Positions 1 to 31,688 of a DNA stretch of 31,688 nucleotides are shown here, one piece after another (within the stretch, counting starts at the first letter, position 1; the number at the start of each line of letters is the position of its first letter). Source of the stretch: an uncultured Ignavibacteriales bacterium (GTDB taxonomy: Bacteria; Bacteroidota; Ignavibacteria; Tepidaquicellales; OLB5); assembly GCA_964597425.1 (NCBI GenBank), contig CAZQYL010000001.1:17721-49408 (forward strand), read 5' to 3'. Made by a program: the position numbers and the translations under genes. The notes beneath the pieces are model-generated. The model was not told the origin of the DNA, searched no databases, and saw nothing but the letters and a program-made list of their open reading frames with translations.

Positions 1-2
1 TG

Positions 3-239
3 TTTTATGACAGAAGAAATTATGATGATGAACAGACCGATGTTTATCTTGCTTCATCAACAGATGGCGGAAGAACATTCTTTAATGAGCGCATAAGTGA
101 AAAGCCTTTCTTCCCTCTTTCAGAAACATTTATGGGAGATTATACAAATATAGTTGCTGTTAACGGAATGATAAGACCCATCTGGACAAGGCTTGACAGC
201 AATTCACTGAGCATATGGAGCGCAATAATAGATAAGTAG
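3..239 (+). CDS. 3' end (78 aa) of a BNR/Asp-box sialidase-like beta-propeller protein, truncated by the window start; no T9SS CTD
   Basis: My translation of frame 3 is FYDRRNYDDEQTDVYLASSTDGGRTF...MGDYTNI...RPIWTRLD...IDK*, with TAG at 237-239. It aligns by eye with the C-terminal propeller blades of 406..1992 and 2037..3314. Not in the ORF track because it has no start codon in the window. Confidence 0.9.
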   Translation, partial: FYDRRNYDDEQTDVYLASSTDGGRTFFNERISEKPFFPLSETFMGDYTNIVAVNGMIRPIWTRLDSNSLSIWSAIIDK

Positions 240-405
240 CCCGAAATTCCGGAGTTTAATATTTACCGTCATGCAGGAAACTATTGATTTATATATCATT
301 GATGTATTCATATATATTATGAATATTGCTATCAAACCTCAGAAATTCTCCCTTTAAAATAACAACAAAATTAGGTATTTTACAGCCTAATCATAAAAAA
401 CACAA

Positions 406-1992
406 ATGAAAACTACAGTATTTACACTATTGTTAATCCTCACTTCATCCATATATTCACAATCATCTTATACCAATATTACCATAAGCGCAACAGGAGG
501 CCCGAATGAACCTTCAATTTGCGTTAATCCAAAAAATACAAACCAGGTTGTTGCCGGTGCCAACACAGATAAAGTTTACCGCTCTTCAGATGGCGGACAG
601 ACATGGATAAGCAGCACGCTTACCGGTACGTATACAGTATGGGGTGACCCATGTATTATTACCGATACAGTTGGTAATTTCTATTATTTCCATCTTGTAA
701 ACGGCGCCAGCTTTATTGACAGGATGGGCGTTAATAAATCTACTAATGCCGGTGCAACATGGAATGCAGGAACATACTGGCAGTTCAATACGCCTAAACA
801 GCAGGATAAAGAATGGGCGATCACAGATTTTACCCACGGTCCCCGCGGCAACTGGATCTATGTAGCCTGGACAGAATTTGACAATTATGGTTCAAGCAAT
901 CCAAATGACAGTTCAAGGATATTGTTTGCACGCTCAACCGATATGGGAGCTACATTTACCGGAATAAAAAGACTCAGCAGATTTGGCGGAAATTGTATCG
1001 ATGAAGATTACACCACTGAAGGCTCAGTACCTGCAGTTGGACCCAATGGAGAAGTTTATGTTGCATGGTCGGGTCCGCAGGGTTTAAACAATTTTAAACT
1101 GTTCTTTGATAAATCTACTGATGGCGGCACAACATGGCTTGAAAATGATGTAGTTGCAGGCACCCAGCGTGGCGGCTGGGATTATGTTGTTGCAGGTATT
1201 TACAGATCAAACGGTCTGCCAATCACACTTTGTGATATCAGCAATTCGCCATACCGCGGTACTATATACATTAATTATACTGATAGCGCAGGTCCGGCAG
1301 ATCATGATGTAATGGTAGTAAAGTCAACCGATGGCGGAAATACATGGAGTGCGCCGATAAGGATCAACGACGACCCCGCAGGAAAAGAACAGTTCTTCAC
1401 ATGGATGTCAATTGACCAGGTTACAGGTTACCTGTACTGTGTATTTTATGACAGAAGAAATTACACAAATACACAAACAGATGTTTACATAGCACGCTCA
1501 ACCAACGGCGGAACCACATGGACCAACGAAAGGATCAGCGCTGCGCCGTTTACACCCGCATCAAATATATTCTTTGGTGATTATACCAATATTTCATCAC
1601 ATAACGGTGTTGTAAGACCAATATGGATAAGGCTTGTTTCCGGTACCTTAAGTGTTTTGACCGCTATTATGAATTTCCCGGTAGGCGTTGAACCTGTTTC
1701 AACAGAAATTCCTGCTTCATTTAATTTAAGGCAGAACTATCCGAATCCGTTCAATCCGAATACAACATTTGAATTTGATATTCCGGCATTTACCGGAAGC
1801 GGTACACAGGATGTATCAATCAAGGTTTATGATATACTTGGTAACGAAACAGCAGTCATTGTAAACGGGAAACTCGCTCCGGGTTCCTATAAATACGAAT
1901 GGGATGCATCAATGCAGCCAAGTGGCGTGTATTTTTACAAAATGTTATCAGGCAGTTATTCAGAAACCAAAAAAATGATTTTAACAAAGTAA
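406..1992 (+). CDS. Secreted BNR/Asp-box (sialidase-like) beta-propeller protein with T9SS type-A C-terminal sorting domain
   Basis: N-terminal signal peptide; repeated Asp-boxes (SSDGGQTW, STNAGATW, STDMGATF, STDGGTTW, STDGGNTW, STNGGTTW); C-terminal QNYPNPFNPNT...SGVYFYKM...ETKKMILTK. Confidence 0.88.
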   Translation: MKTTVFTLLLILTSSIYSQSSYTNITISATGGPNEPSICVNPKNTNQVVAGANTDKVYRSSDGGQTWISSTLTGTYTVWGDPCIITDTVGNFYYFHLVNGASFIDRMGVNKSTNAGATWNAGTYWQFNTPKQQDKEWAITDFTHGPRGNWIYVAWTEFDNYGSSNPNDSSRILFARSTDMGATFTGIKRLSRFGGNCIDEDYTTEGSVPAVGPNGEVYVAWSGPQGLNNFKLFFDKSTDGGTTWLENDVVAGTQRGGWDYVVAGIYRSNGLPITLCDISNSPYRGTIYINYTDSAGPADHDVMVVKSTDGGNTWSAPIRINDDPAGKEQFFTWMSIDQVTGYLYCVFYDRRNYTNTQTDVYIARSTNGGTTWTNERISAAPFTPASNIFFGDYTNISSHNGVVRPIWIRLVSGTLSVLTAIMNFPVGVEPVSTEIPASFNLRQNYPNPFNPNTTFEFDIPAFTGSGTQDVSIKVYDILGNETAVIVNGKLAPGSYKYEWDASMQPSGVYFYKMLSGSYSETKKMILTK

Positions 1993-2036
1993 CCGGTTTA
2001 CTTTGAAAGTTAAATAACAACACACAGGAAAAATAG

Positions 2037-3314
2037 ATGATAAAAAACTTAATTTTAGTATTACTAATATTGCCCTCTATAATTCTATCGCAGTATAAAA
2101 ATATTAAAGTTAACTCTATCAATAACAGTCCTGAAGAAGTCTCAATCGCTATTAATCCCCGGCATCCCAATAACCTGGTTGCCGGGGCTAATATTAATAA
2201 TTACTACTATTCTTTTGATGGCGGCAACACCTGGACAAACAAGGAAATTGATGACAGTAAAAATGGTGTCTGGGGCGACCCGGTATTGATATTTGATAAC
2301 AACGGTGCAGCTTATTTCTTTCACCTTTCCAGACCCTCAAACAGCCAATGGATTGACAGAATTGTTTGCCAGAAATCTACCGATGGCGGTATGACATATG
2401 AAAACCCCGGGACATATATGGGGCTGAATCCGCCGAAAAAGCAGGATAAACCATGGGCCTGCGTTGATAACACCGAAAGCAAATGGCGGAACAATATCTA
2501 TGTTACATGGACCCAGTTTGATGCTTACGACAGCCACAGACCTGAAGATCTATCAAACATAATGTTCTCTTACAGTTCCGATGCAGGTGTTTCATGGAGC
2601 AATGCATTAAGGATCAACGAAATTTCCGGTGATTGTGTTGATTCATCAAATACAACAGAAGGCGCAGTTCCCTGCGTTGGACCTAACGGCGAAATTTATG
2701 TAAGCTGGTCTGCTCATGATAAGCTGTATTTCGATAGATCACTTGATGGCGGCGCGACGTGGCTTGATGCGGATATTCAGGCAGGTACTCAATACGGAGG
2801 CTGGGTTTATGATATTGAAGGAATTTTCAGATGTAACGGTTTACCAATTACCCAATGTGATATAAGTAATTCTCCCTATAAAGGAACAATATATATCAAT
2901 TATTCTGATAAAACGAACGGTGAAAAAGATGTGGATGTGTTTTTGGTCAGATCAACTGATGGCGGCAGCACATGGAGCGAAGCAATCCGTGTAAATGATG
3001 ACCCTGTTGGCAACGGTAAACAGCAGTTTATGAGCTGGATGTCGGTTGACCCTGTAACAGGCTCGGTAAATATAATTTATTACGATAGAAGAAATTACGA
3101 TGACTTAAGTACAGATGTTTACCTTGCAAGATCGACTGATGGCGGCACAACCTTTGAAAACTTAAAAATTTCGGAGTCACCTTTTACACCTGTGAAGAGT
3201 GTTTTCTTTGGTGACTATATCGGCGTTAATTCATACAATGATTTTACTGCCTGTATATGGCAGCGTCTTGATAAAGGCAAACTGAGCGTTATTTACGCCG
3301 GCAACAAATATTAA
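2037..3314 (+). CDS. Secreted BNR/Asp-box (sialidase-like) beta-propeller protein without T9SS CTD
   Basis: Signal peptide MIKNLILVLLILPSIILSQ; Asp-boxes SxDGGxT(W/F/Y); collinear with 406..1992 (WGDP, QDK(E/P)W, EGxVPxVGPNGE, RxNGLP, YDRRNY, FFGDY) but stops before any CTD. Confidence 0.88.
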   Translation: MIKNLILVLLILPSIILSQYKNIKVNSINNSPEEVSIAINPRHPNNLVAGANINNYYYSFDGGNTWTNKEIDDSKNGVWGDPVLIFDNNGAAYFFHLSRPSNSQWIDRIVCQKSTDGGMTYENPGTYMGLNPPKKQDKPWACVDNTESKWRNNIYVTWTQFDAYDSHRPEDLSNIMFSYSSDAGVSWSNALRINEISGDCVDSSNTTEGAVPCVGPNGEIYVSWSAHDKLYFDRSLDGGATWLDADIQAGTQYGGWVYDIEGIFRCNGLPITQCDISNSPYKGTIYINYSDKTNGEKDVDVFLVRSTDGGSTWSEAIRVNDDPVGNGKQQFMSWMSVDPVTGSVNIIYYDRRNYDDLSTDVYLARSTDGGTTFENLKISESPFTPVKSVFFGDYIGVNSYNDFTACIWQRLDKGKLSVIYAGNKY

Positions 3315-3350
3315 CTATTCTTTCACTCAATAAGTACTAAAAATTTACAA

Positions 3351-5132
3351 ATGGCAGAAGAACTTTTTCCTGAACATGATGGCTTCCTTGTAACAGCAAG
3401 GAAATGGAGACCCGGGCAGTTTGATGATGTGACTTCACAGGAATTCATTACTAAAACGCTGCGCAATGCGATAAAGAATAACAGGATATCTCATGCGTAC
3501 CTGTTTTCAGGTCCAAGAGGAGTAGGTAAAACCACCGTTGCCAGGCTTCTTGCTAAATCGCTTAACTGCATCAACAGGCAGCCTAACGGAGAGCCGTGCA
3601 ATGTGTGCGATAGCTGCCGCGAAATAACCAACGATAACCGCAATCACCCCGATGTATTTGAAATTGACGGCGCATCAAACAGGAATATCGAAGATGTACG
3701 GGAACTGAAAGAAAAGGTGAAATACGGTCCGGTTCGCTCCAAATACAAGATTTTTATCATTGATGAAGTTCATATGCTGACCGGGGCATCATTCAACGCC
3801 CTGCTTAAGACACTTGAAGAACCGCCGCCTTATGTAGTGTTCATTTTCGCAACTACATCTCCTGAGAAAGTACCTCTTACAATTCTTGGAAGATGTCAGA
3901 AATTCGATTTTAAGAGACTCACAATTGATGAAATATCCTCAAGATTGAAATTCATCGCAGGCGAAGAAAAAATTAAAGTTGATAACGAATCACTATTTTT
4001 TATTGCGAAAAAAGGTGATGGTTCTATGCGCGACGCGCAGGGATTATTCGATATGTCAGCCGCTTACTGCGATAACGATATATCATTTGAGAAATTGAAA
4101 TCATTTTTTAATCTCGCACAAAGTGATGTATACTTCACAATCTCTGACCTGGTTAAAAACAAAGACGCTAAAGGATTACTGAATTACTTCGATAGTCTTA
4201 TGGATAAGGGCTATGATATGCAGATATTTCTTGACGGACTTACCGAGCATTACAGGAATCTGTTAATAGTATGCTCAACCGGTTCAGCAGAGCTTATTAT
4301 TGAATCAGAATCAGTTAAACAAAAGTATGCCGAAAATATAAGTAAGTTCTCTCAGCTTGAAATAATTAACTCATTAAAGCTGATCTTGCAAACTGAATAT
4401 ACATTCAAATATTCATCCAATCAGCGCACGCTGATAGAAGCATTACTGGTTGAGCTTATTAAATTCACTGATACCCGCGATATATCTCAAATACTTGAAG
4501 AACTTAAAGAACTTGGCTCAGGCAGCTATTCCGGTGGCATCAAAAATACAGGCACAGTGCAGTCAGCAAGCCGTGTAAGCGCTCCTCTGAAGAATGAGAC
4601 CAGGGTGCAGGTAACTTATGAACAATCCGCTACTAAACAGCCTGCCGTTAAAATTGAACAGGAAAGTGTTTCGCAGGCAGTAAACGAAAATCCGGCCCCA
4701 ACTGTTAACTTTGATAGTGCTGAGGGTGACCTAAACACGCACTGGTTGAGCATTAAGGACCAGATTAAGACCGAACGCAAATGGGTATACAGCATAATTA
4801 AAGATACTACTTTTGAGCAGGATGAAAAGCGTAACCTGCTGATAAGAGTTGATGATACATCATTTGAACTGATTGACGGCTACAGGGACTACCTTGCAGG
4901 TAAAATATCGAAGTATTTCGGACAATCATTAAGCGTTGGGCTGGTAAAAAGCTCTGAGTTCATTTCCAGCAATTCAGGTATGCATTATGATGAGAGCAAT
5001 TACACAGAGCCCGGCGATGTAGAGATCAGCGAAACAAGAAAACCAGCACAGCCCGATAATTTTGATAAGATAAGAAGTATTTTGATAAAAGATTTTCACG
5101 GAAAAGAAATCAATACAAAAGATATTAACTGA
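3351..5132 (+). CDS. dnaX: DNA polymerase III subunit gamma/tau
   Basis: ARKWRP start motif, Walker A GPRGVGKTT, zinc module CxxxxxxxxxCxxCxxC, EIDGASN, Walker B IIDEVHML, FNALLKTLEEPP, arginine finger (GRCQ variant of SRC), GSMRDA. Confidence 0.97.
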   Translation: MAEELFPEHDGFLVTARKWRPGQFDDVTSQEFITKTLRNAIKNNRISHAYLFSGPRGVGKTTVARLLAKSLNCINRQPNGEPCNVCDSCREITNDNRNHPDVFEIDGASNRNIEDVRELKEKVKYGPVRSKYKIFIIDEVHMLTGASFNALLKTLEEPPPYVVFIFATTSPEKVPLTILGRCQKFDFKRLTIDEISSRLKFIAGEEKIKVDNESLFFIAKKGDGSMRDAQGLFDMSAAYCDNDISFEKLKSFFNLAQSDVYFTISDLVKNKDAKGLLNYFDSLMDKGYDMQIFLDGLTEHYRNLLIVCSTGSAELIIESESVKQKYAENISKFSQLEIINSLKLILQTEYTFKYSSNQRTLIEALLVELIKFTDTRDISQILEELKELGSGSYSGGIKNTGTVQSASRVSAPLKNETRVQVTYEQSATKQPAVKIEQESVSQAVNENPAPTVNFDSAEGDLNTHWLSIKDQIKTERKWVYSIIKDTTFEQDEKRNLLIRVDDTSFELIDGYRDYLAGKISKYFGQSLSVGLVKSSEFISSNSGMHYDESNYTEPGDVEISETRKPAQPDNFDKIRSILIKDFHGKEINTKDIN

Positions 5133-6028
5133 TGTCAAAGAATAAATACAGAACATTACCTTTAAAAAAGAACTTTCTAGCAATTGAAAAAGAGTATTCA
5201 ACTTATGAAAACTCCAAAGTAGTGATACTTTCCGCACCATACGAAAAGACCACATCATACGGCAAGGGTACCGCAAATGGTCCCGGTGCGATACTTGAAG
5301 CATCGCATTACGTGGAGTTTTTTGATGAGGAAACCGAAAAGGAAGTTTGTTTTGATATCGGCATTGCCGCAATTGAACCTATGAAATTCGGTAAGCTTAG
5401 CGGTAAAAAAGCACTGGAGCTTATATACGGGAATGTGAATGAACATATAAAGAACGGAAAATTTGTAATTACGCTTGGCGGTGAGCATTCCATAAGTACC
5501 GCGCCTATACAGGCGCATTTTGATAATTACCCCGAGCTATCTATCCTGCATTTTGACGCACATTCAGACCTGAGGGAGGAATACGAGGGTTCTAAGTACT
5601 CACATGCTTCATTTGCAGCAAGAGTCTCGGAATTCACAACAAACATAACACAGGTTGGTATACGTGCGCAATGTAAGGAAGAGTTTGAGTTCATAAAAGA
5701 AAAAGGCATAAACACATTCTACGCCTTTCAAATGCGCAATGAAGGTTTCAATCACATCCTTATAGAAAAGATACTTGGCACGCTTAGTAAAAATGTTTAT
5801 ATAACTTTTGATGTGGATTACTTCGATCCATCCATAATGCCCTCAACGGGCACACCCGAGCCTAACGGTTTTTATTGGGATGAGACAATGCGCCTGCTAA
5901 AAAGGGTGTGCGCTGAGAAAAATCTTGTGGGATTTGATGTGGTCGAGTTAGCTCCCCAAAAGGATTACACCTTCCCTGACTTCCTGACAGCTAAGCTGAT
6001 ATATAAGATATTGAATTATAAGTTTTGA
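5132..6028 (+). CDS. speB: Agmatinase (arginase/ureohydrolase family)
   Basis: Motifs PYEKTTSY..GT..GP, LGGEHS, HFDAHSDLR, SHA, TFDVDYFDPS..PSTGTPEPNG, DVVELAP. The substrate is assigned from family resemblance. Confidence 0.88.
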   Translation: MSKNKYRTLPLKKNFLAIEKEYSTYENSKVVILSAPYEKTTSYGKGTANGPGAILEASHYVEFFDEETEKEVCFDIGIAAIEPMKFGKLSGKKALELIYGNVNEHIKNGKFVITLGGEHSISTAPIQAHFDNYPELSILHFDAHSDLREEYEGSKYSHASFAARVSEFTTNITQVGIRAQCKEEFEFIKEKGINTFYAFQMRNEGFNHILIEKILGTLSKNVYITFDVDYFDPSIMPSTGTPEPNGFYWDETMRLLKRVCAEKNLVGFDVVELAPQKDYTFPDFLTAKLIYKILNYKF

Positions 6029-6089
6029 GCCGGTTTTCTTAGCGAAATTAGGGTAAAAAAACGTTCTTTTATAAGTCTTAGAAAATGAT

Positions 6090-6097
6090 TAATTTTG
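6090..6097 (+). promoter_or_regulatory. Candidate Bacteroidota-type -7 promoter box (TAATTTTG) for tRNA-Ser
   Basis: Exact TAnnTTTG match 25 nt upstream of the tRNA. No clear -33 TTTG at canonical spacing. Confidence 0.45.
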
Positions 6098-6122
6098 TCA
6101 ACTTTGAGCTAAATCATTGACC

Positions 6123-6212
6123 GGAGAGGTGGGTGAGTGGCTCAAACCAACGGTTTGCTAAACCGTCATAGGGGGTCAACCTCTATCGAGGGTTCGAATC
6201 CCTCCCTCTCCG
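6123..6212 (+). tRNA. tRNA-Ser (anticodon GCT), class II, CCA not encoded
   Basis: Acceptor stem GGAGAGG/CCTCTCC plus discriminator G; anticodon arm ACGGT-TTGCTAA-ACCGT (GCT at 6157-6159); long variable arm ATAGGGG-GTCAA-CCTCTAT; T arm GAGGG-TTCGAAT-CCCTC. Confidence 0.97.
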
Positions 6213-6222
6213 CAAGCATTTT

Positions 6223-6251
6223 AAAGCAAGTATGCAAATACTTGCTTTTTT
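6223..6251 (+). terminator. Intrinsic terminator downstream of tRNA-Ser
   Basis: AAAGCAAGTAT-GCAA-ATACTTGCTTT perfect stem with GNRA loop, running into a T tract. Confidence 0.85.
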
Positions 6252-6253
6252 AT

Positions 6254-6375
6254 TGGCTCAAACCATTCAGAGACTCCGGTCAAAACTGACATTAGGGTCA
6301 ACAATTATCGAGGGTTCTCCCAAAGGGACTCATTTATGTCCTTCGGACCTTCGGAGGAATCCCTCCCTCTCCGCA
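6254..6375 (+). pseudogene. tRNA-Ser-derived copy 1 (5'-truncated, anticodon arm replaced, 39-bp T-loop insert)
   Basis: Retains TGGCTCAAACCA (D region, identical to 6138-6149), GGGTCAA, TATCGAGGGTTC and the 19-bp 3' end; lacks the 5' acceptor strand. Confidence 0.8.
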
Positions 6376-6383
6376 AGCATTTT

Positions 6384-6412
6384 AAAGCAAGTATGCAAAT
6401 ACTTGCTTTTTT
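6384..6412 (+). terminator. Duplicate intrinsic terminator in repeat unit 2
   Basis: Identical to 6223-6251. Confidence 0.8.
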
Positions 6413-6414
6413 AT

Positions 6415-6536
6415 TGGCTCAAACCATTCAGAGACTCCGGTCAAAACTGACATTAGGGTCAATAACTATCGAGGGTTCTCCCAAAGGGACTCATTTATGT
6501 CCTTCGGACTTTCGGAGGAATCCCTCCCTCTCCGCA
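6415..6536 (+). pseudogene. tRNA-Ser-derived copy 2
   Basis: Near-identical to copy 1 (3 substitutions). Confidence 0.8.
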
Positions 6537-6584
6537 GAGTAACTTAAACCTGACAGGTTTTTTGTTTATATTAAAAATGTTATC

Positions 6585-6668
6585 GGGGTCAAAATCTACC
6601 ACGAGGGTTCTCCCAAAGGGACTCATTTATGTCCTTCGGACCTTCGGAGGAATCCCTTCCTCTAAGCA
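6585..6668 (+). pseudogene. tRNA-Ser-derived copy 3 (shorter, more diverged)
   Basis: GGGGTCAA...CGAGGGTTC + 39-bp insert (6611-6649, identical to copy 1) + GAATCCCTTCCTCTAAGCA (3 mismatches to the tRNA 3' end). Confidence 0.72.
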
Positions 6669-6674
6669 CAAATT

Positions 6675-6703
6675 AAACAAGGGGCATCAGCCCCTTGTTT
6701 TTT
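6675..6703. terminator. Intrinsic terminator, probably bidirectional, between the tRNA array and the convergent protease gene
   Basis: AAACAAGGGGC-ATCA-GCCCCTTGTTT followed by TTT. Confidence 0.82.
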
Positions 6704-6820
6704 ATGCCTCAATGGAATGTAGATTTACAAATTGTTTTAATCTTAATAAGGGGCATGATTTTCCAAATGTTGAGAGGACTTGGTTGACAGGTTTAAAAAC
6801 TGACACCATGTAGTTCCGTT

Positions 6821-8125
6821 CTACTTTTTAAAATCAACGTACATATCTTCAAAATTGAGTATCATTTCACTGAATTCACCCATGTAATCCTGCCCTAGAT
6901 TGCCAAAATAGCCCTTATCATGATCTTTGATATTTTCAGAAATCACTCTTACGTCATCAAGCTTAAGCTTTGAATTCCCTATTCTGAAAGCAATATTTTC
7001 AAGCCTGAATCCTTTAACCTTAATAGTACCGCCTGCCCCGCCGAACTCGATTTCTTCTATCTCGTATTTACTTTCAATTTTTGCTTTATTGCGCCTGTAA
7101 TATGATGAATAAAGCATAGTAGCTTTGGCACCGGTATCAAAGGTAAATGCGAGTGAATCATTTCCATCTATAACTTCAATTGAGGGAATGAAACCATCTA
7201 TCAGCATGTTTGAAAGTGTTCCGGGTGTCTTTTCTTTTGGTATGAATATTTCCTCTTTCCTGATATGAATTTCTTTCATTTCTTTGATGACAGGAAGTCC
7301 GATAATCCCGTTTATTACATAAAGCCCACCGGCAAAGCTTAATGATTCATCCGGCAAAACAAGGAAAAGTACATTGTGCAGTTTCATACTTCCTATCTCA
7401 AGCAGTTCTGCACAGGCAAGCTTTGATTTGATCTTTTTACCTGTAACTGAGCCTACTTCGATCTTTCCCTCAAGCATTCTGAGCTTCATCTTCTTTGCAT
7501 ATGTTTCATTAACCACGGAAAAATTTGCACCTGTATCAAAAATGAAATCTTCATTTACGCCGCCGCATTTTACAGGGATATTGATCAGTCCGGCCAGATC
7601 TTTTTTAAGGGGGATCTTTGAATCCCCGGTAATTTCAATGCTCTGTTTCTGAATATTCTCTGCAGCCTTCCAGATTATCATTGAATTCTTCATATCCTCA
7701 TCCTCAGCAGAATCAAGCAGAGTAGCATAATTCTGCAAAACATACTCAGTGCAGTACAGAGCATCTTTGTAATCAAACAAATTTACCGAGTTCTTCATTC
7801 TCGTTTCATAAAGCTGCATTTTTAGGGAATCGTGAAGCTCATTTCCGTACTTTTCAAGCACTTCTGATATAGTTCTGTTCGATTCAAAGTTCTTATGTCT
7901 CAGATTGAGTATCAGCGCATTAATGTATGTTCTTTCCCAGTCATTCAGTCCCGTATTATCATAATTTTCAGAGAACCTGAAAAGATCTTTATTCTCGAGT
8001 AGTTCAAGCAACACAATTAAATCATTACTTGCAGATAACTTTTCACGGCATGCTTGTCCTATAGAAATAAATTCTGCCGAAGTGCCGGCTGCCAATATTA
8101 ACATCAATAAAATAGTCAGTTTCAT
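6821..8125 (-). CDS. Secreted aspartyl protease with two retropepsin-like domains
   Basis: Two catalytic-type motifs FIFDTGANFSVV and FTFDTGAKATML, each followed by a downstream GIIG or GNLG flap/closing motif. The start is moved from 8203 to ATG 8125 (MKLTILLMLILAAG, a signal peptide); the upstream extension looks like AT-rich intergenic DNA. Confidence 0.85.
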   Translation of the reverse strand: MKLTILLMLILAAGTSAEFISIGQACREKLSASNDLIVLLELLENKDLFRFSENYDNTGLNDWERTYINALILNLRHKNFESNRTISEVLEKYGNELHDSLKMQLYETRMKNSVNLFDYKDALYCTEYVLQNYATLLDSAEDEDMKNSMIIWKAAENIQKQSIEITGDSKIPLKKDLAGLINIPVKCGGVNEDFIFDTGANFSVVNETYAKKMKLRMLEGKIEVGSVTGKKIKSKLACAELLEIGSMKLHNVLFLVLPDESLSFAGGLYVINGIIGLPVIKEMKEIHIRKEEIFIPKEKTPGTLSNMLIDGFIPSIEVIDGNDSLAFTFDTGAKATMLYSSYYRRNKAKIESKYEIEEIEFGGAGGTIKVKGFRLENIAFRIGNSKLKLDDVRVISENIKDHDKGYFGNLGQDYMGEFSEMILNFEDMYVDFKK

Positions 8126-8199
8126 GGTATTCTTATTTATACACAAAATTAATTTATTATAAGAGAAATCTATTGTAAAAAAGCGACATACGATCAAAT

Positions 8200-9015
8200 T
8201 CATTCTGCAACCAGGTACTTATGATCGATCAACTTCTGCCTGCTTTCAAATCCGGATGGCAGCATACCAAGGAACTCCCTGAATTCCCTGTAATAATGTG
8301 ATTGGTCATAATAACCTGATTCAACAAGTGTATCAAAATGCCTGAAATTATTCTTTACGAGTTTTCTGGTCACGTTGTGAAACCTAACCAAACGGCAAAA
8401 TTCCTTAGGAGTAAGCCCGGTTGCTTTTGCAAAATTCCTCTGAAATTGTCTGGGGCTGATTGGTAAACCGGAATATTCCTGTTCAAGCTTCAGAGATCCA
8501 TCACTATCTGTTATCTTTTCAATAATTGAAAAAACCGGATCTGCCGTAACTGAAAAACACTGCAGCTTTTCTTTCAGAAATCCATTAATAACAGATAACT
8601 TCTGAACAGTGTTCTTTGCATTTCTTAATGAAATTTTCAATTGTTTTATTTCCGGTGATGCTAATAGACTTTGCAGCTTTACAGCTTTATTTTTTGCTGC
8701 AAAAGGATCAATTAGGAATACTTTTTGAAAAACCGAGGGATGAAAACGGGTACCGATTGTTATCAGATAAGGTAAGTTCCTGAAAGGACAATTCGATAAA
8801 TTTGGTCCTGAAACATAGATCTCATTTTTTTCCTTTAACTGAGGAAAAGTAAAGATGAGTGAAGTTGTATAATCGGATAATAAGTGAAAATGAGTTTTAC
8901 TTCCTGTAAAAGAAGCGGATTCAAAAACCCAGAATTTTTCAACAGCATGCCGGAATTCTGCGGGAGGTGCGTATTCTTTATATTTGTATCCCCTGTTCTT
9001 ATCCGGTTTTGACAT
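8200..9015 (-). CDS. AraC/XylS family transcriptional regulator
   Basis: C-terminal double HTH (ISPRQFQRNFAKATGLTPKEFCRLVRF...GYYDQSHYYREFREFLGMLP); N-terminal YxEYxP..F...VE.FW domain typical of this AraC subfamily. Confidence 0.92.
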   Translation of the reverse strand: MSKPDKNRGYKYKEYAPPAEFRHAVEKFWVFESASFTGSKTHFHLLSDYTTSLIFTFPQLKEKNEIYVSGPNLSNCPFRNLPYLITIGTRFHPSVFQKVFLIDPFAAKNKAVKLQSLLASPEIKQLKISLRNAKNTVQKLSVINGFLKEKLQCFSVTADPVFSIIEKITDSDGSLKLEQEYSGLPISPRQFQRNFAKATGLTPKEFCRLVRFHNVTRKLVKNNFRHFDTLVESGYYDQSHYYREFREFLGMLPSGFESRQKLIDHKYLVAE

Positions 9016-9069
9016 ATACCAAAATTAGTTAACAGGGTCATTAAAAGAAATGGAATGATAACTGCGCTC

Positions 9070-9300
9070 TTAGAAATCCAGAAATCTGAGGTTTTTTTCA
9101 TATAATTCTGAAGTACCGACTCCGGTTTTAAATTCATTCCCTGCAGATGCCGCAGTTCTATCCATAGCTTCATCGAAGTTATGGATCAGGTTTTCCATTA
9201 CAAGATCTTTCCTGTTCCTTTCAGCTGCTGTTTTGCTGATCTCTTTTTCAAGATCGTTCAGTCTTCTTTCCAGTTCTTCCAAAAATGATGTATTTTTCAT
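9070..9300 (-). CDS. Small hypothetical protein (76 aa), probable coiled coil
   Basis: ORF fills the gap between the kinase and araC on the same strand; heptad-like LEELERRLNDLEKEI. I prefer ATG 9300 over 9351 because a TAnnTTTG box overlaps 9345-9352. Confidence 0.6.
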   Translation of the reverse strand: MKNTSFLEELERRLNDLEKEISKTAAERNRKDLVMENLIHNFDEAMDRTAASAGNEFKTGVGTSELYEKNLRFLDF

Positions 9301-9411
9301 ATTCTTATTTTCGTAAAAGTTAAAAAATTTCCGGGTAATAACTCCAAACATATCTTCGCAAGGGTAAAAAAAGCTATATTGTACTGCATTATTAAATGTG
9401 GGGACAATTAA

Positions 9412-10944
9412 TTAGGAGTAATGAAATCTTGTCTGATAATTACTTCCCCGGAAATTAATTTTATATTCTGTTCCGCCTTTTGACAGAAGTTCTATCCTGC
9501 CTTCAAGCTGACTTACCAGCATTTCAATCAAATGCATTCCAAAACTTACAACATGTCCGTTAACAATATTCATAGGAATTCCTACACCGTTATCCATATA
9601 TCTTAGCTCAAATTCATTTTCATTTGTTTTCAAAAGTGAAATTTCGATCTTACCTTTCCTTCCGCCGGGAAAACCGTGTTTAAGCGAGTTTGAAACTATT
9701 TCATTGATAAGCAGCCCAAAGGGCACAGCTGTTTCGATGGTAAACTCAACTTCTTCCGCATTTACTGAAATTGATATACTGTCTCTTTGTTCGCTGTAAC
9801 TTGCAAGCAATTGACTTGATAGCCCAAGAAGGTATTCCTGCATGTTTATCCTTGCCATATCGGTTGACCTGTACAAATGCTGATGAATAAGCGCCATTGA
9901 TCGTACCCTGTTTTGGCTTATTGTAAGCTGTGATTTCAGTTTAACATCATCAACTGTTGTAGATTGAAGATTAAGCAGACTTATTACAATCTGCAGATTG
10001 TTCTTAACCCTGTGATGAATTTCTTTAAGCATTATCTCTTTTTCTTCGAGGCTTTGCTCTAGCCTTTTGGTGATATTTTTCTCCCTGGTAATATCATCCT
10101 TTATGGCTATAAAGTTTGTGATAAGATCATTTTCATCTACTACGGGTGTGATCTTTATACGTTCCCAATAAAGCTCACCTGATTTTTTCTTATTTTTAAT
10201 CTCTCCCTGCCATACATTTCCTGTCAGGATTGTTGTCCACAAATCTTTATATGTCTCATTTTCTGTAGATTCGGATCGGAGTATATCAGGATTCCCGCCG
10301 AGCGCTTCCTGTTTGGTATAGCCGGTAAGATCGGCAAATTTTTTGTTAACGTATTCAATTTTTCCGTTTATATCGGTAATAACAATTGTATTAGAAGACT
10401 GTTCAACAGCGGCAGTAAGCCTCTTAATATTCTTTTCGGATTCTATCCTCAAGGTCATATCGCGGGAAATTATCACAATATTTTTATTTCTCTCATTTTC
10501 ATACTTTGAACCCGCAGACTCGAGGTAAATGTAATTTCCGTCAGCCTTTCTGAAACGGTATGAACTAATGATCGATTTTCCGGGTGAATAAAGTCCGCGC
10601 CTGAAATCTTCCGTCACACGTTTCAAGTCATCTTTATGTATGAACCCAAAAGCACATTGCCCTACAAGTTCATCTTTCTTGTATCCAAGCATCTTTTCAA
10701 TAGAATCGCTTTCATATAAAATTATCCCGTCCTGAGATAAAACTGTGATAATATCGGTTGAAAGATTCAGAAGTGACTTAAGTACTTCATCTGAAATTGT
10801 TCGGTTATGGTTCCTGTTGTTGCTCAGAGATGAACTTTTGCGTAAAATACCTACATCATTACCTGTCACTGCTCCTGACAAGTAATCGAGGGAACCTGAA
10901 GAAGTTTCTTCAAGATAAATTATTTTATTTAGTGCCTGCTGCAT
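9412..10944 (-). CDS. Cytoplasmic PAS-PAS sensor histidine kinase, HisKA_2/HWE-like class
   Basis: Two PAS/PAC domains; H-box [12 protein letters not shown]; HATPase NEIVSNSLKHGF and DNGVGIP. The ORF is open to 10992; ATG 10944 is chosen to minimise overlap with the upstream gene, so the start is uncertain. Confidence 0.92.
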   Translation of the reverse strand: MQQALNKIIYLEETSSGSLDYLSGAVTGNDVGILRKSSSLSNNRNHNRTISDEVLKSLLNLSTDIITVLSQDGIILYESDSIEKMLGYKKDELVGQCAFGFIHKDDLKRVTEDFRRGLYSPGKSIISSYRFRKADGNYIYLESAGSKYENERNKNIVIISRDMTLRIESEKNIKRLTAAVEQSSNTIVITDINGKIEYVNKKFADLTGYTKQEALGGNPDILRSESTENETYKDLWTTILTGNVWQGEIKNKKKSGELYWERIKITPVVDENDLITNFIAIKDDITREKNITKRLEQSLEEKEIMLKEIHHRVKNNLQIVISLLNLQSTTVDDVKLKSQLTISQNRVRSMALIHQHLYRSTDMARINMQEYLLGLSSQLLASYSEQRDSISISVNAEEVEFTIETAVPFGLLINEIVSNSLKHGFPGGRKGKIEISLLKTNENEFELRYMDNGVGIPMNIVNGHVVSFGMHLIEMLVSQLEGRIELLSKGGTEYKINFRGSNYQTRFHYS

Positions 10945-11341
10945 CTGCAGATTCTTCTGAACTTTCTTTTGATTTTTGTTTTGTTCTTTCATTTAACACA
11001 TCATACACCTTCTCAAACTCCATAGCTTTATCGAAAAAATGCATTGCTCCAAGGTTTTTGCATTTATCCCTGTAGTATTGGTAGTTTAGATTGGAAAGTA
11101 CAATTACATAAGGCTTAAAATCGAAATGCGAAATTTCTTCAAGCACTTTTATACCGTGACCGTATTTAAGAGAAATATCCAGGATAACATAGTCAGGATG
11201 CAATTCCTTTATCAGCTTAACGGCTGTATATCCGTCTGAAGCACGTCCATCTATCCTGATTTTTTCAAGAGGTTCCAGCAGTTTAGTCAGTTTTTGAACA
11301 ACCAGATCAGAATCTTCGACAATCAGCATGTTGTAAGGCAT
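10925..11341 (-). CDS. Single-domain response regulator (receiver only)
   Basis: LIVEDS, phosphoacceptor ILDISL, VLSN and FFDK motifs; no output domain. Confidence 0.9.
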   Translation of the reverse strand: MPYNMLIVEDSDLVVQKLTKLLEPLEKIRIDGRASDGYTAVKLIKELHPDYVILDISLKYGHGIKVLEEISHFDFKPYVIVLSNLNYQYYRDKCKNLGAMHFFDKAMEFEKVYDVLNERTKQKSKESSEESADAAGTK

Positions 11342-11362
11342 TTAATTATAAATTTCTTACTA

Positions 11363-11370
11363 CAAATATA
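11363..11370 (-). promoter_or_regulatory. Candidate -7 box (TATATTTG) for the receiver-only gene
   Basis: Exact TAnnTTTG on the minus strand, 21 nt upstream of ATG 11341. Confidence 0.4.
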
Positions 11371-11459
11371 TCGTGAATTGAGAGAATTTTGTAAGAGCAG
11401 AAAGTATGAATTGACTGTAGTTAATTATGTTACAGAGAAGAGTACTAAATATTTGTTTT

Positions 11460-12104
11460 TTAATCAATTAAGTTATTATGCATCGCATACTGGGTAAGTT
11501 CTACATTTGAATTCATATTTAGTTTCTCAAGTATCCGTGCCCTGTACGTGTTAACCGTATGAACGCTGATAGAAATCTCAGAAGCAATATCAACGGCCTT
11601 TTTGCCGGAAGCGATCTTTATGAATACCTCGTATTCGCGGTCAGATAGAAGTTCGTGCGGCTGCTTATCCATATCATCAGAAAGAATATCAGCCAGTTTT
11701 TCTGCCAATGCCTTACTTACATATTTCCGTCCGGTAAGAACCGTCCTGATTGCTTTAACCAGTTCATCAGGCGCGCTTTCTTTGGTAAGATAACCGGCAG
11801 CGCCGGCTTTAAGCGCTCTAATGGCAAAGCGGTCTTCAGGATGCATGCTCAGGATCAATATGCGGTATTTCTTTTTCATAGCTTTAAGATCTTTAAGCAC
11901 TTCAAGCCCGCTTTTGCCAGGCATAGATATATCCATAATGACAACATCCGGTTCCAGGTCCTTAATTATTGCCATGGCTTCATTTGCATTAGAGGCCTCA
12001 CCAACGATCTTCATATCGATTTCATCCTGAATGGTTTTCTTTATTCCCTCTCTCAAAAACGCATGATCATCTGCTATAACTATACTAACTATTTTTTCTT
12101 CCAT
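11460..12104 (-). CDS. NarL/FixJ family response regulator (REC + LuxR HTH)
   Basis: IADDHAFLREG, VIMDISMPGKSGLE, LSMHPED, GAAGYLTK; HTH LSDREYEVF...IASEISISVHTVNTYRARILEKL. Confidence 0.96.
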   Translation of the reverse strand: MEEKIVSIVIADDHAFLREGIKKTIQDEIDMKIVGEASNANEAMAIIKDLEPDVVIMDISMPGKSGLEVLKDLKAMKKKYRILILSMHPEDRFAIRALKAGAAGYLTKESAPDELVKAIRTVLTGRKYVSKALAEKLADILSDDMDKQPHELLSDREYEVFIKIASGKKAVDIASEISISVHTVNTYRARILEKLNMNSNVELTQYAMHNNLID

Positions 12105-15100
12105 TACTGTTTAATTGGTATGATAATTTTTAAAGTTGTACCTGAATCTTTTTCACCTTTGATAGTAAGTTTCCCTTTAACTGAATATACTCTTTCCTTA
12201 ATCCCAACTAACCCCAGAGATTTTGCATTATCAATCTCACTTTCGGTAATACCCCTGCCATTATCTTCAATCGTAAGATATATGCTTTCTCCCCTGATTG
12301 CAAGCCCTATCTTGGATCTGCCTGCACCTGAGTGTCTTGCCACATTTGTTAAAGATTCCTGTACTATTCTGAAAATAGTGTTTTCCAATTCATGTTTAAA
12401 TTTAAGTTCATTATGAGAAATTGAAACAATACAGTCAATCCCTGTTCTTTTGGTAAATTCCTCAGCCTGCCATTCAATTGCATCCTTTAAACCAAGTTTA
12501 TCCAGCACATCAGGTCTTAGTTCACGGGCAATCCTTCTCACAGAATTGATAGTCTGGTCAGTAATATCCGACATGGATTTCAGGCCATTTTGCAGCTCAT
12601 TCCATTCAGGTTTTCCGCTGATCCTGATCTTATCAATTTGCCGGGATAGGAACGCAATATCCATCTTTAATGCAGTAAGCTCCTGTCCCAGCTGATCATG
12701 AATTTCCCGGGATATCATGGTTCTTTCTTCTTCCCTGATAATCTGCAAATGTGCGGCAAGCGCATGAAGCCGCTGGTTTGATTCTTTCAGTTTTTCTTCC
12801 GCAATGATCTTATCGGTAATATCCGTCGCAATAAGTGTCAACCCTTCAACCGCTGAATCTTTTACCTGGGGAATAGCCTGTACAGAATAGAATTTTCCAC
12901 GGTTCGCTTCAGAACTCTTAACAATAAAACTTTCAGCCCGTTTTTCCGAAAATACTCTTTCTGTTATTTCTCTTACTCTTCCAACATCATCTTTATCCAA
13001 TAGATCAAAACCATTCATGCCTGTTATTTCATCACTATTGTATACACTCACAAATGATCTGTTAATGCCTGTAATTGTATATTTCCTGTCAACTGTAAAT
13101 ATTACACTTGGGCTGTTTTCAAACAGCGAGCGCCATTTTTCTTCACTTTCCTTCAGCTCGTTTTCCATTTTCCGCCTGAAAGAAATATCTATCATGCTTC
13201 CAACCATCCTGTATGGTTTGCCGTCACTTCCCTTAAGAATATATCCCCGGTCAAATACATATGCAAACGTTCCATCACTCTTACGGAATGAATACTCATC
13301 AAACCAGAACTCCTGGCCGGAATTAACCGCATGATTGATACCATCAACAATTCTCTTTTTATCATCTTCATGGATACGTTCTTCCCAGTTTGACATCTTT
13401 GGTCCTATCTCTTCTGCCTTGTAGCCAAACAGGTCAGTAAATCCATCATTCCACCAGACGCTATCCGTCTTAAGATCCCAATCCCATAATGCATCATTGG
13501 TGGCTTTTGTTATAAGCTTGAACCGTTCATTTGTTTCAATTATTTCGCGTTGTGCCTTTTTCTGTTCTGTAAGATCCCTGAAGAATACCTGTGCCCCTTT
13601 TTTTCCTTCATGAACATAAGGTATTGCCGAGACCATAACCTTAATTTCAGAACCATCAGCTTTCATGAATGTCTCTTCCAGCTCTCCAGCAGGTATGCCT
13701 GAAACAATTTTTCCAAGTCTGTTCTTCACTATTTCTCTATAGTCAGGGTGTACCATCTCAAAGACGTTCTTACCTGTTAAGAATTTATGGGAATCTGCCC
13801 CAAGCATCTTGTATCCTTCGGGGTTGATATATGTAATGATACTATCAAGCTGAGTAAATATGCCAATAGGTGCACTTTCCACAATCTGTTTATACCGTTC
13901 CTCAATAAGCATTCTTTCTTTTTCGAGCTCTATATATTCGATTGCAAATGAAATGTCTTCTGCCAATTCAAGAAGAAGTTCAGTTTCTGTTTTGCCAAAA
14001 AAATTCTTCTTTTCAGAATATATATTATACACCGCCACAACTTCATTCCTGAACTCAATAGGAAACGTTGCAAATGACCTGAATCCTTTTGCCAGAGTAG
14101 CTTCCTTCCAGAGTCTTAATTGAGGATCATTTTCAACATCATTGCTAACATAATATACTTTATCATTGAATGCCCTAACGATCGGACCCTTTATGTTTTC
14201 AGGTTCATCTGAAGATATACTGATATTTTCAAGATAGTTTTCAGAATCACCAAATTGGTATGCCGGTAATATTTTTCCCGAATTCTCATCTAATATACCG
14301 ATCCATGCAAGCCTGAACATCCCGAATTCTACAGCAAGCCTGCAAGCATCGTTCAATATCTGTTCTTTATTTCTGGCCCGTACAATGAGCTGATTCATAT
14401 TTGTCATGAGTGAGTATACCCTGTTATGGAATTTCACCCTCTCGCCTGACTCGAATCTTTCTGTGATATCAAGTGAAGTTCCGAACATACCTGTAAGTTT
14501 TCCAGCCGGATCTTTATTTACCATACAATTGGTAAGGAGGTATTTTTCTTTACCCCGGGAATCAGTTATCCTGCTTTCATACTGCAAAAACCCGTTGCCT
14601 TTTTTTATTGCCTCTTTAATACTTTTAAAATCAATTTCAAGCTGCTCCTTTGTTGCAAAATCAGTGAATTTTTTCCCGATCATCTCTTCGGGTTTCAATC
14701 CATAAATTTCCCGGGAAGCGTTGTTTACAAAAGAAATTATATTATTTTCATCCGTAGCCCAAATAAGCTCATGGGATGCTTCCACTAAAGTCCTGTATTT
14801 ACTTTCACTGCTGATGAGTTTCTTTTCAATGTTCTTCCTTGCAGAAAGATCGTGTACAATATGAATGAACTCTATATTATTATCTCTTAAAACAGCTTTA
14901 GTACTTATCTCAACAGGGATAATTGTCCCGTCTTTTCTTCTATGATTAATCTCAAATTCTCTTCCGGTATTATTCACTACATCGCTCATCTGCTTTCTGA
15001 TGAATTCAATATCGTTATACTCATGAATATCCTTAATGCTTAGCTTAAGAAACTCTTCCTGAGTATATCCATACAGATCACAGGCTTTTGAATTTGTCCC

Positions 15101-15439
15101 GATGATCCTGTAATCTTTATCAAGTATAAAAATAGGATCATTTGCACTATCAAAAATATTTTTCCATTTTATCTCTGACTTCGACACTTCAGACTCAAGT
15201 TTTTCCCTCTGCATTTCTCGTCTTTTTATTGTAAAGAAAACCAGAAGTGAAGTTACGAGTATAAAGAATAGTCCCTTGTAAAGCTCAAATCTTGGACCCA
15301 GATCTGACCCTTTTGTGAAATACTGAACAAGTTCGCCTGAAACTGTTATCCATAAAGTTCCAAAGACAAGATATATCAACGTAACAAAAAAGGCAGATGA
15401 TCTACTCTTATTTAGTTTAAGTCTTTTCAAAACAAACAA
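12104..15439 (-). CDS. Membrane-anchored multi-sensor histidine kinase (2 TM, 5 PAS, 1 GAF, HisKA_3 + HATPase); likely cognate of the NarL-type regulator
   Basis: Two hydrophobic N-terminal segments; five PAS/PAC repeats and one GAF read from the protein; H-box REIHDQLGQELT, ELRPDVLD, QESLTNVARHS, DNGRG. TTG start. Its stop overlaps the regulator start (TAATG at 12106-12102). Confidence 0.94.
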   Translation of the reverse strand: MFVLKRLKLNKSRSSAFFVTLIYLVFGTLWITVSGELVQYFTKGSDLGPRFELYKGLFFILVTSLLVFFTIKRREMQREKLESEVSKSEIKWKNIFDSANDPIFILDKDYRIIGTNSKACDLYGYTQEEFLKLSIKDIHEYNDIEFIRKQMSDVVNNTGREFEINHRRKDGTIIPVEISTKAVLRDNNIEFIHIVHDLSARKNIEKKLISSESKYRTLVEASHELIWATDENNIISFVNNASREIYGLKPEEMIGKKFTDFATKEQLEIDFKSIKEAIKKGNGFLQYESRITDSRGKEKYLLTNCMVNKDPAGKLTGMFGTSLDITERFESGERVKFHNRVYSLMTNMNQLIVRARNKEQILNDACRLAVEFGMFRLAWIGILDENSGKILPAYQFGDSENYLENISISSDEPENIKGPIVRAFNDKVYYVSNDVENDPQLRLWKEATLAKGFRSFATFPIEFRNEVVAVYNIYSEKKNFFGKTETELLLELAEDISFAIEYIELEKERMLIEERYKQIVESAPIGIFTQLDSIITYINPEGYKMLGADSHKFLTGKNVFEMVHPDYREIVKNRLGKIVSGIPAGELEETFMKADGSEIKVMVSAIPYVHEGKKGAQVFFRDLTEQKKAQREIIETNERFKLITKATNDALWDWDLKTDSVWWNDGFTDLFGYKAEEIGPKMSNWEERIHEDDKKRIVDGINHAVNSGQEFWFDEYSFRKSDGTFAYVFDRGYILKGSDGKPYRMVGSMIDISFRRKMENELKESEEKWRSLFENSPSVIFTVDRKYTITGINRSFVSVYNSDEITGMNGFDLLDKDDVGRVREITERVFSEKRAESFIVKSSEANRGKFYSVQAIPQVKDSAVEGLTLIATDITDKIIAEEKLKESNQRLHALAAHLQIIREEERTMISREIHDQLGQELTALKMDIAFLSRQIDKIRISGKPEWNELQNGLKSMSDITDQTINSVRRIARELRPDVLDKLGLKDAIEWQAEEFTKRTGIDCIVSISHNELKFKHELENTIFRIVQESLTNVARHSGAGRSKIGLAIRGESIYLTIEDNGRGITESEIDNAKSLGLVGIKERVYSVKGKLTIKGEKDSGTTLKIIIPIKQ

Positions 15440-15648
15440 TTTGTTTTATAAACAAAACCTGAATTAATCAAAATTTTAATTTCAAAGAGGGGTAAAAACA
15501 TTAATTATTATTTGCAGGGAATGAAATTTGCTGTACGTGCCTTGGTAATTAGACCTGCAAAATTGCAATTACAATATAAATAATAATTTATTCATATTAT
15601 ATGCCATACAGGAAAACCGTTAGATTGCTTAGGAGAACAAAAATTTGG

Positions 15649-15686
15649 AAAATTGCCTGAAATTCGCTCAAATTTCAGGCAATTTT
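15649..15686 (-). terminator. Probable intrinsic terminator of pepP
   Basis: Perfect 16-bp inverted repeat AAAATTGCCTGAAATT / AATTTCAGGCAATTTT with a 6-nt loop, 29 nt past the pepP stop. Confidence 0.75.
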
Positions 15687-15715
15687 GAAGAAATTCAAAT
15701 ACTTGTAATTACATT

Positions 15716-17005
15716 TCACGGGTTCATCAGAGCTTCTATTTCGTCGGCTTCAACTGGTACATTTGCCATAAAATCATGATTTCCTTCTTCAGTAATAAGA
15801 ATATCATTTTCTAATCTTATACCCAATTTTTCTTCTCGTATGTAAATACCTGGTTCGCAGGTAAGAACCATTCCTGCTTTAATTGGTTCGTTAAAAATTC
15901 CGACATCATGAACACCTAGACCAAGAAAATGAGAAACGTCATGAGGATAATACTTCTTAAACTCTGCTGATTTATTTTTGATATCTTTAACATCGTCTGC
16001 TTTAAGCAGCTTAAGATCAACAAGTTCCTTTGCAACAAGCTCCCTTGTGATCATAATTATATCCCTCACAGATTTCCCCGGTTTCATTTCACTTATGGTC
16101 CCCTTCAAAGCCCTTAGCACCCCATTATAAACATCTTTTTGCCTCTTCGTGAATTTACCGCTTACAGGAATGGAACGGGTCATATCGGCGTTATAGTTAG
16201 CCCAGCCCGCAGCAACATCCAGTAAGAGCACATCACCGGAATTACAGGGATCATCATTTTTGATATAATGCAGGAAACATGCATTTTCACCGGAGGCAAT
16301 GATCGGCTCATAATCAGCAAAACCGGAACCTTGTATGATATATTCATGTGCCAATTCGGCCTCCACTTCATACTCCATAACTCCCGGTTTAACGAATTTG
16401 AGAAGTCTTCTGAATCCATCACCGGTAATATCACAGGCTTTCTGAATCAGTTCGATCTCTTCTTCGGATTTTACAGCCCTCAGGCTGTAAACAAGGGGCG
16501 ATATTCTGTGGTATGAATGAAGCGGGTAATACTTTTTGCAGTAGTTTATAAACCTTATATCACGGCTTTCGACAATATTCTTGGATCTGTCATGATCATT
16601 TGTATTTAAATAAATATTATCAACAGAGCACATTACGTCATGCAGCGCGTCTTCAAACCTGGATAGTTCAAAAACCGTTTTCACCCCTGATATTTCTGAA
16701 GCAAGCTGAAGTGAAAGTTTTTTTCCTTCCCATACCTCCAGATCGGGATTATGGTCCCTGATAAAAAGTATCTCTCTATGATCTTCGTTTTTGTTTCCCG
16801 GATTAAGCAAAAGTACAGTCTCTTCCTGCTGTATGCCTGTTAAATAAAACAAGTCGCTGTTTTGTTTGAACTTCATGGTACCATCAGCATTGGAAGGCAT
16901 AATATCGTTCGAATTTATCACAGCAGCCGAATTTTTCATCATTAGGGATGAAAGTCTTTTGCGGTTTTCTTTGAATAAAGAGCTGTTTATAGATATTTTT
17001 TTCAT
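15716..17005 (-). CDS. pepP: Xaa-Pro aminopeptidase (aminopeptidase P, M24B)
   Basis: AMP_N-type N-terminus (FKQNSDLFYLTG); metal ligands LLLDVAA, YNADMTR, HDVSHFLGLGVHD, TCEPGIY, GIRLENDI. Confidence 0.92.
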   Translation of the reverse strand: MKKISINSSLFKENRKRLSSLMMKNSAAVINSNDIMPSNADGTMKFKQNSDLFYLTGIQQEETVLLLNPGNKNEDHREILFIRDHNPDLEVWEGKKLSLQLASEISGVKTVFELSRFEDALHDVMCSVDNIYLNTNDHDRSKNIVESRDIRFINYCKKYYPLHSYHRISPLVYSLRAVKSEEEIELIQKACDITGDGFRRLLKFVKPGVMEYEVEAELAHEYIIQGSGFADYEPIIASGENACFLHYIKNDDPCNSGDVLLLDVAAGWANYNADMTRSIPVSGKFTKRQKDVYNGVLRALKGTISEMKPGKSVRDIIMITRELVAKELVDLKLLKADDVKDIKNKSAEFKKYYPHDVSHFLGLGVHDVGIFNEPIKAGMVLTCEPGIYIREEKLGIRLENDILITEEGNHDFMANVPVEADEIEALMNP

Positions 17006-17085
17006 GTGTGAGTTTGGAGATACTTTATATTTTTTTTATTGGATTTACTGAAATGCAATATATGAAGATAAAATTATATTAAGAA

Positions 17086-20000
17086 TTATGAATTTCGTTC
17101 TTTATAATCAGCGCTTCTGAAGTGAATTCTGAATTCACTTCCGCCGGAGATCACAATTTCTATGACTCCTTCAAGCTGCTTAACCAGTGTATTTACAAGT
17201 TTGAGTCCGAATGAATTTGAATTTTCAATATCAGGTTTTTCTTTCATCCCAATGCCGTCATCTCTTACAAGAAGCCAATATTCTTTTTTATATTCATCAA
17301 ATGCGGCATTGATAAAAATGCTTCCATGCCTGCCATTCGGGAAAGCATGTTTCAGTGAATTTGATACAAGCTCATTTATGATCAGCCCGGCCGGAATTGC
17401 ATTATCAATTGACATATCCATATTTTTGACTTCAGTAAATATCTTCACCCTGTCTTCAAGAATGCCGTAAGAATGCTGCAGATGAATAGTTACAGTCTCA
17501 ATATATTCCTTAAAATCAATGTGAGCAAGATCTTTGGTCTGGTATAGCTTCTGGTGAATTAAGGACATCGATTGTACCCTGTTCTGGCTTTCCCTGAACA
17601 GCTGTTTAACTCTTTCATCATTTACATAGCCTGCCTGCAGCTTCAAAAGGCTGGTAACTATCTGCAGGTTATTTTTAACCCTGTGATGGATCTCTTTTAG
17701 AAGAATATCCTTTTCAATCAATGAACGCTTTAAGGCTTCTTCTGATCTTTTCTTTTCGGTAACATCCCTTTGTACACCCCAAATACTGGTTAAATTACCT
17801 TCTTCTATAACACCCGATATATTTATGACAAAGAACTTTTCCATACCCGTTTCATCATACTCCACTGTCTCATCTTCAATAACGTTATATTCCTGAGTAA
17901 CGAACTTCAGAATTCTTGAAGTAAAGTCAGGATTTAAGAATTTCAGTTCCGCAACATTTAACCCAATAATTTTTTCAGGAGTTTCTTCGTCATACATTCG
18001 CGCAAAGACGCTGTTGCACTCAGCAATAAATACATTTTTCTTTATGAGCTCTACCTGCTCATCTGCAGCAAGATCAACAGGAACCGGCTCTTTAAACTCG
18101 AGTCTGAAAATACCTTCCGAACTATGCTCAACAAAGTTCCTGTACTTCTCCTCGCTTAACCTGATCTTTTCCTGGGATTTTTTGCTTTCTGTCACGTCAG
18201 TCGCAATTCCGAGTACGGCTTTCTTTCCGTTAAATTCAATTATCCTCGCGCTGTAATTAAGCCACTTTTCTTCTTTATTCTTGGTAATTATCTTCATTTC
18301 GTAATTATCAGGAACACGCTCGCCCCTTAGTCTCTTTTCTCCCCGTTCTTTGACAGTTGGTTTGAAATCATCATGAACAAGTTCCCAAAAATTCTTTCTA
18401 AGGATCTCCTGTGTCTTGTATCCCGTCAATACTTCTGAATATGGATTAGCGTAAACAAACCTGTTATCCTGAAAAATAACCACCTGGGCCGGCATTGATT
18501 CTGCTACAGCCCTGAATTTCTCTTCACTAAGCTTCAGCATTTCCTCATAGTTTTTGCGGTCAGTCATATCCCGCTGAATGCCAAGGTAGCCAATGAAGTC
18601 CTTATTACTGTCATATAGACAGTAATAATCACCTTCAATGTATATACTTGTGCCATCAGGCTTAGTGTAATAATCTTTTGAATGCGAAAATCCTTTATCG
18701 AGAAATGTCTTCCATTTCTTCTTCGTTTCTGTGGTATTTCTACCGAAATATGTTTCAGTGTTTATGTTAAGGATCTCATCGGGCTCCATTCCAAACTGAT
18801 GTGCAAGCGGTACATTTGCCCGAACGATCTTCATATTGTTAATAATATTATCAAGCTGCTTTTCGTTTGCTTTTCCTTTTTCCCATTTTACTGGTGGATC
18901 AATTTTAGCTATGAAAATACCATCCATAGATTGCTGGAAAAAAGCATCAAGGTACTGTTTGGATTCTGTAAGAATTTCCTCATATTGTTTCTGTTTGTTC
19001 AGATTGAAATATATCTGGTTAACAGCTTCAATGGTGCCATCAGGCAGAATATCCGCATAATGGAAACTATCCAGCCATATCAGCTCATTTCTTTTATTTT
19101 TTATTCGGTATACAAGGTTCTTCAATCCTTTGCATCCGTTCCTTATCCAGCCGGAGTATTCCCTGATAAGGTTATCTCTGTCATCGGAATGTATAGTATT
19201 ATAATATTCTTCATTTGAAAGGGAATTAAATTCTTCAAGAGTGTAGCCTGATTGTTTGACAAATTCATCATTTACAAACTCATATTTATTGCTTTTTATA
19301 AGCAGCCTGGTTATAGCAAGCGGTGAGTTCTTTATCAGGTTCCTGTATTTGATCTCACTGCCTTTCAAAGCCTGCTCAAAATCAGCACCTGTTGTAACAT
19401 CTTTAAAAACAACCAGTACTTCAGAATCTGAATACTGAGTAAAATCCGTTTTGTATTTGAACTTTTTTTCTTCTACTTTAACAATATGTTCAAATGAATT
19501 TTCATTCCCGTTTTGCAGAGTATCTTCTATCAGTAATGAGAACTTATTGCCTGTTCTTCCGGGAAACACTTTGCGGATATCTGAATTGATGAACATAGAA
19601 GCAGGGAATTTTTCAAATGCTGCCCTCTTGTTTACTGACGTAATTATCCCTTCGCTGTTTACTATCATTGCAGTACTCTGGATAGAGTCAAAAAGTACTT
19701 CAGTATTCTTCTTTGAGATAGTTAATTGCGCTTCAACATCCCGCAGCCTGTTCTCCGATTCAAACCTGAAAAGAGCCATCCTGATACATGAATTAAGATC
19801 CCTGTCATTAAGGGGTTTCAGCAAAAATCCATAGGGATTGGTAGTTTTACTTCTTTCAATAGTATCTTCATCATAGTGTGCCGTCAGGTACACAATAGGC
19901 ACCTTTTTCTGAATATTCATAAGCCTTGCTGTTTCAATTCCATCAAGCTCACCCTTTAGTGAAATATCCATTAGAACAACATCAGGATCAGCTTTATCAA

Positions 20001-20130
20001 ATTCCTTCAAAGCGTCCTCGCCGCGATCCTTTATTCCGACAATTTCATAGTTCAGTTTCTCAAGAGTTCTCTTGATATCCAATGCCGTTATGGCTTCATC
20101 TTCGATAATATAAACCCTGGCTATTGGCAT
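17086..20130 (-). CDS. Hybrid sensor kinase: N-terminal receiver, 5 PAS domains, HisKA_2/HWE-like kinase
   Basis: REC ([29 protein letters not shown]); five PAS-like repeats; [29 protein letters not shown]. No transmembrane segment seen. Confidence 0.94.
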
Positions 20131-20308
20131 AGTTTAAAGTGATCCGGAAAGTTAGTGAAGCAGAGAAGAGATTGCGATTGAATCATACTTTTTTAGAAAA
20201 CACAACTAGTTAGACATTGAATAGCAAAATTAACTACATTTTTGATTAAAAAAAGCCACTTTATTTGTATTTTTAGCTATTGTGCAGCCAAAAAAGCTGT
20301 TTTTAAAC

Positions 20309-20337
20309 AAAAAACCCGCCAAATTAGGCGGGTTTTT
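20309..20337. terminator. Intrinsic terminator downstream of tRNA-Thr
   Basis: AAAAACCCGCC-AAATTA-GGCGGGTTTTT with A/T tails on both sides. Confidence 0.88.
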
Positions 20338-20341
20338 CCTG

Positions 20342-20413
20342 AGCTGGCGAAGGGAGTTGAACCCCCGACCTGCGCATTACAAGTGCGCTGCTCTACCACT
20401 GAGCTACGCCAGC
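20342..20413 (-). tRNA. tRNA-Thr (anticodon TGT), CCA not encoded
   Basis: Reverse complement folds as GCTGGCG/CGCCAGC acceptor, GCTC-AGTGGTA-GAGC D arm, GCGCA-CTTGTAA-TGCGC anticodon arm, GGGGG-TTCAACT-CCCTT T arm. Confidence 0.97.
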
Positions 20414-20441
20414 AAAATATTCTGTTCCTTAAAACAGATTA

Positions 20442-20449
20442 CAAACATA
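20442..20449 (-). promoter_or_regulatory. Candidate -7 box (TATGTTTG) for tRNA-Thr
   Basis: Exact TAnnTTTG on the minus strand, 28 nt upstream of the tRNA, similar to the spacing at tRNA-Ser. Confidence 0.45.
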
Positions 20450-20483
20450 AAAATTTAATCAAAAACCTTCAATACTGAAAATA

Positions 20484-21080
20484 CTACATATATTTTTCCA
20501 GTTCGAGGAACTTCTTCAGGCTTTCAAGAGCCTTTCCGCGATGCGATATCCTGTTTTTGACATCAGGACCAAGCTCTCCGAAAGTTAATGTGTATCCTTT
20601 TGGAATAAACAACGGGTCATAACCGAACCCTGATGTACCTTCAGGTTTGTAGGCTATATTACCTTCGCACACACCATCAAAAAATCTTTCATTCATTCCA
20701 TCATATAATGCGATCACACATTTAAATCGCGCAGTCCTGCTCTCCAGGTCAGCATCGCCTAATTCCCGGATCAGTTTGGCATTGTTCTTTTCATCTGTTG
20801 CCCCCTCACCGCTGTATCGTGCCGAATAAACGCCGGGCCCGCCATTGAGAAGAGCAACTTCCAATCCTGAATCATCTGCAAGTACCGGTATCTTCACAAC
20901 ATCAAATACAGCTTTTGCTTTGATCATTGCATTTTCCTCAAAGGTAGAACCCGTTTCTTCAATATCAGGAATATTTGGCATATCGATCAAAGAAAAAATT
21001 TCATATCCAAACGGGGTTAGGTAAGATCTTATTTCATTTATCTTCCCTTTATTTTTTGAAGCGATAAAGATCTTTTTCAT
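20484..21080 (-). CDS. rdgB: Non-canonical purine NTP pyrophosphatase (dITP/XTP pyrophosphatase, RdgB/HAM1)
   Basis: ASKNKGKINE, EETGSTFEENAMIKA, ADDSGLEV..LNGGPGVYSARY, FGYDPLF, KNRISHRGKA. Confidence 0.96.
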   Translation of the reverse strand: MKKIFIASKNKGKINEIRSYLTPFGYEIFSLIDMPNIPDIEETGSTFEENAMIKAKAVFDVVKIPVLADDSGLEVALLNGGPGVYSARYSGEGATDEKNNAKLIRELGDADLESRTARFKCVIALYDGMNERFFDGVCEGNIAYKPEGTSGFGYDPLFIPKGYTLTFGELGPDVKNRISHRGKALESLKKFLELEKYM

Positions 21081-21088
21081 ATATTATA

Positions 21089-22897
21089 TCAGGCAAATGA
21101 TTCCTTATACTGAAGCTGGTACAATTTTGAATATATTCCGCCAAGCTCAAGCAGCTGCTGATGTGTTCCGGTTTCCCTTATTTCACCTTTATGCATTACA
21201 ATAATTTTATCACACTTTTGGATTGTGGAAAGTCTGTGTGCAATGATAATAGAAGTTCTGCCTTCCATTAATTTATCAATTGCGTTCTGTATCAGTATTT
21301 CACTGTGAGTATCAACGCTTGAAGTAGCTTCATCAAGTATCAGGATCTTCGGGTCATAAGCCAGTGCTCTTGCAAAAGTTATGAGCTGGCGCTCTCCCTG
21401 GGATAGCGTTACTCCCCGTTCTTTTACATTCTGTCCATACCCCAGCGGAAGTTTTTCTATGAAGTTATCAATCCCGATTATTGAAGCCGCTTCTTTTATC
21501 CTGCTTTCAGGAATAGAATTATTATTCAGGCTGATATTATTTGAAATCGAGTCCGAGAATAAAAAAATATCCTGTACAACCAGACCAATGTTCTTCCGGA
21601 GTTCACTTTGTTTAAGATCTTTAATATTTATTCCATCAACAGTGATTTCACCTTTTTGCGCATCGTAAAACCTGCAAAGAAGATTCATAATAGAAGACTT
21701 CCCTGCACCGGTTGCACCTACAAATGCTACTTTTTCGCCCTGCCTGATATTGAAAGAAATATCTTTAAGGACATAATCCTGCTTAACGTATGCAAATGAA
21801 ACTTCCTTGAACTCTATAATACCTTTGCAGTTATCCAATGCTATTGGCTTGTCAGGATCACGGATGACAGCCTGCCTGTCAAGCAGTTTAAAGATCCTTT
21901 CTGATGAAGCCATAGCTGTCTGCATGATATTGTACTTCTCTGAGAGGTCCCTGATCGGCCTGAAGAACATTTCTGAATACTGGATGAACGAAATAAGGAT
22001 ACCGATCGTCAATGCTCCTTTAATAGCTTCGCCTCCGCCATACCATATTATAAGCGCCCCTGATAGCGCCCCGATAAGCTCAACTATGGGAAAGAATATC
22101 GAATAATAGAACACTGATTTTTTATTTGCCCTGGTATGGTCATAATTTATCTTCTTGAAATCCTCTATGGTTCTTTTTTCCTTGCCGAATATCTTGACAA
22201 CCAGAATACCGCTGATATGCTCCTGTAAGAAGGCATTCATTTTTGCCAGGTAAAACCTAACATCACGAAATGCAGTTCTTACTTTTCGCCTGAAAATTAC
22301 CGTAGCGTATATCAAGGGGAATACGACCGAAAGCGCAATCAACGTTAACTGCCAGCTTAATGAGAACATGAAGAATAGAATTCCCCCAATGATGAAAACA
22401 TCGGCAAATACCATTACAATACCGCTTGAAAACATTTCATTCAATACTTCAATATCATTTGTGAGTCTTGTAACCAGTCTTCCAACGGGATTCTTATCAA
22501 AAAAACTCATTGATAGCTTCTGGATATGTCTGAAAAGCTCCATCCTCAGGTCATATATTGTCTTTTGCCCTATCCATTGCGTAAGGTATGTCATAGTGTA
22601 TTGCAGCAGTCCCTGGAATATTAAAGTAACAAGCAATATAAGAATTATATTTGTGAGCCCCCCTGAATCCTTGTTAACGATATAATTATCTATCGCGATT
22701 TTTGTCAGATACGGCCTGATAGTGCTCAGCAGTGCTACACCAACTGTAAGAGCGATGGCAAATATAACCCACTTGGTATAAGGCTTAAGATACCTTATGA
22801 GCCGTTTCATTAAACGGGCATCATATGCCTTACCAAGTACTTCTTCCTGTTCGTTTTCGTCAGGTTCAGTAATATTTTTCTTCTGTTCTTCTGCCAA
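21089..22897 (-). CDS. ABC exporter half-transporter (TMD + NBD, MdlB/YheH-like subunit)
   Basis: Six-TM domain; Walker A GATGAGKS, signature LSQGE, Walker B LILDEA, H-switch IAHR. TTG start. Confidence 0.94.
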   Translation of the reverse strand: MAEEQKKNITEPDENEQEEVLGKAYDARLMKRLIRYLKPYTKWVIFAIALTVGVALLSTIRPYLTKIAIDNYIVNKDSGGLTNIILILLVTLIFQGLLQYTMTYLTQWIGQKTIYDLRMELFRHIQKLSMSFFDKNPVGRLVTRLTNDIEVLNEMFSSGIVMVFADVFIIGGILFFMFSLSWQLTLIALSVVFPLIYATVIFRRKVRTAFRDVRFYLAKMNAFLQEHISGILVVKIFGKEKRTIEDFKKINYDHTRANKKSVFYYSIFFPIVELIGALSGALIIWYGGGEAIKGALTIGILISFIQYSEMFFRPIRDLSEKYNIMQTAMASSERIFKLLDRQAVIRDPDKPIALDNCKGIIEFKEVSFAYVKQDYVLKDISFNIRQGEKVAFVGATGAGKSSIMNLLCRFYDAQKGEITVDGINIKDLKQSELRKNIGLVVQDIFLFSDSISNNISLNNNSIPESRIKEAASIIGIDNFIEKLPLGYGQNVKERGVTLSQGERQLITFARALAYDPKILILDEATSSVDTHSEILIQNAIDKLMEGRTSIIIAHRLSTIQKCDKIIVMHKGEIRETGTHQQLLELGGIYSKLYQLQYKESFA

Positions 22898-22922
22898 GCT
22901 TTTTAATTTTTCATTTTCCTGA

Positions 22923-24692
22923 TTACTCCAGGTCTTTCAGTTCTTCTTCCAGCAGCTGCTTAAGATAAATATCTGCATAAATGCCTTCTTTCTTAACCAA
23001 TACTTCATGGGTACCTTCTTCAGCAACAGAACCATCTTTAAGAACAATTATCCTGTCAGCATTCTTAAGTGTGGATATCCTGTGGCTGATAAGTATTGTT
23101 GTTCTTCCGCTCATGATATCCTTCAATCCTTTCAGGATCTCTTCCTCGGTGTAAGTATCTACAGCTGAAAAAGCGTCGTCAAGTATCAGGATTTGCGGGT
23201 CAGCCGCAATTGCCCGCGCTATAGATGTTCTTTGTTTCTGCCCCCCTGAAAGATTGATGCCCCGCTCACCGAGCATGGTATCAAACCTCTTTGGAAATTT
23301 ATCAACATCTTTGTATATCTGTGATATTTTTGCTGCATTTATAACTTTATCTTTATCAAAAATATTTTCAGCGTAGGCGATATTGTTTTCAATGCTATCA
23401 CTGAAAAGAAAAGTCTCCTGCGGTACTGCTCCAATGGAAGTTCTTAAATCATTCAGGTTGTAATTTTTTACGTTTTTACCGTCAACAAGCAGTTCGCCTT
23501 CGGTTATATCAAAGAGTCTTGAGATAAGATTCACAAAAGTGGTTTTGCCTGAACCTGTATGTCCAATAATACCAATTGTTTCACCCGCATTAATTTTCAC
23601 ATTTACGTTTTTAAGCACATAAGGAAAGTTGTGATGGTATCTGAAATTTACATTCTTAAATTCAATTTCACCTTTAAGTTTCGCAATTTTTTTATGAGAG
23701 CCGCTGACAGAAGCCTCTTCGCGAATGGGGCTTTCGATACCGGGTTTGCTATCAAATACTTCGCACAGCCGTTTCATTGAAGCTTCAGCGCGCTGCGTGA
23801 GATTGATGATCCATCCAAGTGAGATAATGGGCCAGGTTAGCAGACCGAGATATATTATAAAAGCGGTCAATTCGCCTATTGTCAGCTCACCATTTATAAT
23901 CTTATTTCCGCCTGCATAAAGAACTATTATAACCGAAAACCCGGTTAACAGGAACATTATAGGATACGAAAATGACTGAACTTTTGCCAGTTCAAGGTTC
24001 TTTTTCATATATTCCTCAGACATTTTTCTGAAACCTTCCGTCTCGCTGTCTTCTCTGACATATGCCTTAACTACTTTAATACCGGATAGATTTTCCTGCG
24101 CTTTTGTTGTCAGATCAGAAAACTGCTCCTGAACCTTTTCAAACTTGTAATTGATGCTTTTGCCAATTCTGTACACTACATAAGAAATAAGCGGAATCGG
24201 CACTATAGCTATCAGTGTGAGCTCTGTATTGAAAGAGAACATAAGCGAGATAGCCATGGAAAAATTGATGAAAGTTTCCGCTGTATACATAATACCGGGT
24301 CCAAGGAAATTCCTCACCGCGGAAATATCGTTGGTAGCAAGTGCCATAATATCACCGGTTGGGTGGAAATGGAAATATTGCTGATCCTGCTCGAGTATAT
24401 GTGCGAAAAAATCATTTCGCAGATCATTTTCAATTTCACGCGATACAACAATTATCATTTGGCGTGTAAGATAAAGAAATACACCGCTTATGACAGCGAA
24501 GCTGACCGTAAGCAATGCATAGTTCAGAAGGGAAGTTCCTTCTGTGCTATCTTTAATCCTGTCAATAGCTTTGGAAATAACAAACGGGATAAGATTAGTA
24601 AACACTGCGCTTAGAGTTATAACAATAAACCCTATAACCAGCATTTTCCTGTATCTCTTTAGATATGGTAAAAGACGCCTGAGATAAATCAT
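22923..24692 (-). CDS. ABC exporter half-transporter (TMD + NBD, MdlA/YheI-like subunit)
   Basis: Six-TM domain; Walker A GHTGSGKT, signature LSGGQ, Walker B LILDDA, H-switch ISHR. Confidence 0.94.
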   Translation of the reverse strand: MIYLRRLLPYLKRYRKMLVIGFIVITLSAVFTNLIPFVISKAIDRIKDSTEGTSLLNYALLTVSFAVISGVFLYLTRQMIIVVSREIENDLRNDFFAHILEQDQQYFHFHPTGDIMALATNDISAVRNFLGPGIMYTAETFINFSMAISLMFSFNTELTLIAIVPIPLISYVVYRIGKSINYKFEKVQEQFSDLTTKAQENLSGIKVVKAYVREDSETEGFRKMSEEYMKKNLELAKVQSFSYPIMFLLTGFSVIIVLYAGGNKIINGELTIGELTAFIIYLGLLTWPIISLGWIINLTQRAEASMKRLCEVFDSKPGIESPIREEASVSGSHKKIAKLKGEIEFKNVNFRYHHNFPYVLKNVNVKINAGETIGIIGHTGSGKTTFVNLISRLFDITEGELLVDGKNVKNYNLNDLRTSIGAVPQETFLFSDSIENNIAYAENIFDKDKVINAAKISQIYKDVDKFPKRFDTMLGERGINLSGGQKQRTSIARAIAADPQILILDDAFSAVDTYTEEEILKGLKDIMSGRTTILISHRISTLKNADRIIVLKDGSVAEEGTHEVLVKKEGIYADIYLKQLLEEELKDLE

Positions 24693-24697
24693 TATTA

Positions 24698-24705
24698 CAA
24701 AATTA
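24698..24705 (-). promoter_or_regulatory. Candidate -7 box (TAATTTTG) for the ABC-ABC-rdgB unit
   Basis: Exact TAnnTTTG 5 nt upstream of ATG 24692 and just downstream of the upstream gene's terminator. Confidence 0.45.
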
Positions 24706-24732
24706 GGGTAAATGTAAAAATGTTGCTATACC

Positions 24733-24771
24733 AAAAAAACAAGCCCTGCTTCATTTAACCTGAGCAGGGCT
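24733..24771 (-). terminator. Intrinsic terminator of the arylsulfotransferase-like gene
   Basis: 9-bp inverted repeat AGCCCTGCT (24742-24750) / AGCAGGGCT (24763-24771), followed on the minus strand by TGTTTTTTT. Confidence 0.82.
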
Positions 24772-24853
24772 AATCAATTAACGGGGCACCAAACCTAAGT
24801 ACCCGGATGAAACAATCTTAAAATCATACTGCCCGGATGAAAAAAGGACATAT

Positions 24854-26710
24854 CTACTTTACCAATACCATTTTTTTCATTTCAGAAAAAACGCTGGAAG
24901 TCAGTTTGTAAAAATATATACCGCTGGAAAGTCTGCTGCCATCAAAATCCGCCTCATAACTGCCTGGCATTAGCTGTTCATTTACTAAAACCTGCACCTC
25001 TTTGCCCAAGGCATCATATACTGTTAAAACAGAAGATACCGGCCGGGACATATTTCCGCCCGCAGGAATACTGAACCTTATCTTTGTCACCGGATTGAAT
25101 GGATTTGGATAATTCTGATACAAACTGAAGTTACCGGGTATTTCACCGTTTACAGGATCAATGCCTGTAAAGCCGCTTCCAAAACTATATTTAAATGCCC
25201 TGTATGAAAAAACACCGTTGGAAAACGAAATTTCAAGCGCTTTTGAACCATCCGGTTTAACTTCAGTCAATGTCGGATTTGTTGATCCCCAGCTTATCAA
25301 AGTATTTCCGTTTTCAAGACGCTGGGCAAATCCCATAGCATTTCCATAAATTGCAGGAGTATTTTTATACTCCCAAACCATTGTGGCAATCTTATTTGTT
25401 TCATCAATCAGGTATTCAACTGCCCTTGAGACTTGTGGCGTATGATAATTTCCATTATCAAATAAAATGATATTCCCATTCATTAACCTGCGTATTCCGT
25501 GCTGGTGTGAAAACCTGAACAGATCATTCGGGAACTGGAATTCATTTTTTTTACCGCCCATCCTCCAAATAATATCACCTGTATTCCTGCTTATTTTCGT
25601 AATTTCATCAAGATGCCTTGATGAAAGAAGAATATTACCGTCATTATCAAGTTCAAGCGCATTACCATGAATGTAATCTATTTGCTCAGCAGTAAAATCT
25701 TCATGGGTAGCATCTAATATCGGAATATGATCCCAGCTTCTCCATTGGAAAACCACATTTTTGTTTTCATCTATTTCCTGCACTATTAGGCCGGTTACAA
25801 GCGCATTAGGGTTGCCGCCGGGGTAGAGCAATGACATATCTATAACCTGTTTATCATAGCTCATAAGCAATGCATGCCTGTTGGCCAGAACTCTCAACTC
25901 ATGAATATCGGTTAAGTACCCGTTCCCGGTATAGAAGCTATCAGTGATAATATAATTTGAATCAATTTCGAAGTACTTTCCCCTTACACGGCTGAAATAT
26001 GTGAATCTCCCGTTTGGCTGCATATTAAAATCAAATATCTGCCCTCCCATTTGCCTGGAAAAAACAACAGACGCGTCGTTATTCATTATGATAAGATGAG
26101 GAGTATTGGGTATCTGCACATTAAAAACAATATTACTCAGCAGCAGTTTTCCGGGAGCAGGGTTATTGGAGTAATTGACTGTTATAACCGGGAAAGCATC
26201 CGGCGAACGCGATGGGTCATTAAGATTTTTCAACTCCAGAGGTGAAACTTCATTACCAAAACCAAGAAGTGGTTCATCCGGCAACTGCTGTTTCTGGATA
26301 CGGAAAGTCTGGCTGAATGCTTCAATATTCTTTCCGTTTTTCTTTCTGATACCGCTTTGGAAATGAAGCGTAACAAGCTCATTATTACTGAACTCGATTG
26401 CGGGTTTAATGATGAAGAGATCTTCCTTTACTTCATAACTTAAGCTGAAATCATAAATTATGCCGTTACTGCCTGTAATTTCGATCAAGCGTTTGTTATT
26501 CAGCGAACCGGCATCAATATCAGATGTAAATCTGAATGCTATTGTGGTGTTATTCTTTACGTATTGAGCGTTCGGTTTAGGGTCAATATAAGAAAGTAAT
26601 TGGTCCCGGGAATCAGACTGTGAGCAAAAAAGAATCGATACAAGACTCCAAAACACTGAAAAACGTACAAACAAATCTTTCATAGATAAATCATTGTCTT
26701 TAAATACCAT
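24854..26710 (-). CDS. Aryl-sulfate sulfotransferase-like protein with N-terminal Ig-like domain and T9SS CTD
   Basis: Signal peptide; Ig-like segment (YIDPKPNAQYV..NTTIAFRF); ASST-type motifs DIHE, YIHGNA, SSRH, SHQH, FDNGN, LENGNTLISWG; CTD QNYPNPFNPVT...SSGIYFYKL...KKMVLVK. Confidence 0.85.
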   Translation of the reverse strand: MVFKDNDLSMKDLFVRFSVFWSLVSILFCSQSDSRDQLLSYIDPKPNAQYVKNNTTIAFRFTSDIDAGSLNNKRLIEITGSNGIIYDFSLSYEVKEDLFIIKPAIEFSNNELVTLHFQSGIRKKNGKNIEAFSQTFRIQKQQLPDEPLLGFGNEVSPLELKNLNDPSRSPDAFPVITVNYSNNPAPGKLLLSNIVFNVQIPNTPHLIIMNNDASVVFSRQMGGQIFDFNMQPNGRFTYFSRVRGKYFEIDSNYIITDSFYTGNGYLTDIHELRVLANRHALLMSYDKQVIDMSLLYPGGNPNALVTGLIVQEIDENKNVVFQWRSWDHIPILDATHEDFTAEQIDYIHGNALELDNDGNILLSSRHLDEITKISRNTGDIIWRMGGKKNEFQFPNDLFRFSHQHGIRRLMNGNIILFDNGNYHTPQVSRAVEYLIDETNKIATMVWEYKNTPAIYGNAMGFAQRLENGNTLISWGSTNPTLTEVKPDGSKALEISFSNGVFSYRAFKYSFGSGFTGIDPVNGEIPGNFSLYQNYPNPFNPVTKIRFSIPAGGNMSRPVSSVLTVYDALGKEVQVLVNEQLMPGSYEADFDGSRLSSGIYFYKLTSSVFSEMKKMVLVK

Positions 26711-26987
26711 AAGGCAATCTAGTTTTAAAAAGCGATTTTAACAACATAAATTATTAATGAATAGTTAATGTAAAAGGTTAATGAATATTATACAAGTATA
26801 ATCAAAAAAAATGAATAAACAGTACACGTAAAAGGTAGTATATGCAGTTTTATTTACCTAGCTAAATCATAATAAAAGAATTTGTAAGAAATTTCTTACT
26901 CAGTTTTAAAGTTTTCGGCAATAAAATTGCTCTTTTTTTCAATTACTGGTTATTTCACACCCAGGGTAAATTCGCTGAACGAAATAG

Positions 26988-28250
26988 CTACCTGACCAAA
27001 ACCATTTTTTTTGTTTCGGTGTAATCAAGCCCTGAGCTTTTGGAAGAATTGACTTCAAGCTTGTAAAAATATACACCACTAGAGATATTCACGGAATTAA
27101 ACTCTATGCTGTAAATACCAGGAAGTTTATAACCATCAAAAAGTGTTTTAACTTTTTTACCTGTTATATCATATAAAACAATACTGCATTTTCTGGAATA
27201 AACATTATGCTCTTCCGGAATTTCAAATTTTATAATAGTTGTACCATTAAATGGATTTGGGTAATTCTGCAAAAGATTGAATATTTCCGGTTTAAATGTG
27301 AATTGACCACCGCCGGACGTTGTCATTAATATTGAACCACCGGCTATCCAGCCAAAATCATTGGTTAAAAAAAACTGACTGTAGATTGTGATATCTAAAT
27401 TTTCGATGGCCCACTTTCTGCCTCCGTTTGTTGTTTTAATAATAAAGCCAACCCCTGAAACATATCCGGTATTTACATCTGTGAATTGAACAGTATACGG
27501 AGTATTATTATAAATACTATCCTGTTTAAACCATGTCACTCCGCCATCAGTTGTATTTAAAATAACACCTACATAGCGTATACCAAAACCTGTGGTCCAG
27601 CCAAGATCCTTATTAATAAAATATACTGAATGCAACTGATCAGATTCCTGGACATAGTTAGTTATCCATGTTACGCCTCCATTTGTTGTCTTTAAGATCC
27701 TTCCCGGAGAAAAACCACCTGAAACCCATATTGTATCTTTGTTAAGCGTATATATTGATGAAAGAAAATGCCCTTGGAATTTTTCTTCCCAGTTTAAACC
27801 GCTATTAGTTGTTTTAAGTATGCTCCATCCAGATGTGTTATTAACGCTTAAGACAAAGCCTGTATCAGCATCAAAAAAGTGCAATGAATAAAAAAGATAT
27901 TTGTCAAAGTCATAGTAAATTACATTCCAGTTGTATCCTCCATTGGTGGTTTTTCTGATGATACCATAAGAATAGTCAGCATTATCGCACAACCATCCTG
28001 TAAACGCGTTTATAAAATATATAGATCCGTTTAAAGTGTAATAAGGATTATTCTTCAGAAGTACCCAATCGTTACCTTTATTTGTAGTTTTATACAATTT
28101 GCCATTATCACCTGCAGCCCACCCTGTATTGTTATCAATAAAATAGATTGATCTAATATACTCACTGGTATCACAGCATTGCTTTATCCATTGAGCCTGA
28201 GAAACCGGGATGAAATTAAAAATAATAAGTATAATTAATACGCGTGTCAT
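26988..28250 (-). CDS. YCF48-like (photosystem II assembly factor-like) beta-propeller protein with T9SS CTD
   Basis: Signal peptide; about seven repeats of F...TGW..G..G.I.KTTNGG..W; CTD QNYPNPFNGTT...SSGVYFYKL...KKMVLVR. Confidence 0.87.
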   Translation of the reverse strand: MTRVLIILIIFNFIPVSQAQWIKQCCDTSEYIRSIYFIDNNTGWAAGDNGKLYKTTNKGNDWVLLKNNPYYTLNGSIYFINAFTGWLCDNADYSYGIIRKTTNGGYNWNVIYYDFDKYLFYSLHFFDADTGFVLSVNNTSGWSILKTTNSGLNWEEKFQGHFLSSIYTLNKDTIWVSGGFSPGRILKTTNGGVTWITNYVQESDQLHSVYFINKDLGWTTGFGIRYVGVILNTTDGGVTWFKQDSIYNNTPYTVQFTDVNTGYVSGVGFIIKTTNGGRKWAIENLDITIYSQFFLTNDFGWIAGGSILMTTSGGGQFTFKPEIFNLLQNYPNPFNGTTIIKFEIPEEHNVYSRKCSIVLYDITGKKVKTLFDGYKLPGIYSIEFNSVNISSGVYFYKLEVNSSKSSGLDYTETKKMVLVR

Positions 28251-28255
28251 ATCAT

Positions 28256-29197
28256 TTATTTTACCAAAACCATTTTTTTTGTTTCGGTGAAATTTCCTAT
28301 GGCAAATCCGTCGTAACGGACTTCCAGCCTATAATAATACACACCACTTGGATAAGCTGATGCGTCCCAGTCAGCTTCATAAGTACCCGGCTGCAGCTGC
28401 TGATTGACAAGTACAACAATTTCTCTGCCTAGAGCATCATAAATTGTTATCTGTATTAACGCACCTCTCCCATCAGTCACCCCACTCAAGAGGGGGATTT
28501 GGAATTTGATTTTCGTTACCGGGTTAAACGGGTTTGGATAGTTTTGGGATAACTCATAATGCACCGGAATCTCGGTGCTGCTGGGTGTAACTCCCACCAA
28601 TGATGTATCGCCGTACATTACTCCATTAATAATGCACCCTATCAGTGTATTATATGATTGGTTAGTATGTGCGAAGGAATACTCATAAGTAAACCCGAAA
28701 TCCCTGGTCAGTTCCCTTGTTGCGCCCGCTTCAAAGTAGTTAGACCAGCTGTATTTTTTTGTTTTTCTGGGACTCCCAAAAAGTGATTTTGTAATTGTAT
28801 CAGCCCGGTAATAATATACACAGCTAACCAAAGATGAATCCCCTTTACGGGCACCCAGGCTATCAGCGGTTTCTTCATTCTGCAGCCAGAGGCAGCCTGA
28901 GTTCGAGCTGTATACTAAAACATTATTCTTCACTGAGTCAATTCTTCGGTATGAAACTTCTTCAGCAAACCCTATCCTGTAATAAGTGAATACATAATAC
29001 AGGTGACCGTTTGTAACGATTGTACCGGTTATCTTTTCCCTGTATCTGTATGCAGGGCCATTTGTGGCAAAATGACTGTAGGTCCATGTATTGCCAACAG
29101 CCAAAGGATAGTATTTTGCAGCAGCGGTATCCAATGAATATAAATTGTTATAAATTCCGCCTGCAATAACCATTAATAAAACAATCAGAGTCTTCAT
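28256..29197 (-). CDS. Secreted protein of unknown function with T9SS CTD
   Basis: Signal peptide; about 180-aa beta-rich domain starting YYPLAVGNTWTY; CTD QNYPNPFNPVT...PSGVYYYRL...KKMVLVK. Confidence 0.85.
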   Translation of the reverse strand: MKTLIVLLMVIAGGIYNNLYSLDTAAAKYYPLAVGNTWTYSHFATNGPAYRYREKITGTIVTNGHLYYVFTYYRIGFAEEVSYRRIDSVKNNVLVYSSNSGCLWLQNEETADSLGARKGDSSLVSCVYYYRADTITKSLFGSPRKTKKYSWSNYFEAGATRELTRDFGFTYEYSFAHTNQSYNTLIGCIINGVMYGDTSLVGVTPSSTEIPVHYELSQNYPNPFNPVTKIKFQIPLLSGVTDGRGALIQITIYDALGREIVVLVNQQLQPGTYEADWDASAYPSGVYYYRLEVRYDGFAIGNFTETKKMVLVK

Positions 29198-29210
29198 TTT
29201 GGATAATATT

Positions 29211-30467
29211 TTATTTTATCAATACCATTTTTCTTGTTTCAGTAAAAACATCTTTCGAATAGTCAGATCTAAGGACTTGAAGCCTGTAAAAATAAACACC
29301 GCCAGGATATGCTGATGCATCCCAGTCAGTTTCATAAATTCCCGGCTGCATCTGCTGATCAAGAATAACAGCAACTTCACTTCCAAGAGCATCATAAATT
29401 GTCATTTTCACCAATCCGGGATCGGCGATGCTGAATCTGAAATGAGTTTCGGGATTAAACGGATTGGGATAGTTTTGCGAAAGTGAATAAGCCCCGGGAA
29501 CCGTATTGCCAATACCAGAGACAAAAGTTATTCCTGAAGATGTGGTTTTCATTATCAATCCATTCTCGCCCGCTGCCCAGCCTGTTTGGTCATTTACAAA
29601 TTGTATTGCGTTCAGATGTACATTATTTGGAGTGTAATTCTGCAGCCAGTTATTTCCGGCATTGGTGGTTTTGTAGATCGTACCGTTTTCTCCTGCACTC
29701 CAGCCGGATCTTGAATTACTGAAATAAAGTGAATTCTGAAAACTGCTAACCTGCCTTTGACTCCAAGCATTACCGTTATAGCTGCAAATATAATTCAGGT
29801 TTCCTGTCTTTAGTGAATAGTAACCTGTATCAGCACTCACAAACAAAAGGTCACCTGTTCTTCCTGCCCCCGCAGAAGTTGTGACCTGGTAAAACAGACT
29901 CCATTGTGAGCCGCCATTTGTGGTTCTGTAAATATTGTGGTAGCTGGTACTTCCAATGATATTTGATACAGCAGCAAAGCCTGAATAGCTTTCCATACTG
30001 TACACACCGGGGGAGACACTTCCCAATGGATAGATCACTCCCCAAAGCAATCCACCATTGGTTGAACGTAAAATAGACCCGTTGGAGTACGATGCCATCA
30101 TATTATATTCGTTTGAGTACGAAAAATCCAGAACACCGCTTGTGCTGTTCAACTGGATCCAGTTGAAACCGCCATCGGTAGTTTTATAGATCCCATCATT
30201 ACTGAATACCATACCTGTTAAATGATCAAAAAATTTCACTCTTTTGATATCTGCAGTGAAAGTATATAGAACACTCCATGAATTGCCGCCATTTCCTGTT
30301 TTAAGGAACACACCGCCGTTACAGCCTGCAAAACCCAAATTGTAATTCAGGAAATAAATAGTGTTAACAGTCTGCGAAGTACCGGAATTCTGAACAAACC
30401 ATCCCGGCTGTGAATAAGAGCAGGCCGTAAAAAATGCAAGTAAGATTAAGATTTTGAATGTTTTCAT
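29211..30467 (-). CDS. YCF48-like beta-propeller protein with T9SS CTD
   Basis: Signal peptide; repeats (KTGNGGNSW, KTTDGGFNW, RSTNGGLLW, RTTNGGSQW, KTTNAGNNW); CTD QNYPNPFNPET...KMVLIK. Confidence 0.87.
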   Translation of the reverse strand: MKTFKILILLAFFTACSYSQPGWFVQNSGTSQTVNTIYFLNYNLGFAGCNGGVFLKTGNGGNSWSVLYTFTADIKRVKFFDHLTGMVFSNDGIYKTTDGGFNWIQLNSTSGVLDFSYSNEYNMMASYSNGSILRSTNGGLLWGVIYPLGSVSPGVYSMESYSGFAAVSNIIGSTSYHNIYRTTNGGSQWSLFYQVTTSAGAGRTGDLLFVSADTGYYSLKTGNLNYICSYNGNAWSQRQVSSFQNSLYFSNSRSGWSAGENGTIYKTTNAGNNWLQNYTPNNVHLNAIQFVNDQTGWAAGENGLIMKTTSSGITFVSGIGNTVPGAYSLSQNYPNPFNPETHFRFSIADPGLVKMTIYDALGSEVAVILDQQMQPGIYETDWDASAYPGGVYFYRLQVLRSDYSKDVFTETRKMVLIK

Positions 30468-30497
30468 TTCATTTAAATATTAAAGTTTTTAAAAGAA

Positions 30498-31688
30498 TCA
30501 TTTCAGTAAAACCATTTTTCTTGTTTCTGTATATGAACCCGATTCAAGCCTGTAATAATAAACGCCGCTCGGATATTCAGATGCATACCAGTAAGTCTCA
30601 TAACTGCCGGGCAGCAGATGCTTATTCTCGAGCACCTGCGCTTCTTTGCCAAGAGCATTATAAACTACCAAACGCGTCAATACTTCAGACTCACCGTTTG
30701 AGAGGGGAATTTGAAATTTGATTTTTGTAACAGGATTAAACGGGTTTGGATAGTTTTGCGATAATGAAAAACCTTCTGCGATGGTTCTGTTGTTGTTAAC
30801 ACTGATTGGATCAAGGGTCTTTAAAACATACAACCCGTCATAAATATCAGATGCAATAATCTTACCCGATCTGAAACAATAAACCTGCCAGCAGGCAGTG
30901 GTTTTTAATGAGGCTATTTCCACTGGGTAAACAGGGTCAGTTATATCCAGAACTATCGCGCCTTCTCCGTAATAAGAAAGAAATGCGTAATTGCCGAATA
31001 TTTCTATATTATGGACAGATTCTGTAGAACCGTTAACCTTCCATTCATTGGCATATATGATATCTCTTTTATCAGAGATATTCCAGATCTTCAGTCTGCC
31101 CGGATTATTAAAATTTTCATCGCACACATAAAGATATTTATGGTCATCCGTAAGAGCGCAGTTATGCGGAACCGGATACTGCCCGTTTATCCAGGATGTT
31201 ATTGTGAATAAATTATTTTTATCAACTGCATCTATGATACTAACCTTACCTGTTAAAGGATTGCAGGCCCAAATTGTATCATTAACTACGCGGCAATCGT
31301 GTACATAGTCAGATTCCCATTCACCCAATTTAACCGGTCGTTCCGGATCAGCGCCGGCATCAAGTACAACTATTCCCCCTTCGCGGTAATTGCCGCCGTT
31401 TACATACAGATACCTTCCGTTTTGCGATATAGTATGCGCTCTTCTGAATCCATCAAATGAATAAGTATTAACCAGATCAACAGTATTAGGCAGCCTGGTC
31501 AGATCAATTATTTGTATACCGCTGCTGTCGGCTTCTGATACGATATACAGATAATTTTTGTAAACTTTCATTTCACGCCAGCCGCTGTACCTGCCCGGCA
31601 GAAAAACCACTTCGCGGATATTATTTTCATCGGTAATATCAATAAATGATGTACCTTCATACCAGCCGAAAACGGCATATTCCCTTCC
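30498..31688 (-). CDS. Choice-of-anchor B / LVIVD-repeat protein with T9SS CTD, 5'-truncated by the window end
   Basis: The frame stays open from 31610 to the window end (my translation GREYAVFGWYEGTSFIDITDENNIRE, then VVFLPGRYSGWREMKVY); AHTI, YVHD, PHN and SVHN His motifs; CTD QNYPNPFNPVT...RKMVLLK. Confidence 0.87.
   Translation of the reverse strand, partial: GREYAVFGWYEGTSFIDITDENNIREVVFLPGRYSGWREMKVYKNYLYIVSEADSSGIQIIDLTRLPNTVDLVNTYSFDGFRRAHTISQNGRYLYVNGGNYREGGIVVLDAGADPERPVKLGEWESDYVHDCRVVNDTIWACNPLTGKVSIIDAVDKNNLFTITSWINGQYPVPHNCALTDDHKYLYVCDENFNNPGRLKIWNISDKRDIIYANEWKVNGSTESVHNIEIFGNYAFLSYYGEGAIVLDITDPVYPVEIASLKTTACWQVYCFRSGKIIASDIYDGLYVLKTLDPISVNNNRTIAEGFSLSQNYPNPFNPVTKIKFQIPLSNGESEVLTRLVVYNALGKEAQVLENKHLLPGSYETYWYASEYPSGVYYYRLESGSYTETRKMVLLK

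Follow-up and report, generated by a model that had tools for sequence, protein, structure and literature searches.

Behind the intact tRNA-Ser(GCU) gene of the window, i.e. the whole 31,688-nucleotide stretch that was analysed, lie three units that we interpret, with a probability of about 0.7, as dead copies of this tRNA left by a small selfish tRNA-gene cassette of Ignavibacteria and neighbouring phyla. A full cassette would consist of a gene for a single-domain GIY-YIG nuclease of about 80 amino acids, co-oriented with a tRNA and tightly abutting it, and of a whole or partial spare copy of that tRNA, in which short hairpin modules interrupt the loops, and its outcome would be one intact tRNA and one disabled copy side by side. 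At the locus in the window the nuclease gene would have been lost, or would never have been there in this lineage, so that the disabled copies alone remain, and the array probably consists of one old unit and a newer unit duplicated in tandem. The array and the tRNA next to it were resolved into the following features.

6123 to 6213, plus strand: intact tRNA-Ser(GCU), the functional copy adjoining the array (ARAGORN; Rfam tRNA, 59.6 bits)
6223 to 6254, plus strand: terminator-like hairpin and T run 3' of the intact tRNA, recurring at 6384-6409 within the 161-bp duplication
6256 to 6375, plus strand: pseudo-tRNA-Ser(GCU) unit 1, from comparison with the tRNA, the repeats and the orthologous units in congeners G019 and G020
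6318 to 6356, plus strand: compound module copy 1, the exact 39-mer, from family comparison with plain and nested forms
6384 to 6415, plus strand: terminator-like hairpin and T run 3' of unit 1
6417 to 6536, plus strand: pseudo-tRNA-Ser unit 2, the tandem duplicate of unit 1 (161-bp period, 98% identity)
6479 to 6517, plus strand: compound module copy 2, with one mismatch, C>T at 6510
6545 to 6566, plus strand: short hairpin AACCTGACAGGTT and T run between units 2 and 3, conserved in G020
6583 (approximate start) to 6668, plus strand: pseudo-tRNA-Ser unit 3, older and shorter, from the variable arm onward, ortholog of the distal unit of G020
6611 to 6649, plus strand: compound module copy 3, identical to copy 1 despite diverged flanks
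6675 to 6706, plus strand: distal terminator AAACAAGGGGC...GCCCCTTGTTT and T run, common to G019 and G020

In all three units the T-arm, GAGGGTTC followed by GAATCCCTC, is split between C56 and G57 and no target bases are duplicated. Units 1 and 2 keep the D-loop remnant TGGCTCAAACCA and an intact 3' acceptor strand; the 5' acceptor strand is missing, decayed or scrambled hairpin sequence stands in place of the anticodon arm, and the variable arm is degenerate. In unit 3 the 3' acceptor strand has decayed to CCTCTAAGCA and the flanks are unlike those of units 1 and 2. Each unit has its own terminator-like hairpin and T run at its 3' end, and spare, hairpin-interrupted tRNA copies are found here beside an intact tRNA of the same identity (window 6123-6668). 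Terminators alone separate the units, with no island DNA between tRNA-Ser and its 3' repeats, and 5' of the units no promoter-like site rose above background. The eight ORFs flanking the array (window 406-12104) include dnaX, an arginase-family protein, an aspartyl protease, an AraC regulator and a PAS histidine kinase, and no integrase domain was found among them. An Rfam search at a permissive threshold of the window locus and three full cassettes returned tRNA matches and noise and left the module unmatched. Since no GIY-YIG ORF was found in the array, we file it as an ORF-less relic or derivative and not as a full member of the family.

The preliminary description of this DNA had reported three copies of a 39-mer between TTC and GAAT without target duplication, and indeed these were found at 6318-6356, 6479-6517 (one mismatch) and 6611-6649, where 100 shuffles give an expected count of 0. 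The layout of the 39-mer is TCCCAAAGGGA CTC (ATTTAT GTCC-TTC-GGAC) C-TTC-GGAG. In copy 1, hairpin 1 (TCCC-AAA-GGGA) occupies 6318-6328, the arms of an outer hairpin 2 occupy 6329-6331 (CTC) and 6349-6356 (C-TTC-GGAG), and a nested mini-module, made of a decayed ATTTAT and the hairpin GTCC-TTC-GGAC, fills 6332-6348. The first 14 bases, hairpin TCCC-RAA-GGGA plus CTC, are the start of a 22-nt module that recurs widely, and the 39-mer, which had been taken for the unit, is a compound: within this 22-nt module a second mini-module is nested after the CTC of hairpin 2, and the first hairpin of the inner one has decayed.

The exact 39-mer occurs nowhere in the own genome outside the window locus, no other locus was found at up to 3 mismatches in 60 relatives, and its 26-nt core gave no other locus in JGI metagenome contigs. 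This uniqueness would wrongly suggest a one-off, as the shorter core reveals a family. A single chance insertion into one pseudo-tRNA, followed by tandem amplification and without wider meaning, would agree with the confinement of the exact 39-mer to the window locus and with the 98% identity of units 1 and 2 over a 161-bp tandem duplication, but the module core stands at the same T-loop position in other tRNAs of the own genome and in well over 100 other genomes, and the ortholog of unit 3 in G020 bears a different version of the compound module. We give this explanation next to no weight; for the module it is refuted, and it holds for the duplication of unit 1 into unit 2 alone. The preliminary description had itself named a single-locus accident as the outcome that would overturn its proposal, and what was found instead is the module at other tRNAs and in other genomes, together with empty alleles.

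The plain module of 22 nt reads TCCC-RAA-GGGA and then CTCC-NNN-GGAG, i.e. two 4-bp hairpins with 3-nt loops. It stands directly before the 3' half of the T-loop in 118 of 163 non-redundant units (GAATCC in 81), and the T stem is kept at 5/5 pairs in 92 of these 118 plain-module units. In a structure alignment of 97 distinct module-bearing units the two-hairpin model paired 96.7% of the cells, whereas controls with slid partners paired no more than 64%. Hairpin 2 was paired at 97.2% and showed compensated changes in three pairs out of four (CTCT/AGAG, TTCC/GGAA, TTAC/GTAA and CTCG/CGAG); hairpin 1 was the search pattern, and its invariance in the sample is by ascertainment. A single long hairpin for the 22-nt module was rejected, with 86% of pairs formed versus 97-100% and no covariation between R5 and N18. 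The fold energy of the 39-mer and of whole units fell within the shuffle range (z -0.5 to -1.8), and because folding is no better than in shuffles, the hairpin reading of the insert, which had been proposed from the 39-mer itself, stands on the pairing across the 97 units of the family and not on energy.

Longer inserts were also found, in which a second mini-module is nested either behind the CTC of hairpin 2 or behind the TTC loop (L095, L046, L015, L025, L027 and L031). Besides the T-loop, modules occupy the junction of T-stem and acceptor between positions 65 and 66 (C85, L006, L026), a D-arm (L030), the loop of an unrelated palindrome (own C18:9402) and one other intergenic place (own C61:8651), and the left flanks at these non-T-loop sites have no fixed tetranucleotide in common. 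At the anticodon position of many dead copies there is a related hairpin of the form TCCCG...CGGGA, and one dead tRNA copy can bear several modules, in the D-arm, the anticodon loop, the T-loop and between positions 65 and 66. The module lies on the tRNA sense strand only, and the inverted form, with ...GGGA joined to GAATC, is at most rare.

Within the genus, 13 of 20 genomes contain the junction of GGTTC with TCCCRAAGGGAC at up to one mismatch, with controls near zero, and the own genome contains it at 7 places. Two other genera of the same family have it as well, as does a single genome among 31 of the sister family. An exact scan for the module junction in one genome per prokaryotic species gave at least 116 stretches. 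Among the matches listed, most belong to Ignavibacteria (Ignavibacteriaceae, Melioribacteraceae, Rosettibacter and Stygiobacter), other carriers are Kryptonia, Marinimicrobia, Calditrichia and Chitinophagales, and a few Streptomyces matches are obvious chance. The hairpin TCCCAAAGGGA recurs in T-loops on four other contigs of the own genome.

Contig C2: module behind tRNA-Val(UAC)
Contig C37: module behind tRNA-Pro(CGG)
Contig C85: modules in the T-loop and between positions 65 and 66 of a tRNA copy whose 5' part is cut by the contig start
Start of contig C32: module in a complete tRNA-Glu(UUC)

Over the own genome and its congeners, spare copies representing at least 8 tRNA identities have the module in the T-loop between C56 and G57, and module units adjoin, on either side, an intact tRNA of the same identity for Ser-GCU, Ser-GGA, Val, Pro, Leu, Arg, Gly and Glu. 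The expectation that other tRNA relics would show TTC on the left and GAA on the right was borne out for the module family, in one orientation.

Empty and filled alleles, which the preliminary description had proposed to look for, were observed at two tRNAs. The tRNA-Glu(UUC) on C32 equals its ortholog in 9 congeners base for base, terminator included, except for the 22-nt module between TTC and GAA. At the tRNA-Ser(GCU) locus the whole array is absent from congeners G004 and G011, G014 and G002 carry a GIY-YIG ORF and a remodelled 3' fragment, and G019, G020, G001, G003 and G005 carry module arrays free of this ORF. The copy on C32 is also the only tRNA-Glu(UUC) sequence in the assembly, and being perfect apart from the module it fits an explanation in which the insert is a T-loop intron, or a tolerated expansion of working tRNAs, that is handled at the RNA level. 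In-silico excision likewise restored a full cloverleaf (ARAGORN) in 14 of the 163 units. However, the other 149 are fragmentary or remodelled, and an intact tRNA of the same identity lies within 1.5 kb of 10 of the 14 full-length units, a count that takes in two tRNA-Val-derived units left unassigned by ARAGORN. Contig C32 begins at tRNA base 1 and the conserved tRNA-Glu leader is absent from the assembly, so that a second copy upstream is likely; a search for the missing upstream sequence with the C32 junction gave no match in the metagenome scan. Against the intron also stands the state of the assembly, which at 2.97 Mb is 70% complete and holds 16 tRNAs, and we know of no tRNA splicing endonuclease in bacteria. 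We consider an intron or tolerated expansion highly improbable.

The insert had been described as better conserved than its flanks, and the comparison of units agrees. Unit 1 and unit 3 of the window share 39/39 positions of the module, 32/53 of the left flank and 21/30 of the right flank, whereas unit 3 and its distal ortholog, unit 2 of G020, share 48/50 of the left flank and 31/41 of the module. With orthologous flanks around differing modules and paralogous flanks around identical ones, the module has been copied between units within the genome, which accounts for an insert better conserved than its surroundings; the module is homogenised within the genome while the flanks stay orthologous. 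In the cassette reading, the identity of the 39-mer across diverged units would come from such non-reciprocal copying, by gene conversion or re-insertion, and not from recent age.

The recurrent companion of the module is a small nuclease. Just before the 3' fragment with the module, several congeners have an ORF of about 80 amino acids that matches PF01541 (E 1e-12 to 1e-16), and an HMM built from five module-adjacent ORFs was searched within a radius of 900 nt around the 163 units. A GIY-YIG ORF was found within this distance of 59 of the 163, in every case co-oriented with the unit, its stop codon typically 12-40 nt 5' of GGTTC or its start 55-110 nt 3' of the unit. It was absent within 900 nt of the remaining 104, and the module may therefore spread or persist alone. 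Two layouts recur, one running from an intact tRNA through the nuclease gene to a 3' fragment with the module, the other from a full-length module copy through the nuclease gene to an intact tRNA. Starting from the nuclease instead, a sample of 33 distinct small GIY-YIG ORFs from the genus contained about 24 with a co-oriented tRNA within 450 nt, and some of these ORFs take their stop codon from the tRNA's own U8-A9-G10.

The associated ORFs are mostly 80-90 amino acids long and consist of the catalytic domain alone, with no DNA-binding domain joined to it. The catalytic Y, Y-G, R, H-N and E are conserved across 66 GIY-YIG ORFs, the only Pfam match is PF01541, there is no NCBIfam match, and the closest solved structures are the UPF0213 proteins of PDB entries 1zg2 and 1ywl. 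In a tree of the 66 ORFs, 34 of 45 module-adjacent nucleases fall into one clade (SH-aLRT 97) that spans several phyla and is separate from same-genus nucleases bearing other hairpin types. The module label changes 9 times on this tree versus 17.9 times in shuffles, which, with the uneven sampling, indicates clustering and not strict co-evolution. A nuclease of this clade was found neither in the array nor in the own assembly at its 70% completeness, and for that reason the relic status of the window array is inferred from the congeners.

The nearest known arrangement is that of SsnA of Neisseria meningitidis, a single-domain GIY-YIG nuclease of 94 amino acids (Chenal et al. 2025; PMC11893778). 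The Ssn genes are flanked by oriented NTS/SRM hairpin repeats, hairpin binding by the proteins is confined to single-stranded DNA, with cleavage a few nucleotides upstream, and the authors remark that the NTS-ssnA-NTS layout looks like a mobile element (PMC11893778). Both systems have a tiny single-domain GIY-YIG protein, 94 amino acids in Ssn and about 80 here, whose catalytic Tyr, Tyr and Glu are similarly spaced; each gene has short oriented hairpin repeats at its flanks, which are found in places without the gene too, and in both the nuclease clade and the hairpin type correspond. The differences are that tRNA is unmentioned in PMC11893778, whereas here the hairpins lie in the loops of spare tRNA copies and the gene abuts a tRNA; that the SRM consensus has 0 matches in the window and 8 in the 2.97-Mb genome; and that the nuclease described here is nearest to the UPF0213 structures. 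On account of these three differences we regard Ssn as a resemblance in working principle rather than as demonstrated membership of one family.

The preliminary description had read the insert as a mobile element that targets TTCGAA or T-loops by HUH (Y1/RAYT) or integrase chemistry. A discrete family of T-loop inserts with filled and empty alleles supports the first half of that proposal in part; the chemistry found no support. A non-autonomous miniature element moved by an HUH transposase of the Y1/RAYT or IS200/IS605 type, or by a tyrosine integrase targeting TTCGAA or T-loops, would explain insertion in one orientation, without target duplication, by hairpins and into hairpin loops, as seen in the T-loop, the palindrome loop at C18:9402 and the module's own hairpin 2. 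This recalls insertion of the IS200/IS605 type, which is single-stranded. Such insertion has also been discussed for Ssn (PMC11893778). However, the genome holds a single Y1 hit (PF01797), which has an internal stop, lies unlinked on contig C326 and has no module within 2 kb, and the eight ORFs scanned around the array gave no integrase domain. The left flanks of non-T-loop sites, which lack a common fixed tetranucleotide, also argue against this chemistry, and the neighbour that recurs, at 59 of 163 units and always co-oriented, is the GIY-YIG nuclease of about 80 amino acids and not the RAYT/IS200-type or recombinase gene that was expected between the same hairpins. HUH or integrase mobilisation is, in our judgement, very unlikely.

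The likeness to REP/BIME-RAYT and IS200/IS605 systems lies in short oriented palindromic repeats, a single-strand hairpin logic, the lack of target duplication and a large excess of copies without the gene over copies with it; these systems differ in belonging to the HUH and not the GIY-YIG superfamily, with no Y1 gene associated here, and in using generic intergenic sites where the modules described here use tRNA loops. Tyrosine-integrase islands at tRNA genes create a direct repeat of the tRNA 3' part, and the T-loop is one class of crossover site. Here too the 3' part of a tRNA is repeated directly beside the intact gene, but integrase and island are both lacking, a distance of 130-160 bp separates the repeats, and the centre of the T-loop holds extra hairpin DNA, an addition that does not arise by integrase crossover.

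GIY-YIG homing endonucleases bind DNA through a separate domain (PMC3664794). SegB is described as a GIY-YIG homing endonuclease in the tRNA gene cluster of phages T4 and T6 that cuts in the tRNA region, drives preferential inheritance and promotes tandem segmental amplification of a tRNA-containing segment (PMC2330249, PMC13096335). The likeness is that of a GIY-YIG gene among tRNA genes and of a tandem amplification that resembles the stacked units described here. SegB itself has a separate DNA-binding domain and is a phage protein, whereas the gene described here lies on the chromosome and codes for nothing beyond the catalytic domain, and it is accompanied by conserved hairpin modules and split tRNA copies.

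The single strand, the terminators and the pairing of the modules also bear on an explanation in which the units encode functional small RNAs resembling tRNA and the hairpin inserts are selected RNA modules that block tRNA action, for example in decoys of, or partners or antidotes for, the GIY-YIG protein or tRNA-cutting enzymes. Each unit indeed has its own terminator-like hairpin and T run, the module keeps strictly to the tRNA sense strand, and compensated changes preserve the pairing of hairpin 2 and of the anticodon-position hairpins, although compensated hairpins are equally expected of recognition on single-stranded DNA. Repeat arrays are a property of type III toxin-antitoxin systems, and the short tandem unit arrays that adjoin the nuclease gene in L076, L063 and L119 recall them. 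However, the units of the window are without the 5' acceptor strand, their variable arm and anticodon-position hairpin have decayed, and unit 3 is without an intact 3' acceptor strand; the locus is empty in G004 and G011 and hence dispensable in congeners. The folding within the shuffle range, the lack of an Rfam family match and the lack of a promoter-like site above background weigh in the same direction. Functional RNA genes are therefore an unlikely account of the units.

Returning to the cassette, its mode of action can be sketched by analogy with Ssn. The module would be the recognition hairpin of its cognate nuclease, and breaks made by the nuclease at or near the junction of TTC and GAA would be repaired from a cassette-bearing copy in a homing-like manner, a repair that would both spread the cassette and stack units in tandem; later loss of the ORF would leave arrays like that of the window. 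Several points stand against this model. Most of the units, 104 of 163, have no nuclease ORF nearby. A hydrolytic GIY-YIG nuclease cannot itself join DNA; the logic by which an insertion destroys the homing site fails to give immunity, because an intact, presumably still cleavable tRNA is regenerated beside each cassette; and the several modules in one dead copy require nested insertions if a single cassette end is assumed. It is possible, but doubtful, that the 22-nt module is itself mobile and is copied into the loops of hairpin DNA through a cognate GIY-YIG nuclease acting on single strands, with tRNA T-, D- and anticodon loops, other palindromes and its own hairpin 2 as candidate targets. 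Such mobility would be compatible with the precise 22-nt insertion in tRNA-Glu(UUC), with the nested forms and with the homogenisation within the genome, and a mobile module of 22 nt would be, to our knowledge, among the smallest insertion elements. If this held, it would also be the first insertion element mobilised by a GIY-YIG enzyme.

Single-domain GIY-YIG nucleases associated with hairpins are already known, and so are free-standing GIY-YIG elements located at tRNA genes; GIY-YIG cassettes resident in chromosomal tRNA genes, and likewise hairpin modules in T-loops, were not found described in the searchable literature, which is largely without subscription journals. For annotation, the units should be marked as pseudo-tRNAs or cassette relics, and neither as tRNAs nor as integrase att sites. 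If the pairing of nuclease and hairpin is true, it would supply new sequence- and structure-specific nucleases as tools and would account for many so far unexplained pseudo-tRNA arrays and for assembly breaks that fall at tRNA genes of metagenome-assembled genomes. Furthermore, it would extend hairpin-guided GIY-YIG nucleases of the Ssn type to a tRNA-resident, possibly mobile form across the FCB group. Since tRNA genes are among the most conserved DNA, an element that lands in tRNA loops is hard to escape by mutation of the target, and the family appears to solve the lethality of such a landing by always leaving a working tRNA beside the copy that the hairpin disables.

Two unusual stop-codon placements were seen among the small GIY-YIG open reading frames at tRNA genes. 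At intact tRNA-Asp or tRNA-Ala genes in four congener genomes (loci L182, L192, L197 and L199, from G011, G006, G015 and G020, respectively), a small GIY-YIG ORF overlaps the 5' end of the tRNA and its stop codon is the conserved tRNA U8-A9-G10 (TAG). At contig C346 of the genome itself and at loci L205 and L190, the stop codon lies within the loop of a TCCCG...CGGGA hairpin. Stacking was observed among loci L039, L119, L102, L047, L076 and L063. Some have cassettes in tandem, in which a GIY-YIG ORF recurs every ~340-416 nt, at most three times in all; others have ORF-less, module-bearing fragments of 64-78 nt in 4-5 repeats.

A second conserved motif, ...ACTRCGCTAAAGCTTCGT...GCAGGC, was found immediately after the 3' end of the tRNA or after the fragment of it (L160 from G014, L165 from G002, L170 from G003, and L004/L086). 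The cassettes bearing it are without the TCCCRAAGGGAC module, and it may represent the hairpin of a different cassette subtype.

In the window, the product of the gene immediately downstream of the array has a retropepsin-like aspartyl protease domain (PF13650/PF13975), and the gene keeps this position in the congeners whatever the state of the tRNA locus:

6821-8203, minus strand, gene for a 460-aa protein

The full 22-nt module also occurs in the genome at two sites that are not in any tRNA:

C18:9402, minus strand, full module
C61:8651, plus strand, full module

The copy on contig C18 sits in the loop of the palindrome CCCCTCTCC...GGGGAGGGG, and TCCCAAAGGGA forms the centre of further hairpins that are broadly similar (C18:3608, C323:498 and locus L166). 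A separate note on the window (6254-30707) proposes that small hairpin inserts of a similar kind also occur in proteins, within the loops of their T9SS C-terminal domains.

One further copy of the module interrupts an otherwise complete tRNA, at TTC|GAA:

C32:1-95 (locus L207:1-95), complete tRNA-Glu(UUC) with the 22-nt module

Apart from the module, its sequence is the same as that of the single tRNA-Glu(UUC) orthologue in nine congeners, and the assembly contains no other tRNA-Glu(UUC) sequence. The first base of contig C32 is base 1 of this tRNA. There are two readings: the assembly has a gap that hides a second, intact copy, or the T-loop of an essential tRNA contains an insert.
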